Positions 1 to 64,000 of a DNA stretch of 64,000 nucleotides are shown here, piece by piece. The position numbers and the translations under genes were made by a program. How positions within the stretch are numbered: the first letter of the stretch is position 1; every line of letters starts with the position of its first letter. The notes under the pieces were generated by a model, which saw only the letters and a list, made by a program, of their open reading frames with translations, was not told the DNA's origin and did not search any database. The stretch comes from a virus (lineage: Duplodnaviria > Caudoviricetes): positions 64,001 to 128,000 of the IMG/VR virus record IMGVR_UViG_3300049182_000044; one strand, written 5' to 3'.

Positions 1-345
1 GCACTCATTAAGGCCAACCTTCAGGAGATGTCTACTCGCGGTCGTGCGAGTGAGATCATGATGGAGTGTGTGCGCGTAGTGAGTAAGCTCGGGCGTGCTG
101 TCAAGTCATTGCAGGAGCACTTCCTGATCACCTATCAAAGCGATCTCCGTTCGTTCCGCACAAAGGAAGAACGTTTGCAGATCGTCGGTATGGTGTTGAG
201 ACCGTTCGAGAAGTACATTAGTGACGCAGAGGCGTTGAAGGAAGTGGCTCAGTTGATCGTCACAGACATCGACAAGGACAACTTCACGATGGACAAGATT
301 CTGCGCGCCCTTGAAATGCACGTTGCAAAGGAGAGGAAGATATGA
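1..345 (+). CDS. Hypothetical protein, probably 5'-truncated by the window edge
   Basis: Frame is open from base 1 to TGA 345; ATGA overlap with next gene. Confidence 0.6.
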   Translation, partial: ALIKANLQEMSTRGRASEIMMECVRVVSKLGRAVKSLQEHFLITYQSDLRSFRTKEERLQIVGMVLRPFEKYISDAEALKEVAQLIVTDIDKDNFTMDKILRALEMHVAKERKI

Positions 346-1019
346 ACAATGAAGACAAGGCAGGCATACTCGGTAGTGCATACGGCACTGCACGGCACGG
401 TGATGTACCTGGCCCGAAAGGTGAGAGAACATCTTGTTGCGATGCAGGACACCTTAAAGGTCCTGGGGTACCTGTGCGTGAAGGAAGCATGAATCCTGAC
501 ACGCTGTCCATTCCTCCGTTGGCCGACCTGAACTTGGTGCGTTACACCGCCAACCCTCAGACGGACTTTGAGCGTTTGGTGAATACCGTTCTGGAAGCGG
601 GCTTCGCTCGCGGGGTGATTGGCCCGTACACCGAAGGCCAGACGATCCCGATGGCCTCCGTGCTGTTCCTCGTCAGGATCTTGACACACGTTCCCAAGCA
701 GCAGCGTGACCCTGCTATCCCGGTCGAGATTCCGAACTATCGCTTCGTGTTCAATGACTGGCGTCCTGATCGCTGCAGCCTGTACGGCCCGCACGGCCCG
801 ATCACCAGCGGCTTGACCATGCACCAGGCTCGTGACTTGCGCTGCCATTTCATGCAAGAAGCGGATCGTATGCGTAACAGCGCCTATTCACTGACCCGTT
901 ATTCGTGCTTCGAGCATGAGGACGGCGTGTACGAAAGGCGTGATGGCAGCTACGTCCTGTTCAAGGATGTTCTCGCCATGTTCGACTCCCCAACAGTTAC
1001 TGAAGAGAAATCGCAATGA
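342..1019 (+). CDS. Hypothetical protein
   Basis: 225-aa ORF with ATGA overlaps at both ends (translational coupling). Confidence 0.7.
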   Translation: MNNEDKAGILGSAYGTARHGDVPGPKGERTSCCDAGHLKGPGVPVREGSMNPDTLSIPPLADLNLVRYTANPQTDFERLVNTVLEAGFARGVIGPYTEGQTIPMASVLFLVRILTHVPKQQRDPAIPVEIPNYRFVFNDWRPDRCSLYGPHGPITSGLTMHQARDLRCHFMQEADRMRNSAYSLTRYSCFEHEDGVYERRDGSYVLFKDVLAMFDSPTVTEEKSQ

Positions 1020-1333
1020 AGCTCAACATTCCCCTGAACTCACCGATGCAGTCCAATTCTGGACATTCCGGCGAAGGTCAAATGTCCTATGCTCAATGGC
1101 AGGATAAGATGGAGAAGACTCAGTCGTTCGCCAAGTTCGAGCGAGTTGACTCCAACACGGTAGCTGCATACGACAAGGATGGGAACGTCCTCGACACGTA
1201 CACTAACCACGTTGCGAATCGTGGTGCGACGATGCAGCCGGTCGATACCCTGGACAGCAAACAAGCGAGCTTCCCGTCCGACAAGACGGAGAACGACATT
1301 GATGCTCCAACTGATCTCGAAGAGGGTGCATGA
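1016..1333 (+). CDS. Hypothetical protein
   Basis: Coupled ORF, ATGA overlaps. Confidence 0.65.
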   Translation: MKLNIPLNSPMQSNSGHSGEGQMSYAQWQDKMEKTQSFAKFERVDSNTVAAYDKDGNVLDTYTNHVANRGATMQPVDTLDSKQASFPSDKTENDIDAPTDLEEGA

Positions 1334-1758
1334 TGCTTACCCTGATTGCCTATAAGCCAGATGGTTCCTGCATAAGCATGGGACACGTAGTTGAGAACTA
1401 CAGCTCTGAGTTCGAGCTTCATCATTGCGAAACCGTCGAGAAGCTCGCCCAGCACTACGTGCGGATCGAAGCTCACAAGCCGGACGTTCAAGAGCCTCCG
1501 TACGAGATTCACGTTCTCGTTTCCGGCGTACCGCTCGAACGTCAAAGTGATACGATGCGTATCAGCATTAACCGAGCAATAGAGTCTGCCCGCGAAGTGT
1601 TTTTGGCAGAGCAGAAACGCAAGGATGAAGAGGCCACTGCTCAAGCTGAAGCAGCCGCGAAAGCGCTCGCCGAAACACAGCGTCAACGCGAACTCGATCA
1701 GTTCTTCGCACAGGGTAAGAAGCTCGGCTACAACGTTGTGCCCTCTCAGGACTGCTGA
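1330..1758 (+). CDS. Hypothetical protein
   Basis: Coupled ORF with GAGGG RBS. Confidence 0.65.
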   Translation: MMLTLIAYKPDGSCISMGHVVENYSSEFELHHCETVEKLAQHYVRIEAHKPDVQEPPYEIHVLVSGVPLERQSDTMRISINRAIESAREVFLAEQKRKDEEATAQAEAAAKALAETQRQRELDQFFAQGKKLGYNVVPSQDC

Positions 1759-1759
1759 C

Positions 1760-1990
1760 ATGTCCCATTACCTATACGATGTGAAGCTCGGTAAAGAGAA
1801 GTTGCCCCGTGTGCAAAGCTCTTCACCGATTCAGGTAGGACACCGTCTGAAGATTAACTTCCGGGGTAAAAGGCTTCACACGTATGAGGTCATTTCTATT
1901 GAACATATCTTTGAACGTGAACCCGCACTGAACAGCGAGCATGTGTTCAATCGACCCTGCGGCGTCGTCCTGAAAGTTAAGGAAGTCTAA
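1760..1990 (+). CDS. Hypothetical protein (MSHYLYDV...)
   Basis: ATG 1 nt after the previous stop; the longer ORF-track start overlaps the upstream gene. Confidence 0.55.
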   Translation: MSHYLYDVKLGKEKLPRVQSSSPIQVGHRLKINFRGKRLHTYEVISIEHIFEREPALNSEHVFNRPCGVVLKVKEV

Positions 1991-1991
1991 C

Positions 1992-2516
1992 ATGGCACAA
2001 TTTCTCGGTAATTGCGAGTTCAGGAAAATCGACCTTTCGGAACGCCTCGCAATACCTCCTTTCCCAAACAAGTTTCCCACGCATCATCGCCTGTCGAAGG
2101 CCGTGCGTCGCATTAAGCTCGGTGCGCGCAAGAACCCGAGTGCAATCTACCGCACCACGTTCATGGTATTTGTCGCCGACGATAAGTTTGGAATATGTAA
2201 ATTGACGATTGTGCATGGCCGTCATGCGCGTCGCAATTCTCGTAACGGCAAGATGCACCTGGACTTCCATACCGACTATCCAAAACATCAAGTGATCGTG
2301 TTCGCCATGACTGACACTGGTTCGTACAGCACGGAAAAGCTGAATGAACTGTTCGACGAAACACATGCTCATCTGTGCCAAGGTCTCGACAACATCTCGT
2401 TTGGCTGGGTGCCGCCCTCTGGAACGAATCGAGGCAATGTACGCCAGACGTTCAACGTGTTTCCCCAGGAGCCGGGCATGACACCGATCAATACCGTAGA
2501 AGAAAGCAAAACATGA
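1992..2516 (+). CDS. Hypothetical protein
   Basis: 174-aa ORF, ATGA overlap with ugd. Confidence 0.65.
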   Translation: MAQFLGNCEFRKIDLSERLAIPPFPNKFPTHHRLSKAVRRIKLGARKNPSAIYRTTFMVFVADDKFGICKLTIVHGRHARRNSRNGKMHLDFHTDYPKHQVIVFAMTDTGSYSTEKLNELFDETHAHLCQGLDNISFGWVPPSGTNRGNVRQTFNVFPQEPGMTPINTVEESKT

Positions 2517-3904
2517 ATGTAACAGTTATTGGGACAGGCTATGTCGGACTTGTGACCGGCACCTGTCTGGCTGAATTGGGGAACAATGTCGTATGTCTCG
2601 ACGTTGACGCAGACAAGATCGCCATGCTCAAGAACGGTGAATGCCCGATCTACGAGCCGGGTCTGAAAGAAATGATCCAGCGTAACGTCGCGGCTCGCCG
2701 TTTGCAGTTCACTACAGATGTGGCCTTCTCCGTAGATCATGGACTGTTCCAGTTCATTGCAGTAGGTACGCCTCCTGCCACTGACGGTTCGGCTGATTTG
2801 CAGTACGTCTATGCAGCGGCTCGTAACATCGCCGTTCATGCGCGTGGCATGAAGATCATCGTCAATAAGTCTACGGTGCCTGTCGGCACGGGTGACGAGG
2901 TCGAGCGAATCATTATAAGTGCTCAACGCGAAGAGCGTATGGGTACTAACTGGATCGTCGTTTCCAATCCAGAGTTCCTGAAAGAGGGAGCTGCGATTGA
3001 AGACTTCATGCGGCCTGATCGTATCGTGATCGGCATGAATCAGATGGCGGATGCCTACATCAACACCGCAACTCGTGAGGCGTTGACTCGTCTCTATGCT
3101 CCGTTGAATCGCAACCACCAACGTACCATCTGGATGGGTCGTCGTGCAGCAGAACTCACCAAGTATGCTGCGAACGCTATGCTTGCGACACGCATTTCGT
3201 TTATGAACGAACTGGCTTGCCTTGCGGAGAAAGTGCATGTTGATATTGACGATGTACGGCGTGGCATCGGCAGTGACACTCGCATCGGTTACGACTTCCT
3301 GTATGCGGGTCTCGGCTACGGTGGCTCGTGCTTTCCCAAGGACGTTCGTGCCCTGAGCGAAACCGGAATGCAGAACGACTGCCAGATGCACATCCTCGAT
3401 TCCGTCCACTACGTCAATCAGAACCAGCGCATCAACATGCTGAAGAAGATCGACGAGCGCTTTAATCACGACCTTGGCGGCAAGACGATTGCAGTATGGG
3501 GCTTGTCATTCAAGCCAAATACCGACGATATGCGCGAGGCACCTTCGCTCGACATTATCAAGCGTCTGATCCATACCGGAGTTACCGTCAACATCTATGA
3601 CCCGGTTGCTCAACACGTTGCGTACAAAGAGCTTGAAGCGCTTTGTGAAGAAGGTGGTATGGACATCGGCATGGTGAACCGCTGTGTCAGCATGCTCGAC
3701 GCCGTTGCGGGTGCAGACGCCCTTCTCATTTGCACTGAATGGAAGGAGTTTAAGACACCTTCTTTCCACGAAATGGCTCGTCTGATGAAACACAAGATCA
3801 TTTTCGACGGTCGCAATCTCTACAATCTCGAACAGATGGAAGAGCATGGATTCGAGTACTACGGTGTAGGTCGTTCAGCTGGAGCTTATCGTGCTAAGAA
3901 CTGA
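2513..3904 (+). CDS. ugd: UDP-glucose 6-dehydrogenase
   Basis: VIGTGYVG Rossmann motif, FIAVGTP, NKSTVPVG, SNPEFLKEG, catalytic GYGGSCFPKD, FKPNTDDMRE, DGRN; true start MNVTVIG at the ATGA overlap. Confidence 0.97.
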   Translation: MNVTVIGTGYVGLVTGTCLAELGNNVVCLDVDADKIAMLKNGECPIYEPGLKEMIQRNVAARRLQFTTDVAFSVDHGLFQFIAVGTPPATDGSADLQYVYAAARNIAVHARGMKIIVNKSTVPVGTGDEVERIIISAQREERMGTNWIVVSNPEFLKEGAAIEDFMRPDRIVIGMNQMADAYINTATREALTRLYAPLNRNHQRTIWMGRRAAELTKYAANAMLATRISFMNELACLAEKVHVDIDDVRRGIGSDTRIGYDFLYAGLGYGGSCFPKDVRALSETGMQNDCQMHILDSVHYVNQNQRINMLKKIDERFNHDLGGKTIAVWGLSFKPNTDDMREAPSLDIIKRLIHTGVTVNIYDPVAQHVAYKELEALCEEGGMDIGMVNRCVSMLDAVAGADALLICTEWKEFKTPSFHEMARLMKHKIIFDGRNLYNLEQMEEHGFEYYGVGRSAGAYRAKN

Positions 3905-4097
3905 TCCGAGCGAAGAGCATAGCAATCCTCATCTTGCAGCACGCGCAAAAGCTATCCGTGAGCAACTGGAAGGAATGGTCAAACCGTGCTGTGAGACACC
4001 GTTGCCCAGCGTATGCGACAGACTGGCTTCTGGCGACGCGAAGATCGTTCCCGGCCCTTTCGGCGGTATGAGCATTGTGCCTAACGACGAGAGGTGA
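3891..4097 (+). CDS. Small hypothetical protein
   Basis: Overlaps ugd stop, GGAG upstream. Confidence 0.5.
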   Translation: MLRTDPSEEHSNPHLAARAKAIREQLEGMVKPCCETPLPSVCDRLASGDAKIVPGPFGGMSIVPNDER

Positions 4098-4100
4098 CCT

Positions 4101-4421
4101 ATGAACAAGATAACGCATAAGGCTTTGCAATTCGGCAACTGCGACATTACGACCATAGTTCAGGAGAAGGAAACTCCTCTGTGCTATGTTCGTGCACCGT
4201 TGCGAGTAGTGCACGGTGACCCTAAGGCTTTGACTTCCGAGTTTCGAGGCCTCGAAGCTGGTGAAGCTGCGATCCTCGTAAAGGTGTGGCTGAATTTTCA
4301 TGGCTGGTGGTGCCGTGTGCGACGTACTAATGGACAGTTCGTCGATGTACGCGACACTGATTTGAACTGGATTCCAAAAGAAGAGTACGAAAATGAACAG
4401 AAGAAAACTAGCGGCGTATAG
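4101..4421 (+). CDS. Hypothetical protein
   Basis: GAGG RBS, collinear with neighbours. Confidence 0.6.
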   Translation: MNKITHKALQFGNCDITTIVQEKETPLCYVRAPLRVVHGDPKALTSEFRGLEAGEAAILVKVWLNFHGWWCRVRRTNGQFVDVRDTDLNWIPKEEYENEQKKTSGV

Positions 4422-4692
4422 CATGCTTGTACTTATTGCGCTTGTTATGGCGTCGTGTGTTGCCTCATTCGCCTATGCGAAAGGCGGTGGTGCGCGAGGT
4501 GGAAGTTTCCGTGGGAGCTTCCGCAATTCTCCGAAACCTCCTGCAGCCCCATCGAACGCTCGTCAAGCCTCAGACTCTAGCTCTACTACGTCCTCAAGTA
4601 ACAGCTCGTGGTGGCCAAACTTTTTCTTTTTCGGTAACAGCCGGCGTACCGAGTGTACCGAGGACATTAAACGTGAAGGAGGTTGTCGATGA
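4393..4692 (+). CDS. Small secreted or membrane protein with Gly/Arg-rich and Ser-rich segments
   Basis: N-terminal basic plus hydrophobic signal (MNRRKLAAYSMLVLIALVMASCVASFAYA) followed by KGGGARGGSFRGSFR. Confidence 0.6.
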   Translation: MNRRKLAAYSMLVLIALVMASCVASFAYAKGGGARGGSFRGSFRNSPKPPAAPSNARQASDSSSTTSSSNSSWWPNFFFFGNSRRTECTEDIKREGGCR

Positions 4693-4841
4693 AACGGAAC
4701 AAGGGTTTTACGCTGGTCGAGTTGATGATTGTGATCGCAATTATCTTCATTCTCGCGACAGCTGTTAAGAACATGTTCTTTGCAGAGGGCGGATCAGTGC
4801 AGGACCTCCTGCGCGGTGAAACGTGTATCAATTGCAATTGA
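4689..4841 (+). CDS. 50-aa prepilin-like peptide (type IV pilin N-terminal cleavage/methylation motif)
   Basis: Absent from the ORF track. Translated by hand: MKRNKG|FTLVELMIVIAIIFILATAVKNMFFAEGGSVQDLLRGETCINCN*. ATGA overlap and GAAGGAGG upstream. Confidence 0.85.
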   Translation: MKRNKGFTLVELMIVIAIIFILATAVKNMFFAEGGSVQDLLRGETCINCN

Positions 4842-4894
4842 TAATTCAGAAGGGTCATGTGCTTTCGAGTGCATGACCCTTTTGTCGTCTAATA

Positions 4895-4901
4895 CTGTAA
4901 A
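4895..4901 (+). promoter_or_regulatory. CTGTAAA motif, candidate phage promoter element (representative copy)
   Basis: Same heptamer at or near gene junctions at 11307, 14597, 15711, 24387, 25879, 27513, 28002, 32751, 37662, 40259, 47613. Confidence 0.55.
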
Positions 4902-4926
4902 AAGACGGATATAGATTGAGGTCATC

Positions 4927-6585
4927 ATGTCCAAAAGCAACACCGTAATCATCCGGGATCGAGTGTATATTCCCCTCAGACTGGTCAATCCGTCCGAAGT
5001 AAAGGAGAACTACACAAAGCTCATGTACGACGATAAAGCGTGCATGAAATGCCCTAATTTTCAGGACCGCCACAGCTATCTGTGCGATACATGCGAGGCC
5101 TACAAAGGTAAGGTCAAGCTGTATAACGTCAAGGAAAAGAACGGCATCAACTACATCGGCATACCAGTCGGCGACAAGAAGAATTTCGAGCGTAAGACCG
5201 GCCTGCTCAAGGAAGAGGTCAAGTTCAAAGACCTTCGCAGACGCCAGCCGTTCACCGTTAAGTTCAAGATGATTATCGACCCACGGGATTATCAACAGCC
5301 CGTGATTGACGACTTCCTGAAAAAGAAGTACGGCCTTATCAAAGCGCCTCCGCGCACTGGTAAGACCTTCATGATGCTCTACATTGCCTACAAGTTGGGT
5401 CATCGCGCAGTGCTTTTGGCTAACCAGCACGAGTTCCTTACTCAGTTCTTGGATCACATCCATGGTAACGAGAAGGAAGGCATTCCGAAGTGTACCAATC
5501 TCCCCGAAGTCGAAAAGAAGCTGAAGAGGAAGCTGTACGGATTCCCTAAGACTGACGAAGACTTCAAGAACTTTCAGTTCTTCGTGATGACGTATCAGCA
5601 GTTCATTAGTGAGAAGAACGGCAAGAACCGTTTCAAGAAGATCGCTAAGAACGTGGGTACGTTGATGATCGACGAAGTGCACAAAGCCAACTCAGATGAG
5701 TTTGCAAAGGTCATTGCTAAGTTCCCAACGCTGTATAAGTTTGGTGTTACGGGTACCGTTGAGCGTAAGGACAAGCGCCACTTCATCATCAAGAACTTGA
5801 TCGGCCCGGTCGTTGCACAGACTGATCGTGAGGCGTTGACACCCACTGTCATACTGCACAAGACAGAGTTTAGCACGACACGTAAGTACACGGGCAAGCG
5901 TGCTTGGGTGTTTGCGATGCAGGCACTCGCTAAGGACAAGAAGCGCAATCGAATGATCGTTGACTGGGTGATGAAGGACTTGGCTAATGGCCACAACATC
6001 GTCATTCCGGTAACGTTCAAGAAACATGCGCTTGATCTTCAAGCTGCGATCAACAAAGAGTGGCAAGAACGTAAGAACACTAACAAGAAGATTTGCGCGG
6101 TGTTCACAGGTGGTGGCGGCAAGAAGAACAAGGAAGCGCGTAAGGACATTCTCTCCGAAGTCAAGGCCAACAAGATTCGAGTGACAGTGGGTATTCGTTC
6201 GATGCTGCAATTGGGCTTGAACGTGCCTGCATGGTCTGCGATCTATACTGCTATGCCGATCTCGAACGAGCCGAATTATAGGCAAGAGACGAAGCGTATT
6301 TGCACACCGATGGAGAACAAGCGTGAGCCAATCGTGCGCCTGTTCGTTGATATGGATCTCGGCCAGTCCATCGGCTGTGCGCGTAACTGCATCCGTCACA
6401 TGCAGGGTTTCGGTTACAGCTTCAAAAAGAATGAGAAGCAGTCGGCCTTGATGTACGAAGTCCTGGGCAATCAGCACCGTGACGAAGGTGAATACGGTGC
6501 CAATCCAGATGATGCTATGTTCAAGCCAACTAAATCGTTGTTTGATAAAGAGCAGCCGAAGCGCATTCCAGTAAAACGACTATGA
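4927..6585 (+). CDS. Superfamily 2 DNA/RNA helicase (UvsW/XPB-like)
   Basis: Q motif PRDYQ, Walker A APPRTGKT, DEVH motif II, GVTGT motif III, C-terminal helicase domain. Confidence 0.85.
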   Translation: MSKSNTVIIRDRVYIPLRLVNPSEVKENYTKLMYDDKACMKCPNFQDRHSYLCDTCEAYKGKVKLYNVKEKNGINYIGIPVGDKKNFERKTGLLKEEVKFKDLRRRQPFTVKFKMIIDPRDYQQPVIDDFLKKKYGLIKAPPRTGKTFMMLYIAYKLGHRAVLLANQHEFLTQFLDHIHGNEKEGIPKCTNLPEVEKKLKRKLYGFPKTDEDFKNFQFFVMTYQQFISEKNGKNRFKKIAKNVGTLMIDEVHKANSDEFAKVIAKFPTLYKFGVTGTVERKDKRHFIIKNLIGPVVAQTDREALTPTVILHKTEFSTTRKYTGKRAWVFAMQALAKDKKRNRMIVDWVMKDLANGHNIVIPVTFKKHALDLQAAINKEWQERKNTNKKICAVFTGGGGKKNKEARKDILSEVKANKIRVTVGIRSMLQLGLNVPAWSAIYTAMPISNEPNYRQETKRICTPMENKREPIVRLFVDMDLGQSIGCARNCIRHMQGFGYSFKKNEKQSALMYEVLGNQHRDEGEYGANPDDAMFKPTKSLFDKEQPKRIPVKRL

Positions 6586-6601
6586 GTACAGGGAGTAGGA
6601 A

Positions 6602-6988
6602 GTGAGCAATATTGACAAAGTAGACGAAGACGCAATGCCAGACATGTTCCCGCAAGATGGTTTTACCTTGCTGGGTATGAGCCTCGATCACCGTTGCATC
6701 ATGAGCGCGTCGTTGATCCGCAATCGCAAAGAAGGAACGTTGCTCGACGTTAACTACGCGATCACGAAAGACAACGTGGACATGCTGACCGCTGACCTCG
6801 ACAACTTCACTACTGACGAGGCTTACCTCACGCTGTACGATGACGACGAACGCCCTCGAAGCGTTATCACTCTGACGGATCTTCAACTTGATCACCTGGA
6901 ACTCGTCACCGACGAGGACAGCGATGAAGAGCCGATGTATGCGATCCTCTCCTATCGTGTCGGATCGATTTCTCAACAAAAGAAATAA
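6602..6988 (+). CDS. Acidic hypothetical protein
   Basis: GTG start after GGAGTAGGA. Confidence 0.65.
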   Translation: MSNIDKVDEDAMPDMFPQDGFTLLGMSLDHRCIMSASLIRNRKEGTLLDVNYAITKDNVDMLTADLDNFTTDEAYLTLYDDDERPRSVITLTDLQLDHLELVTDEDSDEEPMYAILSYRVGSISQQKK

Positions 6989-6989
6989 C

Positions 6990-7160
6990 ATGGACGCAGA
7001 AGACTTCAGCTATCACAGCCTCGCACTTCCGACAGAGGACTCGAACGAGACTCACTGTGAGAAATGTGACCAGACATTCAATCTGGTGCATACCCCTCTT
7101 AGTGAGATCAAGAATCTCTACTGCGTTCCGAGGCGGCTCGGATCGAAGCCCTCGAGATAA
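6990..7160 (+). CDS. Small hypothetical protein with CxxC
   Basis: ATG 1 nt after previous stop; HCEKC motif. Confidence 0.45.
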   Translation: MDAEDFSYHSLALPTEDSNETHCEKCDQTFNLVHTPLSEIKNLYCVPRRLGSKPSR

Positions 7161-7193
7161 TGTAAAGATCATGCATACAAGAACACAATAGGG

Positions 7194-7826
7194 TTGAACA
7201 TGAGTGACGAGGGCGAAATCCTAATCAAGGGCTTCTCCAAGGAACGTGCAAAGTTGATGTTGGCGCGTGGCGTTCCAGGACAAGACATGATTCCAAAGAA
7301 GGCAAAGATCGACGTTACAGAAGCGTTGGTCAAGATGGACCCAAACATCCCAAGAGTCTTGCCGAAAGGTATTTCGACAGGCAAGCAACTTCGTGCATTG
7401 ACGCACATTCTGGAAAATCCACTACGCGGTTCATACACCGTGGGTATCGGCAGCTTCCCAAGTGATCTCCGTGCGAAGTACATGGCACAGACAATCATGG
7501 ACGCAGCAATAGACGCCTACAACACGCATCGACGCCCTGGACGTTCATTGCCTTTATGGCATCGAGTGTACGGTGGACTCACTGATAACTTGCGAGACAA
7601 GCCGATTCAGGAGATGCCCTGTATGCTTATCCTGAGCAATGTCAACGAGGGTTCCTCCAATTTCAAGCTCGAAAAGGTGCGTGATCTCCTTGAGAAATTT
7701 TCGGAGATTCCTCGAATCGTTATCACGGGTGGTGAACCTCCTTGTGATTTGTTCGCAAACAAGCTGTACTATCCAATGCGCTACGGTATCTATTTAGGGC
7801 CGTCGAACGCAATTCGGGAGGTATGA
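7194..7826 (+). CDS. Hypothetical protein, possibly a degenerate P-loop (DnaC/IstB-like) fold
   Basis: beta-loop-helix VGIGSFPSDLRAKYMAQ and hhhhSN strand pattern, but no canonical GKT; fold call is weak. Confidence 0.5.
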   Translation: MNMSDEGEILIKGFSKERAKLMLARGVPGQDMIPKKAKIDVTEALVKMDPNIPRVLPKGISTGKQLRALTHILENPLRGSYTVGIGSFPSDLRAKYMAQTIMDAAIDAYNTHRRPGRSLPLWHRVYGGLTDNLRDKPIQEMPCMLILSNVNEGSSNFKLEKVRDLLEKFSEIPRIVITGGEPPCDLFANKLYYPMRYGIYLGPSNAIREV

Positions 7827-8185
7827 TGAAGCTCATTCATGCGGCAAAGAATCTCGTCGAGCCAAAGTTCTTGGAAATTGAAGGCTACCAGCCAGGATGG
7901 TTTGGCAAGCTGTTAAAATTCCCGAAGCGCCGACACATAGTAGTGCCAAATCCTGTGTATGAGCTTTCACAGCGTGAGCGGTACGTGACTGCCACTATCG
8001 ACTTTGAGCTTTCTCCTGCAGCTATCGGACAAGTGCACTATCAGCCGGTTGCTTTCGGCTCCCACTTGTATGAAGGTGTCATGCCTGTCTCGCACGTATG
8101 CGATAATATCTGGGAATGTTCAGTCAATAAGGTGACGCATATTCAGCTCGCCCCTAAGTACAAACCAATCCCGGAGATGCGATGA
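7823..8185 (+). CDS. Hypothetical protein
   Basis: Coupled ORF, GGAGG RBS. Confidence 0.65.
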   Translation: MMKLIHAAKNLVEPKFLEIEGYQPGWFGKLLKFPKRRHIVVPNPVYELSQRERYVTATIDFELSPAAIGQVHYQPVAFGSHLYEGVMPVSHVCDNIWECSVNKVTHIQLAPKYKPIPEMR

Positions 8186-8469
8186 TTCGTTACATTCGAC
8201 GCCTTATCAAACGGCACAAGCGTTGGAAGGCCAGACGGCACGAACAGGCTAAGGCAGAGCAGCACCGCAAAGGGTATGACTATGCTGCTGGAGCACTGTT
8301 ACGTGGTGATCGGACTCCTATTCAACTGCAATACGAGTATGATACGAGCACTACGTTCAATGAGTCTGAAACGGCAAAAGCCTTCGACAACGGGATGCTG
8401 CAAGCTGTAGACAAGCTCTGCGCATTGGGCTTCGTAGAAGATGACCGCGTTCCTTACTTCTTAGGGTGA
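8182..8469 (+). CDS. Hypothetical protein
   Basis: Coupled ORF. Confidence 0.6.
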   Translation: MIRYIRRLIKRHKRWKARRHEQAKAEQHRKGYDYAAGALLRGDRTPIQLQYEYDTSTTFNESETAKAFDNGMLQAVDKLCALGFVEDDRVPYFLG

Positions 8470-8472
8470 CAG

Positions 8473-8745
8473 ATGAAGAACACACTCAAATTTTGGCTCG
8501 GATGCACACTCGAGGCATGGTGGTGGCTGTTTCAATGTTTCGTGTTCACACTCGCTCTACTACTGTACTTCGTTGTGGCGCGTTCGTTCCACGTAAAGTT
8601 GATAAGCAACGGCATCGGTTGGCCCCTATACGCGGCTCCAATGCTGTGTTTGAATGTCGTACTACTTTACTTGCTGGTTCCCTGGGATATGCTGTTCCCC
8701 GTAGAGCTATCTGAAGAAGATCAAGCCAAATTCGATAGGCTATAA
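8473..8745 (+). CDS. Small membrane protein (about 2 TM)
   Basis: Two long hydrophobic stretches. Confidence 0.6.
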   Translation: MKNTLKFWLGCTLEAWWWLFQCFVFTLALLLYFVVARSFHVKLISNGIGWPLYAAPMLCLNVVLLYLLVPWDMLFPVELSEEDQAKFDRL

Positions 8746-8747
8746 CC

Positions 8748-9104
8748 ATGACTACAATGCATCGGAGAAAAGAAATGCACCAGCACGAACATGCAAAGAA
8801 GCAAGCACATCCCATCAGGCCTGTTGGCCTGATTCGTCGCCTTCGCCTCGGTGACACGCCTCAAACGGTCGAACAGATTGAGGCCGAAGCGATGGACAAC
8901 GAATGCCCGTCGATGCCGCACTATCACAAGAACGAAGACGGTGTGATCGTACAGTGCTATCACAAGTGCGCTAAGGGCGTTCGCACTACGCTCGGCAGTC
9001 CAGCATTCTGGATCGGCGTCACGCTCACATATCCGATTGAACATCTGTTATGGGAGAAAGTGTGGGGCTTCCGGCACATCGCCGAGTGGTTGGGCATGCA
9101 TTGA
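8748..9104 (+). CDS. Hypothetical His/Cys-rich protein
   Basis: CPSMPHYH...CYHKC; collinear. Confidence 0.6.
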   Translation: MTTMHRRKEMHQHEHAKKQAHPIRPVGLIRRLRLGDTPQTVEQIEAEAMDNECPSMPHYHKNEDGVIVQCYHKCAKGVRTTLGSPAFWIGVTLTYPIEHLLWEKVWGFRHIAEWLGMH

Positions 9105-9105
9105 T

Positions 9106-9393
9106 ATGGCACTCAAACGTTATGAAGAGAAGGGCAACAAGTTCATCGTTCGTTACTCCGCCACGAAGGCCGGTATCATCGAACTCACTGGATGGCTTGA
9201 CCCTAAAGTGACTCCGCCTACACGCAACGGCTGGTACAACACCAAGACGCCCGAGGGACTCGAACACGGCGATCGACATTATTGGGAAGACGGCGAGTTT
9301 TGGGAGTTCGGTCAAGTGGCTGGAGGTATTTTGAAAGTGCGTCGCTCTGTTGCAGTAAACGCTTATCAAGGATTGCAAGAAAAATGTCAGTAA
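9106..9393 (+). CDS. Hypothetical protein
   Basis: ATG 1 nt after previous stop. Confidence 0.55.
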   Translation: MALKRYEEKGNKFIVRYSATKAGIIELTGWLDPKVTPPTRNGWYNTKTPEGLEHGDRHYWEDGEFWEFGQVAGGILKVRRSVAVNAYQGLQEKCQ

Positions 9394-9776
9394 CCATAAA
9401 AGAAATTGATCTGTCGGAGCGTGTCGTAGGCTCTTCTACAGTAGCTGCCATCCTTCCTCCAATGTCGAACGACTGGGGCGAGCGTGAGCCGACCCGTGTT
9501 AAGCGCATCGCCAAGCTGTACACTCTCGCTGAGTATGCTGAGAACTTCACGCTCGAAGAGATTCCACGCAAGTTCAAGCATCGTACCCGGCGCAAAGCCA
9601 AGTGGTTCTTCGGCAAACGTATTCACCTAGTCGGCAGCGCAAAGCAAATGCGGTGCGTGTTCGGCAAACCCAGCCCGAGTTCGTTTGGTGCCACAGCGGA
9701 TGCCCTGTGTCAAGCGCCGGGCAACACAGTCATGGTCGTGCGTGTTCCTGCTGAGGAGAATGGGAATGCAGATTGA
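9384..9776 (+). CDS. Hypothetical protein
   Basis: Start MSVTIKE overlapping previous stop. Confidence 0.55.
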   Translation: MSVTIKEIDLSERVVGSSTVAAILPPMSNDWGEREPTRVKRIAKLYTLAEYAENFTLEEIPRKFKHRTRRKAKWFFGKRIHLVGSAKQMRCVFGKPSPSSFGATADALCQAPGNTVMVVRVPAEENGNAD

Positions 9777-10032
9777 TTTCGAGAAGCTGAAAAGCATCGC
9801 AATCGTTCACCGCGGTCTACGTCTCGATGATGGTAATCAGTGGGTCGAAATCGCAGCCTCCAATAAGCAACTGGGTAAGCTCGCTGCTGCACACGGGCGT
9901 ATGACTGCAAAAGGCGCACCGCCTGAAGCTAAGACTGAATTTCAGCAGCTGCTGACCAATATCGTCGTGAAATTTAACGGCACAGTGCCAGATTGGTTAC
10001 AACAAAATGTTCAACGTCCCCAAGCTGCGTGA
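9766..10032 (+). CDS. Hypothetical protein
   Basis: Start MQIDFEK after GAGGAG. Confidence 0.55.
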   Translation: MQIDFEKLKSIAIVHRGLRLDDGNQWVEIAASNKQLGKLAAAHGRMTAKGAPPEAKTEFQQLLTNIVVKFNGTVPDWLQQNVQRPQAA

Positions 10033-10573
10033 GCGCAGTGGCCGTTATCACATAACGGAATCGAAGTTCGAGAACACGGACTACTGCCTTCACTTCCTGA
10101 AGAATCATGGTCCTGACATTCAGTGCGTGAATGTTTCAGATGTCCCGGATTGCTACGAGTACAAGCTGCCTTTCAGGGATACGCTTCATGTTAGCCCACA
10201 AGCTTACGTAGATCATTTAGAGAAGTTCTTCACGTACCTGTGCCTCGAGACTTACGCTATGGCGGTCGTCAACTGCGCAGGCAATCCTCTAGATGGTGTG
10301 ACTCGCCTAGTGTTCAAGGACATGATGGAGAAACGCCTGCAAGCGCATGTGCGTCTGCAGGACAATAGCCGTGCGTTCCTCCTCAATCGCTTTGAAGTCG
10401 TGTGCGACGAACGTAACAATCCGGTCAACGTGATCGACAACAATGACATAGTGATATCCATAATGTACTTCCCATTCCTTGGTGTGGGTGGATATATTCT
10501 GACAATCGCTAAACATCGAGAATCTCTGATTGGAGAGAAACATGACGCAGCTGAACTTCATTCGGTCGTATAA
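10007..10573 (+). CDS. Protein containing a tail-sheath C-terminal-like domain
   Basis: GNPLDGVTR...FEVVCDERNNP...ID.NDIVISI..P aligns by eye with FNPNDFVLR...FQVVCDESNNP of the sheath at 43587. Confidence 0.55.
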   Translation: MFNVPKLRERSGRYHITESKFENTDYCLHFLKNHGPDIQCVNVSDVPDCYEYKLPFRDTLHVSPQAYVDHLEKFFTYLCLETYAMAVVNCAGNPLDGVTRLVFKDMMEKRLQAHVRLQDNSRAFLLNRFEVVCDERNNPVNVIDNNDIVISIMYFPFLGVGGYILTIAKHRESLIGEKHDAAELHSVV

Positions 10574-11312
10574 CGGCCTCGATATTCCCAAAGAGGGTCC
10601 GTACAGCGACGAAACGCTCTATCAGATCGATATGCAGATGCGTTGCAAGATGGTCGATGACGCAATGGGCTACTACAGGACGCCTGGACGTTTCTATCAT
10701 GCTCAGCCGCATCCAATCCGCATGTTGAACAACCATGTTGACTACTGGCACTCTCATCCGACCGATGCACTCTTCCTTTCTATCTTGATGCACGACGCGG
10801 TGTACGTACCCGGTCAATCGCCTGCCTCGGAAGAGATGAGTATGCATCTCGTACCTGTCATGTACCACCGTGTTGTGGGTACCCGCATTCCAATCGAACT
10901 GTGCGACAATGTGTTCTTGTACATTCGCTGGACAATGCCGAAGTACCATGTGCGTCACAACACCATGCTCGACCCAGAAGGCCCAATCGCTCGACTACTT
11001 GATCTCGACCTAGCTGGAATGAGCGACGATTGGAATGACTTCATCGAAACGCAGCAGAAGATCGAGCGAGAGTTTGCACATCTAGGTGCATCGGATAAAC
11101 TGAAGATCGACGCTGCGAACTTCTTACACAGCTTCGTGCGTAAGGGCTATGTGTACTATACCCAGGCATTTCGCCCCGACAACGAGAAAGCCCTGCGCAA
11201 TTTGAAAGCGTTAGTTCAGGCTGTACTCGTTCACCGTGAATTTTCATGGGGCTGGCTGGCCGCTAAGAATCCAGACGTACTCGAACAGGAATACGGAAAC
11301 TCGAATCTGTAA
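10542..11312 (+). CDS. HD-superfamily metal-dependent phosphohydrolase (COG4339-like)
   Basis: RFYHAQPH, LMHDAVYVPG...SEEMS, LLDLDLAGM..DW...QQKIEREF motifs. Confidence 0.75.
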   Translation: MTQLNFIRSYNGLDIPKEGPYSDETLYQIDMQMRCKMVDDAMGYYRTPGRFYHAQPHPIRMLNNHVDYWHSHPTDALFLSILMHDAVYVPGQSPASEEMSMHLVPVMYHRVVGTRIPIELCDNVFLYIRWTMPKYHVRHNTMLDPEGPIARLLDLDLAGMSDDWNDFIETQQKIEREFAHLGASDKLKIDAANFLHSFVRKGYVYYTQAFRPDNEKALRNLKALVQAVLVHREFSWGWLAAKNPDVLEQEYGNSNL

Positions 11313-11343
11313 AGAACAGGCATTATTGAACAGGGAGAACATA

Positions 11344-11514
11344 ATGTTTTCTAAGCAGCGACTCCAATATCATCAGACGGTGCTGAACGAAATCGAACAG
11401 ATGCGTGTGGATGCAGTATCTCGCGCAAACGCAATGAAGTCGCAGAAGTCCAACAAGGACAACAACTGGGCGCGCAACAAAGTTGCCTCACTTATCACTG
11501 CTGTGAAGTCATAG
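11344..11514 (+). CDS. Small hypothetical protein (MFSKQRLQY...)
   Basis: GGGAG RBS, follows CTGTAAA motif. Confidence 0.5.
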   Translation: MFSKQRLQYHQTVLNEIEQMRVDAVSRANAMKSQKSNKDNNWARNKVASLITAVKS

Positions 11515-11516
11515 TC

Positions 11517-11747
11517 ATGGCAGAAGTCGAACGTGAAGTCCGGACCTTCCATGTTGAACGCCAGTGCGATGTAGGTGCCTGTTCAGGAGTCATGCGCAAG
11601 GATCGCGATCAAACTACCCAGCTTAAGAAGTGGAGCGAAGGCGGATATGTCGGTGAACCTCTGCGAGTACATACGTGCAATGCATGTGGTGCGAAAGCTG
11701 AGTACGACGTTGATTATCCGAAATTGGTCTATAGATTTACCACGTAA
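11517..11747 (+). CDS. Small Zn-ribbon-like protein
   Basis: CDVGAC and HTCNAC pairs. Confidence 0.55.
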   Translation: MAEVEREVRTFHVERQCDVGACSGVMRKDRDQTTQLKKWSEGGYVGEPLRVHTCNACGAKAEYDVDYPKLVYRFTT

Positions 11748-11947
11748 CGGTTACGTTGATGCAGCCCGCGAGGGTTGATCGCCTGAGTAATAGTTCTTCA
11801 AGCGTAGAAAAAGAACTTGCTTCCTTTATCTTGTGGTGCCACGAACCCCTCAGATAGAGTGTATGTCATTGACGGCCGGCCTTACATTCTAGACGCCGGT
11901 ACACTTACGCAGACGGGTTGTATCAGCGTATTCATTAAGGAAAGAAC

Positions 11948-12154
11948 ATGGTCACAAAAGCAATCGCCTACATCGACAAGATCGCGCCTGAACATGAAAG
12001 AATTAGCTGCTCGGAACTGAATGGCGATAAAAGCGCACCGAACGCACGCTACAAGGCGGATGACTTCGGCGGTTGTTATCGCTGCACGTTGATGCAGGTG
12101 CACAATCTTGCAATGTCCGGAGAAGAGGCGGAAGATGACGACGATGACACTTGA
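11948..12154 (+). CDS. Small Cys-containing protein
   Basis: AAGGA RBS; SC...GGCYRC. Confidence 0.55.
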   Translation: MVTKAIAYIDKIAPEHERISCSELNGDKSAPNARYKADDFGGCYRCTLMQVHNLAMSGEEAEDDDDDT

Positions 12155-12326
12155 AGCAGCACTGGTGGTTCTTGACCAGGACAACACCTCAGCCTACATT
12201 TGCCGCGAACAGGACAACACTCCCACGGTGTTCGGCACTGGTGAAACGGCCTGCGTTGCTATTGACGGCAACTTCAACATCGCACAACTGAAAGCGTTAA
12301 TCACCGTGATCGAAAGCACTCAATGA
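12135..12326 (+). CDS. Small hypothetical protein (start uncertain)
   Basis: Coupled to neighbours. Confidence 0.45.
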   Translation: MTTMTLEAALVVLDQDNTSAYICREQDNTPTVFGTGETACVAIDGNFNIAQLKALITVIESTQ

Positions 12327-12562
12327 GCAGCGAGGACCTGGAGAAGGCAATGCAGGAGCTAGGTGACGCGCAGAAGGAAGGCGTCAACCTTATACTGGAT
12401 AGTATTCGACGCCGTGCGTTGTATCCTACATTGGCCTCTATGGAACCGCGCACTCGCGAGATAATGCTGAAGTACGCAAGCATCCCGATAAATGAGACGA
12501 ATCAGGAGATCGAACACCTACTTCGTCACATTGACATGCTGAAGAAAGAAATTCGCAAATGA
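12323..12562 (+). CDS. Hypothetical protein
   Basis: ATGA overlaps. Confidence 0.6.
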   Translation: MSSEDLEKAMQELGDAQKEGVNLILDSIRRRALYPTLASMEPRTREIMLKYASIPINETNQEIEHLLRHIDMLKKEIRK

Positions 12563-13248
12563 AAGAATTTTCAAACACCGGAGTGTATTTGTCGTCTGGT
12601 TCCGCGTGTGCGAAGGCACTAGCAGAAGGCAACGTGAAACTTGCAAGCCAAATCTTCAGTCAGACTAGCGTAGACTTCAAAAAGCTGATTCCTAGCCGTT
12701 ATGATCGCGCATGGCTCATGGCGAAATCGAAGGGTGAAGATCCTCCTGCATCTCCACCGCCATTGGTGCTAGGCAGTTTGCGTGCTGACGTTGAACAGCT
12801 TCGCCTTCTCGCGTATATGCTGTACTGCAATCGAGTACCGTATGACTGCTGGCTGCCGTTACCTCCTCCGCCGCAGACCGACGCATTCATCGAGCCTGGA
12901 TCAGACGCAGAGAAAGCTGAAATCGCTCAGCTCTTGTATCAGATTCGCGAGCACTATTGCCTCATGGCTTTCAAACTCGCCGACGATCAATCTACCAACG
13001 CTGAACGCGAGCGTGTACGTCAACACACGGTCTTCAAACAGCTTCACTGGTATATGCCGGAACATACCTGGAAGGACGTTGTGAAGATGAAGGTGCCTGA
13101 GGGCATGGATCATCAAGACTACATCTTCTTGATTAAGAATTGTGAGGGGCACACTTCGCAAGATCGAAAACACCTCATGTTCGTAGGCCACGAGAACATG
13201 AAACGCTTTGAGCAGTACTTCACCAACAAACAAAGGGGAAACGCATGA
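12559..13248 (+). CDS. Hypothetical protein
   Basis: 229-aa coupled ORF. Confidence 0.7.
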
Positions 13249-13529
13249 ACACCGCAACTCAAGAAGCACAAGATAGCACCAACGGCACTATCACCCATCG
13301 CGTCAAGCGCGTGATCGCGCAACAGCTGGGTGTATCTGAACTGGATGTGAAGCCAGACAGCAACTTCGTCAATGACCTCGGCGCTGACAGCCTCGACGGC
13401 GTTGAACTGCTGATGGCCATCGAAGACGAGTTCGAGTTCGAGATCAGCGACGAAGACGGCGAACAGTTGACTACGCCGCAAGCCTACATCGACTTCATCG
13501 CCAAGAACAAGCCAGAACTCGCTAAATAA
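13245..13529 (+). CDS. acpP: Acyl carrier protein
   Basis: [12 protein letters not shown]...[31 protein letters not shown]; phosphopantetheine Ser in DSL motif. Confidence 0.92.
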
Positions 13530-13555
13530 ACAGCAACCACAACAACAAGGGGAAT

Positions 13556-13864
13556 ATGATGGAAACGACGAACAACACGGAAGTGTTTGACATAAATTCA
13601 CCGCAGTACGATCCGAATATGCTGCTCGACGGCATTCTCGAACAGTTGAATCTGAAGAACGATGCTGTGCTGTCCCGCGCCCTTGAGGTAGCCCCTCCGG
13701 TGTTGAGCAAGATTCGTCACCGTCGTATCCCCGTCGGCCCGATGATGCTGATCCGTATGCACGAACTCACCGGGTCGTCGATTCAGGAATTGCGTTCGCG
13801 CATGGGTGATCGCCGTGAGAAGTTCTCGCTGCTTGGCCTGGCAACTGACAAACGAGCCAAGTAA
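13556..13864 (+). CDS. Small HTH-like DNA-binding protein of a family typical of Oxalobacteraceae
   Basis: YDPNMLLD...LNLKNDAVLSRALEVAPPVLSKIRHRRIPVG..MLIRMHELT..SI.ELR..MGDRR.KF; family recognised from memory. Confidence 0.65.
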   Translation: MMETTNNTEVFDINSPQYDPNMLLDGILEQLNLKNDAVLSRALEVAPPVLSKIRHRRIPVGPMMLIRMHELTGSSIQELRSRMGDRREKFSLLGLATDKRAK

Positions 13865-13865
13865 C

Positions 13866-14144
13866 ATGCTTTCGGTGCACCTGAAACGATTTTATCGGTT
13901 CATCCTTAAAGAGACCGAGGACACAACTTCTCATGTCAATTCGGCTTGCACGGCCATCTGTGAGCCGAAGTGGCTGGCGGTCGATAAGAATGGCAAGTGC
14001 TATGCCTTCTCAGTCAAGCCTATTCTCGAAGGTAATTTCTGGATGAACCAGGACAAGAACAAAGTTTTCGTGATGACGATGCCTCAGGGTACCGATTACG
14101 ATTACTCCCAATCACTTCACGAAATAGGAAGAAGAATAGCGTGA
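13866..14144 (+). CDS. Hypothetical protein
   Basis: ATG 1 nt after previous stop. Confidence 0.6.
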   Translation: MLSVHLKRFYRFILKETEDTTSHVNSACTAICEPKWLAVDKNGKCYAFSVKPILEGNFWMNQDKNKVFVMTMPQGTDYDYSQSLHEIGRRIA

Positions 14145-14596
14145 CGCTCCTCGAACAAATCAAAGCAGATCAACTGCAGGCGCGCAAAGACCGGCTGACG
14201 TTGAAAGCAACCCTGCTCACCACGTTGATCGGTGAAGCGGTAATGAAAGGCAAAAACGACGGCAACCGTGAATCGACGGATGACGAAGTGGTCGAGGTCG
14301 TCAAGAAGTTCATCAAGAACATCAACGATACGATCAAGTTTCTGACTGAAGGCGGCGCCACAGAAACTGACGAACGGCTCATTACTGTAAAGAACGAGCG
14401 TCAGATACTCGAAGCGTACCTGCCACAGCAGTTGACAGAAGACCAAATCGTCGGCTTCCTGAAAGCTTCGGGTCTGCAAACGGCTGGTATCAACAAAGGC
14501 ATTTGCATGAAGTACCTGAAAGAGAACTTCGCCGGTCGTTATGACGGCAAGGTCGCCTCTGCAGCCGTTGACCGTTTCATCAGTACCGGTCAGTAA
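14141..14596 (+). CDS. GatB/YqeY domain protein
   Basis: MTLLEQIKADQLQARK...LTTLIGE..MKGKNDGNRE.TDDEVVEVVKKFIKN...E.QILEAYLPQQLTEDQI. Confidence 0.85.
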   Translation: MTLLEQIKADQLQARKDRLTLKATLLTTLIGEAVMKGKNDGNRESTDDEVVEVVKKFIKNINDTIKFLTEGGATETDERLITVKNERQILEAYLPQQLTEDQIVGFLKASGLQTAGINKGICMKYLKENFAGRYDGKVASAAVDRFISTGQ

Positions 14597-14645
14597 CTGT
14601 AAAGCAGTATTCGTAGCAAACGTTCCAACTAACAAGAACAAGGAG

Positions 14646-14816
14646 ATGCTCGGATTACTTTCATATCTGGGTGATTTCTTTAGGAGCGGATGGTTTTGTC
14701 GTATTGAGTTGTCCGAACCGCTTCAGCGGCCTAGGAACGAGAGCGCGCCTAGCAGCGCAATTAGACCCAAACGCCTAAATCGTGAAGCCACGTCCACGTG
14801 TTACAGGGATACGTAA
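14646..14816 (+). CDS. 56-aa peptide with hydrophobic N terminus
   Basis: AAGGAG RBS, downstream of CTGTAAA at 14597. Confidence 0.4.
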   Translation: MLGLLSYLGDFFRSGWFCRIELSEPLQRPRNESAPSSAIRPKRLNREATSTCYRDT

Positions 14817-14819
14817 GGA

Positions 14820-15090
14820 CACCTAAAACGGGAATTACCCATCCCATTACAATTTGCCGAAACACCCAAGACACAATGTCTTATTAGAGTGAAGCAGTCA
14901 ACATGCACGACGCCATAAGCAAAGCTTTCACCTAGCTTTTGGGCTTGCAGGACGAGTGAGGTACTCCTTTGAAATAGCTATTGATTATAGCCGTAAGCCG
15001 GGGCCACACATACGCCAGTCAACGATGCCGTCTTCGCGGGATGGGTCGGGGGAGTCGATTCCTGAGTGGGCGGTTTATGGATGTAATCAA
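14820..15090 (+). ncRNA. Candidate structured ncRNA
   Basis: ACCCATCCC (14837-45) pairs GGGATGGGT (15038-46), flanked by GGGAATT/GATTCCT; several internal hairpins; no credible ORF. Confidence 0.35.
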
Positions 15091-15105
15091 CAAGAAAAGA
15101 CAATC

Positions 15106-15708
15106 ATGCTTAAATGGCTAGATAAGATCCTTGGACGGAATAACGAGGAAGGTTCACTGAAAAGTATCACGTTCGATCCAGTTGAATTGATTCAGTTCCG
15201 CGTTGATCGTCGTGTGTTGACAGGCGATCCTGAAGTGACAGTCTACGTCCCGCAATATCGTACTAGGGTCTTTTACGAGTCTAACACACGCCTCAAGGTA
15301 GCCGAAGGTGGATACTTCAGGCGTGCGGTGTTGACCTCTCAACCACCTGAAAACAAGTGGACACCTTGGCAGGACTTCCAAGCGACAGATGATTGCGGTT
15401 GCCCGCTGCATTTCTCGCTCACTGCATACAGTGCAACGCGCACGGTGAAGACCGAAAACTGTAAAAACGTGGTACAGGCGTTGCGGCCAATTCGCATCAT
15501 CGAAACAGAAGGTTCGATGGGTATGGATAAGAACACCTGGGTCGGGAACATCTTGCGCAACGAAACACGTAAGGTGTACTGCGGCAGCGGTGACGGCGTG
15601 GAAGAAGAGTTCTATGTCGTGCGTACCCTTGGTGGCATGAAAGAGATGTGGGTGGCTGTCTCCGCTACTACTCGCGCCGAAGACGGTGTGATCGAGTATC
15701 GGTATTAG
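15106..15708 (+). CDS. Hypothetical protein (start MLKWLDK)
   Basis: A-rich leader before ATG 15106; the upstream extension lies in the structured region. Confidence 0.65.
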   Translation: MLKWLDKILGRNNEEGSLKSITFDPVELIQFRVDRRVLTGDPEVTVYVPQYRTRVFYESNTRLKVAEGGYFRRAVLTSQPPENKWTPWQDFQATDDCGCPLHFSLTAYSATRTVKTENCKNVVQALRPIRIIETEGSMGMDKNTWVGNILRNETRKVYCGSGDGVEEEFYVVRTLGGMKEMWVAVSATTRAEDGVIEYRY

Positions 15709-15747
15709 TTCTGTAAATCGTAATTAGGTAGTTCATTTTAGTACCGT

Positions 15748-15823
15748 GGGGCGTTAACTCAGTTGGTAGAGTAGCGGACTCTTAATCCGTTTGTCGTAAG
15801 TTCGATCCTTACACGCCCTACCA
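15748..15823 (+). tRNA. tRNA-Lys(CTT)
   Basis: 76-nt cloverleaf, GCGGA-CT-CTT-AA-TCCGT anticodon arm, TTCGATC T loop, encoded CCA. Confidence 0.95.
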
Positions 15824-15881
15824 AAGTTTCCATAGTAGTGCAGATGCGCGAAAGCGAGTTCTTACTTCTGCATTACTCACC

Positions 15882-15957
15882 GGGTCGTTAGCTCAGTCGG
15901 TAGAGCAGCGGACTTTTAATCCGTTGGTCGCGTGTTCGAGTCACGCACGGCCTACCA
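15882..15957 (+). tRNA. tRNA-Lys(TTT)
   Basis: 76-nt cloverleaf, GCGGA-CT-TTT-AA-TCCGT, encoded CCA. Confidence 0.95.
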
Positions 15958-16111
15958 AGTTTGTCGTAGTAAAGAGTTGTAACTGCCATGTGGGTGGGTA
16001 CCTGCATGTTGTCGTAAGAATGGCCAAAAAGCCGGACCTCAATTTGTGCGAGTCGAAAGGCTCTCACCAGTGTAGACAGTCCTTACAGGGGATCGCAGTT
16101 AGCTGTTACGT

Positions 16112-16187
16112 GGGGCGTTAGCTCAGTTGGGAGAGCAGCGAACTTTTAATCCGTTGGTCGCTGGTTCAAACCCAGCACGCCCTACCA
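16112..16187 (+). tRNA. tRNA-Lys(TTT), variant with A30:C40 mismatch
   Basis: 76-nt cloverleaf, GCGAA-CT-TTT-AA-TCCGT, TTCAAAC T loop, encoded CCA. Confidence 0.85.
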
Positions 16188-16205
16188 AATTTTAGAAAGT
16201 GCGTT

Positions 16206-16409
16206 ATGTCCAATGAGTACAAGATTGCAACCTACAGCTTCGCTGTAGCAGAAGCAGTACGCGTGGTCTTCAATCACGAAAAGATTCCGTTTGAAAGCGC
16301 AGTCGGTGCGGGTTCGGTGATCGTCATCCTTGTACCCATGGAGCATAAGGCTACCGCACAGAACGTGCTACGTCAATGGAAGTCCGCCATAGCGCAGATT
16401 CAGATTTAA
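16206..16409 (+). CDS. Small hypothetical protein between RNA genes
   Basis: 67-aa ORF filling the gap between tRNA and tRNA-like RNA. Confidence 0.55.
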   Translation: MSNEYKIATYSFAVAEAVRVVFNHEKIPFESAVGAGSVIVILVPMEHKATAQNVLRQWKSAIAQIQI

Positions 16410-16410
16410 C

Positions 16411-16539
16411 GCGGGTATCGTCGAAGGTATGGCTATCGTAGTAAAGGCGTACAGTCATGTGCGTCTACATGGGGCAACTTAACAGTTGCAGCTACGACGT
16501 TCCCATGTTTCGTGAGTTCAAGTCTCACTACCCGCACCA
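16411..16539 (+). ncRNA. tRNA-shaped RNA A (129 nt), anticodon arm replaced by a structured insert
   Basis: Acceptor GCGGGTA/TACCCGC plus A-CCA, D arm GTCG-AAGGTA-TGGC, T arm GTGAG-TTCAAGT-CTCAC. Confidence 0.7.
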
Positions 16540-16654
16540 CTCCCTTATAAGAGAAAAAGAAATGGGAATCAAAGGCTACGTGATTGCCTGTGCAATCGCT
16601 TCATTGCTCGTCGCCGTGATCGCCACATCTAATTTGTTGACGATGCAGTAACAA

Positions 16655-17325
16655 CAGTGTGTTTAACACCCCGTCTAAGTGGAAAACGTTGCATTAAGCG
16701 TAGAAACGAACTTAGGCATTGAGCAAGCCAAGTGTTCTTGGACAAGACAAGGGATACTCTTTTGGTTCGCAGGTACCTGTGGACATACAAGTCTGAAGAG
16801 AAACGAAGTCCTGGGTAGGCCGCCCAGGCTAAGTCTAACTTGAACCGAGTGATTGCCTGATGTGGCAGCAATCTGTCACGGGGTGCTAAACACATTTCAA
16901 AGAATACGTTCTGCGAGAGATCAATACACAGTGAGTTCGGAGGTGCGGCGGGAACCATGCCTCGGAGCGGACAACAGTCTGTGCAGCAGAACGTTATATG
17001 CGTATGTATTGACGTAGGCAGTTAGACGCTGGCGCGCGATGATGGTAACTGGCAACGGTTACTTGGGCCATGCGAGACAAAACGATCACAGACCGTTACT
17101 GCTTACTTCAATATGTATTCAGTGTGTTTATGACGCACCACATTTGCGCGCACTTGCTAGAGACAGGTGTGTTCGCCCAGGTCGAAAGGCCCTCCTGCTT
17201 AACTAGCGGGCGGTTGTATAGGCTGCGAGGGCGTTTAGCAAGCAGTACGGCGTTCTGTTAGCCTGTAAGGGTGTGGGCCGGGTAGTGAAATAGCTACGAA
17301 CGTGGGGCGCCATAAATACATTGAG
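16655..17325 (+). ncRNA. Candidate large structured ncRNA, copy 1 (boundaries approximate)
   Basis: No ORF with RBS; long nested helices (GTGTTTA..CACCCCGT/ACGGGGTG..TAAACAC; ACGTTCTGC/GCAGAACGT; GTAGGCAGT/ACTGCTTAC; GNRA loops); core shared with 19590-20035. Confidence 0.6.
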
Positions 17326-17333
17326 TTTATTCT

Positions 17334-17506
17334 GGCGGGGTATGCATATTGGAGTAGCTGCGATTGACCGAACCGTGGAGTCCTAGGGTCGGTGAGGTCG
17401 TCGTGGTCGAGTTGGGAACAAGCACTTTGGGAGGTCGGGTAACGTGCTCGATTGAACATTGTGACTCCGACTCGGCGTGAAAGTTCGATCCTTTCCCCTG
17501 CTGCCA
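17334..17506 (+). ncRNA. tRNA-shaped RNA B (173 nt) with greatly extended anticodon-position and variable arms
   Basis: Acceptor GGCGGGG/CCCTGCT (two G:U) plus G-CCA, T arm GAAAG-TTCGATC-CTTTC, two long internal helices. Confidence 0.6.
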
Positions 17507-17587
17507 ACGATTTCGGGACTCGTAGTTTATTCTTCGTCGAGCCGCGTTCAGCATGGGTGACCAGGTCACGTAAGTGCTGATGTTAGT

Positions 17588-17675
17588 CGGGGCGAGGGAG
17601 TAAGAACGTGTTGACTGTGATGCGCTATGCTAAATGGTCAATAAGGTGCAGGTTGAAACCCTGTCGGCCCGACCA
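17588..17675 (+). ncRNA. Degenerate tRNA-like element C (Pro-like acceptor); 5' end uncertain, could be 17514
   Basis: 3' end GCAGG-TTGAAAC-CCTGT-CGGCCCG-A-CCA; 5' CGGGGCG pairs with one G:G mismatch; no canonical anticodon arm. Confidence 0.35.
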
Positions 17676-17690
17676 ATTTCAAGGAATACC

Positions 17691-18083
17691 ATGAGTAACG
17701 CCACACCCCGATATGCAACGGTAGACGCGAACAAGATGATTATCACAGATGGTAATCATGGCGGTTATCGCACTGGCTTCTGCGCGGTCTGCGAAGCGAG
17801 CGGTTGGTTGGATGTACCGAAAGGTGCGTCGAACGGGATAGTTCATAAACCAGACTGCGTAGTTGGCATTGCACTGAGCGCACTTCAAGAGATGAAAGTG
17901 CTCGACCTGGTGAAGATGTCAAATTTGACCTACTCACTGCCATCCAACAATTTCGCCAATCAGCCGTTTATAATGGCTGATGCATTGAAACGCAGCGATC
18001 TGGAAATGGTCATGAGCTGCCGTGACTTTGACCGCATTGAAGCAGACCAAGAACATACTGTGCTTATCTGGTACAAGCAGTAA
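17691..18083 (+). CDS. Hypothetical protein (CxxC...HxxxC)
   Basis: AAGGA RBS before ATG 17691; FCAVCE...HKPDC. Confidence 0.6.
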   Translation: MSNATPRYATVDANKMIITDGNHGGYRTGFCAVCEASGWLDVPKGASNGIVHKPDCVVGIALSALQEMKVLDLVKMSNLTYSLPSNNFANQPFIMADALKRSDLEMVMSCRDFDRIEADQEHTVLIWYKQ

Positions 18084-18088
18084 GCACG

Positions 18089-18185
18089 AATCGAACAAGC
18101 GCATCGCGTATCTGGATGCCTCAAAAGTCACGGCTGAATGTGTAAGCTTAGTTAATCCGTGCCAGCCGGTGCGCTTGTTTCGATT
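18089..18185 (+). ncRNA. Candidate structured RNA (long closing helix)
   Basis: AATCGAACAAGCGCATCG (18089-106) pairs CGGTGCGCTTGTTTCGATT (18167-85). Confidence 0.4.
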
Positions 18186-18191
18186 AAATTA

Positions 18192-18332
18192 GTCTGTGCT
18201 CCAGCGAAGATTAACTGGAACGAGAACGTTGGAACAACTCAGCTTTCCTAGGATCGGTGAGCCGACGTCCAGACCGGTAGTCCTTAATCCCCATACTCTC
18301 GTAGGGCGAGCCGGATGTTGGAGTACAGACCA
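18192..18332 (+). ncRNA. Candidate multi-junction RNA with 14-bp closing helix ending ACCA
   Basis: GTCTGTGCTCCAGC/GTTGGAGTACAGAC; internal GATTAA/TTAATC, CTGGA/TCCAG, TCGG-TGAG-CCGA. Confidence 0.45.
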
Positions 18333-18349
18333 ATTTAGAGGAGCTTCAA

Positions 18350-18508
18350 ATGAAACTGAAAGAAATGTTTTCAGTCGCCTGGTGGAAGAAGTACGTGGGC
18401 TTCCAATTCACGCGCTATGATTACAGCGGCAGCGATGGTCGCCGTGTCACAGACTGGATGTTGCATCTGGGCTTTTTCGCAATCACGAAGCATCGTATTG
18501 CGCGGTAA
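18350..18508 (+). CDS. 52-aa hypothetical peptide
   Basis: Not in ORF track; GAGGAG RBS; MKLKEMFSVAWWKKYVGFQFTRYDYSGSDGRRVTDWMLHLGFFAITKHRIAR*. Confidence 0.5.
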   Translation: MKLKEMFSVAWWKKYVGFQFTRYDYSGSDGRRVTDWMLHLGFFAITKHRIAR

Positions 18509-18689
18509 GGATTCCACAACGGCCCTAGTCGGGGCGGATCGTAGTTCAGGGGAAGAACAACCGCCGTAAGGTGGGAAGTCGCCGAATCATCTAAGGTCGA
18601 TCCTTTGCGTTGTGGTGCAGTCTTCAGTGCTAAGTCGCCAAGTCGTTGAAGAAGCTTAATAACCTTTTTCGACAACTTAGGAGGCGAGC

Positions 18690-19181
18690 ATGGGAGCAGC
18701 AGTAATTCAGCTGAAGTGCGCACGTTGCAAAGCGAAGTTTGAAAAGAAACTAGCTGAGTACACGTATCAATTGCGCAAGGCAGGCGTTTTAGACAAGCCA
18801 TTCTTTTGCAGCAGGGCATGCGGTCAAGCGTATTCAGGCGAGACGTTTCAAGCGTTCACCGATATTCGCGCAATCGCTAAAAGCCTCCGCAATCGAGAGT
18901 GGCCTTGATATGAGAAGTTAGACCGTTATCTAAAATCAACGGGGCTTACGTACCGATTCGAGTTCTTCTTCAAGAAGCACCGATTCGTGTACGACTTGGC
19001 GATAAAGGAACTGCGGTTGATATTCGAGTTCGATGAAGCGTATCACTACGATGAAACCGTCAGGCTTGTAGACAGAGCGAAGGACAAGCTCGCGAAGTCG
19101 AAAGGCTACACTGTGATTCGTGTGCCTTGTTCCAACGGTGCGGTTCTGTCACCGAAACTGATAAAGAAGCATTTGAAGTAG
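18690..19181 (+). pseudogene. Zn-finger plus Vsr/DUF559-like endonuclease with one in-frame TGA (18906-08)
   Basis: CARC...FFCSRAC N terminus; the same frame continues past TGA into YEKLD...FEFFF...YDLAIKELRLIFEFDEAYHY...RAKDKLAKSKGYTVIRV. Confidence 0.7.
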
Positions 19182-19189
19182 TACAGAAT

Positions 19190-19580
19190 TTATGGTTGTG
19201 TGCGTAGCGTAATCTACGCGAGACGTTTGCGTGAAGGCATGGCGGACGGGAGTTCGATTCTCCCCACCTCCACCACCAGCACTTTGAACACCCGGTGATG
19301 GCCGGGAGTTTGACCATGTAGGGTAACGGCCCCATAGCAGCCGCTACAGGACCAGTTGCGATACAACTGCAAAGCGCTGTTGATGGGGGTGACCTGGTTT
19401 CGACGGCGTGAGATAGCAAGAACTACAACTCAGCAGGCGATCGCTGACTCTTCGGAGTGAATCGAAGCAAAAATAGTAAATGCAAACGACTCGCATTTCC
19501 TGCAAGCTGCAAACGCCTAATTAAGCGTTTCACTTCAGGCTAAGTGACTACGGGGTCTGTTGACATAGCGCTACGGCGCG
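19190..19580 (+). ncRNA. ssrA: Circularly permuted (two-piece) tmRNA
   Basis: Acceptor piece ends GGAC-GGGAG-TTCGATT-CTCCC-CACCTCC-A-CCA (19275); coding piece starts GGGGGTG (19385), G3:U70 present; tag GCA AAC GAC...TAA at 19482-19520 = ANDSHFLQAANA; outer boundaries approximate. Confidence 0.9.
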
Positions 19581-19589
19581 CCGTCTTCG

Positions 19590-20035
19590 TGTACGTAGTT
19601 AGTCCGGCCACTCCACCTTTCGCCGATAATGACGCGACTGCGCGTGGGTGTCTTAGTCAGCGCGTAAGCGCACCGAAGCCGGACTACCCAGTTTCAAACC
19701 TCCAAGGTCAGAGAGCACTACACAGTGAGTTCGGTCTAAACTTTAACCATTTAGTCACCGAGAGACGATTTCCGTTATAGCAATCTGGATCGGACAACAG
19801 CCTGTGCAGCCAAAGGAGGGCCCAACGTAAAACGTTCTTCATCGAGCGTTTTACGTTGGTGACGGCAAAGCCGTTAAGGTGCGGACATAGAGCTATTGCA
19901 GCTTCAGCGTGGGTACGAACACTAATCGCATGGAGGAACCCCACCGGCGATGAAGTCGTAGGATGTGAAAGCCCGCTACGCTGTCACCAACATTCTCAAA
20001 TCGCGACCTAAGGTGGTCCCGATCATTCAACTTTA
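19590..20035 (+). ncRNA. Candidate large structured ncRNA, copy 2 (boundaries approximate)
   Basis: TAGTCCGGC/GCCGGACTA helix, 16-bp hairpin CCAACGTAAAACGTTC/GAGCGTTTTACGTTGG, core shared with copy 1. Confidence 0.6.
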
Positions 20036-20055
20036 ATCCATTGAAAGGATTTATC

Positions 20056-20607
20056 ATGAACTCTGCAACACAATTCCCCACCTCGTCTTCTCTTCTCGAA
20101 AAAGCAGCACACTACGCGACAACATTGTTCGATGCGGATAATCTTAAGTTCGATGCGCCGATCTTCACCGATCAGTACGTATCCTTTCCCATGACACACA
20201 GCCTCAACATCGACGGCGACTTCTTTATCAGGGCGCAAAGCGTTGGTGTAACATTCAAAGGTGAGGACGTACGGCTGTTCTATCTACTGCAGGATATGGT
20301 CAAGCGCCATCACCTGCATTTCAGGGTTCAGCACGAAGGTAAATGGGAATACTTTAACCCGCACTTGGCTGGTGAAGGTCAGTTCTCGATGAAGAACCCT
20401 TGCACGTTCTATCTTGCGGGTATTGCAAGCGGAAATCTCAAGGGCTGGTCGGACATTCCTATCAGCCGTGACCCTGCAACATTCGATGACCGCGCAAAGT
20501 TCCTCGCGGTCTTGCTGTATCGTGAATGGGTGCGTCAGATGATGCCCATCATTAAGATGTATCAGTGGTTCCGTGCAAACGACTTACTTGCACCTATCGT
20601 CAAATAA
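20056..20607 (+). CDS. Hypothetical protein
   Basis: GAAAGGA RBS before ATG 20056. Confidence 0.7.
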   Translation: MNSATQFPTSSSLLEKAAHYATTLFDADNLKFDAPIFTDQYVSFPMTHSLNIDGDFFIRAQSVGVTFKGEDVRLFYLLQDMVKRHHLHFRVQHEGKWEYFNPHLAGEGQFSMKNPCTFYLAGIASGNLKGWSDIPISRDPATFDDRAKFLAVLLYREWVRQMMPIIKMYQWFRANDLLAPIVK

Positions 20608-20661
20608 TGTAAATGACGGGTGATCGAAAGGTCACCCATTTTCAACTTAGAAGGGAGAAAA

Positions 20662-21048
20662 ATGAAAACATGGCAAATCGTGGCGTTGGGTGTCCTGGCA
20701 CCCACAATCGCTGCGGGTATTTGGCTGGTGAATGCACCGGCTACCAAGGCAGTAGCACTCGTTGACAAGGCGACTGATACGACGAAGATGCTGGCGAACT
20801 ATGAATGGTTCCACGAAGCATCTACGAACTTCAACGCCCGTGTCAATCAGATCAAGTCGCACAAGACTTTGATCGCAAACGAGACTGACAAGGCTGAACT
20901 GTCTCGCCTCCGCATGGAAGCAGCAGCCGTACAACAAACATGCCGTGACCTCGTTGCGAAGTACGCGGCCAAAACCAACCAAGTCCACGTAGGCTACCTC
21001 AAAGGTAAGAGCCTGCCTGAAGCACTCGATGCAGGGAGCTGCGAATGA
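20662..21048 (+). CDS. N-terminally membrane-anchored helical protein
   Basis: GGGAG RBS; TM WQIVALGVLAPTIAAGIWLV; ATGA-coupled to the lipoprotein. Confidence 0.7.
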   Translation: MKTWQIVALGVLAPTIAAGIWLVNAPATKAVALVDKATDTTKMLANYEWFHEASTNFNARVNQIKSHKTLIANETDKAELSRLRMEAAAVQQTCRDLVAKYAAKTNQVHVGYLKGKSLPEALDAGSCE

Positions 21049-21539
21049 AACGCCTTCTGATTGCCCTTTTCCTCCTTCCTCTGACCTTCGTTCTCACCGC
21101 ATGTGAAGAAGACAAGCCGACGCCGGTGAAGGCAGAACAAGCAGCCAAAGCACGCGCGGCTGCGAACAGCATCAACTTCACTGAGAACGCTGAAATCGAC
21201 AACATCAAGAAGCGCCTGGAGTTGACCTCCAAGAACGATCTTGTCGGCTTCATCATCCTGTTGAACGAGAGCGGCCAGCCGGTGATGTACACTTCGATCA
21301 AAGGCAAGCCCACTTCGGGTGGCAAACGCCTGACGGAACCGGATCGTTACTGGGGCAACTCGACACATGCGGGGATGCGTGCCGCGCCGAGTGACGAGGG
21401 CACTTACGGCTCCTCTGGTGAGTATGTCTTCTTCTGGACGGTGGATGGCCAGTACATGCAATGGAACGGCAAGTACCTGTACTCGGACAAGCCTTTCCGC
21501 CTGAGCGTACAACCGCTGGTTGTCAACGTCAAGGAGTAA
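21045..21539 (+). CDS. Predicted lipoprotein (conserved phage hypothetical)
   Basis: Signal with lipobox LTA-C; KGKPTSGGKRLT and PSDEGTYGSS motifs. Confidence 0.75.
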   Translation: MKRLLIALFLLPLTFVLTACEEDKPTPVKAEQAAKARAAANSINFTENAEIDNIKKRLELTSKNDLVGFIILLNESGQPVMYTSIKGKPTSGGKRLTEPDRYWGNSTHAGMRAAPSDEGTYGSSGEYVFFWTVDGQYMQWNGKYLYSDKPFRLSVQPLVVNVKE

Positions 21540-22908
21540 CGCTATGGGTGTGGCTTCGGTCACACCCAATTGCCTTGATAGGTGCGTCTTCAATGAGGAT
21601 TCACCTATCAGATCAATGTCAGCGGAGTTTTACGTGTCAGCCCTCACCCTTAACGTGCAACAAAAAGAGGCGTATGACGGGATACTGAACTTCTTATCGT
21701 ATAACCAAAACGAGCATAAGTTTTATGTGCTCTCAGGATGGGCAGGCACCGGCAAGACGTACTTGCTCGGGGCGTTGCACGAAGCGTTAGACCGATACGG
21801 CTCAGTGTTCACAGCGCCAACGAACAAAGCAACTAAGGTAACATCTAGAACAATTGGTGCGGGAGCCCAATGCAAAACCATCTACTCGCTCCTGGGCATT
21901 CGCATGGTGGCGAACGAAGACCGCATGGTCTTAGAGTTTCCTAAGAAGCCCGTAGACCTCAGCGGCTATAGTCGAATCTATGTCGATGAAGCCTCAATGG
22001 TCAATGAGTCACTTCTGGCTTACATCCGTGATCGTAGTCGATACTCGGCCACCAAATGGATCTTCATCGGCGACCGTGGTCAGTTACCTCCTGTCGGTGA
22101 GAAAGAATCGAAGGTGTGGACACTAAAATGTCCTAAATCACACCTGGAGAAGGTAGAGCGCTACGACAACGAGATCCTTGAGTTTGCTACACACGTTCGC
22201 AAATGCATTCAGAGGTATCCAGATGGCTCTCTGCGTATGCGTAGCAATCACAGCGCAAGCGAAGGCGTGTGGAAGTACAATCGCGGCGGCTTCATGCGTA
22301 ACATTGAGCGTGCTGCCAAGAGAGGCCTGTTCACCGAAATAGATAACACAAAGGCCATCGCGTGGCGTAACAAGACGGTCAATGAGCTGAATCAATTCAT
22401 CCGCTACAACATCTTTGGTAAGGTCGCAGACAAACAACCGTGGCTGCCCGGTGATCGCGTGATGATGGGAGAGCCTGTTCAGATCGGCAGCGCAATCATT
22501 GCCCACGTTGATGATGAAGGTACCGTAGTCGAGGAAGGTGTCGCCTACCACAGCGAGTACAAAGACTTCAATGCGTATCATGTGACTGTTCAGATCGACG
22601 ATGGCCCGGCTGTCCAGTTGAACATCATTCACGAAGACTCGCAAGCCAAATTCGTCCGACGCCTAGGTGAATTAGCCTTAATGGCTAAGAAAGAAAAGCA
22701 CTACTGGCGGGAGTTTTGGGCGTTGAAGAACGCTTTTCAAAGCATTCGGCATAGCTATGCCTTAACTGCTCACCGGGCGCAGGGCAGTACGTTCACGAAT
22801 ACGTTCTTGGATACTGCTGATATTCTGGCTAATTCCAACTCGTATGAAGCACTTCGATGCTTGTACGTAGGTGCAACACGCGCTCAATCCAATCTTATTC
22901 TTGTCTAA
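21520..22908 (+). CDS. Superfamily 1B helicase (Dda/RecD-like); start uncertain
   Basis: GWAGTGKT, APTNKA, VDEASM, IGDRGQLPPV, YALTAHRAQGSTF, LYVGATRA. Confidence 0.9.
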   Translation: MSTSRSNAMGVASVTPNCLDRCVFNEDSPIRSMSAEFYVSALTLNVQQKEAYDGILNFLSYNQNEHKFYVLSGWAGTGKTYLLGALHEALDRYGSVFTAPTNKATKVTSRTIGAGAQCKTIYSLLGIRMVANEDRMVLEFPKKPVDLSGYSRIYVDEASMVNESLLAYIRDRSRYSATKWIFIGDRGQLPPVGEKESKVWTLKCPKSHLEKVERYDNEILEFATHVRKCIQRYPDGSLRMRSNHSASEGVWKYNRGGFMRNIERAAKRGLFTEIDNTKAIAWRNKTVNELNQFIRYNIFGKVADKQPWLPGDRVMMGEPVQIGSAIIAHVDDEGTVVEEGVAYHSEYKDFNAYHVTVQIDDGPAVQLNIIHEDSQAKFVRRLGELALMAKKEKHYWREFWALKNAFQSIRHSYALTAHRAQGSTFTNTFLDTADILANSNSYEALRCLYVGATRAQSNLILV

Positions 22909-22919
22909 AGGGGAACAAC

Positions 22920-23330
22920 ATGGTATCAAAAGCAAAAACCACTACACGCAAGCGCACAGCAGGAAGCCCAGGCACTCACGTACCGCAATTGAAGGCGGTC
23001 ACCTGTGGTGAAGGTTGCACTTGTAGCTCAGCACCGAAGGTCTTGCTACCCGTCGCTCAACCTATTGAGGCAACGCGAGCTTTGTCACCGCTCGAAGAAT
23101 TGCTCGACAGGGTTGCGGCAGCTATTGACTCGCAGGAAAACATCGTTAGCCTTCTGCGCCAAGACCTGAAACTCGTACTGAACGAAAGGCCGACGCTCGA
23201 GCAAGCCGTTGCAGGCGAAGACGATCTGCCCAACCCATCGCCCGTGTACAGCAAATTGCTTCACCTGCTCTATAGGCTGCGGTGCAACACCGATGCGGTC
23301 ACCACTATCCGAAATCAACTTGACTGTTAG
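22920..23330 (+). CDS. Hypothetical protein
   Basis: AAGGGG RBS. Confidence 0.65.
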   Translation: MVSKAKTTTRKRTAGSPGTHVPQLKAVTCGEGCTCSSAPKVLLPVAQPIEATRALSPLEELLDRVAAAIDSQENIVSLLRQDLKLVLNERPTLEQAVAGEDDLPNPSPVYSKLLHLLYRLRCNTDAVTTIRNQLDC

Positions 23331-23341
23331 TAAGGAATCGC

Positions 23342-24385
23342 ATGAAGATCGAAATCAAAAAGCATGCTAGCGGTGAATACTTTGAGGTGTTTGAACGCAT
23401 GGCGTGTGCCAACGGTAATGCAGCACTGCACGGTACTAAGCCTACGATGGCGGAAGCTGTGGCGTATGCGGTGCAGCTTTTGGAAAGCATGGGATACAAG
23501 CAAGAGCACATCATCGTTACCTACGTGGACGAAGAAGCTGTTGTAGAAGCCGACCTTGTCAACATGCTGCGTGGCCGGTTGGAAGATGCTTTGTCCAACC
23601 CTGATTTGTTTTCGGCGAATCCCGTAAGCCGTGAAGCAATGGCTGAGCAAGTTCGATCTTCAATTGAGCAATTCCTGTCAGGCATTCCACACGGCCCGAT
23701 CAAGCACGATTTTGGTGTGCGGGTCGCTGAAATCCTCGACGATCAGACAATGAACATCGAGTTCACTTTGCCTGCTCACATGGTGCAGGATATGCAACTG
23801 CGTGAGGCCCAGCTTCGCCACATGCGCGAGGATACGTTCATGGGGTATTTCGATGACCACATTGAATACCCGCACGGCGTCGCATTCAATCCTCTGCCGA
23901 TCAACACCTGCTGGGACTACGTCAGCCACACGCTCCTGAATGGCTTCCTCAACTACGTGACTGTGATTGACGCTCACTTGCTTGATCGTTATCGACCGAT
24001 GACTGAAGAGCTGTCAAAGAGCGACCTCAGCAGCGTTTCGTACCAGGAACCTCCAGGGTCATTCAAGTGGAAGAACTTCGAGAAGGCGGTAACCAAGCAG
24101 GAACTGTTCGACCTGTTGACGCAAGAAGGCCGTACCTGTCATACGAAGCTCAGTGTATTTCGGGACGATGTACTGATCCTAGCCACTTGCGATAATGATG
24201 ACGGCCAGACGATGTACATGTACTTCTGGTTCGATCAAGACGTCAGCGACTGCTGCGTTGGCCGCTTCGTCACCAAGGACTCTCAAGACGTTGTGGTCGA
24301 GAAGTTCCGCAAGTGGATCGACGGTCTCGAGTACGGTCGCCACCAGCTTCCGCAGCATTTCTTCCAAGGGTGGCTCAGCTTTTAA
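23342..24385 (+). CDS. Hypothetical protein
   Basis: 347-aa ORF, AAGGA RBS. Confidence 0.75.
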   Translation: MKIEIKKHASGEYFEVFERMACANGNAALHGTKPTMAEAVAYAVQLLESMGYKQEHIIVTYVDEEAVVEADLVNMLRGRLEDALSNPDLFSANPVSREAMAEQVRSSIEQFLSGIPHGPIKHDFGVRVAEILDDQTMNIEFTLPAHMVQDMQLREAQLRHMREDTFMGYFDDHIEYPHGVAFNPLPINTCWDYVSHTLLNGFLNYVTVIDAHLLDRYRPMTEELSKSDLSSVSYQEPPGSFKWKNFEKAVTKQELFDLLTQEGRTCHTKLSVFRDDVLILATCDNDDGQTMYMYFWFDQDVSDCCVGRFVTKDSQDVVVEKFRKWIDGLEYGRHQLPQHFFQGWLSF

Positions 24386-24424
24386 ACTGTAAAGCGTAGT
24401 CAACAATAACAAACAATAAGACCA

Positions 24425-24580
24425 ATGCTATTCGAGATCAAAAGATTGATCGCCATAGGACTGGCGTTGCGGCACGAAACTCCTAGCAGAGCAGTGCTTG
24501 AGCGATACACGCCACCAGCGATCGCCGAAGAGGGCGTCCCCTCATACCCAGAGTATGGCAGTAGTGGCGATTCGGGTTGA
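24425..24580 (+). CDS. Possible 51-aa peptide
   Basis: Follows CTGTAAA at 24387; weak RBS. Confidence 0.25.
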   Translation: MLFEIKRLIAIGLALRHETPSRAVLERYTPPAIAEEGVPSYPEYGSSGDSG

Positions 24581-24734
24581 GAGTGGCTGCTAGGAGCCCG
24601 CCTATCCCCGCCAAGAAACGCGATCATCGTCTAACACGCATGACAGATGACGCACCAGTAAGTCGTCCAGTCCTATCACTCCGCACCCCGCTACGAACTG
24701 GACGCAGGTATGGCCGCAATAGAGAAGTAACCCT

Positions 24735-24767
24735 CGGGACCTGCCGCGATAGTGCAGGTCCGTTTTT
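24735..24767 (+). terminator. Intrinsic terminator-like hairpin
   Basis: GGACCTGC/GCAGGTCC followed by GTTTTT. Confidence 0.6.
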
Positions 24768-24782
24768 AATAATTCACACATC

Positions 24783-25286
24783 ATGCTACGTTTTTACGAG
24801 CCACTGGAAATAGAATACGAACGCGATCACAAGTCGAAGGATCCTATCCTCGGATTCAGCAACGAGCGATACAAATTTCTTTCTAATTTCTATCCGTGTA
24901 CGGTGCGGATGTACGACATTGATTTTCCTTCTAGCGAATATGCCTATATGTGGCATAAGAGCGACGATCTGGATTACAAGAAGTCGATCCTGAACGCTTA
25001 TTCGTCTGGTCAGGCCAAGAAGCTGGGTAACAACAAGCGCCTTGAAGATCTAGGCATACTGCGCAAGGACTGGCCGGATGATCTGGTCCGCATCAAGGTG
25101 ATGTATGAAATACTAAAAGCGAAGTTCAGTGACATCAACCTTTGGGTGATGTTGCAAGCCACAGAGAACCGATACATAGAAGAAACGAATTGGTGGTCTG
25201 ACGTTTTCTGGGGAAGATGTAGAGGTAAAGGTGAAAACCATCTTGGCAGGCTTCAGATGGTGATAAGGCATGAAACACGACGTTAA
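24783..25286 (+). CDS. NADAR (YbiA-like) family protein
   Basis: FLSNFYPC, FPSSEYAY, AKKLG, VMYEILKAKFS, L.AT..RYIEE.NWW.DVFWG, G.N.LGR.QM.IR. Confidence 0.88.
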   Translation: MLRFYEPLEIEYERDHKSKDPILGFSNERYKFLSNFYPCTVRMYDIDFPSSEYAYMWHKSDDLDYKKSILNAYSSGQAKKLGNNKRLEDLGILRKDWPDDLVRIKVMYEILKAKFSDINLWVMLQATENRYIEETNWWSDVFWGRCRGKGENHLGRLQMVIRHETRR

Positions 25287-25303
25287 ATTTTAGGACCATA
25301 ACC

Positions 25304-25759
25304 ATGAAACTCAATGTTGATCTCAAACCGAAAGATGAAAAGATGAATACGACTGCTTCCTCCTGTGACCAAGCCGCTGTTCCTGCAGAAGCTCCGGTCA
25401 CTGAGAACACTCCGACTACTGCACCGGCACCTGTAGCTGAGACTGCCGTCAACGTCACCACCGGTGTCGCATGTCTCGATCCAGGCCATGTGTACGAACT
25501 GGGCGGCGGCAACGTAGTCAAGTTCCTCAAGAAGGTCGATGGCACGCTGATTCATCACGGCACCACGAACGAGGAATGCCTGCAGATGTTGATTCATCGC
25601 ACCAAAGAACTCAACGCCAAATTCCCATGCAAGGAAAACGACCAGGCCATCATTCGCATGGAAGAGGCACTGATGTGGTTCAACGAGCGTACTGCGAAAC
25701 GCACTGCGCAAGGTGTTGAAACCCGCTATCAGAACCATGAGGACGTTCAGCACGGATGA
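25304..25759 (+). CDS. Tad1-like nucleotide-signal sponge (anti-defence), with low-complexity N-terminal extension
   Basis: HGTTNEECLQMLIHR...FPCKENDQAIIRMEEALMWFNER..KR matches Tad1 pattern HG...LLEIVRDR...F..RENA.AL.HVEEALMWMN.R. Confidence 0.7.
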   Translation: MKLNVDLKPKDEKMNTTASSCDQAAVPAEAPVTENTPTTAPAPVAETAVNVTTGVACLDPGHVYELGGGNVVKFLKKVDGTLIHHGTTNEECLQMLIHRTKELNAKFPCKENDQAIIRMEEALMWFNERTAKRTAQGVETRYQNHEDVQHG

Positions 25760-25889
25760 TCAAGCCAAGGACGACGAAGACCCATTATGCCCTACTTGTA
25801 GATGGGTGCTGTTCATCTGCATAGGACTGCTGGTTCTTCTTAGCGTCTCTTGGCCGTTCATAGTGCCGTTCTTGAAAACTGTAAAGTAA
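25737..25889 (+). CDS. 50-aa single-TM peptide
   Basis: Not in ORF track; MRTFSTDDQAKDDEDPLCPTCRWVLFICIGLLVLLSVSWPFIVPFLKTVK*. Confidence 0.45.
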   Translation: MRTFSTDDQAKDDEDPLCPTCRWVLFICIGLLVLLSVSWPFIVPFLKTVK

Positions 25890-25908
25890 GGTCATCGAAT
25901 CGAATCAT

Positions 25909-26556
25909 TGAGTCGTGGTGACACGACATTGTGCATCTGCGTAAAATGCGTTGGTAGTCAATATGGACCGGATGAGGCCAAAAGCCGTTGATCCCGATTC
26001 AGGATGTTTGGCGTAACGACGCAACCGAAAGGCGTATAAAACATTAGCCCTAGCCAGTGCGGTACTTAAGTGGACGGCTGCTAGCGCATAATGGATGAAT
26101 GTTATCAAATTCGGCGAAAGCTAAGCTCTCCGGTAGTAACGTTTCCGGGTCACAGGTACCTCAAACGGTCCATACGCTTCGGGCTTGTCCCTTGCGCACA
26201 CCTACCTAAACAGCCACCGAGCAGTGACTGCTGAGTATGCCAACGCCGAGCCAAGCCTAGAACGATAGTCACAGGTAATCCTTCATAGCGACGACGCCTA
26301 AGGCAGTCAAGCGTAGAAGCGACACCACGGTGAATGTCCGATTAGGAAGGTGTAGAGACTGGTAGGTAACCACCGTAACAGCTGCTTTAACTTATGGGCG
26401 TGTCCCAACTCCGAACGCGACGGAGGTGAAGCAGCAGGTGAAGGCACAGTCCGGGCCATCAACGGTATGCGACACTAATCGAGGCCGGCCTTGTAAATGG
26501 GTCGGTGTACTCGAAATAGCTATTACCGCGTATAGGCGGCGAAAGCCGTGGTGGTG
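25909..26556 (+). mobile_element. Group I intron, Azoarcus/IC3-like
   Basis: Core matches Azoarcus intron: TCAAATTCGGCGAAA.CTAAGC, AACGCCGAGCCAAGC, GAAGGTGTAGAGACT, GGTGAAGGCA.AGTCC; P3 GTTATC/GGTAAC; P9.0 GCCATC/GGTGGT; P9 GCGGC-GAAA-GCCGT; omega-G 26556. The 5' splice site (P1 ATCAT/GTGGT) is less certain. Confidence 0.85.
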
Positions 26557-27054
26557 AGAATACGATTCGACTCTTATTTTATAGACATGAAACGCTCAGA
26601 ACTACAAGCCTTACTACGTGAAGAGTGTAATCCCAACATAGTGCTAGCTACGGTTGGCTCTTGCTGGGAGTGCTCTTCACATAGTCGAAACGGTGGATAC
26701 TACTTCATTTATGAATTTTCTTCTAAGAAGAAAGTTCTGTTGCATCGACTAGCCTACAAGTTAGTCAAAGGAAAGATTCCAAAAGGCCACGTGATTCGGC
26801 ATCGTTGCGATAATCGTGGGTGTTTGAAGCCTAGCCATTTGATTAGCGGAACCGTCGGTGACAACAACCGAGACATGGTAGAACGAGGTAGGCAAGCTCG
26901 TGGCGAACGCAACCGCCACGCTAGGCTGACTGAAGCTCAAGCTCGAGAAATAAAGTATTCCAAGGAATCGAACAAGGTACTGCGTGAACGCTTCAACGTG
27001 CACCGCAATCTTGTGACAGGTATCCGTAACGGTACCTACTGGAAACATATTTAA
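26548..27054 (+). CDS. HNH (His-Me finger) homing-type endonuclease with C-terminal HTH; alternative start 26587
   Basis: CWEC, LHRLAYKL..G.IPKG.VIRHRCDNRGCLKPSHL..GT..DNNRDM..RGR, ARLTEAQAREI. Confidence 0.9.
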   Translation: MVVRIRFDSYFIDMKRSELQALLREECNPNIVLATVGSCWECSSHSRNGGYYFIYEFSSKKKVLLHRLAYKLVKGKIPKGHVIRHRCDNRGCLKPSHLISGTVGDNNRDMVERGRQARGERNRHARLTEAQAREIKYSKESNKVLRERFNVHRNLVTGIRNGTYWKHI

Positions 27055-27077
27055 CAACTACAACTGAAGGAACTCTA

Positions 27078-27467
27078 ATGAGTGCTATCGCTCTCCTGAA
27101 GCAGCTGCGCGGACTTGTTCCCACAGCAGAACTGCAGGGAAAGATTGACCAAGTTATCGCTGACGAAAACGTGGTCGAAAACGTAGGCCGCCATGAAGTT
27201 GGCAAGATCGTACGCTTTGCTCCTGACACCAGAGCACCTTTGTTCGGAACTGAAGCAAAGGTCATGCGCAATCGCGCAACGAGTAACGGGAAGGTGTTGT
27301 ACGATCTGGCTCTCACCGACGGTGACAGCGAAGAAGGATACTACGAGCGCTATCCGATCATCGGAGTTGATGCATGTTTCGTTCGTTCCCTCGACCCGCG
27401 TGAAGAGCAACTCGGTCAAAACGCAGAAACCGAAGCACGAATTGCAGACATTCGTACTGCAGGATAA
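27078..27467 (+). CDS. Hypothetical protein
   Basis: GAAGGA RBS. Confidence 0.65.
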   Translation: MSAIALLKQLRGLVPTAELQGKIDQVIADENVVENVGRHEVGKIVRFAPDTRAPLFGTEAKVMRNRATSNGKVLYDLALTDGDSEEGYYERYPIIGVDACFVRSLDPREEQLGQNAETEARIADIRTAG

Positions 27468-27551
27468 GTTGTAAAGAACAGGCCGTTAATTCGGCCTGTC
27501 CTCACCTTCAAACTGTAAATGGGTCGTGTAGACCAACCACATAGGTGACCC

Positions 27552-27935
27552 ATGTTTGAAAATACTGAAGCCCTCCTGATCGACTTCGAGGCGAAAAAGC
27601 GCCCCATCAATGTCGATCTTATCCGTGAAGCCCTCAATCGTGACCGCGAAGCCGTTATGCGCAATGGCGATGAAGATATCGCCGAGCGTTTCGACAGCCT
27701 CGCCAAGTGCGTCGAAATTCAATGCTCCGAGGGCCACTGGAATCACAACGAGTACATGTACGGAATGGCGAATGGCTTGATCCTCGCCCTCCACATTATG
27801 ACTGGCTCCGTCAACGTCGAGCCTCCCTACCTCGATCGTCCTGAGAAGTGGCATTCTGAATCAGGTGCCGAAGAGCCTACTCCGCCTAACCCTAAGCGCC
27901 GGCTCGGTGACGGTACGGCTCCCCATGTGAAATGA
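27552..27935 (+). CDS. Hypothetical protein
   Basis: AGGTG RBS, follows CTGTAAA. Confidence 0.65.
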   Translation: MFENTEALLIDFEAKKRPINVDLIREALNRDREAVMRNGDEDIAERFDSLAKCVEIQCSEGHWNHNEYMYGMANGLILALHIMTGSVNVEPPYLDRPEKWHSESGAEEPTPPNPKRRLGDGTAPHVK

Positions 27936-28051
27936 GCACCATACATTGGCCGGATCTTACGTTCCCGCCCATCAATCTCTACAACGCCCCTCGTGTACAT
28001 ACTGTAAATAGAGGGAGTAGCATTCATCAACACTCTACTAGAAAGAGCACT

Positions 28052-28786
28052 ATGTCCCGCAAACCCTTCGTTCCGAAAATTCCCACCCAGTTCAAGCATC
28101 TGCGTTTCCTCGATACGGATTCCAGTGACATCATGAACAACGGCGGCTATTCGCTGGCCTACCGTCTGATCCTGGACGACGCAAACGATGCGGTCAAAGT
28201 TCAGTACGCATTCTCCGAAGTCAATCTGACAGACAATTTCAATCGTTCCGAAGGTCGCCGTCGTACCTACAATCGACTGAACTGCCTTTCTCCTGACCAC
28301 ACCGGCGAGTTCGTTCTCGGCCTGAATGAACTCGGCGTCGATTTCAAGACCCGTATCATCGACTTAGGTTCGGGCTTCATCGACGTTCGCAACAGCGAGT
28401 TCGATATTGCCAAGGCAGTCATCATGAACTTCCTGCAGGATTGGGAAGACTGCCTTACACTGGGCATCGAGGGCGTCGACCTCTCCGGCAACTTGGTCGA
28501 GAATGCACTTGGCATCTTCATCGACTCAGTGGCGCTGGACGCTCTGGACGAAGAAGACGAAGACATCGGCGACTACGAAGCTCTGTCTGAGACTTTGACG
28601 GCAGCCGAAGAAGGTTTGCTCCTGATCGAAAACTTCACCGACCCGGACAACGTGTTCCAGGTCAATTCGCTCCTCAAGGATCTGGCTGAGAAGTTCAACG
28701 CGATCAAGAGCGCGGCGCACAATGCCGGTGTGAACCACGATCCGGATGACCTCGATGAAGAAGAAGGCGACGAAGCCCAAGGTTAA
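28052..28786 (+). CDS. Hypothetical protein with acidic C terminus (start MSRKPF)
   Basis: CTGTAAA at 28002 suggests the start is downstream of the ORF-track start. Confidence 0.7.
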   Translation: MSRKPFVPKIPTQFKHLRFLDTDSSDIMNNGGYSLAYRLILDDANDAVKVQYAFSEVNLTDNFNRSEGRRRTYNRLNCLSPDHTGEFVLGLNELGVDFKTRIIDLGSGFIDVRNSEFDIAKAVIMNFLQDWEDCLTLGIEGVDLSGNLVENALGIFIDSVALDALDEEDEDIGDYEALSETLTAAEEGLLLIENFTDPDNVFQVNSLLKDLAEKFNAIKSAAHNAGVNHDPDDLDEEEGDEAQG

Positions 28787-29138
28787 GGTCGCAATTTGCG
28801 GCACTGAGACCTTGACGAAGAAGCAAGCTATTGACTCAGCTCGTTACTTGATTCAGGAGTTGATACAGCGCTATGATGTACGCTTAATCGCCACTGTGAA
28901 AGAGGACTTGCTGGGTAAGGCTGTACGATTCGTCGCCAAGAAGCACGATCTGAAGTTGAAGACACAGCGCGCTTCAGATCGTGCTGACCAATCGAATCCT
29001 CTCGAACTAGCTACGGCTGGTTTGATGTGGGATGCGAAACGTCTTATCGTGGTTGACGATGGCGGTAAAGGATGTGCGGTCTACGCTATGCAGATGGCTC
29101 TACGCATGAAGCGCAAGGTGCAGGTGTTCGACATTTGA
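28746..29138 (+). CDS. Hypothetical protein, possibly degenerate SLOG/DUF2493-like
   Basis: VAICG start strand and LIVVDDGGKG..YAMQMA...V.V end; weak similarity. Confidence 0.5.
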   Translation: MTSMKKKATKPKVKVAICGTETLTKKQAIDSARYLIQELIQRYDVRLIATVKEDLLGKAVRFVAKKHDLKLKTQRASDRADQSNPLELATAGLMWDAKRLIVVDDGGKGCAVYAMQMALRMKRKVQVFDI

Positions 29139-29149
29139 GGGAGTAACAA

Positions 29150-29584
29150 GTGAAAGAGTGGGTACGTAAGCTAATGGGCAGAGCAATAGCTTGGTCGTTG
29201 AACACAACGCCTGAGCAACTGCGTCATGCTGAACAAATGACGGCGCAGCTCGTTGCTGAAATGGCTGCTGGTTCCAGGACACCTAATACAGGAAATCCTT
29301 GGACTGTGGCAAAGCGGGCTCTGCGTTTGGTTTGCACGAACAACGCGATTGTCCGAAACAGTCACGACAACGAGGTAACGCTCTTCCACGGACAGTTCAT
29401 CTGGTGTTTGGATGGTGCTTACTACGCAGCGGAGGACGTTACGTTCCAGGGTGTGTATCGAGTGCGTCGCGGCCCAGTCTCACTTAACTCTCTCGATATT
29501 CTTCTCGCTGTTCGGGAAGGCAAGATCATGCCACTGCATCCCGATACCGAAGTATATGACCTTCCAGTTGAGGTAATCCCATGA
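29150..29584 (+). CDS. Hypothetical protein
   Basis: GAGGGAG RBS, GTG start. Confidence 0.65.
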   Translation: MKEWVRKLMGRAIAWSLNTTPEQLRHAEQMTAQLVAEMAAGSRTPNTGNPWTVAKRALRLVCTNNAIVRNSHDNEVTLFHGQFIWCLDGAYYAAEDVTFQGVYRVRRGPVSLNSLDILLAVREGKIMPLHPDTEVYDLPVEVIP

Positions 29585-29859
29585 CCGTGTTTGATAATTT
29601 GTTGGGAGTGCTGTATCGTTTGTGGTTGTACGACATTGAGGTATTGAGCCAGCCGTGGATGTACTGGTGCGCACTTATTCCGGCAATCTTGTACGCCATG
29701 TTCGTTCTCCTGAAATGGGCGATCCTAACTGCGCCAATCTGGCTGCCGGTAATGATCGTGTTCTCCGTCCTCGGAGACTTCCTCAAGGAACTCCTGAATC
29801 CAACCAAGATTCATGTTTGCAAATGTATGAAAAAGGAGATGCACGTTGAAAAGAACTAA
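29581..29859 (+). CDS. Small membrane protein
   Basis: Long hydrophobic core; coupled. Confidence 0.6.
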   Translation: MTVFDNLLGVLYRLWLYDIEVLSQPWMYWCALIPAILYAMFVLLKWAILTAPIWLPVMIVFSVLGDFLKELLNPTKIHVCKCMKKEMHVEKN

Positions 29860-30286
29860 TGGCGTTGGTGGTGAATATCCACCGTATGGTATCTTCGTGA
29901 ACTTTCGTCTGCCTAGCGGCGACGAGGTGCTTTCCGGTTACACGGGCACGTTGACCAATACTCCCTCGGGCAAGATCGAGTTGGTGTTCATTGAGAGCAA
30001 TACGCGCAAGGTCTTCTTCGCACCGCAAGTGCTGGAATGGGAAGAGCGTTTGCCGACTCGTGCAGAGTTCGATATGTTCCAGCTGGCTTACATGCCTGGG
30101 TGTGCCAATCGTGAACAGCTGGGCAATCTCGACCCCTCAGTTGAAAGCGCAGTCGTCGTCGATATGTCGTTGTTCAAAAGCGACGTTGAAGATGAGGTGG
30201 TAAAGCGCGTCTACATTTACTTGTGGGAGTGGGCAAACGGCAAGTGGTCGGACAACCCGATTGAGGTCGTGCGGGAATTCAGCTAA
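29846..30286 (+). CDS. Hypothetical protein
   Basis: AAGGAG RBS. Confidence 0.6.
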   Translation: MKRTNGVGGEYPPYGIFVNFRLPSGDEVLSGYTGTLTNTPSGKIELVFIESNTRKVFFAPQVLEWEERLPTRAEFDMFQLAYMPGCANREQLGNLDPSVESAVVVDMSLFKSDVEDEVVKRVYIYLWEWANGKWSDNPIEVVREFS

Positions 30287-30305
30287 CAACCGAAGAGCAC
30301 CAAAC

Positions 30306-31187
30306 ATGGTCAAGAAGAAAAAGCACGGCACCTGGGAAGACCAGCCTGAACGTGGTAAGAAGTCGAAGAAAGACAAGGCTAATTACCGCAAAGGCAAAAC
30401 TGATACCAAGATCGAAGCGGAGGTAGATCGCTACGTACCTAAAGTAGCGAAGCTCGTCAACACACCGATCACAGCGAAGACCGCTGCTCAAAGATACTAC
30501 ATGGGCAGCATTGAGCGCAACATCCTCACGTTGGCCACTGGCCCTGCTGGTACGGGCAAGACGTTCGTGGGTTGTGCTATGGCGTGCGACATGCTTCGCG
30601 CTGACAAGATCGACCACATAATCATCTCTCGTCCTGCCGTGACTGACGAGGAAGATTGGGGTGCATTGCCTGGTGAACTGGACGAGAAGTACGCTCCGTT
30701 CCTGGAACCCTACTGGGAATCGTTTCACAAGCGTTTGGGCGTCAAGCTCACGGAATACTACATAAAGCAGGGACGGATCATAGCTGTTCCTCTCGGCTTT
30801 ATGCGCGGTCGAACATTCGAGAACTGCTGGGTATTCTTGGACGAAGCTCAAAACACCACCAAGAAGCAGATGGAGACTTTCCTGACTCGGGCAGGAGAGA
30901 ACTGTCGCATGGTTGTTAGTGGCGACCTTCATCAAATCGACCTTCCTATTTGGAAGGTCAGTGGGTTGCGGGACGCGATCAAGCGATTCCGCCATAGCAA
31001 AACAACAGGCATCATCAATTTTACTACCGAGGACATTGTGCGTTCTGGCTTTGCTCGTGAAGTGGTGGAAGCGTATGCCGTCAACATTGATAAAGAGGAC
31101 AAACAAACATGGACAATCTCAAATTGCATGAAGACGTTGCGGAATCTATTCGGAAGAACCTTCCGGAAGTCGCCGCAGCGGAGCTGA
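30306..31187 (+). CDS. phoH: PhoH-family ATPase
   Basis: TGPAGTGKT, ISRPAV, GALPG...EKYAPF, PLGFMRGRTF, LDEAQN, SGDLHQIDL. Confidence 0.93.
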   Translation: MVKKKKHGTWEDQPERGKKSKKDKANYRKGKTDTKIEAEVDRYVPKVAKLVNTPITAKTAAQRYYMGSIERNILTLATGPAGTGKTFVGCAMACDMLRADKIDHIIISRPAVTDEEDWGALPGELDEKYAPFLEPYWESFHKRLGVKLTEYYIKQGRIIAVPLGFMRGRTFENCWVFLDEAQNTTKKQMETFLTRAGENCRMVVSGDLHQIDLPIWKVSGLRDAIKRFRHSKTTGIINFTTEDIVRSGFAREVVEAYAVNIDKEDKQTWTISNCMKTLRNLFGRTFRKSPQRS

Positions 31188-31600
31188 AGAAGTTTATCGA
31201 CGAAGCGCAGAAGACTGCTCAAAGGCTCGCGATCAAGGAAAACGAGCTGAAAGTCGCTTCGGCTAAAGTCGGCGAGCTTACTAATCAGTTGAGCGAGCAT
31301 CGCACGCTTGACGAGAAGCTGAAAGAAATCGAGACCAAGAACAAGGACCTCGAAGCTCGCGAACTGGCACTGCGACTGTCTACTGCTGATAACAAGGCAC
31401 TGGTCGCAGAAGGCAGGCTCGCGTCTGCTATGGAAGTCATGGGATTGGTCTTCCGCAATCAAACGATCAGTCAGTCGATTCTCGGCACAGTTCCGGTTGC
31501 CGTTGAAGGCCAGAAGGCAAATCAGTACAACCCTTGCAGCAGCCCGGGGTATGTCGCACCGGGTGAGGTACGGCAGACGGTTGAAACAACTACGAAGTAA
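31109..31600 (+). CDS. Coiled-coil hypothetical protein
   Basis: GAGG RBS; heptad-like central region. Confidence 0.65.
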   Translation: MDNLKLHEDVAESIRKNLPEVAAAELKKFIDEAQKTAQRLAIKENELKVASAKVGELTNQLSEHRTLDEKLKEIETKNKDLEARELALRLSTADNKALVAEGRLASAMEVMGLVFRNQTISQSILGTVPVAVEGQKANQYNPCSSPGYVAPGEVRQTVETTTK

Positions 31601-31660
31601 CGCGATAGGGCGGGAGCATTCATTTGTTCTCGCCCTATAGTCATATAAAACAGGTAAGCC

Positions 31661-32029
31661 ATGAGCAAAGATATAACATATCTCAACAAGCTGGTTCGTG
31701 ACAGAATACCCGACAACCTTGCTAACGAAGGCAAGCGCGCAGTTCTGACCATTGTCACCGGAGAGGAACTTCTCCAGGCGATGCGTCGCAAGATCATCGA
31801 GGAGGCTAACGAGCTGGCTACCGCTGAAGGCAAGGACAAGATAACAGAAGAAATAGGTGACTTGCTTGAAATCATCGCCGCATATCGAAACGCCTGTGAC
31901 GTTACGGCACACGATGTGCAAGCAGTAATGATGCGTAAAACCAGTAAGAGTGGTAATTTCACGCAAGGCAGATTCCTTATTTCCATTTCAGAAGAGACGA
32001 TCCCCGAAATGGTCAGACGTCACCCATAA
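31661..32029 (+). CDS. MazG-like NTP pyrophosphohydrolase (COG4997-like)
   Basis: NKLVRDRIP...KIIEEANEL...EEIGDLLEII. Confidence 0.8.
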   Translation: MSKDITYLNKLVRDRIPDNLANEGKRAVLTIVTGEELLQAMRRKIIEEANELATAEGKDKITEEIGDLLEIIAAYRNACDVTAHDVQAVMMRKTSKSGNFTQGRFLISISEETIPEMVRRHP

Positions 32030-32039
32030 CAGGCAAACC

Positions 32040-32756
32040 ATGATAATCAAATACTGCACACTCAATGGTGTCGATGATGCTGTGAACATCCACGACATTG
32101 TACGCCTCTCGAAAGAATACCCATTCGCTGAATGGGGCGTGCTTGTAGACGGCGTAGATGAAGGTAGCAAGCGCTTCCCCTCCAAAGCGTGGATCGAAGA
32201 TTTCGCTGCTACAACTCCCGGCGTGTACAAGTCGTTGCAGATCACTTGCTCCCGTATGCCGGACGTAGTTGAGGGCGTGACAAACGTCCTGTCCTCCTAC
32301 AATCTGAATGGCTTCCAGCGAGTCCTGTTCTCATTTGACCTTCTCGCAATGCCGTACACACTGATCTCCCGTATCCTCAAATGGGCGCGTGAGGCACCGC
32401 ACTTGCAGTTTATTACCCAACATAACGGGAAGAATCAAAACGTGTGGAAGTTGTTCGCTGAAGCTGGCTTGAACAATCATGCAGTGCTGTTTGATTCGTC
32501 CAACGGCACCGGCAGAACACCTGCACGTTGGCCTGAACCGATTTCTGGCATCCCGTGTGGCTACTGCGGCGGCCTAAGTCCGATGAATATCGAAGACAAT
32601 TTGGCTGCAATCGCGGGTATCATTGGTGACGGCGTAACCTGGGTTGATATGGCTTCAGGTCTTCGTGATGACAATGACGAGTTCGACATTATGAAGGCTG
32701 AGCAGGTACTGCTCTTTACTTCTCGGTACACTCTCCCCTCAACGAAAAATCTGTAA
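32040..32756 (+). CDS. Phosphoribosylanthranilate isomerase (TrpF)-like TIM barrel
   Basis: [45 protein letters not shown]. Confidence 0.6.
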
Positions 32757-32796
32757 ATATGCTAATGTAACGTACCACATTAGCCAAGGAAAAACA

Positions 32797-33495
32797 ATGT
32801 CTCTGCAAACGAATAAAACTGATTCTGATCTGGGCCGCAAAGTACAGGCACATCTGGAGGGCCTCGGCATTCACACGCCAATCCAGTTGCATACGCCCAT
32901 TCGCGGCGTCAGTGACTACAATGCGCGTAAGCACGCGATTGCAACCAAGTTCGCTGAAATCATGGAGATTCTCAACCTCGACCTGAAAGACGATAGCTTG
33001 GTTGAAACGCCTCAGCGTATCGCCAAAATGTTTCTCGGTGAAACGTTCTGGGGTCTTGACCCGGCTAACTTCCCGAAAGTGACGGTTGTTGAGAACAAGA
33101 TGAAGTACGACGAGATGATCGTCGAGCGTAACATTCAGGTCAACTCTACGTGTGAGCATCACTTCCTTCCGATCATGGGGTTTGCGCATGTGGCGTACAT
33201 TCCTGAAGCGAAGGTACCGGGTCTCAGCAAGATCAATCGCATCGTCGAGTACTTCTCGCGTCGTCCACAAATTCAGGAGCGCCTGACCGAGCAAATTTAT
33301 CACACACTGCAGCTGATCCTCGGCACTGACAACATCGCAGTGTGCATCGACGCAGAGCATCTGTGCGTCAAGACGCGTGGTGTGGAAGATGCTTGCAGCG
33401 ATACCGTCACAAGCAAACTCGGCGGCGTGTTCAAAAACCCAAGCGTTCGTGCAGAGTTTTACTCGATTGTCGCAATGAAGAAGCAACTCATCTGA
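32797..33495 (+). CDS. folE: GTP cyclohydrolase I
   Basis: [46 protein letters not shown]. Confidence 0.96.
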
Positions 33496-33506
33496 AAGGA
33501 GACTCG

Positions 33507-33767
33507 ATGATCTACCTACTTGCTGGTACGATCAGTTTCGTTTCAGTGTTCTTGAGGGTGTTTCAGCAGAAGAACATCATGGGCAATCATTACAAGCTCG
33601 CGTTCTTCACGAGCTATGCAATGGCGTTCGCTGAAGCAGCCTCAATCGGTTTCGTAGTAACCAACGGCCTTTGGATGGCACTTCCGGTAGGAACAGGTGC
33701 CGCCTTCGGTGTAGTATGCTCGATGTATTTGCATCGACGTTTCTTTAACAAAACCCAAACTAAGTAG
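33507..33767 (+). CDS. Small multi-TM membrane protein
   Basis: AAGGAG RBS; three hydrophobic helices, FLRVFQQKN motif. Confidence 0.65.
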   Translation: MIYLLAGTISFVSVFLRVFQQKNIMGNHYKLAFFTSYAMAFAEAASIGFVVTNGLWMALPVGTGAAFGVVCSMYLHRRFFNKTQTK

Positions 33768-33774
33768 GAGAGCC

Positions 33775-33993
33775 ATGGCAAATCACCCGAATCTGGATCG
33801 TCTGAACGAACTCCTGAAGCAGACGAATCTCGGTCTTCCGGCACACCGTACCTCGGTCAATGCTTCCGGTCACAATCTGAAGTTCCTGCGTAAGGCACTC
33901 CCATCGAACGACAAGTGCCCGCAAGAGATCAAAGACCTTCTCGCGATGGCTGACAAAGACCTGATGGCGGTTCCCAAGAAGGTGACAGCATGA
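33775..33993 (+). CDS. Hypothetical protein
   Basis: AGGAG RBS, coupled. Confidence 0.6.
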   Translation: MANHPNLDRLNELLKQTNLGLPAHRTSVNASGHNLKFLRKALPSNDKCPQEIKDLLAMADKDLMAVPKKVTA

Positions 33994-34535
33994 TCGAAGC
34001 GCAGAACGAAACCGCTAAGAAGTTCGCACTGCGCGATGTTATTTGGGTGACGAATAAGCTGCCGAGTGGCAGTGAAACGATCTTCCATATGGGTGCCCCC
34101 GGCTTCGGCCCGTGCATTCCGTACTATATCAACTGCAAGGACGATCTGGTAGCTCCGTTGAAAGAAGCGATCGCCATGCACTTCGTCGAGGCATTGGAAG
34201 ATCATCGGTTCCTCGAAAGCAGTTCGATTGCAGGCATGCAGCGCGGACAGTTGAACGTGATGAACGTGCGCAATCTTTGCGGACTCGAGCCAGAGTTCTA
34301 CATGTCCACTATCAGCTCTCCTATTAGTGAGCGTGACCACGTTACGATGATGGGCATCAATCCGGTTCACATCACCAGGGACAAGGCCGGTCAACAGCGT
34401 ATCACCTTGTGGGGCAAAGACCTCTACTTGAACGGCTTGCTGCTGCGCCCTTTGAGATTCAACGATCCAGATATTGAAGGAGAACGAAGTGTTACCATTG
34501 CCGCGCTTCTGAAGTACGATGTGAATATCGAATAA
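33990..34535 (+). CDS. Hypothetical protein
   Basis: Coupled ORF. Confidence 0.65.
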   Translation: MIEAQNETAKKFALRDVIWVTNKLPSGSETIFHMGAPGFGPCIPYYINCKDDLVAPLKEAIAMHFVEALEDHRFLESSSIAGMQRGQLNVMNVRNLCGLEPEFYMSTISSPISERDHVTMMGINPVHITRDKAGQQRITLWGKDLYLNGLLLRPLRFNDPDIEGERSVTIAALLKYDVNIE

Positions 34536-34541
34536 GGAGAA

Positions 34542-34976
34542 ATGATGAACGTAGCCCGCTTTAATGCGCACTCGCACGTTACGGAGTTCATGAATCAATT
34601 GCCTCACATCTTGGGGCAGCTGCATCCTGATAATACTCTGCATGTCGCAGTCCTTCTCCTTAAGGCCGACCGCTTCGATACGGTTCTGAAACAGGTAGGA
34701 CTCGAACGTGAAAAGTTCTACCTCAAATACAACGGACAAGTGAACGAACGTGTTATCGTTCAGCCGTATGTGCTCCCTCTGGAAAACTGGAAAGCACAAT
34801 TTCGTGGCCGCACCCGTCTGTTCACTCTTGTGGATCAAGACGTCTACGAAGGGCTGGTTCATGATCCTCTGAATGAACAAATGCTTGCACTTGAACGTGG
34901 CCAGCATACGGTCGCGCATATTGTCGGCACCAGTGCAATGCAGCTGTTCATCCCTGTAGATGTGAGTGCGGTATGA
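34542..34976 (+). CDS. Hypothetical protein
   Basis: AAGGAG RBS. Confidence 0.65.
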   Translation: MMNVARFNAHSHVTEFMNQLPHILGQLHPDNTLHVAVLLLKADRFDTVLKQVGLEREKFYLKYNGQVNERVIVQPYVLPLENWKAQFRGRTRLFTLVDQDVYEGLVHDPLNEQMLALERGQHTVAHIVGTSAMQLFIPVDVSAV

Positions 34977-35422
34977 GCACGCTCCAACAACTGGTCGATG
35001 CAAACATCGAGCTGATCGAAGAAGTAAGGCACCTGTATTTGGATAGCGTTGCCTTCTTCATCGTTGCCCTTTGCAAAGACGAGAAACGCTGTGAAGAAGT
35101 GAACCACTTGGTGGACCTCGGCCCGAGTACGAGCCGCCTGAAGTTCCACCAGTACAGCATGAAGCGGAAGATCAGCTTCGGCACTCATAGCTTCCCGTTT
35201 CCTCGCAATGTCAGTTCGCATGTGTTTCGTGGAAGGGTCGGTTCGTTAGTTCTGGCCGAAGGTGAGATTTACGACGAGGTGATGAAAATCGTGAACAAGC
35301 CATCCTTCGATCTGGATCACGATGCACCGAACGTTCAGCACATCGTGAATCTTCAACGCACTTTGCTTACGATGGCTTACAACAAGAAAGTGCCGATCAA
35401 CTCATTGATAGTCAAGTTTTAA
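34973..35422 (+). CDS. Hypothetical protein
   Basis: ATGA overlap. Confidence 0.65.
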   Translation: MSTLQQLVDANIELIEEVRHLYLDSVAFFIVALCKDEKRCEEVNHLVDLGPSTSRLKFHQYSMKRKISFGTHSFPFPRNVSSHVFRGRVGSLVLAEGEIYDEVMKIVNKPSFDLDHDAPNVQHIVNLQRTLLTMAYNKKVPINSLIVKF

Positions 35423-35432
35423 GGGGAAGTAA

Positions 35433-36251
35433 ATGGGACTAAAGTCCGACAAGTGGATCAGGCAGCAATCGACGTTGCCAGCCTTCATGGTAACAGAGCG
35501 CAGGCCGTACACACCTCCGAGTAACGGCGGTGCAACCATGGACGTTTTCATGGTCAACGAGTTCGAGTATCCTTCGTTTGAGAGCGAAGAGACGCTGCGT
35601 AAGAAGATCGTTCAGCGCGATTTTGAAATGGGTGTCATTGGCTTCCGTCCGCTGACAAGGCAAGAGATCGACAATTTCAAGCCGATGATTGCCCCATTCG
35701 AGCCGAATCAGGTGCGTCAGCACGCCCGCTTTGATCTGCAGTCGCCCATTGATCGCGCATGTGGTGATTTGCCTCCGATGCAGAAGATCGTCAGCTACGG
35801 CACTTCGTCGTATGGCTACGATGTACGCTGTGCAGACGAGTTCAAGATTTTCACGAACGTCAATTCGACAATCATCGACCCGAAGAACTTCGACGAGAAG
35901 GCTTTCGTGGACTTCAAGGGTGATGTCTGCATCATCCCGCCGAATAGCTTTGCATTGGCGCGCACGGTCGAATACTTCCGCATCCCCAAGGACGTGATTA
36001 CCATCTGCCTGGGCAAGTCGACATACGCTCGTTGCGGTATCATCGTCAACGTTACCCCGTTCGAGCCAGGCTGGGAAGGGTACGTGACGTTGGAGTTCTC
36101 GAATACTACTCCGCTTCCGGCGAAGATTTACGCCAACGAAGGCTGCGCTCAAGTGCTGTTCTTCCAAGGCGATGAACCGTGTGAAACTACCTACGCTGAC
36201 AGAAACGGAAAGTATCAGGGCCAGGTCGGCGTGGTCCCACCAAGGATCTAA
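35433..36251 (+). CDS. dcd: dCTP deaminase with N-terminal insertion
   Basis: [67 protein letters not shown]. Confidence 0.96.
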
Positions 36252-36252
36252 A

Positions 36253-37107
36253 ATGGACAACTTTATCATCACCAATGCGGGGCGTCAGGCCATCGAGCAC
36301 GCACTCGAAGTCGGCTGCCATATCCTCAATGAAGACTACAATCCTGACAAGCCGTATAACGAAGGCGAAGTAGTAGGCAGTGGCCGTAATGACAGCTACA
36401 ACTACATCGCGCTCAAGGACGTGCCGGCGAATCTGGAGAATGGAATCGCCAACGCTGAGTATTGGGCGCTGTTCAGTTCTGGTGCAAGTACGGCAGCTAT
36501 CACTTCTGCCGCAATCGCGCAAGTCGATATCGCTACTCACGCTACTTCTGTGTTCGATGGATCGTATGACCAGTATGCAGTGACCGGTGCGACAATTGAT
36601 CCGAGCCGTATCACCGCAAGCACAGTCTATGCACATCCTGTATCCTCTGGGCCGGTCTGCAATTACATGGTCGGCGCAGCCGTGGTCATCATCAACGAGG
36701 ACACGGATGAAGTTCTGCTGATGCAGCGTGCAGATGCTGATGGAGCTCTCGTTCATTCCCTGGTCGGTGGTAAAGCTGTCTACGACGAAACGATGGTCGA
36801 GACAGTGGCACGTGAAACCGCTGAAGAGACAGGACTCATTATCGACCTGAATCGCTTTCAAGACCTCTGGATCAAAGAGGATGTGAACGGTGATCGCAAG
36901 TTCCTCACGGCTTACAAGTGGGTAACTGTCACGAGTGAGGAGGCAAAAGCCATCGTCAATCGCGAGCCGGATAAATGCATCAGCATGAACTGGTTCACTC
37001 GTGATACGTTGCCTGAAAACGTTTGGTTGCATGGACGTGAGGCGATCGCCACAGCTGTGACTAGCTACATCATCCGCAGCGGCTTCACCTTGAGCAAGGC
37101 GGAATAA
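36253..37107 (+). CDS. Nudix hydrolase fused to an N-terminal CBM5/12-like beta domain
   Basis: Nudix box GGKAVYDETMVETVARETAEETGL; N-terminal YNPDKPYNEGEVV...YIALKDV...YW. Confidence 0.75.
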   Translation: MDNFIITNAGRQAIEHALEVGCHILNEDYNPDKPYNEGEVVGSGRNDSYNYIALKDVPANLENGIANAEYWALFSSGASTAAITSAAIAQVDIATHATSVFDGSYDQYAVTGATIDPSRITASTVYAHPVSSGPVCNYMVGAAVVIINEDTDEVLLMQRADADGALVHSLVGGKAVYDETMVETVARETAEETGLIIDLNRFQDLWIKEDVNGDRKFLTAYKWVTVTSEEAKAIVNREPDKCISMNWFTRDTLPENVWLHGREAIATAVTSYIIRSGFTLSKAE

Positions 37108-37325
37108 TGTTTACCCGCATCGTCCAGAACATTGACGGCAGAGTGCAACAACAGTTTTCCACGGCTTACGCCTTCAATGGGGACGGGCGGATCACAGCTA
37201 CTTTGTGGGAAAATCAACTGCCGCATCAAAAGCGTGCGGCAGTTCAACCTAGGCCAGATCGTCCAAAGCCGCCTCGTATCAGCATAGAAAAGAAAAAGTC
37301 CCATCTATCACTCGTGAAGGAATAG
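37107..37325 (+). CDS. Small basic protein
   Basis: TAATG overlap. Confidence 0.5.
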   Translation: MFTRIVQNIDGRVQQQFSTAYAFNGDGRITATLWENQLPHQKRAAVQPRPDRPKPPRISIEKKKSHLSLVKE

Positions 37326-37328
37326 GCT

Positions 37329-37667
37329 ATGCGCAAATGGTTAAAGAAGTTGTTCTGCAAACACAAGTTTCGTTTCATGCGTAACATCCATGGAGACGAG
37401 ATTATTGAGCGTGGTGGCAAGCGCAGCATTTGGGCTTGTGAGTGCTGCAGGACCACCATCGCTCGTGACAAGTATGTGAAGCCCGGAGTGTTGAAGACAT
37501 GTGAAGACTATGTCGGACTTTCGGTTGCTGAAGCCTTTAAGCGAAAGCCTCAGCGCATACGTCTGTTCATAGAAGGACAGTCACATCCACTGGCGAGTAT
37601 CGCTCCTAGCACAGTTCGCGTAGAAGTCGATAAACTCGATTTCATTACAAAAGCTACAAAACTGTAA
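37329..37667 (+). CDS. Hypothetical protein (CKH...CECC)
   Basis: Collinear ORF. Confidence 0.6.
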   Translation: MRKWLKKLFCKHKFRFMRNIHGDEIIERGGKRSIWACECCRTTIARDKYVKPGVLKTCEDYVGLSVAEAFKRKPQRIRLFIEGQSHPLASIAPSTVRVEVDKLDFITKATKL

Positions 37668-37772
37668 AGAATACGTGCAACAAACGATTTATCATCCCCG
37701 GTAAGTCGGCCTTTCGGCAACTCTTCATCTGCATCTTCATCCTCACTCACCACAATCAATAAGGAGAACCTG

Positions 37773-39815
37773 GTGAACTTTCTCACGTTCAAAGCTGCAA
37801 TCTCTGCTCAATTCGAGCGTATGCAAGCCTATCAGCTGTACCGCGTCGGTATCTCTACTGCAGAACAGTCTACCAAAGACGTTTTGTGGGACAAGTATCT
37901 GAGCAGCTTCCCGGAAGGCTCGAATCCGATTTTCCGTGAGCGTACCCAGCATGACTGCAACTGCTGCAAGAACTTCATTCGCGCAGTCGGCCCCGTGGTC
38001 GCAATCATTGACAGCAAGCTAGTTAGCGTGTGGGATGTTGTTCTCCCGGATGAGCCCGCATACCAGGCCGTGGCAGATGCAATGTCGAAGCTGGTGAAGG
38101 CCGGCAAGATCGAAGACTACTTCCTCCATTTCGAGCGCAAAGCTGGATCGGAACCGACGTTCGAGGAAATCGAAGGCAAGTCCAAGAAGTGGGATCACTT
38201 CTTCGTCAACATCAAGTCCAAGTTCGTGAAAGACGGAGCCGAGATTCCTTCGGCGCTGGCCGGTCCTCGTGAGACGAAGCAAGTGTTCCTGCGCGGCTTG
38301 ACGGAAATCACTGACGATGCACTTGAGACCGTGATGGAGCTGATCGACACGAACTCCTTGTTGCGCGGTGAAGAGAAGAAATTCGCGGTAGAGCAGTTCA
38401 TCAAGACAAAGAAGTTCTTCAACAAGCTGAAGACCGCTAAAGCGCGTGAACTGTTTGCATGGCAGGAAAGCAAGCTGTTGCCGATTCAAGTAGCACGCCT
38501 GCGCAATGACGTTATCGGTACGCTCCTGCAAGACCTGTCTGAAGGTATGGACCTCGAAGTAGCGGTCGCCAAATTCGAGGACAAGGTCAACGGCAGCAAG
38601 TATCAGCGTACGACTGCGTTGGTTACTCCAGCGATGGTCAAGAAGGCACAGGCGAAGATCAAAGAACTCGGTCTGCTGTCGGCACTGGAACGTCGTTACG
38701 CCAAGCTGTCGGATATCACGATCAACAACATCCTGTTCGCGGATCGCGCAGCACGCAAGTCCATCACTGGTGACGTATTCGATGAACTGGCTGCGGACTC
38801 CGCTACTATCAAGACCAAGACGTTGAGCAAGGTCGAGGACATCCCGATTGACCGCTTCATCGAGCAGTGGCTGCCGAAGGCCGAGTCGATTGAAATCTTG
38901 TTCGAGAACAAGCATCGCGGTAACTTGGTAAGCCTCACGGCTCCGGTTGATCCGACCGCTGGTCAGTTGTTCAAGTGGCCGAACAACTTTGCCTGGTCGT
39001 ATGCAGGTGAAGTGGCAGACTCGATCAAAGAGCGTGTGAAGGCAGCTGGCGGTAATGTTACTGGTGACTTGTGCTGCCGTCTGGCATGGGACTACGCAGA
39101 CGACCTGGACTTTCACATGCACGAGCCTAGCGGTGACCACATCTACTTCGGCACTCGCCGTCGCTTGTCGCGAGGTGGCGGTACGCTGGACGTTGATGCA
39201 AACGGTGCTGATGGACCGGTTCCGAATCCGGTCGAAAACATCTACTACGGCGACCGTCGCACGATGAAGGAAGGCGAGTACATTCTTCAAGTGAACAACT
39301 ACAATCGTCGTAGCAGCGGTACGGGGTTTGAAGTTGAAATCGACTTCCTGGGCACAGTGTATACCTTTTCGTATGCCAAGGCTTTGCGTTCTGACGAAAC
39401 GGTGTTGATCGCACGTTTCAAGTACACCCACGCTAAGGGTATCGAGATCATCGAGTCGTTGCCGAGCAATCAGCGTTCGCAGGATGCGTGGGGCATCAAG
39501 ACTCAGACATTCCGCAAAGTCAATGTTATGATGCTTTCGCCCAATCATTGGGACGAGAAAGCGGTGGGTAACAAGCACTACTTCTTCATGCTGGACGGCT
39601 GCATGAACTCGGATTCGACTCGCGGCTTCTACAACGAATACCTGAAGGACGACCTGCGGGAGCATCGTAAGGTGTTTGAAATCCTCGGCGGCAAGATGAA
39701 GGTGCTGCCGGCTCAAGAACAGCTGAGCGGCCTGGGCTTCTCGTCCACGCAACGCAACAGCGTCACCGCTCGTGTTTCGGGCAAGGTAAATCGCACGATC
39801 AATATCGTGTTTTAA
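37773..39815 (+). CDS. Large conserved phage protein with C-terminal YfaP/DUF2135-like domain
   Basis: AAGGAG RBS; HDCNCCKNF; LAWDYADDLDFHMHEP...GGTLDVDANG...PVENIYY. Confidence 0.7.
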   Translation: MNFLTFKAAISAQFERMQAYQLYRVGISTAEQSTKDVLWDKYLSSFPEGSNPIFRERTQHDCNCCKNFIRAVGPVVAIIDSKLVSVWDVVLPDEPAYQAVADAMSKLVKAGKIEDYFLHFERKAGSEPTFEEIEGKSKKWDHFFVNIKSKFVKDGAEIPSALAGPRETKQVFLRGLTEITDDALETVMELIDTNSLLRGEEKKFAVEQFIKTKKFFNKLKTAKARELFAWQESKLLPIQVARLRNDVIGTLLQDLSEGMDLEVAVAKFEDKVNGSKYQRTTALVTPAMVKKAQAKIKELGLLSALERRYAKLSDITINNILFADRAARKSITGDVFDELAADSATIKTKTLSKVEDIPIDRFIEQWLPKAESIEILFENKHRGNLVSLTAPVDPTAGQLFKWPNNFAWSYAGEVADSIKERVKAAGGNVTGDLCCRLAWDYADDLDFHMHEPSGDHIYFGTRRRLSRGGGTLDVDANGADGPVPNPVENIYYGDRRTMKEGEYILQVNNYNRRSSGTGFEVEIDFLGTVYTFSYAKALRSDETVLIARFKYTHAKGIEIIESLPSNQRSQDAWGIKTQTFRKVNVMMLSPNHWDEKAVGNKHYFFMLDGCMNSDSTRGFYNEYLKDDLREHRKVFEILGGKMKVLPAQEQLSGLGFSSTQRNSVTARVSGKVNRTINIVF

Positions 39816-39850
39816 TCAAAATAATCTGACAAAGAAAAGGACAAAGCAAA

Positions 39851-40264
39851 ATGAATACCTCTTTCAACAATCTGTTTGAACAAGCAACCCGCAAGAACCT
39901 GACTTTCGATTCGCCGAAAGGCCAGCTGACTGTGCAAGATCTGTGGCAGCTTCCGTTGACCAGCCGTATGGGCAAAGCAAATCTGGAAGACATCGCCAAA
40001 GACCTGCATCGCCAGGTGAAGGCGCAAGACGACCAGCCATCCTTCTTCACGGAAGCGAAGCCGGTTGACAACGATGTGGCGCTCAAGCTGAACGTCGTTA
40101 TCTACATCGGCGAAACCCTGAAGAAGGAAAAGGCAGAAGCCGATACCGCTGCGGAACGCAAGGCTCAGAAGCAGAAGATCCTCGAACTGATCGACCGCAA
40201 GCAAGGCGAAGCACTCGAAATGAAGTCCATCGAAGAACTGCAGGCAGAACTCGCCAAACTGTAA
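39851..40264 (+). CDS. Helical conserved phage protein, partner of the upstream gene
   Basis: LFEQATRKNLTFDSPKGQLTVQDLWQLPL...KQKILELI.RKQ..AL...SIEEL. Confidence 0.7.
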   Translation: MNTSFNNLFEQATRKNLTFDSPKGQLTVQDLWQLPLTSRMGKANLEDIAKDLHRQVKAQDDQPSFFTEAKPVDNDVALKLNVVIYIGETLKKEKAEADTAAERKAQKQKILELIDRKQGEALEMKSIEELQAELAKL

Positions 40265-40422
40265 AAGGTTTAGGCTCAGCAAAGCTGAGGGCTTCGGCCA
40301 ACAGGCGGTATCGAAAGAGCCGCCTGCGTAATGAACTGGCACCATCCGGTGCTTTCGCTTCTTGGCGAGCGTCCACGCCAAGCGTTGTTCGGATAACGAA
40401 ACCGATCTATTAGGAGAAAATC

Positions 40423-40977
40423 ATGCAAGCAACCACAACCAACACCGTCATCGGTCACGAGTTCCTGAATCAAATCCAAAACGACGAGGCGATTCTTCGT
40501 ATCGTCAAAGGTCAGATTCCGATCTTCGTGTGCGAGCGCAATGGCAAAGGAGGTTTGTCCTTCAAATGCCCTCATTGCAATCGTAAGCATCACCACAAGG
40601 CTGGTAACGGTTTCCGGAGCGCTCACTGCTTCCGTAAGCCGCCTCTGTTCACGCAAGGATACTACCTTCTGGAAAAGGATGCAGCGGATCAAGTTGTGCC
40701 AGCGGAGAAGCTTCACCGTATGAATCTCAAGTCCTTCCTGGAAGGCTTGAATGGTAAGATGGTGGGGATCGACTTCATTAAGCAAGACGGTAGTGCTCGT
40801 GCACTTACCGGACGGCTCGGAGTCACGGCTCCGCTGAAAGGTGGACAAAATAAGGTCGAAGCTCCTGATCGTCCTTATTTGACAGTCTACGAGGTAGGTA
40901 CTGGCTACCGCACGGTCAACCTGGAGACCACCAGCCGGGTCCGTGCGAATGGCAAGGTCTACGACATTGTAGGCTGA
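40423..40977 (+). CDS. Zn-knuckle plus WYL_2/SH3-like domain protein
   Basis: FKCPHC...H..H..C; C-terminal IDFIKQDGSARALTGRLGV...GYRTVNLET. Confidence 0.55.
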   Translation: MQATTTNTVIGHEFLNQIQNDEAILRIVKGQIPIFVCERNGKGGLSFKCPHCNRKHHHKAGNGFRSAHCFRKPPLFTQGYYLLEKDAADQVVPAEKLHRMNLKSFLEGLNGKMVGIDFIKQDGSARALTGRLGVTAPLKGGQNKVEAPDRPYLTVYEVGTGYRTVNLETTSRVRANGKVYDIVG

Positions 40978-41006
40978 ACTAGCAGTAACAGGGCTTAATG
41001 CTCTGC

Positions 41007-41130
41007 GTGGAACGTGCCTGAGAGGCCGAAGGGTGACCACACAAGACGCCGACCGAGACCGTGATGGGGTCAGTTCATGTTTAGTGCATGGGCAGCGGAG
41101 GCGTCGCGGGTTCAAATCCCGCCGTTCCAC
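41007..41130 (+). ncRNA. tRNA-shaped RNA D (124 nt) upstream of queD
   Basis: Acceptor GTGGAACG/CGTTCCAC, class II-type D arm CCT-GAGAGGCCGAA-GGG, T arm GCGGG-TTCAAAT-CCCGC; no anticodon arm, no encoded CCA. Confidence 0.65.
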
Positions 41131-41170
41131 TTCTTCAATTCCCCTTCCAAAATTCTTCACAAAAGCCAGC

Positions 41171-41671
41171 ATGAACGATATTACCAAACAGATGATGGAC
41201 GATCAAAACCCGAATCGTCCGTATTTCCTTTCGACCAAGACCTACGGCAACGAGCGCGGCTACTCCGTGGCGTATCGCCAGTGGAGGGCAGACACTCATT
41301 GCAACCTGATCCACGGCTATGCCTTGGGCTTCCATTTCGAGTTCAAGTGCTATGATCTCGATGCTCGTAACTGGTGTGTTGACTTCGGTGGCCTTCGTAC
41401 TCTGAAGGAATGCATGGACGATTGGTTCGATCACACCTGTCTCGTTGCACAAGATGATCCTGAGTTCAAGACATTCGAGGACCTCCACAATCGCAAGATG
41501 ATCAAGATGACAGTGGTCGAACGTACTGGCTGCGAAGGTCTAGCCAAATGGCTTTCCGACTACATCAATGAAATCTGGATTCCGGAGAACGGCTACAAAG
41601 GACGCGTAACGCTTCATAAAGTCGAAGTGCGAGAGACTGGAGCTAACTCTGCTATGTATGTCATGCCCTAA
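41171..41671 (+). CDS. queD: 6-carboxy-tetrahydropterin synthase (QueD/PTPS family)
   Basis: STKTYG, AYRQWRA.THCNLIHGY, NWCVDFGGL, FDHT.LVAQDDP, VEVRET..NSA.Y. Confidence 0.88.
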   Translation: MNDITKQMMDDQNPNRPYFLSTKTYGNERGYSVAYRQWRADTHCNLIHGYALGFHFEFKCYDLDARNWCVDFGGLRTLKECMDDWFDHTCLVAQDDPEFKTFEDLHNRKMIKMTVVERTGCEGLAKWLSDYINEIWIPENGYKGRVTLHKVEVRETGANSAMYVMP

Positions 41672-41683
41672 TGGAGAATAATA

Positions 41684-42289
41684 ATGAATGCTACAGAAGC
41701 TCACCGAAAGCCCGTCAATCGTAGCTTTCCACCCAGTTCGGCCTACGATAACTTCGATCCCTCCCTTTTGTTCCCGAAACAGAAGGAAGTGGTCGCAGCT
41801 GTGCTGAGAGAGCTGACTGAGGATCAGCAAGGCTTTTCAATTCTCAAAATGGGGCAGCGTTCGGGTAAGAACATTATAGCAGCCATGGTCGCAAAGCATG
41901 GGCCGTTCAATAAAGCATTTATCTTCGATCTGCATCACGGAGGAATGGCCTCGGACTTCTCTATCCCGACGTACTGGTGCAGCAAGGTCTTCCCGCGCAC
42001 CTTGGTCGAAGGTGATGAAGAGCGCCCGCTGATTATCCTTAACGAAGCGTTTTGGCTAGATGATAGCTATGATATCTTCAATGAAGCACGTAACTATGCT
42101 CCAACACTGGTTGTAGGCAGCAATGGCCCGCAGTTCCGGGAGGACAAACGCTGGCAGCTGTTGAAAGGACATTCTTACGCGACCTGGGAGATCAACCCGA
42201 ACTACCCGACCCGCGAAGCACTCATTGCATCAATGGGTGACAGTGAACAGGACATGCAGAAGTTCGAGCGCGACTACGGAGCATTCTAA
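41684..42289 (+). CDS. Short terminase-ATPase-like protein (degenerate)
   Basis: LFPKQ, ILKMGQRSGK, LIILNE, ATWEINP, FERDYGA.F. Confidence 0.45.
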   Translation: MNATEAHRKPVNRSFPPSSAYDNFDPSLLFPKQKEVVAAVLRELTEDQQGFSILKMGQRSGKNIIAAMVAKHGPFNKAFIFDLHHGGMASDFSIPTYWCSKVFPRTLVEGDEERPLIILNEAFWLDDSYDIFNEARNYAPTLVVGSNGPQFREDKRWQLLKGHSYATWEINPNYPTREALIASMGDSEQDMQKFERDYGAF

Positions 42290-42612
42290 TGGACGGCATT
42301 CTCATACCAACTTCCAATAACGCGGCACCTTCGCTGTTCACACCCGAAACGCAAAGGGCAGCTGCAAAGGAACTCAACACCATGTTGAGCGAGGCATTGC
42401 AGCCCTACATCGGTAAAGACTGCGACGAGCGGAATCTTCACAATATGCGGCTGGCGATCCAGACGACCTTGAAGACTTGGTTCAAAAAGCATCCGACGCT
42501 GACGAAGCTGAAGATCGACTTCGATCTGGACGTAGACAAGCAACAAGGCAAGATCACTATTAAACCATCCTTCGATTTCCAGAGGCTGATTGCAGGGATG
42601 ATACCGTATTAG
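42289..42612 (+). CDS. Hypothetical protein
   Basis: TAATG overlap. Confidence 0.6.
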   Translation: MDGILIPTSNNAAPSLFTPETQRAAAKELNTMLSEALQPYIGKDCDERNLHNMRLAIQTTLKTWFKKHPTLTKLKIDFDLDVDKQQGKITIKPSFDFQRLIAGMIPY

Positions 42613-42621
42613 GAGGCAGAT

Positions 42622-43032
42622 ATGGCAGCACCCGAAATCTTTCCGGGTATTCCGATTGATGAAAGCCACGAAAAATCTGAGGACGGCGAGTACTGGATCA
42701 TGCGTCCAGAGTTTCGTGAGAAATATCAGGCTTCGGTAAGGGCTCAACTCGATAGCTGGATAGCAGGAACTCCGGAGCACAATCATTTCGCAGGTGAATG
42801 CTGTCCTGACTTTTCGTGCTGTAGTCCTCAGAATATCTGGCCGTTGGAGCGGCGTCAGAAATTCGCAGATGGCGATGCGCAGACGAGAGAACGCATGTGC
42901 TTCGAGTCCATTGCTGAGTCCGTGGCTTCATTCACCGGAATCCCTGTTCTCATTATCGGTGAGTCTCCAGTTCCGGAACATCCTCCGCTGCTGACTGACG
43001 AACCTCCTCCACCTGGAACAATCCTTCACTAA
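42622..43032 (+). CDS. Hypothetical protein (H...GECCPDFSCC motif)
   Basis: AGGAGG RBS. Confidence 0.65.
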   Translation: MAAPEIFPGIPIDESHEKSEDGEYWIMRPEFREKYQASVRAQLDSWIAGTPEHNHFAGECCPDFSCCSPQNIWPLERRQKFADGDAQTRERMCFESIAESVASFTGIPVLIIGESPVPEHPPLLTDEPPPPGTILH

Positions 43033-43033
43033 C

Positions 43034-43384
43034 ATGGCTACCAAGAAAAAGAAAGACGAAGACGTCCAGCTCTACGCCTATCAGGTTTCTACGATTCTGC
43101 AATATCAGGTTTTGGTCACTCGTTTTCAGATGGTTCGCTACACTGAAAAATCGGTTACTGTGCTGACTGCAACCGGCATCGAAAAGCGGTATGCTCGAAA
43201 ATCAGATCGGGACGAATGGTTCTTATCCTTCAATGCAGCTCAGAAACGAGCATTGGCGATCATCGACGATTACCGAGTAGAGCTAGCTAAGGTAATCAGT
43301 ACCCTGGACAACAACGAGAAGGAAATCCGTGCCCGGCGTATCAGGGAAACCAAGCCACTGAAAATCGGAAAGATTGTTCTGTGA
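43034..43384 (+). CDS. Hypothetical protein
   Basis: Collinear ORF. Confidence 0.6.
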   Translation: MATKKKKDEDVQLYAYQVSTILQYQVLVTRFQMVRYTEKSVTVLTATGIEKRYARKSDRDEWFLSFNAAQKRALAIIDDYRVELAKVISTLDNNEKEIRARRIRETKPLKIGKIVL

Positions 43385-43586
43385 ATACGTACTAAACCGC
43401 AAGAAATAGCACGTCCAAAGGGCTGAAATATGCCCTTTCCTCACCTTCGCGCTTCCCAATTCCGCGCAATCCCTGTGTTCAAGAACGCGTTAAAATCATA
43501 ATTTTAACACAATACGCGAACGGCATTACTGCTCTCGCGTTATCTGAACTTCTAACATTTTTCATGGATAGCGGGAGATAGTCCTA

Positions 43587-45242
43587 ATGGGAACCAATGC
43601 ACATTCTTCAGCCGGCGTATATGTTCGCGAGCTTGACCTTTCGCAACGCGTCGCTGCTGCTTCAACTTCCATTGGCGCCATCGTCGGTGCTTCCGACAAA
43701 GGCCCAGTAATGGAACGTACGCTGATTACTAGCGTACGCCAATTTATCGAAACTTTCGGAAAGCCGAATCCGCGTACTTCCTACATGCATTACTGCGCCC
43801 TGGCGTTCCTCGAAGAATCCAGCCGCTTGTACGTTACCCGTGTTTTGAGCAACGCAAACGATGCTCTCACCGCAGGTGCGTTTTTGACCGTTGACGATCT
43901 GGCAGCTGAAACGCCTCTGCTTTCGCTGAACAACTTTGACAACGGCACGAATACTCCGCTGGGTCGTTTTGACCCGTTCAACACTACGGAGTTCGACCCG
44001 ACTACTCCAGGTATTGAAAACACGCTGTTCATGGTTTGCGCAATCAACCCAGGAACATGGAACAACGACTTGCACGTTCGCATTCGTCCTTCCAACAAGC
44101 GCGGCGTGGACACTCCTGATGACCCGTATGTGTTCTGGATCGAAGTGTTTGTCGATTACAAGAGCAATCGCCAAGCTCCGGTTGAAGCATTCCTCGTTAG
44201 CCGTGATTACAAGATCGACGGCTTCGGCAATCAGATGTTCATCGAGGAAGTTATCAACAACAAGTCGAAGTACATCCGTGTTCGCAACAACCCGTATGCA
44301 CCGGCAGTTAAGGTGTTGCGTATCGCAAGTGAATTCCTGGACGGCGGCACGAACGGTGGTCGTCCGAGCGATGCTCAGATCAACCAAGGCTGGGAACTGT
44401 ATCGCGATCCGGAACAGCTTGATGTGAACATCCTGATTAACGGCGGTTACGCTACGCCGGCGGTTCAGCTGAAGATGGATGACATCTGCCAAGACCGTAT
44501 GGATTGCATCGCCGTCCTGGACATGCCGTCCGGTGAGCAAGAGGTTAGCCGCGCTGTCAACTATCGCCGCAATACCTTAAACCTCGATTCCTCCCGTTCT
44601 GCGATTTACTCGTCGGACGTGAAGATTCTGGATACGTACAACGACCGCGAGATCTTCATCCCGCCTAGTGGCCATGCCGCAGCTGCATACGCCCGTACGG
44701 ACGAGGAAGCTGAAACGTGGTTCGCCCCGGCTGGTATGAATCGTGGACGTCTGGACATTCTCGAAGCTCGTGTGATCTACAATCAGGGTGATCGCGATGC
44801 TTTGACCGATGCTCAGATCAATTCGATTCGTTTGATCCCAGGCGCAGGCTATCGTATCTGGGGTGCAGACACATTGCAGTCGATGGCTTCGGCTCTGTCC
44901 AACGTCAACGTTCGCCGTCTGCTGAACTTCATCGAGAAGTCGGTTTCGATTGCGGCACTGTATTCTGTTTTCAATCCCAATGACTTTGTGCTTCGCGCAC
45001 AGTTGACGGAAATGACGAATCGTTTCCTCAACCCTATTAAGACCAGCCGTGGTTTGTATCACTTCCAGGTGGTCTGTGATGAAAGTAACAACCCGCCCGA
45101 ACTGGTTGGTAGCGGCGATACGATTCTTGATGTGTACCTCGATCCGGTCATTCCGGCGAAGCGTATTCACTTGAATGCAATCGTCACTAAGACCGGCGCA
45201 AACTTCAAGGAGGTAGCGCAGGCAAGATCGGGCGAACAATAA
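43587..45242 (+). CDS. Contractile tail sheath protein
   Basis: AGVYVRELDLS, GAIVGASDKGP, PPSGH, WFAPAG.NRG, IWGADT, VNVRRLLNFIEK, FQVVCDESNN. Confidence 0.93.
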   Translation: MGTNAHSSAGVYVRELDLSQRVAAASTSIGAIVGASDKGPVMERTLITSVRQFIETFGKPNPRTSYMHYCALAFLEESSRLYVTRVLSNANDALTAGAFLTVDDLAAETPLLSLNNFDNGTNTPLGRFDPFNTTEFDPTTPGIENTLFMVCAINPGTWNNDLHVRIRPSNKRGVDTPDDPYVFWIEVFVDYKSNRQAPVEAFLVSRDYKIDGFGNQMFIEEVINNKSKYIRVRNNPYAPAVKVLRIASEFLDGGTNGGRPSDAQINQGWELYRDPEQLDVNILINGGYATPAVQLKMDDICQDRMDCIAVLDMPSGEQEVSRAVNYRRNTLNLDSSRSAIYSSDVKILDTYNDREIFIPPSGHAAAAYARTDEEAETWFAPAGMNRGRLDILEARVIYNQGDRDALTDAQINSIRLIPGAGYRIWGADTLQSMASALSNVNVRRLLNFIEKSVSIAALYSVFNPNDFVLRAQLTEMTNRFLNPIKTSRGLYHFQVVCDESNNPPELVGSGDTILDVYLDPVIPAKRIHLNAIVTKTGANFKEVAQARSGEQ

Positions 45243-45288
45243 ACAATCTACTCCTTAGAAAGGATTAGGCTTTTATGAGAGTACGCCT

Positions 45289-45843
45289 ATGTCAGCCACT
45301 AACGAGTTGGGCGCATCAAAAGATGAAACCGTTGCGGTCCTCAAAGTCAAGGTCGACATTCTGACCGAGACTATCGGTGAAATCAAAAATGCGCTCAAAC
45401 GCATCGAAGAAATAGTGGGTGTGATTCGCATTATTGAAGTCCAGTCGAAGCAACAATCGAAGGACTTCGATAATCTTACCGCCACTGTTCAAGCCTTGAG
45501 TAAGAGTGTTGAAGAGGTTGAGGTCGCAATCAACAACTCTATTCAAGAGGGCGACTACAATACCGCTGAAGCAGCGAAGCTTGCTTTGCAAGAGGTATCA
45601 AAGAAGTTGAAAGACGTGTCCGAGAAGCTGGACAATCTTGAAAAGGATTGGAAGGAGAAGTACAACTTCGGACGCGGCGTGTGGTGGGTGATCTCGCTTA
45701 TCGCAGGCACTGTGATTGCGGCTTTGATGTACGTCGCTAACAGTAACTACACGAAAATCGAAGAAGTACACAATTGGATGACGCGAGAACGGATTGTCAA
45801 AGAAGTTCAGCAAGAAAGCAAAGTCGCAGAGTCCAAGCGTTAA
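45289..45843 (+). CDS. Coiled-coil protein with C-terminal TM (possible lysis-associated membrane protein)
   Basis: Long heptad region then GVWWVISLIAGTVIAALMYVA. Confidence 0.65.
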   Translation: MSATNELGASKDETVAVLKVKVDILTETIGEIKNALKRIEEIVGVIRIIEVQSKQQSKDFDNLTATVQALSKSVEEVEVAINNSIQEGDYNTAEAAKLALQEVSKKLKDVSEKLDNLEKDWKEKYNFGRGVWWVISLIAGTVIAALMYVANSNYTKIEEVHNWMTRERIVKEVQQESKVAESKR

Positions 45844-45913
45844 TCCTTTAACTCCGTCTACGGCATAGGTCAGGTGCTTAATTGCACCTGATCTCTTTAT
45901 AAGATGAAGAGTC

Positions 45914-47080
45914 ATGTCAACCCCGTTCAACGAACACGATTTACGGTCGAAAGAGGCGAAGAGTCTCCTTGATGATCTTGAAGAGATCAGGCGTTCTGCC
46001 TCGTCCATCGTATCAACCCTTGAAAGAGAAGTAGTACACAATCAATCACTTTTGAAGACAGTTGCTCACTTGGTCGGCGATAGCGTGCTGGTCGTTAAAG
46101 ACAATGCTGTGCACCTTGCCAATAAACAAGCAAGCAAACTGCTGGGACTTTCGGAATCATGCCTTGAGGGCATTAAGATCAACGAACTGTTCCCAAACAT
46201 CCTTGACGCTTTGAAGTCAGGCGAACATGAGAAGGCCATGCAGTTCCAAGCTAGCACGCCTGAACGTCAGAAAGTTAATTTGACTCTGACGAAGATTTCT
46301 GCACCGACACACCACAGCTTCGTGATCGTAGCTCGTGAGGGCAACGTAGTACAAGAATGCGTGAACAAGGGTACCTGCCAGTTCCAGTCGAACATCATCG
46401 ACGCCGTGCCGACGCCGTTGTTTTACACGGACATTAACGGACACGCCATTCATGGTAGCTCCTCGTTCTACGAAATGTTTGGGCTGTCCAAGCAACAGAT
46501 GGAAAAGCATACAGTCACTTCTCTCTTTTCCGAAGTTGTTGGCAAGCTGTTCTCTCCGCGTGAGCAGTTCCACGCGACTCCCGAACGTCTTGAACTTCGA
46601 GTGCATTTGCCCTGGCGCAATCGCGATCTGCATATCGTATTGCTCAAGACTGTTTTCAGAAATTGTGAAGGTAAGCCGATTGGACACGTCGCTACTATCT
46701 TGGATGCTGCTACAGCTCCTCCCGCGCTACCGAAGACTTCGACTAACATAGTTAAGATCCTGAATGGTTCGGATCAGCCGATCGCTGTAACGGGATGGCC
46801 TAACACGCGCATCGTTATGGCGAACAAAGCATTCTTCGACTACTACGGATACAACGAGAAAGAAGTTCTCGGAAGACATGTTTGTGACTTCTGCCTCGAT
46901 GAAACTCCTAAAGTCGGAGTCATGGAAGAAGCTTTCCTACACGGCGAGGACTGGGTACAGCAAGTACAGAGCAAACGTAAAGATGGTTCTGTCTCGCTTG
47001 ATCTAATCAAAGTAGTTCCAATCATGAAGGATAACGTCGAAGGCCCAGCCTACTGTATGTTTATCAAGCAGGGTAGTTAA
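45914..47080 (+). CDS. Multi-PAS-domain protein without output domain
   Basis: Three PAS-like repeats: DSVLVV...ANKQASKLLG; IIDAVPTPLFYTD.NG...FYEMFG; ILNGSDQPI.V...ANKAFFDYYGY..KEVLGR...RKDGS. Confidence 0.8.
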   Translation: MSTPFNEHDLRSKEAKSLLDDLEEIRRSASSIVSTLEREVVHNQSLLKTVAHLVGDSVLVVKDNAVHLANKQASKLLGLSESCLEGIKINELFPNILDALKSGEHEKAMQFQASTPERQKVNLTLTKISAPTHHSFVIVAREGNVVQECVNKGTCQFQSNIIDAVPTPLFYTDINGHAIHGSSSFYEMFGLSKQQMEKHTVTSLFSEVVGKLFSPREQFHATPERLELRVHLPWRNRDLHIVLLKTVFRNCEGKPIGHVATILDAATAPPALPKTSTNIVKILNGSDQPIAVTGWPNTRIVMANKAFFDYYGYNEKEVLGRHVCDFCLDETPKVGVMEEAFLHGEDWVQQVQSKRKDGSVSLDLIKVVPIMKDNVEGPAYCMFIKQGS

Positions 47081-47623
47081 ATGAACATCGTAACCTATGA
47101 ACAGGCACGCAACCTTATTCAGGACGGCGATTTGGTCTTTGTAAAGAAGGGCAAGTCGATCTGGAGTAAGCTGACGCAACTGGTAACTAAATCGGATGTG
47201 TACCATTGTGGTATCGCATTTTGGGTGCGCGACCCAGTGTATAAGTCAAGGCTGTTTATTGTGGAAGCTTTTCGAGGTGGGAGACGGATTGTCTCCCTTT
47301 CTTCTTACGCTAAGCATCCGATAGACATTATTGGTTCGCCTATTTCATGGGAAAAGAATTGCGACGAAGTGTTAGATAATACTGGACTCGTCCCATACAG
47401 TATTCCTGAGTATGTCTGGATCGGACTTCGAGAGCTGTTGCGCATTAAGCGTGATGATGCCGATGATGACTACGGTGAAGTATGCTCCAAGATGGTCGCC
47501 AAGTATCTTGTGCGCGGTGGAGTCATGCTTGAAACAGACATTAGTCCAGGTAAGCTCGAAGAGAAGCTGCTGCAAATGCAATTTGACTTCCGTTTCCGGA
47601 TCACGAATGATACTGTAAAGTGA
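47081..47623 (+). CDS. Permuted papain-like NlpC/P60 (YaeF/YiiX) enzyme
   Basis: QDGDLVF, SDVYHCGI (His first), IVEA, YS, later CSKMVA (Cys last). Confidence 0.8.
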   Translation: MNIVTYEQARNLIQDGDLVFVKKGKSIWSKLTQLVTKSDVYHCGIAFWVRDPVYKSRLFIVEAFRGGRRIVSLSSYAKHPIDIIGSPISWEKNCDEVLDNTGLVPYSIPEYVWIGLRELLRIKRDDADDDYGEVCSKMVAKYLVRGGVMLETDISPGKLEEKLLQMQFDFRFRITNDTVK

Positions 47624-47658
47624 AAACATCAAACTATATAGCTTAGAAAGGGTTTAAC

Positions 47659-48141
47659 ATGACTAACGCAGCTACCTCAACACAAGAACAGATTGCTCTT
47701 GCCGAGGCAGTGCATGACGTTAAAATCACCTCGATGGTGAAAACGTTGACTGCACAGAGAGAGAATGCGCAGAATGCACTTGTCAATGCACTGGGTGACA
47801 AAGCAGTAGCAGAGTACAAGCTGCAAGAAGCTCTCAAGAATATCTCGGCACTGAGTAACGCACTGGCGCAGAAGAATCAAGAGAATGCTGAGTTACGCAT
47901 CCTTGTTCTCAATCTGCAGCAACAAGTTTCGGAGTTGAAGAACCCTCGACCCGCGGAACTCACTGCGCCCGCAGAAACTCCTGTTGCACCAGAGGTCGCT
48001 GAAGTAGAAGCTCCTTACGAGGAGGCTTCGGTTAGTTCTGAAGGCCATCCCTTTCGTGAAGAACAAGCCGAAACGCAAGAAAAAGAAAAAGGCATGTTCA
48101 CGAAGGTAGGAGAGGTAATCAAGAGCGCCATCCATCGTTAA
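47659..48141 (+). CDS. Coiled-coil hypothetical protein
   Basis: GAAAGGG RBS, follows CTGTAAA. Confidence 0.65.
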   Translation: MTNAATSTQEQIALAEAVHDVKITSMVKTLTAQRENAQNALVNALGDKAVAEYKLQEALKNISALSNALAQKNQENAELRILVLNLQQQVSELKNPRPAELTAPAETPVAPEVAEVEAPYEEASVSSEGHPFREEQAETQEKEKGMFTKVGEVIKSAIHR

Positions 48142-48191
48142 CCTTGAATGTATAGCAGAAAGGGTACATTCATCTTAACAAAGGACTGGTC

Positions 48192-48653
48192 ATGCCTATT
48201 CAAGTAGCTTCGTTTTTGATACCACGGAATAACAATACGTGGTACATACTTGAGGACAAGTACCTAAAAGGCGGTTTGCGTGTTTGCACCGACGTTGCAG
48301 AACGCACCGCCATTCACGCAGCATCGCTGAAGCTAGGTATGTTGGTGCTGCTTCTCTCAGACAATAAGATTTATCAGTTGAAGAATGTTTCAACTAAGCT
48401 GTGGGAACCCTACGTATCTTCTACTCCTCAAGTAAACCCGTTTCATACACATAAACAGGTCGCGCCATCTGATGTGTGGACAATTCAGCACAATAAAGCG
48501 AATAGGTATTTCCAACATACCCTTTTCGACGACTCTGGCAAATCGATCTTACCCGATGAAATCACCATCATCGACAATAACACGGTTCAGATCAAATTCA
48601 TCATGCCGATCATGGGACACTGTGTCCTGGCATTCGACTCGGCAGCGGTTTAA
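48192..48653 (+). CDS. Putative virion protein (LED.YLKGG module plus W.I.HN module)
   Basis: N terminus paralogous to 53273 and 55887; C terminus paralogous to 50647 and 51259. Confidence 0.7.
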   Translation: MPIQVASFLIPRNNNTWYILEDKYLKGGLRVCTDVAERTAIHAASLKLGMLVLLLSDNKIYQLKNVSTKLWEPYVSSTPQVNPFHTHKQVAPSDVWTIQHNKANRYFQHTLFDDSGKSILPDEITIIDNNTVQIKFIMPIMGHCVLAFDSAAV

Positions 48654-48905
48654 CTACCTCCAAATTTAGTGGGCAAGCGATTGAAGAACTCAGTCGTTTG
48701 CCCATTTCCTTTTGTACCTTCACCATAGATTACACAACATTCAGGCGCTTGATTGCGCCTGATCTGCCCTTCAGATTGCTCTGGAAATCGTAATTTATGT
48801 GCAATCATTAGGGCTAATACCTTTTTGATAAAGAGCATTTGCGCTCTAGGTTGTGCAATCTAGACTGCTATTTGCAACTGAAGTTAACTTTGGAGAACTC
48901 CTAAA

Positions 48906-50573
48906 ATGCGTATTCTTGGTAATCTCGTATTCGCAGGCCTCGGCCAAGTTCAAAACCTCCGCGTTGAGAACGTCGCCACTGATCCTGTAACCCCGATGGT
49001 CGGCCAAGTCTGGTACAACACTGCTGAAGGCTTCTATAAAGGCTATGACGGCACCACCGTCATCACCTTCGCTTCCGGCGGTAACACCGACCTGATCCTC
49101 GAAGAAGTAGATCGCATCGAAACTGCTGCAGGCCTGTCCGAGACCGGCACGTATGCTCAGCACACCGACACGAACTACATTAACGGCGCCACCAACCTGA
49201 AAGCAGCTGACAAGTTGCTGGATGCACAGCTGAAGACGGCAACCGATGCAGCTGCTACGGCTCAAGGCGCAGCCGATGACGCTCAAGCAGAACTCGACCT
49301 GGTCGAAGCTGCTGCTGGTCTGAACACCGATGGTACGTACTCGGCTCACACCGACACGAACTACATCAACGGCGCTGGCAACCTGAAAGCTGCTGACAAG
49401 CTGCTCGACACGGCTGTTAAGAATGCTGCTGACGCTGCTTCCGGCGCACAGAGCACTGCTGATCTGAAGGTTTCCAAGTCCGGCGACAGCATGACTGGCA
49501 ACCTGGCGATGCAGAACAACAAGGTCATCGGCGTTGCTACTCCGACTGACGCTGGCGACGCTGTCAACAAAGCATACGTTGACGCAATCGCTTCGGGTCT
49601 GACCTGGGAAGCTCCGGTGGACGGCGTTGTTGCTGACCACACTGCAATCGGTACAGCTCTGGTTGCTGGCCAGCGCTTCGCAAACACCACTGACGACAAG
49701 ATCTACACGGTCACCGCAGATGGTGCTGATGGCGCTACCGCAGTCTGGAATGCTGGCGAACTGCTGGTTGACGGCGCTGCCTTCTTCGACAAGTCCGTCG
49801 AAGCTGGTTACGTGTTCAACGGTGCTGAAATCGTTCAGTTCTCCGGCCTCGGTCAAGTGACTGCTGGTATCGGTCTGGTTAAGACCGGTAACGTCATGGA
49901 CATCAACCTGGGTGCTGGTATCGGCCAACTCCCGAGCGATGAAGTCGGTATCGACATCCTCGCAGCTGGTGGTCTGTTCCTGACGGTTGACGGCACTGCT
50001 GCTTCGACTGACTCGGCAGCTCAACTGTCGGTCAAGATCGACGGCTCGACCCTGTCCCGTTCGGGCTCGGGTGTCAAGGTTGCCGATGCCGGTGTTACCG
50101 AAACCCAACTGGCAGCTTCGGTTGCTGGCGCAGGTTTGACTGGTGGCGCTGGTGCAGCTCTGGCTGTTGGCGCTGGCACGGGTATCGTTGTTGACGCTGA
50201 CACGGTTGCGCTCGACCTGACTTACGCTGATGGCCGTTACATCAACGTTGATGGCGACACGATGACCGGCTCGCTGACTCTGGCTGCCGATCCTACGACC
50301 GCTCTGATGGCTGCTACCAAGCAGTACGTTGATTCGGTTACCACCGCACTCGAAGGTTCGACCGTCGTGTACGATGGTTCGGTTGCTTCTGCTTCCCACG
50401 TTGTTACCCACAACATCGGCTCGCAGTTCTGCAACGTCACCGTGGTTGACTCTGCTAACAAGCAGATCATCCCGGACAGCGTCACGTTCGACAGCGCTAA
50501 CCAGCTGACCGTGGCATTCAGCTCCGCCATCACCTGCAAGATCGTGGTGACCGGCAAATACGTCGCTGCTTAA
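48906..50573 (+). CDS. Ala/Gly/Thr-rich fibre-like virion protein
   Basis: Internal duplication of about 60 aa, DAVNKAYVD and AATKQYVD fibre motifs, GIGLVKTG repeats; strongly biased codon use. Confidence 0.75.
   Translation: MRILGNLVFAGLGQVQNLRVENVATDPVTPMVGQVWYNTAEGFYKGYDGTTVITFASGGNTDLILEEVDRIETAAGLSETGTYAQHTDTNYINGATNLKAADKLLDAQLKTATDAAATAQGAADDAQAELDLVEAAAGLNTDGTYSAHTDTNYINGAGNLKAADKLLDTAVKNAADAASGAQSTADLKVSKSGDSMTGNLAMQNNKVIGVATPTDAGDAVNKAYVDAIASGLTWEAPVDGVVADHTAIGTALVAGQRFANTTDDKIYTVTADGADGATAVWNAGELLVDGAAFFDKSVEAGYVFNGAEIVQFSGLGQVTAGIGLVKTGNVMDINLGAGIGQLPSDEVGIDILAAGGLFLTVDGTAASTDSAAQLSVKIDGSTLSRSGSGVKVADAGVTETQLAASVAGAGLTGGAGAALAVGAGTGIVVDADTVALDLTYADGRYINVDGDTMTGSLTLAADPTTALMAATKQYVDSVTTALEGSTVVYDGSVASASHVVTHNIGSQFCNVTVVDSANKQIIPDSVTFDSANQLTVAFSSAITCKIVVTGKYVAA
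49125..49415 (+). repeat. Tandem intragenic duplication (AGL..GTY..HTDTNYINGA.NLKAADKLLD x2)
   Basis: CACACCGACACGAACTACAT and AACCTGAAAGC.GCTGACAAG repeated 180 nt apart. Confidence 0.85.
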
Positions 50574-50593
50574 TCGTAGCGTCTAGCTGACTT

Positions 50594-50630
50594 GGGGACA
50601 CCTGAATTGTCGGGTGTCCCCTTCTCTTAT
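50594..50630 (+). terminator. Intrinsic terminator-like hairpin
   Basis: GGGGACACCTGA-ATTG-TCGGGTGTCCCC followed by TTCTCTTATT. Confidence 0.6.
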
Positions 50631-50646
50631 TAGCGGAGATACCAGA

Positions 50647-51246
50647 ATGGAATTTCATGGCAACATCAACCTGTTGGAGAATGACCTGATTGGTGCTGTG
50701 TTTGGCATCGAAACAAACTTTCCTCCAAATCCCCGTCCTGGCCGCTTCTGTTTCAAAGACAAGGTCCTTTACTTGTGCACTGAACTCGCAGGCGGTTTGC
50801 CGGTTTGGGTCCCCTTGACGCAGCAATTGACCATGCGTAAGCACACGCAGACGGTTGCGCAGATGGAGTGGACGATCAACCATGGCCTCAATACCTCTGA
50901 TGTGCTGGTTCAGGTTTACGATTCAGAAGGCAAGTGGGTCATCCCGGACACGATCAACACCTCGGTGTTCAATCAAGTTACAGTTTCTTTCAGCCTCCCG
51001 ATGACTGGCATCGTCATCATGCAGCGTGGCATCACCGAAGGCTCAGCGCCTCCGCTGCTGGCACATGAAGAAGAGTTCACTAATTCGGATACATGGGTTG
51101 TCAACCATGGTCTGGGTTACAATCCGATCATTCGCGTTATCGTGGGTGGTCAGGAAGTTCAGCCGTATAGCATCGTCCATAATTCGACAATGCAGACCAC
51201 GATCACATTTACTTCGCCGCAGACTGGTTCTGTTCGTTGCGTTTAA
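50647..51246 (+). CDS. Putative virion protein with two W.[IV].H.LG modules
   Basis: EWTINHGLNT and TWVVNHGLGY repeats. Confidence 0.7.
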   Translation: MEFHGNINLLENDLIGAVFGIETNFPPNPRPGRFCFKDKVLYLCTELAGGLPVWVPLTQQLTMRKHTQTVAQMEWTINHGLNTSDVLVQVYDSEGKWVIPDTINTSVFNQVTVSFSLPMTGIVIMQRGITEGSAPPLLAHEEEFTNSDTWVVNHGLGYNPIIRVIVGGQEVQPYSIVHNSTMQTTITFTSPQTGSVRCV

Positions 51247-51258
51247 TCGGAGGTAGTA

Positions 51259-51471
51259 ATGGCTATCTTTGGGCACAATCATACGCAGAGTGAAGCAACG
51301 GACACTTGGGTCATCAACCACGCTTTGGGTGTTATGCCGGTTGTTGACGTTCAAGTCGTGCACGAAGGCGTATTGCAGAAAATGATTCCTCTGGCAGTTG
51401 AGTACCCCTCGAACAGCCAGGTCATCGTGCGTTTTACTAGTCCGCGTACAGGTACAGCTCGTCTCGCGTAA
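51259..51471 (+). CDS. Single-module W.INH.LG protein
   Basis: GGAGG RBS; paralog of modules in 50647. Confidence 0.7.
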   Translation: MAIFGHNHTQSEATDTWVINHALGVMPVVDVQVVHEGVLQKMIPLAVEYPSNSQVIVRFTSPRTGTARLA

Positions 51472-51532
51472 TCGTCGAATCAACACGCAACACGTCCGAA
51501 GGCGTTTGTTGTTAAACTAAAAGGTGAAATAG

Positions 51533-53254
51533 ATGGAGCTCCGGCTACAAAAATTCATTGACAGTATGGGAACGCTTTCGGACATCCGAAACCTTGATCC
51601 ATACAATCCGGTCATCCTGCAGATGGAACATCCGGTAACGGCGATGCAGTATGTGATCGTCGTGGCCATAACGGAACCCAGCTACATGGGTATCCCGATC
51701 AATGCTATCTGGGTTGTGCAGAATCCCCAGAGCAACTACTACAAGAAGGCACTCAAGCTGAAAGCAGTTGCACCGAATGCTATTCCGGATGCGTTGCCTG
51801 GGCTGACTCAGACGTGGATTGAAATCTTCACGTATGACGAAATCTTCTCCGATCCCCAATGGTACGACAACGGCTCGGGCGGCGGTGTTCCCGGCCCGAT
51901 TGGTCCTCAAGGTCCGGTTGGACCTCAAGGTCCGATGGGTCCGACTGGTTTGCAAGGTCCAGTTGGTCCTCAAGGTCCTGCAGCAGTCGTTGATTACGAC
52001 TTCATTATCGCTGAAGTAGTGAAGCAGGTAGGCGACGGCGGTACTCCTCAGACAGCCACGCTGGCAATCATGGGTGCTAACACGGTCATGGAAGGTGGTA
52101 CTGCTCAATATGCGGTCGAACTCACCATTGGCACGAACGCTCCGATGGCTATTACTGCTCCGATTACTCTCACCGGTACTGGTGCGACGATCAATGCTAC
52201 CAATCTGGTGACCGCGGCCGGCAACCTGACTGGCGATCAAACGATTACTCTGTCTGCTAGCTATACCTACAACGGTACGGCGCTCACGGCGACTAAGAAC
52301 GTGGTGATCACCAATGCTGCGTTGGCCTCTATCGCAGTCACTGGCTTGGGTACTAACGTATTCGAGTCGAAAACTGCTCAACTGGTGGCGACCGCAACCT
52401 ACGGTAACGGCGCAACTTCGACTGTGACCACTCAGGCAACGTACACGGTGAATCCGGCTAGCGCGGGTACTGTGAGCGCTGCAGGTCTGTTCACTGCGGC
52501 TGCTGTAGCGAGCGACACACCGTTCTCGATCACGGCATCCTACACTGAGGCAGGCGTAACACGTACCACCACCGTCAACAGCACGAATAAGAATCTGATT
52601 GCTCAGTCTCTGGCTATCTCTAGCGGCGCAACTACGGTGAACGAAGGCGGCACGTTGCAGATGACGGCTACCGTGACCCGCAATGACACCACTACTGCCA
52701 ACGTATCCTCCCAAGCGACCTGGACGGTTAGCGATCCGGCTGCTGGTACGATTGATGCTAACGGTATGTTCACCGCATCCTTGGTTGCGGCCAACACACC
52801 GGTTACGATCAGCGCATCCTACCTTCAGGAAGGCATCACGGTTACTGCGACGCGTAACATCACCGTCAACAATGTGGCTGCGGTTATTTATCCGTACTAC
52901 GGTGCGGCGGCTAGCCCAGGTGTTGCAGGCAAGACTGGTGAGTGGATCAAGTCTACTCTGACGCAGCGCGGCCCTAACGGTGATCGTACTGCAACCAACA
53001 TCTCCATTGATGGCGGCAATGCTCCGGGCAACAAGTTCCTGTTCTACGCATACCCGAAATCCTACGGCCTCGCTCAGTTCTTCGATCTCGATTCGCAGAT
53101 GTTCGGCGGCTGGGATGGAGCTGATGACCAATTCGGTCAAGGCACTAACGGCCCGATGGAGGTCAATGTTACTATCGACGGTCAAGTGGTTGTGTTCTAC
53201 CTCTACCAGTCGGATATGTACAACCTCGGTCTGACTCGCTGGAACGTCAGCTAA
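51533..53254 (+). CDS. Virion protein with short collagen segment and three or four Ig-like (Big_2) domains
   Basis: (GPx)n; repeated L.I.G...V.EG...Q..A..T...G....V...ATW.V. Confidence 0.8.
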   Translation: MELRLQKFIDSMGTLSDIRNLDPYNPVILQMEHPVTAMQYVIVVAITEPSYMGIPINAIWVVQNPQSNYYKKALKLKAVAPNAIPDALPGLTQTWIEIFTYDEIFSDPQWYDNGSGGGVPGPIGPQGPVGPQGPMGPTGLQGPVGPQGPAAVVDYDFIIAEVVKQVGDGGTPQTATLAIMGANTVMEGGTAQYAVELTIGTNAPMAITAPITLTGTGATINATNLVTAAGNLTGDQTITLSASYTYNGTALTATKNVVITNAALASIAVTGLGTNVFESKTAQLVATATYGNGATSTVTTQATYTVNPASAGTVSAAGLFTAAAVASDTPFSITASYTEAGVTRTTTVNSTNKNLIAQSLAISSGATTVNEGGTLQMTATVTRNDTTTANVSSQATWTVSDPAAGTIDANGMFTASLVAANTPVTISASYLQEGITVTATRNITVNNVAAVIYPYYGAAASPGVAGKTGEWIKSTLTQRGPNGDRTATNISIDGGNAPGNKFLFYAYPKSYGLAQFFDLDSQMFGGWDGADDQFGQGTNGPMEVNVTIDGQVVVFYLYQSDMYNLGLTRWNVS

Positions 53255-53272
53255 TAAACAAAGGAAATCGAA

Positions 53273-55390
53273 ATGGCTATTGATCTCGTATCATTCCTAC
53301 GGCCAAAGAACGGTAACACGTTCGCCCTTCTCGAAGATGTTTACTTGAAGGGCGGTTATCGTTCGGTCGCTAACGCAACAGAGCGCGATGCGATTGATCC
53401 GCTGTGCCGCAAGTCCGGTATGCTGGTGCTCACCCGAGACAACACCACGATCTGGAAACTGTCTGATGACCTTACTAGCTGGACTACGTTCGGCTTTGAA
53501 GGTCCTCAGGGTCCCCAAGGTGTTGCAGGTGTTGATGGCAAATCGGCTTATCAAGTATGGCTCGATGCTGGTAACGTAGGCACTGAAGTTGAGTTCCTCG
53601 CTTCGTTGCAGGGTCCCCAAGGTCCCCAAGGCATCCAGGGTGACCAAGGTCTTCAGGGTCCCGAAGGCCCTGCTGGCATCCAGGGCATCCAGGGCGATCA
53701 AGGTCCCCAAGGCATTCAAGGCCCTCAAGGCGAACAAGGTCCGGTTGGCCCTCAAGGCCCAGCAGGTGCGGATGGCGCTAACGGAGCAGATGGTCAATCG
53801 TTGGCTATCAGTGCTACTGGTACAACGCAAGACCGTGCCCTGTACGACACTGAGCTGAAAGGCTTCCTGTTCCTCGACACTGACACGTCACTCGTGTATG
53901 TCAAGAAGTCCGATGCATTCGCAGATTGGACTGCGGGTCAGCCGTTCGGCGTCGGTCCTCAAGGCGTGCAGGGTATCCAAGGTGAACAAGGTCTTCAAGG
54001 TCCTCAAGGCGTGCCTGGAGAACCCGGCCCCGCAGGTCCTCAGGGCCCCCAAGGTGAGGTTGGTATTTCGGTCATCACCAGTGAAGGCCCTCCGCTTGAT
54101 GAAGTAGGTCGTGAAGGCGAGTACTGCATCGACAAGACAAACTTCTACGTCTATGGGCCTAAGACGGCTGGCGTGTGGGGCATCGGCACAAGCATCATCG
54201 GGCCTGAAGGTCCTCAAGGTCCTGCTGGTGTCACAGGTCCGACCGCATACCAAGCATGGCTCGACGCAGGCAATGTCGGTACTGAAGCAGAGTTCATTAC
54301 TGCCATCACAGGTCCTCAGGGTCCCCAAGGTATTCAGGGTGAAGTTGGTCCTCAAGGTCCAGCAGGCCCCGCAGGTCCTTCTGCGTATCAAGCATGGCTA
54401 GACGCGGGTAACGTAGGCACTGAAGCAGAGTTCATTACTGCGATCACAGGCCCCGCAGGTCCTCAAGGTGAAGTTGGTCCTGCAGGTCCAGCTGGTCCTC
54501 AAGGCCCTTCTGCATACCAAGTGTGGCTCTCTGCTGGCAACGTAGGCACTGAATCAGACTTTATCCTTTCGATTACCGGCCCGATGGGTCCCCAAGGTAT
54601 TCAAGGTGAAGTTGGTCCTCAGGGCTTACAGGGTCCTTCCGGTCCTTCTGCTTACCAAGCGTGGCTTAATGCAGGTAACGTTGGTGACGAAGCTGCATTC
54701 ATCGCCGCGATCACAGGTCCCCAAGGTCCCCAAGGTATTCAGGGCCCCCAAGGTGAGCAAGGCTTGCAAGGCCCTCAGGGTATTCAAGGTCCCCAAGGTG
54801 AAGTTGGTCCTCAAGGTCCGGCAGGCACTGTTACGGGCGGTGCAATCGAAGGTAACGTCACTGTAAATGGTACGGTGCTTGCGAAGAACGTGTATGCTAC
54901 GTTGTCGGGCTTCCCCGATGCTAACACCTGCGAAGGTACGATTGTTATCGCTGAAGATAGCAACAAGCCGTATATCGCAAGTGATGGCACTTGGGTGGAA
55001 CTGCAGGTCGCACGTACTCTGGTTGCTCCTTATGATCTGGGCTTCTTCATTTCCGGCAACATGCCTACTACCAGCCAGGTGGTCGGCGTCAATCTCGTTG
55101 CTCGTAATGTGGCGATCACAGCCGGTTTCCCAGGTGCAGTCGCAAGGGCTAAGGTCGCTCCTACCACTCAAATCGTATTCAAGGTCGCAGTGAGCGGTGT
55201 CGATAAAGGCACGGTAACATTCAACATCGGTCAGACGAATGGCGTGTTTGCAATGGCTTCCAACTTGACGCTCCTTCCGGGTGACATGCTGGAGATCATC
55301 GCACCAGCTGGTGCCGACGCGACGATCAAGGATGTTGCAATCACCATCGTTGGACGTGCTGAAGCGCCTCACGGTAGTATGACGTTCTAA
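53273..55390 (+). CDS. Collagen-like fibre protein
   Basis: Extensive GPQ triplets punctuated by SAYQ.WL.AGNVG.E..F modules. Confidence 0.88.
54240..54730 (+). repeat. Four tandem SAYQxWLxAGNVGTExEFI modules separated by collagen triplets (fifth copy near 53545)
   Basis: Visible in translation and as near-identical nucleotide repeats. Confidence 0.85.
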
Positions 55391-55400
55391 GGAGTTTAGC

Positions 55401-55832
55401 ATGGGCTTAATGTCAATGATCTCGGTCTCGGTCTTCCGGACGAGTGAAGGTGTTACGTCTCCTGAGCCAACAAACATTCTACCGTACTACGGTGTATCAG
55501 CAGTAGTTGACCAAAGTGCTAAGACGGGTGATTTCATTCTAGCGTTACCACATCGTGGCCCGACGCCGGATCGTTTGAACCCGTCATTCATTTTGAATGC
55601 GCCCACTCCAGACCTTACCATGTACTACGCATATCCAGTTGCGTATGGTGAGGCAACGTTCTTGGATGTTCAAGCGAACTTCCAAGGTGGTTGGGATGGT
55701 GCGCATGGCGACTACGGCTCTACACTAGGTCCGCTGATTGTTCCGGTCACCATCGACGGTCATGTAGTTAACTTCTACTTGTACCAGACTGACTGGGAAG
55801 GCCTCGGTGAGATTGAATGGAGCGTAAGCTAA
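55401..55832 (+). CDS. Putative virion protein, paralog of the C-terminal domain of 51533
   Basis: PYYG...GP..DR...YYAYP..YG.A.F.D...GGWDGA...GP..V.VTIDG.VV.FYLYQ.D in both. Confidence 0.75.
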   Translation: MGLMSMISVSVFRTSEGVTSPEPTNILPYYGVSAVVDQSAKTGDFILALPHRGPTPDRLNPSFILNAPTPDLTMYYAYPVAYGEATFLDVQANFQGGWDGAHGDYGSTLGPLIVPVTIDGHVVNFYLYQTDWEGLGEIEWSVS

Positions 55833-55886
55833 TCGTCGCGGGTGCTGCTTAACGGCGGCACCCACTTAACAAGAAGGTAGGTAGAC

Positions 55887-56498
55887 ATGGCTATTCAAGT
55901 CGCCTCGTTTATAGTCCCCAAGAACAACAACACTTGGTATGTACTCGAGGACAAATACTTAAAAGGTGGCCTTCGCGTCGTGGCAAATGTCACGGAGAGA
56001 AACAACATTGACTCGCTTTCCCGTAAGGCCGCAATGTTGGTCATCACCCAGGACGATAAGAAAGTTTGGCAGCTCAATGCTGATCTGTCAACCTGGACAG
56101 AGTTCAAAGTGGGTGGTGGCTCTGCTGTAAGGCAAACCGTTCAGCATTCGACAATTGAGCTTCAACCGGGTGCGTCGGATGTATTCGCCTTGAACTTAGG
56201 GCGATCTGTTCTGGTGTATCACTTTGAAGTAGATACGCCTTGTACCGTAGAAGCTCACGGTAGTGTGCTGAGGGATGACTCGAATCCGTATAAGTTCGTG
56301 GCTACTTCAGACCATCTTGTTGATGACGGCTCGTCATTGATGACGGATGGAACAATCCTGCGAGGCCGGCGATATGCTATTCTCGCAAATACCGAGCCTG
56401 GGAATTCTGGCGACATCTATTTTCAGTTGACAAACAACGATGTTGTTGCCAAGAATGTTAATTTAACATTGACGTTCCTTCCGTTGGAAACCGTATAA
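55887..56498 (+). CDS. Putative virion protein (LEDKYLKGG module)
   Basis: N-terminal about 70 aa nearly identical to 48192. Confidence 0.75.
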   Translation: MAIQVASFIVPKNNNTWYVLEDKYLKGGLRVVANVTERNNIDSLSRKAAMLVITQDDKKVWQLNADLSTWTEFKVGGGSAVRQTVQHSTIELQPGASDVFALNLGRSVLVYHFEVDTPCTVEAHGSVLRDDSNPYKFVATSDHLVDDGSSLMTDGTILRGRRYAILANTEPGNSGDIYFQLTNNDVVAKNVNLTLTFLPLETV

Positions 56499-56522
56499 AC
56501 CTTTAACTAAGGAGAAACAAAC

Positions 56523-57533
56523 ATGCCTGGATTTACCGTTCAACGTGCTGGCTTCACCCGCACACCTGAAATGCTGTACGCCATTGTGCAAGACCTGCTT
56601 GCAAACGGCTTCGTGCAAAAGTTCCCATCCGCTCCGCTGACAGCTCCGGTGGCTAACACCGACTATGCCAAGTTCAAGATCACCCTCGAAGCAGGCCCGA
56701 CCATTGATCCGCTGGCTGCAAGTCAACCGTGGCGTATGCATTTGAGCTGCGACCAGCACGAGCAAGTTCTCGACATCTACATGGGCTCGCCGCTGCAGTT
56801 GCAAAACGACGGCACAGTCGCGTTGATGGATAAGTCGGACGGTACAACCGACCTCTCGAAGCTGCCCGCAGGTATGCTGAACACCACTGGCATCATCCCG
56901 CAAGATCTGACCGCGGACAAGCCGGACACCTACTTCATCCATCGTAAGGCTCGCGTTGCCGACAAAGCAACCGCCGCCAACTACCCGCTGACGTATCGCC
57001 TGTCGATCACCGCCCACGGTGTCGCCCTAGCAGTATGGGAAGATGCTACTGATCACCAGGACATTCCGCGCTTCTCGTGGTTCGTTGCACAGCGTCCGGT
57101 TGACCACATCACTGGTTCTCCTCTGGTTACTGGCCACTGCCCGATGGTTTGCCTGTTCGGTATGGCGTCTAAGTGCTTCAAGTTCATTGTTCGTGAGAGC
57201 GACGTTCTGAAGCCTACCAAGCCGGTTGATGCAGCAGCAGACGTTGACGATAGCCACGCTATCATCAATGTAAAGCCGCAAGTGGCAATCACCGAGAACA
57301 ACCGTTACGTGATTACCTTCCCGAACGGCCTGAACACGCCTCGCTATATGTACACCGAAGAGCTGGACATGGTTGCATACACTTCTGCAGACGTGGTCGG
57401 TCAGTACAGTGACGTACCTATCACTGTGTACGGTGAAGCCACTGCTCGTACTTACAAAGCATTGCTGGCGAACGCGAAGAACAACACCGGTATGCGTATC
57501 CTGTTCCTCATTAAGGGCGCCGGTATTGCCTAA
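56523..57533 (+). CDS. Putative structural protein
   Basis: AAGGAG RBS, 336 aa, biased codons, within virion cluster. Confidence 0.65.
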   Translation: MPGFTVQRAGFTRTPEMLYAIVQDLLANGFVQKFPSAPLTAPVANTDYAKFKITLEAGPTIDPLAASQPWRMHLSCDQHEQVLDIYMGSPLQLQNDGTVALMDKSDGTTDLSKLPAGMLNTTGIIPQDLTADKPDTYFIHRKARVADKATAANYPLTYRLSITAHGVALAVWEDATDHQDIPRFSWFVAQRPVDHITGSPLVTGHCPMVCLFGMASKCFKFIVRESDVLKPTKPVDAAADVDDSHAIINVKPQVAITENNRYVITFPNGLNTPRYMYTEELDMVAYTSADVVGQYSDVPITVYGEATARTYKALLANAKNNTGMRILFLIKGAGIA

Positions 57534-57549
57534 TTGAACAGGAAGTAAT

Positions 57550-57584
57550 AATGGGGATGCTTAGTCATCCCCATTTTTGTTTTT
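57550..57584 (+). terminator. Intrinsic terminator
   Basis: AATGGGGATG-CTTAGT-CATCCCCATT followed by TTTGTTTTT. Confidence 0.8.
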
Positions 57585-57599
57585 GCCTTGGGGATAACC

Positions 57600-60500
57600 A
57601 TGCGGAGTTTGTTTAATAAAGTTCAAAATGCTCAGCTAGGTGTAGGAGTTACTTCAGAGGAAGTTACACTCTCCGGACTGAGTGGAGCAGTTAGCCTCAC
57701 TATCAACCAGCCTGGCGTTATTCTATACCGCAACGGTGGTGAGACTAGCACTCCTACTACGGTTAGTAATGGCGACCGCATTCGCCTAGCTGTGACTGCA
57801 CCGGCGACGTATGCGACTACAAAGTTCGTCACAGTCAACATCGGTGGTGAACCAGCCTTATTCAGTGTTACGACAATCCAAGACCCTGCGAAATACAACT
57901 TCGCGGGGTTCTCTGACCTCACGCCACTGGAGCTAACCAAGTACCAATCGGGTCAGGATTATATCCCCAATCCTGTCGATAACGTTTTCTCCATCTATGG
58001 TACAGATGGGAACTTTATTAAATCAGTTCCAGCCAAAGCACCTGCAACAAATGGCACTACCGCGAACGACTTCGTAATCATCGCCGACTACTACAGCGAC
58101 AAGCTGTTGAAGATCGACGCGGTGACACATGAGGTTGTCCGTGCGATCACAGTCGGCGCACGTCCATACGGCCTGGCTCATACTCCGACCTCTGATACTA
58201 ACGCAGAGAGCTTGACCTGGGTCTCTGTTTCGGAAGAAGACAAAGTCCTCGTCTTAGACAAGAATCACAACGTCGTAGCCACCCATCGCACCGGTGAGAA
58301 GCCTTTGGGCATCGCCGTGACGATTGATGGACGCGATCTGTTTGTGGCGAACAATGCAGCGGGCACCGTCACTCATTTCACTTTGAATGGTGATGTGTGG
58401 TCGTCAGTGACCGTCAACGTTGGTGCGAAGCCGTTTGAAGTAGCAACGGACTTGCGTGGTAACGCTTGGGTGACTTGTACAGGCACCGATAAAGTGTACC
58501 GCATCACCCGTAATAACGTGGTCACTCCATTCATCGTCGGCGGTGGCCCACGTGGTGTATTGATCGACGGCGCAGGTATGGTGTGGGTGGCCTGTTCTCA
58601 GGATAACACCTTAGTCAAGCTCAACCCTGGTACTGGGGTAAAGACGTCGATCACTACTCGACAAGTGCCTGTCTCCCTCACAATGGGTAAGGACGGCACA
58701 ATCTACGTTGCGAACTTTGGTGATAGCACTGTTCAGAAAGTAGTGAACGGAGCAATTACTGCGACAACTGAAGTTGGCAAGTACCCGTATGGTCTAACTG
58801 TTGATGGCACGGGTAAGCTGTGGGTCGCAAGCCTGTATTCAAACACTCCGGCATACCTGTACGACTTCGATCAGACTCCTCTTGGATTCGCTATTCAAGA
58901 CCAGCTGTCTGTTCGTCCGAATACGCTTGTCACCACGAACACGATCACTGTTACTGAAATCAATACGCCTACTCCGGTTGCTGTACCGGACTTGTACGGT
59001 GCAACGATCATCAAGAACGGTGCTGATGCAGGATCAACTACCACGGTTGTTAGTGGAGATACACTCGCGTTCAAATTCACTACGCCGAATGTGTACGACA
59101 CTCAAATCGACATGCCGATCTTTGTCGGTACTCGATATGAAAGCTTCACTGCGAGCATTCCAGTTGAAGACCGTGTGCCGAATCCGTTCCTGCTGATTGA
59201 AAAGAACAACGCTGAGCCGGACACCTGGTACACATCGAACGAAATCACTGTAACAGGCATCGACTCGACTGCGACTATTCCGGTTGTCACTTCCTTCGGT
59301 ACGCTTGTGATCGACCGTATCGACACTGGTGCTACATCCGCTTCTGCTCGTTTGGGTACGAAGGTTGCGATCCGTGCAAAGTCTTCGATCACTGACAAAC
59401 AGACGTTGTTCATCGACCTCGATATAGGTACAGTGCGTGGAACATGGCGACTGACCACGAACATTATCGACACCAGCCGTTACATAAAGCCTGAGTTTAA
59501 GAACAATCGCCAGTACCATCCTGGGCTTGGTCATAATACGCCTCAAGTCGGCCCTGTTCGTCGCCTGACTCGCATCAAGCCGGATGATTTCACTTCGCAG
59601 ACTGCAGAGCTGATAAACAATGTCAACTTCGTTCCAGGCGCATACGACATCTATGTTGCGAACCCTTCCTCGGGCGAAGTATTTCAGTTCAATAAGGTAA
59701 CAGGTCTCACTAAGACTGCCCTGAAGCCGGATCCGAGCATCGCACAAAACAATGTGATGCCGTTCAAGACTATTGGTAATCGTTTCGTCTTGTGCGGGGC
59801 TAACAAATCAGTCTACGACATTCTTACTGGGAAGTTCACTCCCTTCGTCGGCCCAGGCGTCATAAAGATGCCGGAAGACGGAACGATGATTGGTCAAGCG
59901 CTGTATGTGACCACGTCTAACGGTGAAGTTCATACGGTTGTTGCAGGTGTAGGTGGTGAGTATTTCGTTCTGTCCTCGATCTCGGTAGGCGGTCCCGGTA
60001 CTGCTCACGCGATCTGTGCCGATCAGACTGGGGCACTGTGGGTAAGCGATATCGTCAATGATCGTATCTACAAGATCTTTCAGGACGAAGTTGTCGCGAC
60101 GATTGAGAATGCTGGAGCAGACATTTGGAGCATGAAGGCGAGTGCCACTCACTTGTGGACGGCCAACAGCTACGATAACACGGTCTCGAAGATCAACTTG
60201 TCTACGCTCGAAGTCGAAAAGAAGATTCGGGTTGCCTCTGTACCGAATAACATCGAGATCGACCAGTACGGCAAGATTTGGGTCAGCCATTACTACTCAA
60301 AGAACATCATCGTCCTCGATCCGAACACGGATCAGAAGGTGCAAGACATCGCTTTGAATTATGCCGCAGCGATGGAGATGCATCTTCTCGAAGGTGAGGT
60401 TTGGGTATCTGAGCTGTACTCGACCATTGATGACTTCTACAAGAAGACAAGTGGTCTGAACGGTGTTGGTCAGCTAGGCTTTGCCCAGTTGAACAACGTT

Positions 60501-62591
60501 AAGCTCGGTACGGTTGTTAGCACGGATACGAAGACGATTGCAGGGCTGGTTCGTCCTACAGTTTTATCTTTGCAGCCAAACTCCTTACACAAGTTGTACG
60601 TCAATGGTGTGCAGACAAACTCTGCCACTGTCGATAACGGCGATACAGTTCAGTTAGAATTTACGGCTCCTACAACTTACGATACAGCTTCGGTCGCAGT
60701 TCTTTCCGATCCTTATGGTAGTCAGTCCGTTTCATTAAGGACAGAGCCTGACATTTATCCTGAGCAAGTATTCTTCATCGCACAGTTTGATGCTATGTTG
60801 CGTCAGACTTTGTTGTCTAATACGGTTTCAATCTCGGGTGTCACACCAGGTGCAACGATCACGTTGAAGCCAAGTGATGCACGCTGGTCATTGGTAGTCA
60901 ACGGTGTTCTTAGAACTGCAGGTCAATCTGCATCGGTACTAAACGGTGACACAATTGCTTTGACTGGCCCTGCATTCGGTCAGTATGGGACGACGCAAGA
61001 GTACAAGCTGCTGCAAGCGTTTCCTGCGGCTGTTCCTGCAGAGCCTGATGCAGTACTCGGCACATTCGTCGTTACCAATAAAGAGCTTGATGGGCCTGTG
61101 CCGGCAGCTAGTAAGTTCTCTCGTTCCTTCGCTCCTGTATGGATCGAGAATCCTAGGACATTCGGTACTCAGGTTGATTTGCCTGAGGCAGTGCTTGGTG
61201 GGAACACCTGGTACGTTGCCGATAACGAGATCGCCACCAGCCTAGCAGCGTCTGTGTACCATCATGAGGTTGTGTCTGAGCCAGCTGTATTCGAGCGCAA
61301 TTCAAACTCCATTACCGTTGCAGACGTTGATAGGGTATTCGAGTCTATCGGTGCAGGGAATCTGCATGAAGTTGAGATCGAGTACATAAGCCAGCACAGG
61401 AAGTCAGTAAAGACAGTAGAGGCGGAGTACGCGCACCTGCCTGCAAACACGCTACGTACTGTCGAGTCGTCCTATACTAACATCCCTGCAAACACGCTAC
61501 GCACAGTCGAGACCGACTATGTGAAGCGTAGTGTTCGGACGTACCATTTGGGCGATGCGGTTCATGAAGAGCTAGAACTTGAGCCGATGCAGTTCAATCA
61601 TGCACCGTGGCACGCTTCACCAGAGTCTGAGTACGAGCAGCGTAAAGTGCCTCGAGGTAGGGTCGTTGAAGCAGAGTACGAGCTTCGAGCTCGTCGTCTA
61701 CAATCGGAAGTCGAGGCAGAGTACGAAGTTCGGACTAACGAGTCACGGCGTTTCGTAGAAGCTGACTACGTAAAGCATGCTTCCGATGGCTTGAAGATCA
61801 GCCCTCTGACTGAGCATGTCAAGAGCGTTAAAGCTCTCTACGAGGTAGAAGTCGAGTACATCAAGGTAGAGCGTAAGTCCTTGAAGTTGGCAGATCCTAT
61901 CCCGGTAGTGCGTAGGCTGTATAGCTTGAATCTTGGCCCTGAGATAGAATGGCAGAAAGATACTCGACTGTTCATTCACCCAGGTGACGTTGTCCGCATC
62001 CCACCAGCGGCGGTTATCACTCGTGAGCCTCGTGTTACCGAGCCGATGCCGTTTGCTATTCGAGTACGTCACCTCGGTGCTTCGGCAGGTGTGGAGTACG
62101 TTCGTCAAGTTCGCCATGTATCACCGACAGCTGAAGTAGAGTATGTCCGACAAGTGCGTCATGTGTCACCTGGTGCAGAAACGTTCTTTGACAAGCAAGT
62201 GAACCATGTATCACCGACGTTCGAGCCAATCTTGGGCGTTAAGCTGGTGCGTAGGCGTTCTGTTGAAGCACGTCCTGAACTGATCCTGCATAGTGCCATT
62301 CGTAAGAAACTGGTCACCATCGGTCGAGAGGAACTTCTCATAAGTCCTTACAAGGTGTATCCGTATAGCTTGGAAGACACTGCTACGATGCAGGGAGCTT
62401 ATGCAACGGCGAACGAGGCGATTGCAGCTGGGATCGAAGCGGGATGGCCATTTGCGTACGCGGTTCCGGTACAAGGTGGGGTGTATATCTGGGCAACGCA
62501 ACCGCCTAAGCCGACAGCTAGCTGCGGTGTTGATCCAAATGGGCCTGGGTTGTATCCGCGTCCTGAGAAATGGTATGTTCATGGAGGTTGA
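57600..62591 (+). CDS. Very large virion-associated protein: two YVTN/Vgb-like beta-propellers, repeated beta-sandwiches and a C-terminal VExEY repeat region
   Basis: I.VGARPYGL, VGAKPFEV, VGGGPRGV, VGKYPYGL, LWTANSYDNTVSKI repeats; start may be 57588. Confidence 0.8.
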   Translation: MRSLFNKVQNAQLGVGVTSEEVTLSGLSGAVSLTINQPGVILYRNGGETSTPTTVSNGDRIRLAVTAPATYATTKFVTVNIGGEPALFSVTTIQDPAKYNFAGFSDLTPLELTKYQSGQDYIPNPVDNVFSIYGTDGNFIKSVPAKAPATNGTTANDFVIIADYYSDKLLKIDAVTHEVVRAITVGARPYGLAHTPTSDTNAESLTWVSVSEEDKVLVLDKNHNVVATHRTGEKPLGIAVTIDGRDLFVANNAAGTVTHFTLNGDVWSSVTVNVGAKPFEVATDLRGNAWVTCTGTDKVYRITRNNVVTPFIVGGGPRGVLIDGAGMVWVACSQDNTLVKLNPGTGVKTSITTRQVPVSLTMGKDGTIYVANFGDSTVQKVVNGAITATTEVGKYPYGLTVDGTGKLWVASLYSNTPAYLYDFDQTPLGFAIQDQLSVRPNTLVTTNTITVTEINTPTPVAVPDLYGATIIKNGADAGSTTTVVSGDTLAFKFTTPNVYDTQIDMPIFVGTRYESFTASIPVEDRVPNPFLLIEKNNAEPDTWYTSNEITVTGIDSTATIPVVTSFGTLVIDRIDTGATSASARLGTKVAIRAKSSITDKQTLFIDLDIGTVRGTWRLTTNIIDTSRYIKPEFKNNRQYHPGLGHNTPQVGPVRRLTRIKPDDFTSQTAELINNVNFVPGAYDIYVANPSSGEVFQFNKVTGLTKTALKPDPSIAQNNVMPFKTIGNRFVLCGANKSVYDILTGKFTPFVGPGVIKMPEDGTMIGQALYVTTSNGEVHTVVAGVGGEYFVLSSISVGGPGTAHAICADQTGALWVSDIVNDRIYKIFQDEVVATIENAGADIWSMKASATHLWTANSYDNTVSKINLSTLEVEKKIRVASVPNNIEIDQYGKIWVSHYYSKNIIVLDPNTDQKVQDIALNYAAAMEMHLLEGEVWVSELYSTIDDFYKKTSGLNGVGQLGFAQLNNVKLGTVVSTDTKTIAGLVRPTVLSLQPNSLHKLYVNGVQTNSATVDNGDTVQLEFTAPTTYDTASVAVLSDPYGSQSVSLRTEPDIYPEQVFFIAQFDAMLRQTLLSNTVSISGVTPGATITLKPSDARWSLVVNGVLRTAGQSASVLNGDTIALTGPAFGQYGTTQEYKLLQAFPAAVPAEPDAVLGTFVVTNKELDGPVPAASKFSRSFAPVWIENPRTFGTQVDLPEAVLGGNTWYVADNEIATSLAASVYHHEVVSEPAVFERNSNSITVADVDRVFESIGAGNLHEVEIEYISQHRKSVKTVEAEYAHLPANTLRTVESSYTNIPANTLRTVETDYVKRSVRTYHLGDAVHEELELEPMQFNHAPWHASPESEYEQRKVPRGRVVEAEYELRARRLQSEVEAEYEVRTNESRRFVEADYVKHASDGLKISPLTEHVKSVKALYEVEVEYIKVERKSLKLADPIPVVRRLYSLNLGPEIEWQKDTRLFIHPGDVVRIPPAAVITREPRVTEPMPFAIRVRHLGASAGVEYVRQVRHVSPTAEVEYVRQVRHVSPGAETFFDKQVNHVSPTFEPILGVKLVRRRSVEARPELILHSAIRKKLVTIGREELLISPYKVYPYSLEDTATMQGAYATANEAIAAGIEAGWPFAYAVPVQGGVYIWATQPPKPTASCGVDPNGPGLYPRPEKWYVHGG

Positions 62592-62593
62592 TT

Positions 62594-63352
62594 ATGTCAG
62601 TTCACTCTAGGAAGATTGTCGCCCCTCGGTGGCGGCATTTCTTCCCGTACGCTCCGGAGATCGAAAGGGCGATCCCGTTCTATCGTGCGACCAGTGGCCC
62701 AGGCGGAACCACTGTGACAGAGAACTTTCGGCACGAGTATGTGTCTGACGGCTCTGATACAGTTCAACTACCTGCGCCTATCTATGCTGCTGATATTCAG
62801 TCGATCCTTATCTCGTACAATGGGAATCCTCAGAACAATCCCTGGGATACGGTTCGATACGAGTGGCAAGGCTCAGGATCGTTCCGGGAATTGGTTCCTG
62901 TATCTGGGTGGGTGCGTTTCGAGTATAACAGTACTGAGCGGTCTATTTGGTTCCGTTCGCTGATGAACGCCACCTACAATGTGGCTCCACCACCCGTGGG
63001 AACAAACGTCTTGATCGAGATCGAAAATGATCTGTCTGAGAATGCGTATGTTCCAATCTCAATGAAGCCGTATCTGATTCAAGGTGCGAATCCATTGGAA
63101 CCCTCGATCATTACTAATCCAGCGGCGAACTCTGTTGTCCCGCAGTTCCAGGGTGGGTATCGCTGTCACATCCGGTTGTTGACTCGTGCTCGTCATGGGC
63201 ATGTACGTATTGCAGACAACAAGTTAGGCTTTGAGTACCGTCCAGACATGGGCTACTACGGTGACGATTCGTTCTCGTACTGCCTAGTAAACTCGCTAGG
63301 GCAGCGTTCTGATGCGGCTTGTGTTCGACTCCGAGTCGGCACTGGTGTATGA
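62594..63352 (+). CDS. Putative virion protein with C-terminal Big_9/cadherin-like domain
   Basis: GGAGG RBS; HGHVRI...FEY.PD.GY.GDDSFSY.L. Confidence 0.65.
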   Translation: MSVHSRKIVAPRWRHFFPYAPEIERAIPFYRATSGPGGTTVTENFRHEYVSDGSDTVQLPAPIYAADIQSILISYNGNPQNNPWDTVRYEWQGSGSFRELVPVSGWVRFEYNSTERSIWFRSLMNATYNVAPPPVGTNVLIEIENDLSENAYVPISMKPYLIQGANPLEPSIITNPAANSVVPQFQGGYRCHIRLLTRARHGHVRIADNKLGFEYRPDMGYYGDDSFSYCLVNSLGQRSDAACVRLRVGTGV

Positions 63353-63416
63353 TCGTTGTCCCTATTTATCGTAATTTAACAGAGCAACATAGACCGCATA
63401 GCTTGAGGAAATCATT

Positions 63417-64000
63417 ATGCTTATTGATGGAATTCAACTACCCCGTACCTCCGTTGTTAGCGGTATGGCGCTGGAACGTCTTACGACCTTTCCAGATAAT
63501 CCTGTTAAAGGTCAGTCATTCTTTCTGACCGAAACAGTCGGCGACTTCGACCCGGGCCAGTACACCTTCGGTGGTGTGGAATGGTCTGCAGGCTCTGGAG
63601 GCAATCCTTATTCCGACGCGAAAGAATCAGTACGCGTCGCAACAACTGAAAACATCACCCTTAATGGTCTCAAAACCATTGACGGTATCACCGTTGCCGA
63701 TAAAGATCGTGTACTGGTCAAGAACCAAACCGATCCTAAGCAGAACGGCATTTGGCAGGTAGTAGCATCTGGCAACTGGGTACGTGCGAAAGACGCATCC
63801 AATGCCAAAGGCTTGAACAGTGGTATGTACACCTTCGTAACTGAAGGTCAAGCAAACCAAGGTACAGGCTGGGTGTTGAATACTCCTGATCCGATCGTCC
63901 TCGATACCACTGGCCTGGCATTTCAGCAGTTTTCGGGTACAGGTAACATTTCGGCAGGTGCAGGTCTCCAGCGTGTAGGTAACTCCTTCTCGCTGTTGAG
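63417..64000 (+). CDS. Tail or head fibre-like protein, 3'-truncated by the window
   Basis: Not in ORF track (no stop); GAGGA RBS; AKESVRVATTENITLNGLKTIDG...DRVLVKNQT...NGIW...WVRAKDA. Confidence 0.8.
   Translation, partial: MLIDGIQLPRTSVVSGMALERLTTFPDNPVKGQSFFLTETVGDFDPGQYTFGGVEWSAGSGGNPYSDAKESVRVATTENITLNGLKTIDGITVADKDRVLVKNQTDPKQNGIWQVVASGNWVRAKDASNAKGLNSGMYTFVTEGQANQGTGWVLNTPDPIVLDTTGLAFQQFSGTGNISAGAGLQRVGNSFSLL

Follow-up and report, generated by a model that had tools for sequence, protein, structure and literature searches.

A predicted headless type IV pilin mimic encoded by an uncultured jumbo phage

Introduction

What could a phage do with a gene of 50 codons that begins as a type IV prepilin begins and stops shortly after the hydrophobic helix? 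Such a gene (P0001) lies in the window analysed here, a stretch of 64,000 nucleotides that comprises bases 64001–128000 of a 281,566-bp IMG/VR virus record rated as complete by CheckV. The question has two parts, the first of which concerns the identity of the gene and of its product, and the second the effect that a pilin without a head might have on the infected cell.

Pilin-like proteins of phage origin have been described by Sztanko et al. (Cell Rep 2026; PMC12952977), according to whom FimU mimics encoded by prophages enter the pilus and block tip-binding phages. That paper sorts the PilA-like proteins of virulent phages into four groups, one of which is truncated to about 60 residues and is carried by six Pseudomonas phages. 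For the truncated proteins it offers, as a proposal only, either incorporation into the pilus without the phage-binding site or inhibition of assembly (PMC12952977). We infer that the six-phage family is the family of PAK_P3.

Results

The mini-pilin gene occupies positions 4689–4841 of the forward strand (50 codons and a stop) and is supported by its translation, a match to the N_methyl profile, phage-typical codons and public gene calls. It runs from an ATG at 4689 to a final sense codon at 4836–4838 and a TGA at 4839–4841, directly followed by a second in-frame stop, TAA, at 4842–4844. The strong ribosome binding site reported in the initial annotation is present in the form of a perfect Shine-Dalgarno sequence, AAGGAGG (4676–4682, forward strand), separated from the start codon by 6 nt. 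The heptamer has 27 copies on the two strands of the 281-kb genome, 7 of which stand before ORFs of at least 40 aa. Codon usage was scored with frequencies trained on the phage's 103 ORFs of at least 300 aa. The log-likelihood of the mini-pilin gene is +17.2, against an average of 17.7 for in-frame 50-codon windows of the phage's long genes; this score falls at the 42nd percentile among such windows and exceeds those of all out-of-frame windows (3000 of 3000). The GC content of the gene is 46% against 51% for the genome, and by this measure the gene is no fresh capture.

An intrinsic terminator (4847–4890, forward strand), made up of a hairpin at 4847–4884 and a U-tract, closes the transcription unit ahead of a helicase gene at 4927. 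The hairpin was revealed by folding, with a minimum free energy of -26.6 kcal/mol for the terminator (z -7.0; equalled by 0 of 200 shuffles); a consensus terminator scan gave no call at this hairpin. A public protein collection contains the exact protein, with PF07963 attached to it and the gene called on two contigs. Since it combines a strong Shine-Dalgarno sequence, phage-typical codons, tandem stops and a terminator with these public calls, P0001 is judged from its sequence to be a real phage gene. An Rfam search over positions 4350–4950 and a PADLOC search returned no match.

The product of 50 aa consists of the leader MKRNKG, phenylalanine at +1 and glutamate at +5, a hydrophobic stretch, and a tail that ends in C-I-N-C-N. 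The textbook prepilin leader and cleavage site claimed for it at first sight are borne out by profile models: the Pfam model N_methyl (PF07963), aligned over profile positions 1–26, reaches 40.2 bits with a threshold of 21.2 (E 2e-10), and NCBIfam TIGR02532 scores 28.8 bits against a cut-off of 16.3. A six-frame N_methyl search of the whole 281,566-bp genome returned this single site at E 1e-10, which excludes a match by chance. The leader peptide (4689–4706, forward strand), supported by its sequence and by both profiles, has a net charge of +3 and glycine at -1. The predicted prepilin-peptidase cut falls between G6 and F7 and would leave a mature protein of 44 residues. In its profile scores, basic leader, G-1, F+1, E+5 and hydrophobic run, the protein displays the sequence features of a prepilin class III signal.

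The Kyte-Doolittle hydropathy reaches its maximum, 2.72, over residues 8–26. AlphaFold, supplied with an alignment of 22 short phage pilins, predicts a helix over residues 9–31 with pLDDT above 90 and leaves the 19-residue tail as coil with pLDDT of 56–61. Helix prediction and hydropathy together delimit the alpha1-N helix (mature residues 7–31; 4707–4781, forward strand), and the remaining 19 residues (4782–4838, forward strand) form a predicted periplasmic tail that is modelled without a globular head. The early description of some 20 residues after the helix and a CxxC end is thus accurate. The globular alpha-beta head of type IVa pilins and T2SS pseudopilins is absent from a protein with 19 residues after the helix, and the two cysteines of the tail stand only 2 residues apart, as against the C-terminal disulfide loop usual in pilin heads.

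The assignment to a particular class of pilins is narrower in what it permits. All pilin equivalog models score far under their cut-offs (GspG 19.9 against 88.85, GspH 26.4 against 80, PilA_Myxo 29.7 against 400). The motif of Flp pilins is a glycine followed by x4-Glu-Tyr, with a Tad-type leader. In P0001 the glutamate at +5 is followed by leucine, not by the tyrosine of the Flp/Tad (type IVc) proteins, and the leader with F-T-L-x-E is of the type IVa/T2SS kind. Of the solved structures, Geobacter PilA-N chains match P0001 best, and they do so over residues 2–30 only (E 2e-4). The HMM scores, the hydropathy and the fold prediction make a well-supported case for reading P0001 as a headless type IV pilin or pseudopilin mimic.

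Relatives of this protein are confined to its N-terminus. A word-indexed protein search returned P0001 itself as the sole match, and an exhaustive HMMER search of 1.84 billion representative proteins gave 25 matches, all of them through the N-terminus and none extending homology to the tail. Scans of IMG/VR and of metagenome contigs likewise matched only residues 1–26 or 1–32, again with no homologue of the tail. The families phrog_10597, phrog_13280 and phrog_11263 match residues 1–25, 3–32 and 5–25 only, at E 1e-7 to 4e-6, whereas the matches of true members of these families span the full length, with E no higher than 1e-44. On sequence grounds, P0001 is of the same kind as the truncated-PilA families of phages by its architecture, and not by homology of the tail. 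The best match to the tail found anywhere, locus L009, has a family-wise p of 0.068 and is not significant.

A set of longer viral and metagenomic mini-pilins, of 74–93 aa (P0015, L021:2501-2728, L029:2498-2734, L043:2498-2776, L088:2498-2719 and L232), carries after the helix a Cys-bracketed module, C-x2-G-x2-F ... G-x3-C, that resembles a disulfide-bonded head reduced to the minimum. P0001 ends four residues after its first cysteine and lacks this module. Its candidacy as a loop-deleted member of this group was rejected, the alignments of the tails being no better than those of shuffles (per-pair p 0.035 to 0.86, uncorrected).

The initial annotation also described the gene as coupled to its upstream neighbour by an ATGA overlap. 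The overlap itself stands: the stop codon of an upstream ORF of 99 aa (P0002; 4393–4692, forward strand) lies at 4690–4692 and overlaps the ATG of the mini-pilin gene. The upstream ORF is doubtful as a gene, however, and because its codon signal is weak (+8.6 / +0.5), the public gene caller made no call at it and a search for homologues found none, coupling between the two is unproven. It is also unnecessary, as the mini-pilin gene has a Shine-Dalgarno sequence of its own. The putative product of P0002 begins with a signal-peptide or lipobox-like sequence (an A-x-A site or a cysteine at residue 22), continues with a Gly/Ser/Pro-rich middle of low complexity and a W-W-P-N-F-F-F-F patch, and has a C-x9-C end. 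A complex prediction for P0001 residues 7–50 with P0002 residues 23–99, made for the case that P0002 supplies a head in trans as in the split pilins PilA-N and PilA-C of Geobacter, gave a score of 0.00, which weighs neither for nor against such a pair. A reading of the pair as spanins or other lysis proteins was rejected, the tail being much too short for an i-spanin and lysis genes being absent nearby.

Two other genes of the neighbourhood deserve mention. A UDP-glucose 6-dehydrogenase (UGDH) gene with all three Pfam domains (2513–3904, forward strand) belongs to the same tightly packed operon as the mini-pilin gene, and may be an auxiliary gene for envelope remodelling. Beyond the operon, an ORF of 210 aa (7194–7826, forward strand) matches the PHROG DNA polymerase family phrog_20094 at E 1e-54 and has no Pfam match; in PaBG, a short gene annotated as 'DNA polymerase' has the same placement behind the helicase.

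Among public sequencing runs, the stretch with the mini-pilin gene occurs in one, a DNA soil metagenome that may be its source; no RNA run is listed as containing it. The helicase directly downstream shows 38–43% identity to helicases of jumbo phages, namely those of PaBG, NCTB and the Erwinia Y3 group. In PaBG and NCTB, the closest relatives in culture, the helicase is not preceded by any pilin-like ORF, and the lineage can thus dispense with the gene. The 281-kb genome contains no prepilin peptidase A24 (PF01478), T2SSE ATPase (PF00437), T2SSF platform protein (PF00482) or secretin (PF00263), and any processing of P0001 therefore depends on the host. The nearest bacterial relatives of the UGDH gene belong to Burkholderiales (Duganella, Massilia, Janthinobacterium; 55–59% identity), a weak hint that the host is possibly a member of this order. 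We infer the presence of pili on the host only from these relatives of the UGDH gene. Five Burkholderiales genomes contain 8–23 prepilin-type ORFs each, all in open frames of 127–460 aa.

The initial annotation suggested an N_methyl search among related phages, and short pilin-like ORFs do recur among phages, matching P0001 through the N-terminus only. A tblastn search of 50,697 phage records found pilin-motif ORFs in 154 of them, nearly all from phages of Synechococcus, Pseudomonas, Vibrio, Aeromonas, Acinetobacter and Delftia. The translated products measure 59 aa in PAK_P3 (gp139), 44 aa in PhiW-14 (gp120), 67 aa in ValKK3 (gp231), 107 aa in Acibel004 (gp97) and 66 aa in one IMG/VR contig. 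PHROGs contains short pilin-like families of 59, 67 and 72 positions, and one named 'pilin'. In a motif-based sample of IMG/VR, whose 77 loci were not de-replicated and therefore provide rough figures, the pilin-motif ORF is at most 70 aa long at 11 loci and at most 110 aa at 25. The latter proportion (25/77) compares with 9/71 in general metagenome contigs (p 0.006) and with 0/77 in the five Burkholderiales genomes. The genes that flank the short IMG/VR mini-pilins match phage families, and several of these mini-pilins adjoin replication genes, as P0001 does. Short forms are, by this rough census, typical of phages.

Several recurrent settings of such ORFs were noted in passing. Short pilin-like ORFs are present in other jumbo-phage contigs of 343 kb (L011:2501-2740), 358 kb (L082:2498-2803) and 360 kb (L039:2495-2602); two of the three have a common tail, C ... 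C-x-D-G-K-[IL]-Y-T, and one ORF is only 36 aa long. In another arrangement (L016:1657-2662, L070:1639-2677, L061:2498-3913), a mini-pilin of 49–60 aa adjoins a phrog_200 'lipoprotein' gene or stands one gene away from it, and the pair may constitute a two-gene envelope module. In AT-rich viral contigs (L002:4081-6201, L010 and L013), a mini-pilin of 66–71 aa, whose tail is charged, closely follows a ResIII/DEAD helicase that is distantly related (24% identity) to the helicase following P0001; in L002, Mre11/Rad50-like genes come after the mini-pilin.

Discussion

P0001 probably interferes with host pili, judging by the kind of protein it appears to be. A more specific account, in which it competes through the alpha1-N helix as a dominant-negative subunit and excludes pilus-dependent competitors, has in our estimate an even chance of being correct. 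Under this account, P0001 would lodge in the inner membrane and expose its tail to the periplasm, and the host prepilin peptidase (PilD/GspO) would cut it after Gly6 and N-methylate Phe7. Through the alpha1-N helix that it shares with host pilins, the mature protein of 44 residues would then compete with these for access to peptidase, platform and growing fibre. As we propose, it would act as a dominant-negative subunit because it does not have the head that supplies the outer contacts between subunits. Functional pili, and possibly the T2SS pseudopilus as well, would fall in number, and the infected cell would be shielded from pilus-dependent competitors. Headlessness is in itself no proof of poisoning, because naturally short pilins can polymerise, among them Caulobacter PilA and the Geobacter PilA-N that P0001 matched, and the orphan tail means that there is no comparative sign of selection on this part of the protein.

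A much wider reading takes headless phage pilins to be a widespread, unrecognised class of substrate-mimic poisons or decoys that disable or reprogramme all type IV filament machines of the host. The PilD-matured peptide of 44 residues would in that case hit pili, T2SS and competence alike, either through terminated fibres or through a fake membrane pilin pool shown to sensors of the PilS and PleC types. In P0001, the periplasmic C-x-x-C might also catch host pilins while their disulfides form. We consider this whole reading doubtful.

The competitive account has close precedents. The options of fibre entry and PilD titration raised in the initial annotation are not original, since the same two are found in Sztanko et al. 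2026 (PMC12952977). P0001 adds to the known truncated pilins of phages, whose function stands only as a proposal. The truncated PilA-like proteins of the PAK_P3 gp139 / KPP10 family (phrog_10597) are, like P0001, headless proteins with a full leader and alpha1-N helix, 44–67 aa in length. They are carried by virulent myoviruses in clusters of nucleotide-metabolism or replication genes, and the same two mechanisms have been proposed for them. P0001 differs from these families in its tail, which is unrelated, shorter and ends in C-x-x-C, and in its occurrence in an uncultured 281-kb jumbo phage. PAK_P3 gp139 is transcribed in infection and rises from the early to the late stage with a log2 fold change of 3.6 (PMC4933390 supplement).

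P-FimU of F10-like Pseudomonas prophages provides the example of a phage-made pilin that uses host machinery to exclude competitors (PMC12952977), as is proposed here for P0001. P-FimU, a minor pilin of full size (213 codons for JBD68 gp10), has both a head and extra loops; a prophage expresses it, and the pilus continues to work. P0001, by contrast, is headless and encoded by an apparently lytic jumbo phage. PfsE of the filamentous phage Pf4, a very small inner-membrane protein, suppresses type IV pili and brings about superinfection exclusion while leaving the ATPase untouched; it binds PilC and is not reported to be prepilin-type (PMC8764522), in contrast to P0001, a pilin mimic by sequence. 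Aqs1 of DMS3 and related PilB inhibitors also remove functional type IV pili and block competitors (PMC13060843), but they bind the PilB ATPase as soluble proteins of the cytoplasm and have neither the membrane segment nor the pilin likeness of P0001. The earlier emphasis on a route different from the known inhibitors of the assembly ATPase was overstated, as both the binding of PfsE to PilC (PMC8764522) and the replacement of FimU by P-FimU (PMC12952977) already bypass the ATPase.

The competitive account has to be weighed against several others. It is unlikely that the pilin-like N-terminus does no more than hold P0001 in the membrane for a role unrelated to type IV filaments, such as a block to DNA entry at the inner membrane like that of T4 Imm, or an action together with the envelope proteins of the operon. 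Small single-pass membrane proteins with exclusion roles are common in phages, and this counts in favour of such a role. The gene also stands at the end of an operon with UDP-glucose dehydrogenase and a possibly exported protein, and the C-x-x-C of the tail could have a chemistry of its own. A plain anchor, however, needs no Gly-1, no Phe+1 and no charged Glu+5 inside the helix, and here the full motif is found, at 40 bits, in a gene of phage-like composition with lysis genes absent nearby.

It is quite unlikely that mature P0001 is built into host pili that go on working, and there thins out or changes the surface to which other phages bind; the logic of P-FimU would then be applied to the shaft. 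Short pilins that polymerise belong to Tad systems or depend on a partner, Geobacter PilA-N working with a separate PilA-C head, and this speaks against such an outcome for P0001, which has a signal of the type IVa/T2SS kind rather than Flp and for which no partner was identified. Type IVa filaments, moreover, rely on head-to-head contacts. On the other side, filaments can accommodate pilins of 45 to about 60 aa: for Geobacter PilA-N ('geopilin domain 1', PDB 7TGG, 9EGP) and for Caulobacter PilA, the mature protein is of this size and is essentially an alpha1 helix. These two are structural subunits whose genes adjoin those of their machinery, a context that P0001 does not have, and Caulobacter PilA, of 45 aa when mature, is a Tad/Flp-class pilin with a signal different from that of P0001 (10.1101/766329). 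P-FimU is incorporated with twitching intact and tip-binding phages blocked, and its authors offer this option for truncated PilA (PMC12952977).

A similarly low probability attaches to an effect on signalling, whereby the alpha1-N helix of P0001 would imitate a full pool of pilin in the inner membrane for PilS-type kinases and PleC-type systems. The outcome, to be regarded with the same reserve, would be that pilin transcription is turned off or that c-di-GMP and surface-sensing programmes are shifted. Signalling through PleC/PleD in Caulobacter requires no more of mature PilA than its first 17 residues, and the synthetic 17-residue CIP peptide lowers both attachment and susceptibility to PhiCbK (10.1101/766329), so that the headless membrane segment of a pilin is bioactive alone and reduces susceptibility to a pilus phage. 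The levels of PilA in the inner membrane feed back on PilS-PilR, according to PMC6058289, which cites Kilmury and Burrows 2016. CIP, however, is a synthesised piece of a Tad pilin of the host and acts via PleC/PleD, whereas P0001 is a phage gene, and effects exerted through transcription come slowly for a lytic infection.

It is very unlikely that P0001 is a gene in decay, left from the 5' end of a pilin or pseudopilin gene captured from a host and still expressed, but functionless. The orphan tail, the lack of the gene in PaBG and NCTB and its presence in a single phage genotype are compatible with decay. Set against them are the perfect Shine-Dalgarno sequence, the tandem stops, the dedicated terminator and the phage-typical codons; downstream there is no leftover sequence of a pilin head, and independent phage lineages keep similarly short forms. 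A chance open frame, as its shortness might suggest, is hardly credible for a sequence with a genome-wide E of 1e-10, a codon signal above that of 3000 out of 3000 out-of-frame controls, a Shine-Dalgarno sequence and a terminator.

On its own, P0001 opens no new question. It represents an extreme case among the truncated pilins of phages, with 44 residues in the mature protein, an orphan C-x-x-C tail and a jumbo phage as its carrier. Many phages that are unrelated to one another and infect piliated hosts carry short pilin-like ORFs, for which the usual annotation is hypothetical. Pilin mimicry, if true, would add a route of substrate mimicry to those of the PilB, PilC and PilZ binders and of FimU replacement.

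Follow-up and report, generated by a model that had tools for sequence, protein, structure and literature searches.

A one-strand island of tRNA, tmRNA and newly recognised RNA genes in a soil jumbo phage, probably a site of independent gain and loss of RNA genes

In phage T4, the tRNA genes are transcribed together with two stable RNAs (species 1 and 2, rnaC/rnaD), the transcript is processed by host RNase P, and the homing endonuclease gene segB sits within the cluster. Large RNAs of the GOLLD and ROOL classes likewise occur beside tRNAs in phages and prophages. tRNA-Lys(UUU) is a classic nuclease target on which PrrC also acts, and the evasion of PrrC by T4 tRNAs is a known example of phage tRNAs opposing a tRNA-cleaving defence. 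Such defences can be offset by phage tRNAs more generally (PMC11464382, PMC12409363, PMC11555353): the tRNA-Lys of T5 neutralises PARIS (PMC11464382, PMC12409363), whose nuclease has tRNA-Lys(UUU) and tRNA-Thr(UGU) as its two prime targets (PMC12409363), and retrons can be evaded through phage tRNAs (PMC11555353). A two-piece tmRNA has been reported from a marine methylophage (PMC9004378).

How does an RNA-rich locus of a soil jumbo phage compare with these systems? We analysed a window of 64,000 nucleotides (positions 64,001 to 128,000 of IMG/VR record IMGVR_UViG_3300049182_000044) from the complete, 281.6-kb genome of this phage. With 27% coding versus 85.5%, its 14.8-20.05 kb segment has the lowest protein-coding density of any 5.2-kb stretch of the genome, and equally low coding density is reached in 3 of 2764 windows genome-wide. 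In an independent Logan assembly of the same source run, positions 15902-20700 are unbroken and show no difference, which confirms the assembly; Logan contigs break at the second tRNA-Lys gene because its sequence is common to other organisms. The island is a dense set of RNA genes on one strand, in which tRNA-like elements abut ORFs and other RNAs (Table 1). By analogy, it is best read as an island of the T4 tRNA-region kind to which new RNA families have been added. As in T4, phage tRNAs on the same strand are interleaved with extra small RNAs having tRNA-like ends, endonuclease genes lie among the RNAs, and processing by host RNases P and Z is presumed. Unlike the T4 region, the island includes a tmRNA as well as M1 and M2, two larger RNA families with covariation, carries one tRNA specificity three times, has small protein genes between its RNAs, and varies in content among relatives. 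Expression and processing are established for the T4 region and predicted for the island.

Table 1. Features of the island and its flanks, in window coordinates. L106 is a related island.
Feature	Position	Strand	Evidence or remark
Acyl-carrier-protein (ACP) gene, left flank	13245..13529		position from synteny comparison
YqeY-domain protein	14141..14596	+	Pfam PF09424 6e-17; PHROG 1460 2e-39
Small ORF, 56 aa, AAGGAG ribosome-binding site	14646..14816	+	conserved in L106
M4, conserved non-coding element just before ORF 15079	14976..15083	+	L106 similarity
Orphan ORF, 209 aa	15079..15708	+	positive coding score
CTGTAAA motif, candidate lineage-specific promoter element	15711..15717	+	30 nt upstream of first tRNA
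tRNA-Lys(CUU) / CTT, #1	15748..15823	+	ARAGORN; Rfam tRNA 67 bits
tRNA-Lys(UUU) / TTT, #2	15882..15957	+	ARAGORN; Rfam 71 bits
tRNA-Lys(UUU) / TTT, #3	16112..16187	+	ARAGORN; Rfam 64 bits
Small ORF, 67 aa, between tRNA-Lys #3 and RNA A	16206..16409	+	coding score 7.6
tRNA-shaped RNA A	16411..16539	+	ARAGORN intron mode, default threshold; fold z -3.8
Repeated core copy 1, ACACAGTGAGTTCGG ... CGGACAACAGYCTGTGCAGC	16926..16987	+	~90-nt repeat; fold z -0.85
M2, three-way-junction RNA: P1, J UAGA, P2, J AGACAAA, P3	17008..17116	+	covariance model R1, covariation
M1, closed by ~15-bp stem	17127..17320	+	model R2, L106 similarity
tRNA-shaped RNA B (moderately supported)	17334..17506	+	ARAGORN at -ps90
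tRNA-like element C (weak)	17588..17675	+	z -2.3
Orphan ORF, 130 aa	17691..18083	+	start 15 nt after element C
Long hairpin after ORF 17691	18087..18188	+	sequence; window z -4.4
tRNA-like element E (weak)	18517..18612	+	z -1.9
Broken endonuclease gene directly upstream of tmRNA	18690..19181	+	Pfam DUF559 2e-6; PHROG 559 HNH endonuclease
Circularly permuted two-piece tmRNA	19183..19611	+	ARAGORN; Rfam RF04321 tmRNA_permuted 98.5 bits (cut-off 47)
Repeated core copy 2, longer insert	19720..19810	+	~90-nt repeat; fold z -0.31
16-bp hairpin	19822..19859	+	inverted repeat I6; z -3.7
M3, leader of downstream conserved gene	19901..20055	+	81% identity to L106
Conserved gene, 183 aa, island boundary in every relative	20056..20607	+	13 homologs, 44-58% identity
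Dda/PIF1-like helicase gene, right flank	21520..22908		position from synteny comparison

ARAGORN and Rfam agree with the original prediction on its three tRNA-Lys genes, the only tRNAs of the whole genome, and on its two-piece tmRNA. All three Lys tRNAs have canonical anticodon loops, and the sequence of the third places an A.C mismatch in its anticodon stem. AAG is the most-used codon of the phage (49.8 per 1000), so that codon supply explains these tRNAs no less well than counter-defence does. Like the anti-nuclease tRNAs of T5 (against PARIS) and T4 (against PrrC), they include tRNA-Lys(UUU), and a related island, L108, carries tRNA-Thr(UGU), a combination compatible with a counter-defence role. 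Unlike those systems, repair enzymes are not encoded, the loops are canonical, and codon demand is an adequate alternative; searches of the phage genome for RtcB, Rnl2-type RNA ligase and Ro60/TROVE genes found none.

The non-decoding tRNA mimics that had been proposed proved to be of unequal quality. RNA A is a genuine tRNA-shaped RNA: its 7-bp acceptor stem is perfect, its T arm is canonical, it has A73-CCA, and 45 nt are inserted immediately 5' of TTGCA at the anticodon-loop position; five shuffled genomes gave no ARAGORN intron-mode call at the default threshold. The tRNA shape of RNA B is moderately supported: a 7-bp acceptor stem with two G.U pairs is followed by G73-CCA, the T arm matches the one in tRNA-Lys #1 exactly, and an insert of about 86 nt lies 5' of TTGAA, the remainder being Ser(UGA)-like once this insert is removed, but it is called only at -ps90, a threshold that yields about 28 calls per shuffled genome. 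Weak candidates are element C, whose acceptor-like stem ends in A-CCA, whose T loop (TTGAAAC) is non-canonical and for which no homolog was found, and element E, whose T arm is degenerate, whose T loop is non-canonical and which has no CCA. As they stand, the insert-bearing RNAs would be unable to decode; they may serve as a stable tRNA frame that carries a small RNA domain, or be precursors whose insert is of an unconventional kind. Their mimicry of the tRNA acceptor/T/D architecture recalls the YrlA Y RNA-like RNAs of bacteria and phages (Rfam RF02553), but A and B have the terminal CCA of true tRNAs, and the phage genome is without a Ro60/TROVE gene. The Rfam YrlA model gives only 31 bits (cut-off 69), with a match that falls on the Lys tRNAs.

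Two paralogous large RNAs had also been proposed. These have only a core of about 90 nt in common, with no similarity beyond it, and the first of them is a string of separate modules. Copy 1 of the core has no homolog in IMG/VR, and copy 2 is missing from the corresponding region of L106. Among the modules, M2 is supported as a new RNA family whose structure is backed by covariation: across seven phages 93.6% of cells pair and 18 of 27 pairs covary, a level reached by none of 500 shuffles, and model R1, built without the copy in this window, scores that copy at 38.6 bits (E 2e-10). Its fold z is -5.4, and the conserved strands of its junction resemble a core that binds a ligand or a protein. 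M1 is likewise a new family. Its closing stem (TTATGAC.CC..AC / GT..GG.GCCATAA, with a conserved A.C) covaries, the boxes CTGCGAG and GTTTAG are conserved, and it is 78% identical to L106 2271-2416; model R2, built without the present copy, scores it at 32 bits (E 2e-6) and the copy in relative L115 at 50.5 bits. No Rfam model, riboswitches included, matched either module, and both would be autonomous folded RNAs. Like GOLLD and ROOL (Rfam RF01998, RF03087), the island holds modular structured RNA of several hundred nt, with variable parts, beside phage tRNAs. Unlike them, it consists of 95-240-nt modules with their own closing stems, shuffled among genomes, and has no single large conserved fold; the GOLLD and ROOL models found no match in the island even at E up to 1.

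M3, present in all relatives, comprises a hairpin (ATCGCGACC..GGTCCCGAT) and a second one (AATCCATTGAAAGGATT) that contains the Shine-Dalgarno sequence. M4 (fold z +0.6) is 72% identical to L106 1746-1840, with tblastx matches in all frames. Conserved island segments in general give tblastx matches in all six frames, which indicates that they are kept as nucleotides and not as protein. The 16-bp hairpin has a counterpart in place at L106 2976-3015 with a different stem sequence, as compared by eye. Thermodynamic z-scores do not separate the island from coding DNA, the means barely differing (-0.81 versus -0.56, p 0.048). About 1 kb (16653-17007, 17507-17587, 18189-18349 and 19612-19719) is without homologs or fold support and may be junk.

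The tmRNA has its acceptor piece first and its coding piece second, encodes the tag ANDSHFLQAANA, and by its sequence carries G3.U70 in the acceptor stem. The beta_tmRNA model gives 71 bits here, under its cut-off of 84, and 94 bits, above it, in L106. The gene is conserved in L106/L107 and in no other related island found, and of 120 bacterial loci with the same 5' end, none proved to be a close host copy. Like other phage-encoded tmRNAs, including that of the marine methylophage (PMC9004378), it is circularly permuted and phage-borne and would depend on host SmpB; its tag ends in ...AANA, the usual tags in ...LAA/VAA. No SmpB gene was found in the phage genome.

The original prediction saw only small ORFs between the RNAs. 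Two or three are indeed small, but the 209-aa and 130-aa ORFs and the broken DUF559 gene lie there as well. The 209-aa ORF matched only itself among 5.8 billion proteins and has no Pfam or PHROG match, and the 67-aa ORF has no family match. In the broken endonuclease gene a zinc-finger-like N-terminal ORF is followed, in a different frame, by a DUF559/Vsr-like part. The YqeY gene does lie just upstream, as had been noted, and its GatB-tail-like product is probably tRNA-binding. For the 183-aa boundary protein (AF2 pLDDT 83), the best fold match, the T4 MotA C-terminal domain, was not significant (E 0.024).

Is the island transcribed as a unit? The strand of CTGTAAA tracks gene orientation across the genome, and L106 has eight copies in 13.4 kb, including ahead of its tRNA-Lys and its tmRNA. 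No enrichment of sigma-70 promoters or intrinsic terminators was found inside the island. Together with the one-strand layout and the upstream CTGTAAA, this makes one polycistronic precursor, cut at tRNA-like ends, plausible. Expression of M1, M2, A and B, like co-transcription and processing, is a prediction.

Eight related islands were found, only in Logan and ENA assemblies. They share the locus, with ACP on one side and the conserved 183-aa gene and Dda-like helicase on the other, and L106 and L108 have the same flanks. Most of these approximately eight distinct relatives are short contigs cut at a tRNA, in which absences are uncertain; both flanks are present only in this window, L106 and L108/L109. 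The non-coding span between the flanks is 0.62 kb in L108, about 3 kb in L106 and 6.5 kb here. tRNA species vary across relatives (Lys, Leu, Thr, and odd Pro- and Val-like genes). L106 has Lys and Leu tRNAs, M1 and the tmRNA, without M2 or an insert-bearing tRNA-like gene; L108 has tRNA-Thr(UGU), a Pro-like tRNA with an insert, and M2, without M1 or tmRNA; L104, L112 and L113 have Leu tRNAs with M1 and/or M2, without tmRNA. M2 precedes M1 here, M1 precedes M2 in L104, L112 and L102, and just one of the two occurs in L106, L108, L113, L114 and L115.

What, then, holds such a locus together? The original prediction took it for one co-transcribed, tRNA-punctuated system whose RNA parts jointly counter tRNA- or ribosome-targeting abortive infection. 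Consistent with this, the only canonical tRNAs are three for Lys, tRNA-Lys(UUU) is the target of PrrC and PARIS, a phage tRNA-Lys neutralises PARIS (PMC11464382), L108 has the other prime PARIS target (PMC12409363), a tmRNA and a YqeY of tRNA-binding type are nearby, every part lies on one strand without internal terminators, and tRNA-shaped RNAs without a functional anticodon loop might serve as nuclease decoys. Yet relatives carry differing mixes of parts at the same locus, tRNA species, tmRNA, M1 and M2 all varying, so joint translation protection is not supported. M1 and M2 occur without Lys tRNA or tmRNA (L104, L112, L113), YqeY is not adjacent to the island in relatives, no RNA-repair, SmpB or Ro gene ties the RNAs to a repair or surveillance module, the Lys anticodon loops are canonical, and AAG is the top codon, so that supply is a sufficient explanation. 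We consider a joint system very improbable.

M1, M2 and M3 might instead be a long structured 5' leader acting in cis on the translation or stability of the downstream gene and helicase operon, with M2 a riboswitch-like sensor and the leader split here by inserted ORFs, endonuclease and tmRNA. M2 does lie 60-90 nt upstream of the gene start, followed by M3, in L102, L104, L108, L112 and L113, the Shine-Dalgarno sequence is inside the conserved M3 hairpin in all relatives, and the M2 junction strands are invariant around covarying helices, as in ligand-binding aptamers. This is nevertheless unlikely: the gene lies 3 kb downstream of M2 and M1 here, beyond tRNA-like genes, ORFs and tmRNA, M2 is 450 nt upstream in L114 and absent altogether from L106 and L115, each module is closed by its own long stem like a stand-alone RNA, and no Rfam riboswitch matched. 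Quite unlikely, too, is a decaying junkyard of few working genes (three tRNAs and the tmRNA) amid worn-out tRNA genes, broken mobile-element genes and functionless spacer. The broken DUF559 gene, degenerate elements C and E, the homolog-less kilobase, the repeated core without thermodynamic signal and the near-coding z-scores would suit it, but M1 and M2 keep 72-90% nucleotide identity, with compensatory changes, between phages in which the neighbouring protein is only about 50-58% identical. RNA A and the L108 Pro-like gene also retain perfect acceptor stems, canonical T loops and encoded CCA, the latter with the tRNA-Pro identity set (C1-G72, A73, UGG) as read from the ARAGORN drawing.

On balance, the locus is probably a hypervariable RNA-gene island at a fixed position in a lineage of soil jumbo phages, its parts being independent passengers of a hotspot. 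RNA genes would be gained, lost and shuffled there, probably with the aid of homing-type endonucleases, since the broken DUF559 gene adjoins the tmRNA and an HNH gene adjoins tRNA-Lys in L106. Transcription would run rightward from CTGTAAA-type phage promoters as one or a few long precursors, which host RNases P, Z and E may cut at the ends of tRNAs and tRNA-like elements, in the manner of the T4 tRNA region. The tmRNA, with host SmpB, would release stalled ribosomes, and the three Lys tRNAs would supply AAG decoding and may, in addition, make good the loss of host tRNA-Lys to anticodon nucleases.

Do the RNA genes of this island act as one system, or are they separate parts gathered at one place? 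The original prediction had read the island as a single, co-transcribed translation-protection system, and co-occurrence of its parts in relatives had been named beforehand as a test that could refute this reading. For the 183-aa gene bordering the island on its right, 12 homologs with 44–58% identity were found, all in Logan, ENA or JGI assemblies, and their contigs yield eight distinct upstream regions; protein-guided scans for this gene in IMG/VR and JGI metagenomes gave no relatives. The locus is syntenic, leading from an acyl-carrier-protein gene through the RNA island to the 183-aa gene and a Dda/PIF1-like helicase. Across the eight upstream regions, co-occurrence at this same locus fails, and a joint translation-protection system is not supported. 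Constant across islands are M3 (the leader of the 183-aa gene), one or more tRNAs on contigs that extend far enough, at least one of the two folded RNA modules M1 and M2, and nothing else. YqeY does lie just upstream of the island, as originally noted, and adjoins it only in this phage, not in relatives.

RNA content of the island in the window and in contigs of related phages (L102–L115). A, B, C and E are tRNA-shaped elements; M1–M6 are conserved RNA modules or non-coding blocks.
Contig	tRNAs and tRNA-shaped genes	M1	M2	tmRNA	Other elements
This window	Lys x3; A, B (C, E weak)	yes	yes	yes	core x2, M4, M3
L106	Lys, Leu	yes	no	yes	HNH gene, M4-like element, M3
L108–L111	Thr; Pro-like with insert	no	yes	no	M3
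L104, L112	Leu (L112: cut at contig end; L104 begins inside M1)	yes	yes	no	M5, M3
L102	one tRNA, cut at contig end	yes	yes	no	M3
L113	Leu; odd Val-like gene	no	yes	no	M5, M3
L114	no tRNA on contig	not seen (contig begins inside M2)	yes	no	M6
L115	no tRNA on contig	yes (contig begins inside M1)	no	no	M6

The phage record is a single sequence of 281,566 bp, rated complete, of which the window represents bases 64001–128000. Only one public run holds the sequence, a soil metagenome that is probably the source of the record, and no RNA run is among the matches. Independent Logan contigs of the source run cover 13200–20700 with 0 differences, and the island is therefore not an assembly artefact. Their single break falls within tRNA-Lys #2, where depth jumps from ~21 to ~500 because this sequence is common to other organisms; the same sharing of tRNA sequence accounts for the tendency of relatives' contigs to end at a tRNA. 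The phage reference collection contains nothing close to the genome, and when the island, or each of the two proposed large RNAs separately, was searched as DNA against the phage collection, tRNA-Lys similarity was the only result.

Coding share drops to 27% in the island (versus 85.5%), the lowest of any 5.2-kb window in the genome. Protein genes are supported by a three-periodic Markov coding score, for which long ORFs of this phage served as training set, in combination with ribosome-binding sites, and the remainder of the island, ~3.4 kb, is non-coding. The earlier description of only small ORFs is roughly right, if not exact, given ORFs of 209 and 130 aa and a broken DUF559/Vsr-like endonuclease gene, which is likely the relic of a mobile element that brought or moved the tmRNA. 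No relatives were found for the island ORFs at 15079 and 17634, which are orphans. The 183-aa protein has a confident predicted fold (pLDDT 83), and a fold search gave no significant match, the best being the C-terminal domain of T4 MotA (E 0.024, prob 0.94). MotA is the middle-transcription activator of T4, and its C-terminal domain binds DNA. The Shine-Dalgarno sequence of the 183-aa gene lies within a hairpin kept in all relatives.

Coordinates of island features (window numbering) and of two blocks present in relatives (contig numbering).
Feature	Position	Remarks
Protein gene, 56 aa	14646–14816	coding score and ribosome-binding sites
M4	14976–15083	non-coding element
Protein gene, 209 aa	15079–15708	coding score and ribosome-binding sites
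Protein gene, 67 aa	16206–16409	coding score and ribosome-binding sites
A	16411–16539	tRNA-shaped, 45-nt insert
Inverted repeat	16525–16547 / 17266–17288	23 nt, 87% complementary; 3' end of A including CCA with inside of M1
Mini-ORF, putative	16563–16652	29 codons, hydrophobic, MGIKGYVIACAIASLLVAVIATSNLLTMQ; directly after A
Repeated core, ~90 nt	16926–16987; 19720–19810	two copies
M2	17008–17116	three-way junction
M1	17127–17320	closing stem ~15 bp
B	17334–17506	tRNA-shaped, 86-nt insert
C	17588–17675	weak as tRNA-like element
Protein gene, 130 aa	17691–18083	coding score and ribosome-binding sites
Protein gene	18350–18508	weak support
E	18517–18612	weak as tRNA-like element
DUF559/Vsr-like endonuclease gene	18690–19181	broken across two frames; directly upstream of tmRNA
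tmRNA, acceptor piece	ends 19278	T arm, 3' acceptor strand, CCA
tmRNA, coding piece	5' end at 19385	begins GGGGGTG
183-aa gene	20056–20607	right border
M5	L104 132–340; L112 212–430; L113 1093–1300	conserved, non-coding, no counterpart in window
M6	L114 157–463; L115 105–446	conserved, non-coding, no counterpart in window

Three tRNA-Lys genes (CTT, TTT, TTT) and a two-piece tmRNA, both part of the original prediction, were confirmed, and the genome has no others of either kind. Both ARAGORN and Rfam call the Lys genes, which score 64–71 bits with RF00005 (cut-off 29) and form cloverleaves with ordinary, 7-nt anticodon loops. The tmRNA is circularly permuted according to both ARAGORN and Rfam RF04321 (98.5 bits, cut-off 47), with the acceptor piece preceding the coding piece. 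Its acceptor stem, read from the sequence, pairs GGGGGTG with CACCTCC and includes G3.U70, the alanine identity pair; the tag reading frame assigned by ARAGORN has a resume codon and reads ANDSHFLQAANA, followed by a stop. Phage tmRNAs usually rely on host SmpB. No SmpB gene is present in this phage genome, and host SmpB would have to serve the phage tmRNA, so that the missing gene does not speak against its being a tmRNA. Presence of a tmRNA implies a bacterial host. One exact tmRNA pattern, used as a host search, gave no match; a shorter 5'-end pattern matched many bacteria, mostly Burkholderiales, and host assignment by this route was dropped, as the likeness is limited to the T arm and 5' end. 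On a Herminiimonas MAG contig (L274), ARAGORN calls a permuted tmRNA at ~2896–2996 with the tag ANDANYLVQVYG, whose T-arm region is 100% identical to that of the phage tmRNA over 32 nt; it may hint at the host lineage, or be a prophage copy.

Two or three non-decoding tRNA mimics had also been proposed. RF00005 at E up to 1 matches none of A, B, C or E. With introns allowed and at its default threshold, ARAGORN reports A as an insert-bearing tRNA and a 125-nt gene of L108 as tRNA-Pro(UGG) with a 50-nt insert, and such calls numbered 0 in 5 shuffled genomes. The one further intron-mode call in the real genome, a tRNA-Met(CAT) with a 221-nt intron at 49863–50173, lies inside a 555-aa ORF, has many G.U pairs, an odd T loop and no CCA, and is probably false. 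For B, the call as tRNA-Ser(UGA) needs a threshold at which each shuffled genome gives ~28 calls; because this call is unspecific, support for B rests on its 7-bp acceptor stem, G73-CCA and a T arm with the same sequence as in tRNA-Lys #1. The proposal thus stands for A and, with moderate support, for B, while C and E are weak.

In A, B and the L108 Pro-like gene, the insert occupies the same position, directly 5' of TTGNA, just before U33 and the anticodon. As we read the ARAGORN drawings, the L108 gene retains the tRNA-Pro identity set C1-G72, A73 and UGG, and B retains G73 and a long variable region, a feature typical of Ser tRNAs; A matches neither a Cys tRNA, since it carries A73 and not U73, nor an Ala tRNA, since it is without G3.U70. 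As encoded, these three predicted RNAs cannot decode. Could the inserts be introns of a known kind? Group I introns need ~200 nt or more, compared with inserts of 45, 86 and 50 nt; the island has no Intron_gpI match, and the inserts match nothing in Rfam. An archaeal-type intron would be recognized by a bulge-helix-bulge, defined as two 3-nt bulges on opposite strands, 4 bp apart, at the exon-intron borders. This motif is missing from the minimum-energy fold predicted for the L108 gene, which is an unbroken long arm whose only bulge, of 4 nt, contains UGG (A and B fold differently), and a bacterial host would lack the archaeal-type splicing endonuclease. In L113, ARAGORN places a tRNA-Val(AAC) at 1013–1090, directly adjoining tRNA-Leu(GAG). 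Its middle arm is more simply drawn as 4 bp with a 5-nt loop, followed by CTCTGGTTGG, the same string that closes the insert of the L108 gene; this may be a further tRNA-shaped gene that does not decode.

The two paralogous large RNAs of the original prediction shrink to the repeated core. Paralogy on a larger scale was rejected, as the 350 nt around the core align globally no better than shuffles do. Exact-pattern scans of IMG/VR with the core returned nothing, or chance 14-mers without the second half nearby; the core gives no thermodynamic fold signal, and its second copy is absent from the matching place in L106. We therefore read it as a small repeated element, not as two large RNAs. The M2 covariance model does not detect the core and thus provides no link between the two. 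The inverted repeat that joins A to M1 has an estimated chance expectation of ~0.02 pairs in 7 kb. We also considered the first large RNA as a decayed second tmRNA and set this reading aside, as the repeat pairs through the CCA, unlike tmRNA.

This first large RNA does contain M1 and M2. In M2, the strands UAGA and AGACAA(A) at the junction hardly vary. A covariance model that was based on four relatives and searched against copies left out of it scores 58 bits in L108, 40 bits in L114 and 38.6 bits (E 2e-10) in the window. In the seven-member alignment, which was fitted to this model and so favours its structure, 93.6% of cells pair and both-side changes occur in 18 of 27 pairs; none of 500 shuffles reaches these values, and shifting the partner strand lowers pairing to 25–41%. 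MAFFT misaligned the 3' strands of M1 and M2, so models were built from subsets and the sequences realigned to them, a procedure that biases pair counts toward the model structure; the P1 and P2 variants of M2 are also readable directly from the sequences. M1 has a conserved A.C mismatch and covarying positions in its closing stem, is 78% identical to L106 2271–2416, and is detected by a model from three other relatives with 32 bits in the window and 50.5 bits in L115. The conserved segments give tblastx matches in all six frames, indicating conservation at the nucleotide rather than the protein level. Neither module matches any of the 4227 Rfam models. A pattern scan for M2 in IMG/VR and the metagenome collection found CRISPR-like repeats and chance matches, none with the closing stem, and as far as tested M2 is confined to this phage lineage. 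The M2 model has a weak match (18.3 bits, rough E 4e-4) on the minus strand at 48463–48592 of the window.

How might such an island be expressed? All elements lie on the plus strand, and neither sigma-70 promoters nor intrinsic terminators are enriched. The motif CTGTAAA, often in the fuller form A(A/T)ACTGTAAA(G/T), follows gene orientation across the 281-kb genome (in the window at 15711, 14597, 24387, 25879 and others) and is frequent in intergenic DNA of relatives; L106 has 8 copies in 13.4 kb, mostly between genes (296, 2426 and others). It stands just before the tRNA-Lys cluster here, and before tRNA-Lys and tmRNA in L106, and is a candidate lineage-specific promoter. In the T4 tRNA region, a polycistronic transcript is cut at tRNA ends. 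The shared strand, the lack of promoter and terminator enrichment and the placement of CTGTAAA make similar read-through transcription, with cutting at tRNA-like ends, plausible. In a sliding scan of thermodynamic z-scores, the island does not stand out from coding DNA. It is conservation and covariation that argue for function, namely for the tRNAs, the tmRNA, A, M1, M2, M3 and M4; no line of evidence supports ~1 kb of the island.

Could the tRNAs counter host defence? The PARIS nuclease has two prime targets, Lys(UUU) and Thr(UGU), and infection is rescued by the copies that T5 itself carries (PMC11464382, PMC12409363); tRNA-Lys(UUU) is found in the window and Thr(UGU) in L108. A counter-defence role is reasonable for the tRNAs themselves, not for the island as a whole. 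The phage tRNA-Lys(UUU) copies, read from the sequence, carry C41, and an A41 to C change lowers AriB cleavage of E. coli tRNA-Lys (PMC12409363), though C41 may simply be the host's own state. Codon supply suffices to explain the Lys tRNAs, since AAG is the phage's commonest codon (49.8 per 1000; Lys makes up 6.8% of residues). This, the ordinary anticodon loops of the Lys tRNAs and the lack of genes for SmpB, RtcB, an Rnl2-type ligase and Ro60 also speak against a single system. Known large or tRNA-like RNAs fit poorly. GOLLD and ROOL models have no match at E up to 1 over 14000–21000, or at E up to 0.1 in L102, L104, L106 and L108. The YrlA/Y RNA model RF02553 reaches 31 bits (cut-off 69) on the Lys tRNAs, and the genome encodes no TROVE protein (Ro60), RtcB or Rnl2-type ligase. 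With phage tRNA regions of the T4 type the island shares a same-strand tRNA cluster, extra tRNA-like RNA genes and homing-type endonuclease genes. The initial observation was mostly right, the single system it was taken for is not supported, and the description that suits the stretch best is that of a hypervariable island of RNA genes, akin to phage tRNA regions. Its notable parts are the permuted tmRNA, the insert-bearing tRNA-shaped genes, and M1 and M2, for which we found no description.

Two bolder readings strike us as unlikely. In one, M2 would be a new RNA that senses a ligand or a protein, or a ribozyme class. In the other, A, B and the L108 Pro-like gene would belong to a natural class of tRNA frames with a short structured RNA placed immediately 5' of U33; if true, this class would represent either a new type of short tRNA intron, borne by a bacterial virus, or a small RNA on a tRNA scaffold. 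Either reading would make the island a set of phage RNA tools that act on host translation.

Comparison with relatives warns against taking neighbourhood for function; since the parts travel separately, single elements, not the whole island, merit follow-up. Phage tRNA clusters are usually annotated as tRNAs and empty spacers. The spacers here hold at least two RNA families kept, with compensatory base changes, across phages whose proteins drifted to ~50% identity, as well as tRNA-framed RNAs in which an insert breaks the anticodon loop, always at the same point. If expressed, these RNAs would make the structured non-coding RNA repertoire of jumbo phages larger than recognised, with M2 as a promising candidate for a new aptamer or ribozyme.

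Follow-up and report, generated by a model that had tools for sequence, protein, structure and literature searches.

The phage record IMGVR_UViG_3300049182_000044 is 281,566 bp in length and is estimated to be complete; it encodes a tail sheath and comes from the DNA of a soil metagenome run. The window analyzed here is the 64,000-nucleotide stretch formed by bases 64001-128000 of this record. The phage was placed among uncultured jumbo phages that form a large clade, its tail sheath being 53-87% identical to theirs. Three tRNA-Lys genes (CUU, UUU and UUU) lie at window positions 15748-16187, and the 281-kb genome has no other canonical tRNA. Their cluster ends with a gene of 129 nt on the + strand (16411-16539), designated RNA A, in which position p corresponds to window position 16410+p. 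A sequence-only reading had described this gene as a tRNA-shaped RNA of 129 nt with a perfect 7-bp acceptor stem, A73-CCA, a GG-containing D loop and a canonical T arm, and each of these elements was found in the sequence of 16411-16539. RNA A and the two small open reading frames (ORFs) beside it contain the following features:

16206..16409, + strand, upstream ORF of 67 aa; its stop codon ends 1 nt before G1 of RNA A
16411..16417, + strand, acceptor stem 5' strand GCGGGUA; 7/7 Watson-Crick pairs, pairing probability 0.86-1.0, in the Rfam tRNA alignment
16420..16433, + strand, D arm GUC(G)/(U)GGC with a GG-containing loop; from the Rfam tRNA model alignment
16436..16441, + strand, helix X 5' strand UCGUAG, located where the 5' strand of an anticodon stem would be; exact complement of 16492-16497
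16445..16466, + strand, hairpin H1 of 9 bp with a GUCA tetraloop; in the minimum free energy (MFE) and centroid folds, probability 0.92-1.0
16467..16473, + strand, helix Y 5' strand ACAUGGG; 7 bp, exact complement of 16502-16508, in the MFE and centroid folds, probability 0.65-0.76
16474..16489, + strand, hairpin H2 of 6 bp with a UAAC loop; probability 0.83-0.99
16492..16497, + strand, helix X 3' strand CUACGA; 6 bp with 16436-16441
16498..16511, + strand, 14-nt "variable region" without internal complement; its centre, 16502-16508, is the helix Y 3' strand
16512..16528, + strand, T arm GUGAG-UUCAAGU-CUCAC; 5-bp stem with 5/5 Watson-Crick pairs and a UUCRANY loop, in the MFE fold and the Rfam alignment
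16529..16535, + strand, acceptor stem 3' strand UACCCGC; pairs with 16411-16417, in the MFE fold and the Rfam tRNA alignment
16536..16539, + strand, discriminator A73 and encoded CCA (ACCA); read from the sequence
16562..16651, + strand, downstream hydrophobic small ORF of 29 aa; it has a purine-rich leader and begins 22 nt past the CCA

A 9.4-kb Logan contig covers 15902-17700 with 0 differences; this contig represents a second assembler applied to the same run and not an independent sample. The middle tRNA-Lys gene showed a very high contig depth, recruited from other organisms in the same run. ARAGORN and Rfam both identified a two-piece (permuted) tmRNA gene at 19183-19611, 2.6 kb downstream of RNA A, with a score of 98.5 bits and the tag ANDSHFLQAANA. 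This permuted tmRNA is kept in relatives (L092:1-256 and G003 157215-157601). Assemblies of the relatives tend to end within the RNA island that surrounds it.

RNA A has the general features of a tRNA at both of its ends: acceptor stem, discriminator, 3' CCA, T arm and the GG of the D loop are all present, and the three tRNA-Lys genes of its cluster encode ACCA too. When both strands of the 281.6-kb genome were scanned strictly for an acceptor stem combined with a T arm, four matches were obtained, namely two of the tRNA-Lys genes, RNA A and an element at 41008-41133. As no more than these four were present genome-wide, the shell of RNA A is not due to chance. Pairing of the D stem is weak, with 3-4 bp of which two are G-U and a pairing probability of 0.1 in the thermodynamic ensemble, and the D loop has 8 nt compared with 10-11 nt in normal tRNA-Leu genes; the short loop and weak stem could impair the elbow and recognition by LeuRS. 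For RNase P and the 3' tRNA nucleases, the acceptor/T-arm stack, the elbow and CCA are sufficient. Because these parts are intact, RNA A should be excised like its tRNA-Lys neighbours, and the earlier suggestion that its ends are suited to RNase P and 3' tRNA processing agrees with the intact acceptor, T arm and encoded CCA.

Comparison with other phage genes indicates that the shell is of the leucine type. The last 28 nt of RNA A (T arm, acceptor 3' strand and ACCA) occur exactly in three IMG/VR contigs, and in two of the three they belong to an ordinary 87-nt tRNA-Leu(GAG) gene whose first 8 nt are also as in RNA A; the tRNA-Leu(GAG) of L002 has the same last 28 and first 8 nt. The shell gave no indication of the host: among 301 genomes sampled from the class, a single one contains the exact 28-mer, and its sole copy lies in the oversize gene itself. 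Weak BLAST matches to the 3' end of RNA A were mostly phage tRNA-Leu genes. In two related jumbo phages, the Dda-type helicase shared with the present phage has a normal tRNA-Leu(GAG) upstream of it, in the corresponding genome region, and the acceptor strands of the relatives' tRNA-Leu(GAG) genes (GCGAGUA or GCGGAUA) are one compensated pair away from the GCGGGUA of RNA A. ARAGORN found no normal tRNA-Leu in the phage that carries RNA A. Based on the identity of the shell, the tRNA-Leu(GAG) genes of the relatives and the lack of a normal tRNA-Leu here, RNA A most likely descends from the tRNA-Leu of its phage lineage. It shares the acceptor family, A73-CCA and T arm with the canonical tRNA-Leu(GAG) genes (L002:4074-4160, L134:1200-1286 and L136:9659-9743), whereas it has neither an anticodon stem-loop nor a self-paired variable arm, has a shortened D loop and is 42-44 nt longer.

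The 78 nt that separate the D arm from the T arm contain the two hairpins H1 and H2 and the two helices X and Y. No similarity was detected when this interior was aligned with those of the normal phage tRNA-Leu(GAG) genes. Both core hairpins proposed from the letters alone were recovered in the MFE fold, H1 with 9 bp and H2 with 6 bp. This fold (-48.4 kcal/mol, z = -3.8) includes the acceptor, T arm, H1, H2 and Y, and none of 200 dinucleotide shuffles was as stable. The two crossing complementary helices that had also been proposed are exact (6 bp for X and 7 bp for Y) and have no bases in common; each added alone to the shell with H1 and H2, X contributes -4.1 kcal/mol and Y -7.6 kcal/mol. 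When only the interior was shuffled and the shell kept (5000 dinucleotide shuffles, with search windows set post hoc after the helices had been seen), an X of at least 6 bp was found in 2.8% of shuffles, a Y of at least 7 bp in 1.6% and both together in 1/5000. On the basis of thermodynamics and this shuffle test, the crossing X and Y helices are predicted to form a putative pseudoknot.

RNA A does not have the self-paired long variable arm of a leucine tRNA: normal relatives of its shell have a self-paired 15-nt arm at the place where its 14-nt variable region pairs with the insert through helix Y. As the variable region pairs into the insert, we argue that the interior has been rebuilt and not simply interrupted. 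The leucine type of the shell and this pairing of the variable region both go beyond what the sequence-only reading had observed. That reading had recorded the lack of a 7-nt anticodon loop, and this holds: the possible registers of H1 and H2 give only even loops of 4, 6 or 8 nt, and an anticodon stem closing a 7-nt loop with U33 is absent in any register. The loop of H2 reads CUUAAC, which recalls a Leu-UAA loop, and its size is 6 or 8 nt, never 7.

Standard gene finders do not report RNA A, as had been expected. It was not called by ARAGORN in default mode, and it was reported neither in an Rfam run at gathering thresholds nor in an E-value run on 4.5 kb. With lax filters on 171 nt, the Rfam tRNA model RF00005 gave 29.3 bits against a threshold of 29; the alignment spans model positions 1-71 through the acceptor, D and T arms, with 68 nt inserted at the anticodon arm. 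Among other structured RNAs, no Rfam match up to E = 10 was obtained on RNA A for hammerhead, twister, pistol, hatchet or hairpin ribozymes, and none for Intron_gpI. The insert is 45-50 nt in length. Group I introns are about 200 nt or more and contain a P3-P9 catalytic core. A self-splicing group I intron was accordingly rejected, since the insert is far too short and matches no Rfam intron, in line with the earlier claim on its length. A protein-spliced (bulge-helix-bulge) intron was also rejected: inspection of the sequence revealed no such motif, and no Pfam-model match to RtcB, an Rnl2-type RNA ligase or a tRNA-splicing endonuclease was found in the phage.

These results bear on the possibility that RNA A is a tRNA with a short intron, in which some host or phage activity would remove about 45 nt to give a decoding tRNA. 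With introns allowed, ARAGORN is forced to a tRNA-Cys(GCA) with a 45-nt intron and with helix X as the anticodon stem. Precedents for oversized tRNA genes exist in otherwise perfect tRNA-Leu genes with 27-46-nt hairpins in the anticodon loop (L143, the L144 family and L159 of Thalassobaculum litoreum) and in the Lak megaphages, whose tRNAs carry "enigmatic introns" that Rfam cannot classify (Devoto et al. 2019, PMC6784885). Lak tRNAs and RNA A are both oversized genes of huge phages with inserts not classified by Rfam; however, from the published description, which is the sole basis of this comparison, removal of a Lak insert leaves a recognizable tRNA with an anticodon, and this is not so for RNA A. 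We consider a removable intron very unlikely for several further reasons. First, the 7-nt loops that splicing could produce read GCA, ACA or AAA (Cys or Phe) and never leucine, on a body with A73. Bacterial CysRS requires U73, so a Cys anticodon is senseless on this body, and a spliced RNA A would mis-insert leucine. Second, the whole interior and not the loop alone differs from tRNA-Leu, and the 14-nt variable region cannot fold by itself and pairs with the supposed intron. Third, an ARAGORN deletion scan called hundreds of deletions with many anticodons, controls behaving likewise, so that the calls are inconsistent and no product is preferred. To these are added the short insert, the lack of a Rfam ribozyme match or bulge-helix-bulge, and the lack of detectable splicing and ligation enzymes in the phage. 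The earlier description of RNA A as tRNA-shaped and non-decoding is thus upheld, as the Rfam tRNA model aligns its shell and a tRNA produced from it by splicing would be senseless.

Elsewhere in the window, a candidate group I intron was noted at 25890-26575, which Rfam supported only weakly (19 bits over 26057-26434). The short sequences that flank it form a hairpin with a CAU-containing loop, like the relic of a tRNA anticodon arm. The mini-exons of this group I-like intron (~25.9-26.6 kb) are unrelated to helix X of RNA A.

Orthologs of RNA A were sought in several ways. In a set of 50,697 phage records, BLAST with RNA A and with its 5-kb surroundings matched tRNA-like ends only. A covariance model, which the sequence-only reading had proposed as a check, was built on RNA A and run together with BLAST on 21 IMG/VR relatives and eight Logan/ENA loci; all matches were ordinary tRNAs, and no ortholog was returned. 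A degenerate pattern for an oversize Leu shell, run on viral, metagenome and genome collections, revealed no gene like RNA A, and turned up other, unrelated oversize tRNA-Leu genes. The proteins flanking RNA A are orphans or have weak homologues on short contigs without the RNA. For the 67-aa ORF, only six weak homologues were identified among 1.8 billion representatives, and no RNA followed the homologue in either of the two that were looked up. The contigs of the closest relatives (75-76% helicase identity) break off within the RNA island, L092 beginning in the tmRNA and L091 in a tRNA, and do not show the orthologous place. RNA A is therefore a singleton among the relatives and collections searched, and a full-text literature search found no paper describing it.

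A singleton of this kind could be a dead tRNA-Leu(GAG) whose middle was replaced through illegitimate recombination or insertion, leaving a neutral scar that has not yet decayed. The relatives carry an intact tRNA-Leu(GAG) instead, the D arm of RNA A is weakened, and broken or duplicated tRNA-Leu genes do exist (L156, L158, L160 and L164, with internal duplications and att-type half copies), all of which speaks for such a scar. However, the shell is undamaged, with full Watson-Crick pairing in the acceptor (7/7) and the T stem (5/5), a T loop of canonical form and ACCA encoded in the gene; none of the 200 shuffles matched the interior in stability; and two long-range helices, one of them re-using the variable region, are unlikely to have arisen by chance. 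Furthermore, at least two other oversize tRNA-like genes of the phage are conserved in relatives with compensatory changes. We therefore regard a neutral scar as unlikely, while giving it serious weight.

The first of these two genes, at 41008-41133, is 126 nt in length, has a Tyr/Ser-type D arm and no encoded CCA, and lies in the gap ahead of an ORF that starts near 41172. A 143-nt ortholog is located upstream of the tail sheath gene at L089:7923-8065 (sheath identity 78%); compared with 41008-41133, it has G-C in place of U1-A72, U-A in place of a C-G pair of the T stem, and a 17-nt interior indel. The second, at 17334-17506, is 173 nt in length and has an acceptor stem with G-U pairs, a GCCA end and a canonical T arm, and two long arms replace its anticodon and variable arms. 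Its 191-nt ortholog, at L135:1266-1456, lies upstream of the helicase and has A-U where the 173-nt element has G-C, at two pairs of the acceptor and one of the T stem. In both ortholog pairs, the interiors have diverged far more than the shells. The compensatory stem changes in these two elements indicate that the class of oversize tRNA-like genes is maintained under selection in this phage lineage.

Also within the island, an 88-nt stretch at 17588-17675 has a fold z of -2.3 and overlaps the start of a 149-aa ORF at 17634.

The position of RNA A between two small ORFs suggests another role. No promoter- or terminator-like site was found between the tRNA cluster and the 29-aa ORF, so that RNA A is likely co-transcribed with the tRNA cluster and this ORF, as far as sequence signals can indicate. 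RNA A could then be a cis-acting processing signal ("tRNA punctuation") that brings in RNase P and 3' nucleases to cut the polycistron between the 67-aa and 29-aa ORFs or protects the 3' end of the upstream mRNA, the released RNA having no role of its own. The lack of promoter- or terminator-like sites nearby, the tight spacing (1 nt from the stop codon of the 67-aa ORF to G1, and 22 nt from CCA to the next ORF) and the repeated occurrence of tRNA-like ends along the 5-kb RNA island are consistent with punctuation. A minihelix of acceptor and T arm would suffice for this purpose, however, and the 78-nt interior with its long-range helices is left unexplained; the neighbouring tRNA-Lys genes already supply processing sites as well. 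Punctuation alone is thus considered improbable.

Non-decoding, stable tRNA-like RNAs in phage tRNA clusters have been known since T4 species 1 RNA. This RNA (rnaC; NC_000866 70908-71046, 139 nt) is the closest known RNA to RNA A. Like the 129-nt RNA A, it lies in a phage tRNA cluster, has a canonical T arm (CCGGG-UUCGAAU-CCCGG) beside a stem formed by its 5' and 3' ends, and folds with two long arms at the D/anticodon and variable places and without an anticodon loop. In contrast to RNA A, it has no CCA end and its terminal stem has few pairs (in an MFE fold of the annotated rnaC); the perfect 7-bp acceptor, ACCA, D arm and crossing helices are particular to RNA A. No sequence similarity between the two was detected by BLAST, and the likeness is one of architecture only. 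RNA A shows the three features by which rnaC-like RNAs may be recognized (location in a tRNA cluster, a terminal stem with T arm, and no anticodon loop), with the provision that no formal family model exists for such phage tRNA-cluster RNAs. RNA A is thus a sequence-unique variant of a known but unexplained kind of phage RNA; the role of rnaC itself is still unknown (PMC3014915).

Other bacterial tRNA mimics, the skipping-rope family and its relatives, are described in a 2026 preprint, and an Rfam search of RNA A gave no match to this family or its relatives. RNA A was compared with two further kinds of mimic, tmRNA and the YrlA-type Y RNAs. The tRNA-like domain of tmRNA and the YrlA-type Y RNAs are non-decoding tRNA mimics that use the acceptor/T-arm stack and the elbow. 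In tmRNA, pseudoknots lie beside the tRNA-like domain and G3-U70 is the alanine identity pair. RNA A differs from tmRNA in having G3-C70 and no tag reading frame, and it does not match the tmRNA model; the only tmRNA placed in the window by ARAGORN and Rfam is that at 19183-19611. It differs from the Y RNAs in having no match to YrlA (RF02553), the sole weak YrlA match lying on the tRNA-Lys genes, and no Ro60/TROVE gene was found in the phage.

Taken together, these observations lead us to tentatively prefer, at close to but below an even chance, the reading that RNA A is a phage gene derived from tRNA-Leu whose product is a processed, non-decoding, tRNA-shaped RNA that acts through its shell. 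RNA A, the tRNA-Lys genes and the small ORFs would form a single transcription unit on the + strand. Cleavage at G1 by host RNase P, followed by trimming to the encoded CCA by host tRNA 3' nucleases, would let the product accumulate as a stable RNA of ~129 nt. Its shell would then occupy some factor, of the host or of the phage, by which the top half of tRNA is read. The functions put forward in the sequence-only reading, a decoy for tRNA nucleases, RelA or EF-Tu or the delivery of a cargo, are hypothetical. Candidate partners are LeuRS, EF-Tu (if RNA A is charged) and a tRNA-directed toxin or defence enzyme. LeuRS of E. coli needs A73 and the elbow and ignores the anticodon. No class I aminoacyl-tRNA synthetase domain, L/F-transferase or CCA enzyme was found in the phage. 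The pseudoknotted interior may provide rigidity, nuclease resistance or a second binding surface.

A more specific proposal, which we consider quite unlikely as it stands, is that RNA A is one unit of a "translation-protection island" that neutralizes a factor attacking or sensing the acceptor/T-arm half of tRNA. The island would consist of the three tRNA-Lys genes, the two-piece tmRNA and several anticodon-less tRNA mimics, and RNA A would act either charged with leucine or by binding as an uncharged mimic. Its target might be an acceptor-end nuclease, a nucleotidyltransferase or acetyltransferase toxin, or a sensor of the stringent response, and the pseudoknot between variable region and insert would bar use on the ribosome and resist anticodon nucleases. 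Beside its true tRNAs and tmRNA, this phage holds at least three or four non-decoding tRNA-like genes. RNA A is a clean case among them, as the leucine tRNA shell is kept while its decoding half has been rebuilt throughout. Should RNAs of this type be decoys or carriers, they would add a new layer to the control that phages exert on host translation or defence; RNA A, being a singleton, is a good candidate for study and not a discovery.

The other oversize Leu-type genes turned up by the pattern scans are, unlike RNA A, otherwise perfect tRNA-Leu genes with a hairpin placed in either the anticodon or the D loop. A near-identical tRNA-Leu family found in phage tRNA arrays (L144-L150, L152, L154 and L157) is 133 nt in length (132 nt in L152) and carries a structured 46-nt insert in the anticodon loop with the flanks CUU...AAAA; removal of this insert after U34 would give Leu-UAA. 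L143 (119 nt), from another phage, has a 32-nt analogue of the insert, and ARAGORN called none of the four oversize genes given to it (L143-L145 and L149). L151:1460-1593 and L162:1920-2052 encode a tRNA-Leu(CAG) with a D-loop insert of ~48 nt, the hairpin of which differs between the two by compensatory changes. In L155:149-267, a metagenome Leu-type shell, a long, near-perfect, UUCG-capped hairpin takes the place of the anticodon arm and there is no anticodon. The tRNA-Leu-type gene at L159:4246-4360 of Thalassobaculum litoreum DSM 18839 (Rfam tRNA, 40.7 bits) shares its acceptor and T arm with RNA A, and its anticodon loop carries a hairpin insert of ~27-32 nt; nowhere else in this genome does the 28-nt 3' end of RNA A occur.

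Unusual tRNAs were also observed in the related 286-kb phage G003. At one or the other of its loci 158456-158530 and 162155-162239 is a tRNA with an 8-nt anticodon loop and the four-base anticodon UGCA, and these loci also include an 85-nt tRNA-Thr(UGU) whose long variable arm is class II-like. Finally, at a distance of a few kb downstream of the helicase, relatives encode proteins of the Acb2/Tad1-hairpin family of anti-CBASS/Thoeris sponges (L091:10115-10444, L093:3982-4323 and L135:8950-9303).

Follow-up and report, generated by a model that had tools for sequence, protein, structure and literature searches.

The window analysed here (64,000 nucleotides, the whole stretch of DNA) belongs to the 282-kb genome (281,566 bp) of an uncultivated soil phage and includes a tRNA/tmRNA gene island. 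Two blocks of this island, both lying beside tRNA genes and the tmRNA gene and both without convincing ORFs (16655-17325, block A; 19590-20035, block B), had been interpreted in a sequence-only reading as two paralogous large ornate RNAs, with GOLLD and ROOL cited for comparison. The two blocks share an exact 16-mer (TACACAGTGAGTTCGG; 16925 and 19719) and a 20-mer that matches at 19 of 20 positions (CGGACAACAGYCTGTGCAGC; 16968 and 19791). The 16-mer has no third site in the window even when two mismatches are allowed, the 20-mer is found in the window only at its two sites, and neither recurs elsewhere in the genome; two matches were given by 0 of 100 shuffled windows for the 16-mer and likewise for the 20-mer, which confirms both. 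The shared blocks are a little longer than first noted (5' block, 16916-16940 vs 19710-19734, 23/25 identical; 3' block, 16964-16987 vs 19787-19810, 22/24 identical). The insert between them varies in length, as had been claimed (23 nt in A and 52 nt in B), and because the difference is not a multiple of 3, the copies share no reading frame.

The similarity was limited to a core of 89 nt in block A and 121 nt in block B (Table 1), so placed that one copy lies on each side of the tmRNA gene, as had been described. In local alignments, none of 300 shuffles scored as high as the real core alignment, whereas the flanks were at shuffle level (34/300 shuffles upstream and 299/300 downstream scored at least as high as the real sequence). 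The claim that the whole blocks are paralogous was thus not upheld. Beyond the core, block A consists of two other modules (M2 and M3) and block B of the tmRNA tail, a hairpin, and the leader of the downstream gene.

Table 1. Positions in the window of the two core copies, their structural parts, and the neighbouring features
Feature	Position	Strand	Description
Core copy A	16906..16994	+	89 nt; 95.6 bits (covariance model R1)
A: P1	16906-14/16986-94	+	ACGTTCTGC/GCAGAACGT; 9 bp
A: J1/2	16915-26	+	GAGAGAUCAAUA
A: P2	16927-31/16979-83	+	CACAG/CTGTG
A: UGA loop strand	16932-34	+	
A: P3	16935-39/16968-72	+	GUUCG/CGGAC
A: variable tip	16940-67	+	
A: J3/2	16973-78	+	AACAGU
A: strand opposite J1/2	16984-85	+	CA
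Core copy B	19699..19819	+	121 nt; 142.3 bits
B: P1	19699-19707/19810-19819	+	CCTCC..GG/CC...GGAGG; 5+2 bp with internal loop
B: J1/2	19708-20	+	UCAGAGAGCACUA
B: P2	19721-25/19802-06	+	CACAG/CTGTG
B: UGA loop strand	19726-28	+	
B: P3	19729-33/19791-95	+	extends to 10 bp
B: variable tip	19734-90	+	
B: J3/2	19796-19801	+	AACAGC
B: strand opposite J1/2	19807-09	+	CAG
TTTCAAA linker of A	16895..16901	+	A/U-rich; 4 nt before P1 of A
TTTCAAA linker of B	19692..19698	+	abuts P1 of B
Module M2	17014..17106	+	distinct conserved RNA motif outside core; closing helix GUAGGCAG/CUGCUUAC; UUAGACG..GCGCGCGAUGAUGG; hairpin; CUUGGGC..CGAGACAAA; second hairpin; homologs in relatives
Module M3	17130..17313	+	third conserved RNA module; closing helix AUGACGCACCAC/GUGGGGCGCCAU
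tmRNA gene	19183..19611	+	circularly permuted (two-piece); ARAGORN; tag ANDSHFLQAANA
Hairpin right after core B	19822..19859	+	16 bp; inverted repeat 94% complementary; no U-tract
Leader of 183-aa gene	19897..20056	+	conserved, outside core; 80-81% identical to L041 484-642 and L138 3102-3256

The core, encoded on the + strand as are the adjoining tRNAs and tmRNA, was modelled as a single unbranched, rod-like hairpin interrupted by two internal loops. The terminal 9-bp helix (P1) differs in sequence in each copy. It is followed by an asymmetric loop, in which a strand of 12-13 nt (SAGAGANCA...; near-invariant SAGAGANCAMNM) lies opposite CA or CAG, by a 5-bp helix (P2, CACAK/MUGUG), by a second asymmetric loop (UGA opposite RAYAGN), and by P3 with a tip of variable length. 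The pairing of CACAG with CTGTG, the enclosing helix of different sequence in each copy, and the TTTCAAA preceding that helix in both had all been pointed out from the sequence and were found as described. Unconstrained MFE folding of copy A reproduced P1 and P2 of the model but placed P3 in a shifted register. TTTCAAA has only 6 sites on the + strand of the 64 kb and is not kept in the related phage contig described below, where U-rich linkers are found instead; A/U-rich linkers flank both ends of every copy. The TTTCAAA beside core A is a possible processing site. The U-rich 5' linker could also pair with AGAGA, a pairing of low complexity.

A covariance model built from copies A and B alone (R1) matched one related phage contig (L045) at two places: 766-858 (93 nt; 36 bits, E = 7e-10) and 866-1018 (153 nt; 34.6 bits, E = 2e-9). 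These two copies (C1 and C2) stand in tandem, 7 nt apart, between tRNA-Thr and tRNA-Leu of a phage with a 61%-identical Dda-type helicase. C1 gave a similar three-helix rod in unconstrained folding, again with a shifted P3 register. Over the four copies, 95.9% of the cells pair, versus 23-44% with the partners slid; 10 of the 19 pairs were changed on both sides, and the pairing score was reached by 0 of 500 shuffles. P1 has four different sequences in the four copies, each still complementary, and in P2 a G-C pair is replaced on both sides by U-A. Seven cells are G-U, and 70 of the 73 cells are paired on the + strand versus 65 on the - strand. These results support the view that a structured RNA element with a covarying enclosing helix is encoded on the + strand. 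Identity is 91% (A-B) and 81% (C1-C2) within a phage and 70-84% between the phages; because copies within a phage are more alike than those between phages, the four are not independent, and the set (four copies, two phages) allows no R-scape-type statistic. The combination of conserved SAGAGANCA, UGA, RAYAGN, and UGUGCA with compensatory changes in P1, P2, and P3, present in four sequences from two phages, places them together as a proposed family.

Rfam 15 was searched with cmscan (whole window at gathering thresholds; 15500-21000 at E<=10). No family was placed on 16655-17325 or 19611-20035; only the tmRNA, tRNAs, and noise were found elsewhere. The core blocks gave no match to GOLLD, ROOL, OLE, HEARO, or RNase P RNA, the classes proposed for comparison in the sequence-only reading, nor, at E<=10, to the small ribozymes (hammerhead, hairpin, twister, twister-sister, pistol, hatchet, and HDV-like); its statement that no named class can be assigned therefore holds. 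A Y RNA/YrlA identity was rejected, since the sole YrlA match (31 bits; cut-off, 69) spans tRNA-Lys genes and not the core. The phage genome has no Ro60 (TROVE) gene (the search control was positive in 2 genomes) and no genes for RtcB or a CCA-adding enzyme. By reading of the sequences, a K-turn, a loop E or sarcin-ricin motif, a CsrA-type GGA sponge, and type III antitoxin repeats do not fit all four copies; nor does a T-loop or T-arm relic, although GAGUUCG also occurs in the T arm of the tmRNA. Core B is not a part of the tmRNA either: the gene assigned by ARAGORN ends at 19611, 88 nt before core B starts, and the homologous tmRNAs of two relatives (L041 and L138) have no core downstream. 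No tmRNA adjoins copy A or the L045 copies.

Pattern scans of IMG/VR with the 16-mer, with the gapped pattern GAGTTCGG..CGGACAACAG, and with the 5' block (strict and relaxed) returned only chance matches, which lacked a P2 partner or lay inside long ORFs. All 5 matches in JGI metagenomes were by chance, and the core pattern had 0 matches in GTDB genomes. Among GenBank phages, blastn of the region gave no match, and tblastn of the helicase led to one distant 40-kb phage. A search for related loci with the helicase alone found none. A further covariance model (R2) detected nothing in 1.34 Mb around helicase relatives, nothing in the whole 286-kb jumbo relative (G001), L138-L142, or L178, and, with filters off, nothing in the islands of the closest relatives. 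One of these relatives, L138, encodes a Dda-type helicase of 425 aa, similar to the 76%-identical P0002, and is the nearest relative whose island is complete. As L138 has no motif, the motif is dispensable or mobile. On these searches, with no match in Rfam 15 and no true match in IMG/VR, JGI metagenomes, or GTDB genomes, the motif is new. The only members of the family that were detected are the two copies of this phage and the two tandem copies of one related contig.

The neighbouring modules are distributed differently. M2 has homologs in L042 (1186-1292), L044 (612-748), and L045 (1303-1442 and 2364-2545), with a covarying closing helix, and its pattern gave 0 matches in GTDB genomes and 0 in IMG/VR. 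M3 has BLAST matches in L045 (1380-1650), L138 (2188-2416), and L043 (926-1034), including relatives without the core; M2 and M3 both occur in core-less relatives and in other orders. The tmRNA matches Rfam RF04321 (98.5 bits at 19221-19520), and in the leader of the 183-aa gene that lies downstream, the ribosome-binding site is covered by a hairpin (AAUCC-AUUGAA-AGGAUU). The island of this phage clade combines, as a mosaic, the permuted tmRNA and tRNA-like RNAs with no fewer than three RNA modules (core, M2, and M3) that are conserved, unrelated to one another, and unclassified.

From these sequence comparisons we consider it rather probable that the copies are individual small non-coding RNAs of about 90-150 nt, members of a new, clade-restricted family, that are cut from the tRNA/tmRNA transcript, are stable, act in trans, and bind protein. 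Transcription would run through the core as part of the tRNA/tmRNA cluster, and host enzymes of the tRNA-processing or RNase E type would then release it by cleavage in the A/U-rich linkers, after which P1 may shield the RNA ends. The two invariant internal loops are the predicted protein-binding surface; the putative partner would be either a phage product or a host factor of translation, RNA processing, or defence. Acting in trans, the RNA might be a cofactor or a stable decoy, a role also assumed for RNAs C and D of T4; this protein-binding or decoy role we purely infer.

In T4, RNAs C and D (119 and 139 nt; stable RNA species 1 and 2) follow a tRNA directly and are encoded in tandem with 6 nt between them. 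Their 'biological roles [are] unknown' (PMC3014915). These RNAs resemble the core as small non-tRNA RNA genes on the same strand, with short linkers, inside a phage tRNA cluster, and the L045 copies share the tandem arrangement. However, there is no homology in sequence or structure: a search of T4 68000-76000 with model R2, filters off, returned no match at rnaC or rnaD (2909-3172 of L179), and RNA C contains a tRNA-type T arm, which the core lacks.

The core may instead be a small self-cleaving (or RNase-guiding) processing element, with the loop nucleotides as catalytic core, that cuts the island transcript between RNA genes. Covarying variable helices around invariant loop nucleotides, in 60-150 nt, are the typical architecture of small ribozymes such as hairpin, hatchet, and twister; the copies lie between RNA genes that need separation (in tandem in L045), and the adjoining single-stranded linkers are A/U-rich. 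We nevertheless regard this as unlikely, given the lack of an Rfam ribozyme match and the fact that host RNases P and E normally process tRNA clusters without ribozymes. An action in cis, as a put-like antiterminator for read-through of the structured island or as a leader or riboswitch, is similarly improbable. The putL and putR sites of HK022 are hairpin RNAs, two per genome, whose conserved unpaired nucleotides bind RNA polymerase; the core is likewise present twice per genome with conserved hairpin loops suited to binding RNA polymerase or a ligand, and core B stands after the tmRNA, ahead of the next block of protein genes. The put sites, however, lie just downstream of early promoters, whereas core copies lie among stable RNA genes, RNA genes rather than ORFs follow core A and both L045 copies, and an antiterminator is not expected in tandem. 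In addition, the conserved leader of the downstream gene is retained in core-less relatives, and no pattern stood out in a promoter/terminator scan.

That the core is a DNA-level repeat (the relic of a mobile or duplicated cassette, or a recombinase or homing-nuclease site) with an incidental hairpin seems distinctly unlikely. It would agree with the patchy distribution among close relatives, with an apparent insertion of core B (its gap, 19611-19897, is 286 nt long, whereas L138 and L041 have only about 140 nt there), with the endonuclease genes or relics in the islands (DUF559 at 18987-19181; HNH in L138), and with the reshuffling of the T4 tRNA region by homing nucleases (PMC2330249). However, neither neutral decay nor recognition of the DNA by a protein would be expected to yield four P1 sequences that are all complementary and two-sided changes in P2. 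The G-U pairs favour one strand, and mobile elements have terminal repeats that are conserved rather than variable.

GOLLD and ROOL occur in phages and prophages, often beside tRNA genes, and their function is unknown; they are multi-branched and several hundred nucleotides long. Two paralogous RNAs of that kind (about 450-670 nt) with a common core would suit the ORF-poor blocks beside tRNAs and tmRNA, but this reading is very unlikely and largely refuted, since the conserved unit is a single unbranched hairpin of 89-121 nt here (93 and 153 nt in the related phage), the flanks are dissimilar, M2 and M3 occur independently of the core, and the remainder of block B is tmRNA tail and gene leader. 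Of the suggested new large-RNA family, the new family is supported and the large size is not.

A wider proposal can be made for the motif: a new functional RNA class of jumbo phages, either a new small self-cleaving ribozyme that processes the island or a stable decoy or sponge. In the latter case its invariant loops would capture a signalling nucleotide or a host factor of defence or translation. The motif would be part of an RNA-based counter-defence island with anticodon-less tRNA-like RNAs and the phage tmRNA. We consider this unlikely.

A catalogue of candidate structured RNAs of viruses lists 10,006 csRNAs (PMC10690425); like those, the core is an orphan phage motif that rests mainly on covariation and genomic context, but the IMG/VR pattern scans found no copy of it beyond this genome. 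By itself it joins thousands of candidates as a further orphan phage RNA, and its value hinges on its partner or activity being found. The core adds a covariation-supported, very small (four-member) family to the poorly understood non-tRNA stable RNAs of large-phage tRNA clusters, a puzzle that dates from T4 RNAs C and D. Being a mosaic of core, M2, M3, tRNA-like RNAs, and a permuted tmRNA, the island is a good system in which to ask what such RNA islands are for.

The 16-mer and 20-mer repeats that the sequence-only reading had noticed in two blocks of the window (block A, 16655-17325; block B, 19590-20035) were real and non-random by shuffle controls, the shared blocks being longer than first noted (25 and 24 nt), and both enclosing helices described there were present. 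Local alignment of core A with core B scored 40 (shuffle mean, 14), whereas the sequences upstream (16655-16905 vs 19440-19698) and downstream (16995-17325 vs 19820-20035) aligned no better than shuffles; thus, only 16906-16994 (core A) and 19699-19819 (core B) were regarded as paralogous. A pattern search and a covariance model agreed on exactly two core copies in the 281,566-bp record, which is rated 100% complete in IMG/VR and represents a jumbo phage; the window covers its bases 64001-128000. A soil metagenome, the one sequencing run listed for the record, is probably where it comes from. The description of the blocks as two large ornate RNAs was not supported: beyond the core, block A consists of other modules (M2 and M3), and block B of the tmRNA 3' tail, a 16-bp hairpin, and the leader of the downstream gene. 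The proposal of a new RNA family present twice in the phage was supported, and the family now reaches a second phage (contig L045).

Both cores, which lie among the tRNA and tmRNA genes on the same strand with short A/U-rich linkers at their borders, showed a common layout of helix P1 (9 bp in core A; 5+2 bp in core B), an internal loop with a 12-13 nt purine-rich strand (G/C)AGAGA-N-CA-NNN opposite CA (CAG in core B), helix P2 (CACAG/CUGUG), a second internal loop (UGA opposite AACAGY), helix P3 (GUUCG/CGGAC, lengthened to 10 bp in core B), and a variable tip. For core A, unconstrained RNAfold recovered P1 and P2 and placed the third helix in a shifted register; for core B, it recovered P1 and P3. 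The core is a conserved RNA hairpin in which two asymmetric internal loops are invariant.

Helicase homologs were drawn from a collection of 5.8 billion proteins, and their contigs were examined. Model R1, built from cores A and B only, detected two more copies (C1 and C2) in the Logan contig L045, the helicase of which has 61% identity; separated by 7 nt, these copies lie between tRNA-Thr (594-669) and tRNA-Leu (1200-1286). Their P1 helices are GUAUCGUGU/ACACGAUAC and AUACCGUG/CACGGUAU, P2 is CACAU/AUGUG in both, and AGAGA-N-CA, UGA, RAUAGN, and UGUGCA are retained in the loops. Across the four copies, 95.9% of 73 cells were paired (23-44% with partners slid by 1-3 columns), both sides had changed in 10 of 19 pairs, and the covariation score was reached by none of 500 shuffles. 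The plus strand fitted 70 of 73 cells vs 65 for the minus strand, with seven G-U cells favouring plus, and the insert lengths leave no shared reading frame. Together, these are good evidence for a structured plus-strand RNA, as judged from four sequences that represent two phages only, the within-phage copies being most alike (A-B, 91%; C1-C2, 81%; between phages, 70-84%). This closer likeness suggests that the copies duplicated recently, underwent gene conversion, or co-evolved with a partner particular to the phage. Two subtypes are hinted at, since B and C2 have CAGAGAGCAC and long tips in common, and A and C1 GAGAGA and short tips.

With model R2 (built from all four copies), no further core was found in 1.34 Mb of sequence surrounding helicase relatives (80 from IMG/VR and 9 others), in the complete 286-kb jumbo relative, or, also with filters off, in the complete island of L138, a related contig with the order tRNA-Lys, HNH gene, tRNA-Leu, M3, tmRNA, and leader, encoding a 425-aa Dda-type helicase like the 76%-identical P0002. 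When IMG/VR, JGI metagenomes, and GTDB genomes were scanned with core patterns, chance matches only, or none, were obtained; the family therefore has a narrow, patchy distribution. The gap between tmRNA and leader that holds core B measures 286 nt, against roughly 140 nt in L138 and L041; core B looks like an added module.

The core matched neither GOLLD, ROOL, OLE, HEARO, or RNase P nor any other Rfam family. It does not belong to the tmRNA. A Y RNA system was rejected as well, since no Ro60 gene occurs in the phage. By context, the nearest analogues are T4 rnaD and rnaC (119 and 139 nt, 6 nt apart, directly after tRNA-Arg), the roles of which are still unknown (PMC3014915); comparison revealed no homology to T4 RNA C or D. 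We propose that the core would be co-transcribed with the island, cut out by host processing enzymes with P1 stabilising it, and would then work in trans via a protein bound at the loops. Rival readings would make it a novel element for self-cleavage or processing, a put-like element or leader acting in cis, or a DNA-level repeat, the last of which the pairing and covariation speak against.

Coordinates of features (window unless a contig is named)
Feature	Position	Strand	Remarks
RNA-gene island	15748 to ~20056	+
Three tRNA-Lys genes	15748-16187	+	within island
tRNA-like RNAs	16411-16540, 17334-17506, 17588-17675, ~18520-18620; L042:1052-1177
M2	17014-17106; L042:1186-1292; L044:612-748; L045:1303-1442, 2364-2545		separate conserved RNA motif
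M3	17130-17313; L045:1458-1650; L138:2188-2416; L043:820-1034		conserved RNA, ~185 nt
DUF559/Vsr-like endonuclease frame	18690-18908 + 18987-19181		broken by stop; just upstream of tmRNA; Pfam PF04480, E 9e-5 on second part
Permuted two-piece tmRNA	19183-19611	+	ARAGORN
16-bp hairpin	19822-19859		rest of block B
Gene leader	19897-20056; L041:484-642; L138:3102-3256; L042:1316-1371		also at gene starts of L043, L044, L045, L140
Dda-type helicase	21520-22908		downstream of island
C1	L045:766-858		R1, 36 bits, E 7e-10
C2	L045:866-1018		R1, 34.6 bits, E 2e-9
Acb2/Tad1-hairpin / Acb3 family genes	L042:3982-4323; L043:8950-9303; L044:10115-10444; L138:9613-10053; L048:4706-5518

M2 is arranged as closing helix, UUAGACG, GCGCGYGAUGAUGG, hairpin, CUUGGRC, CGAGACAAA, second hairpin, and closing helix, the last pairing clearly covarying over five copies; it had no Rfam match, and its exact pattern was unmatched in IMG/VR and GTDB genomes. 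It precedes the 175-195-aa gene by about 100 nt in L042, L044, and L045, a riboswitch-like placement. The closing helix of M3 also covaries (AUGACGCACCAC/GUGGGGCGCCAU in the window, AUGACGCAGCAC/GUGCCGCGUCAU in L043). Over 23 nt, segment 17266-17288 of M3 shows 87% complementarity to 16525-16547, the 3' end (T-stem, acceptor strand, and CCA) of a tRNA-like RNA. The leader, which is highly conserved (about 80% identity to those of L041 and L138), belongs to a 172-195-aa gene with no assigned function, and at its 3' end the hairpin AAUCC-AYUGAA-AGGAUU sequesters the ribosome-binding site directly before the start codon.

The tRNA-like RNAs, which received no ARAGORN or Rfam call, have intact acceptor and T arms and CCA, with large inserts in place of the anticodon arm; T4 RNA C, which likewise ends in a T-arm-like CCGGGUUCGAAUCCCGG hairpin, may by this analogy be an RNA of the same type. 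The tmRNA matched Rfam RF04321 (98.5 bits, 19221-19520), and L041 and L138 have the same permuted two-piece type. Its alignment to the betaproteobacterial model RF01850 (19159-19565; 71 bits, under the cut-off of 84) is a weak hint of a betaproteobacterial host.

A few small ORFs also lie within the island, and the interrupted DUF559/Vsr-like frame probably represents a homing-type endonuclease gene that has decayed; the equivalent island of L138 carries the HNH gene. Module order varies among the related phages, with homing-type endonuclease genes or relics within their islands, the same picture of such endonucleases and reshuffled order as in the T4 tRNA region (PMC2330249). Downstream of the helicase, at a distance of a few kb, relatives of the phage carry genes for proteins of the Acb2/Tad1-hairpin and Acb3 families, which are cyclic-nucleotide sponge families; the clade thus invests in counter-defence. 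Orphan phage RNA motifs have already been catalogued by the thousand (PMC10690425), so the core motif alone is of moderate interest; more remarkable is the modular RNA island in its entirety.
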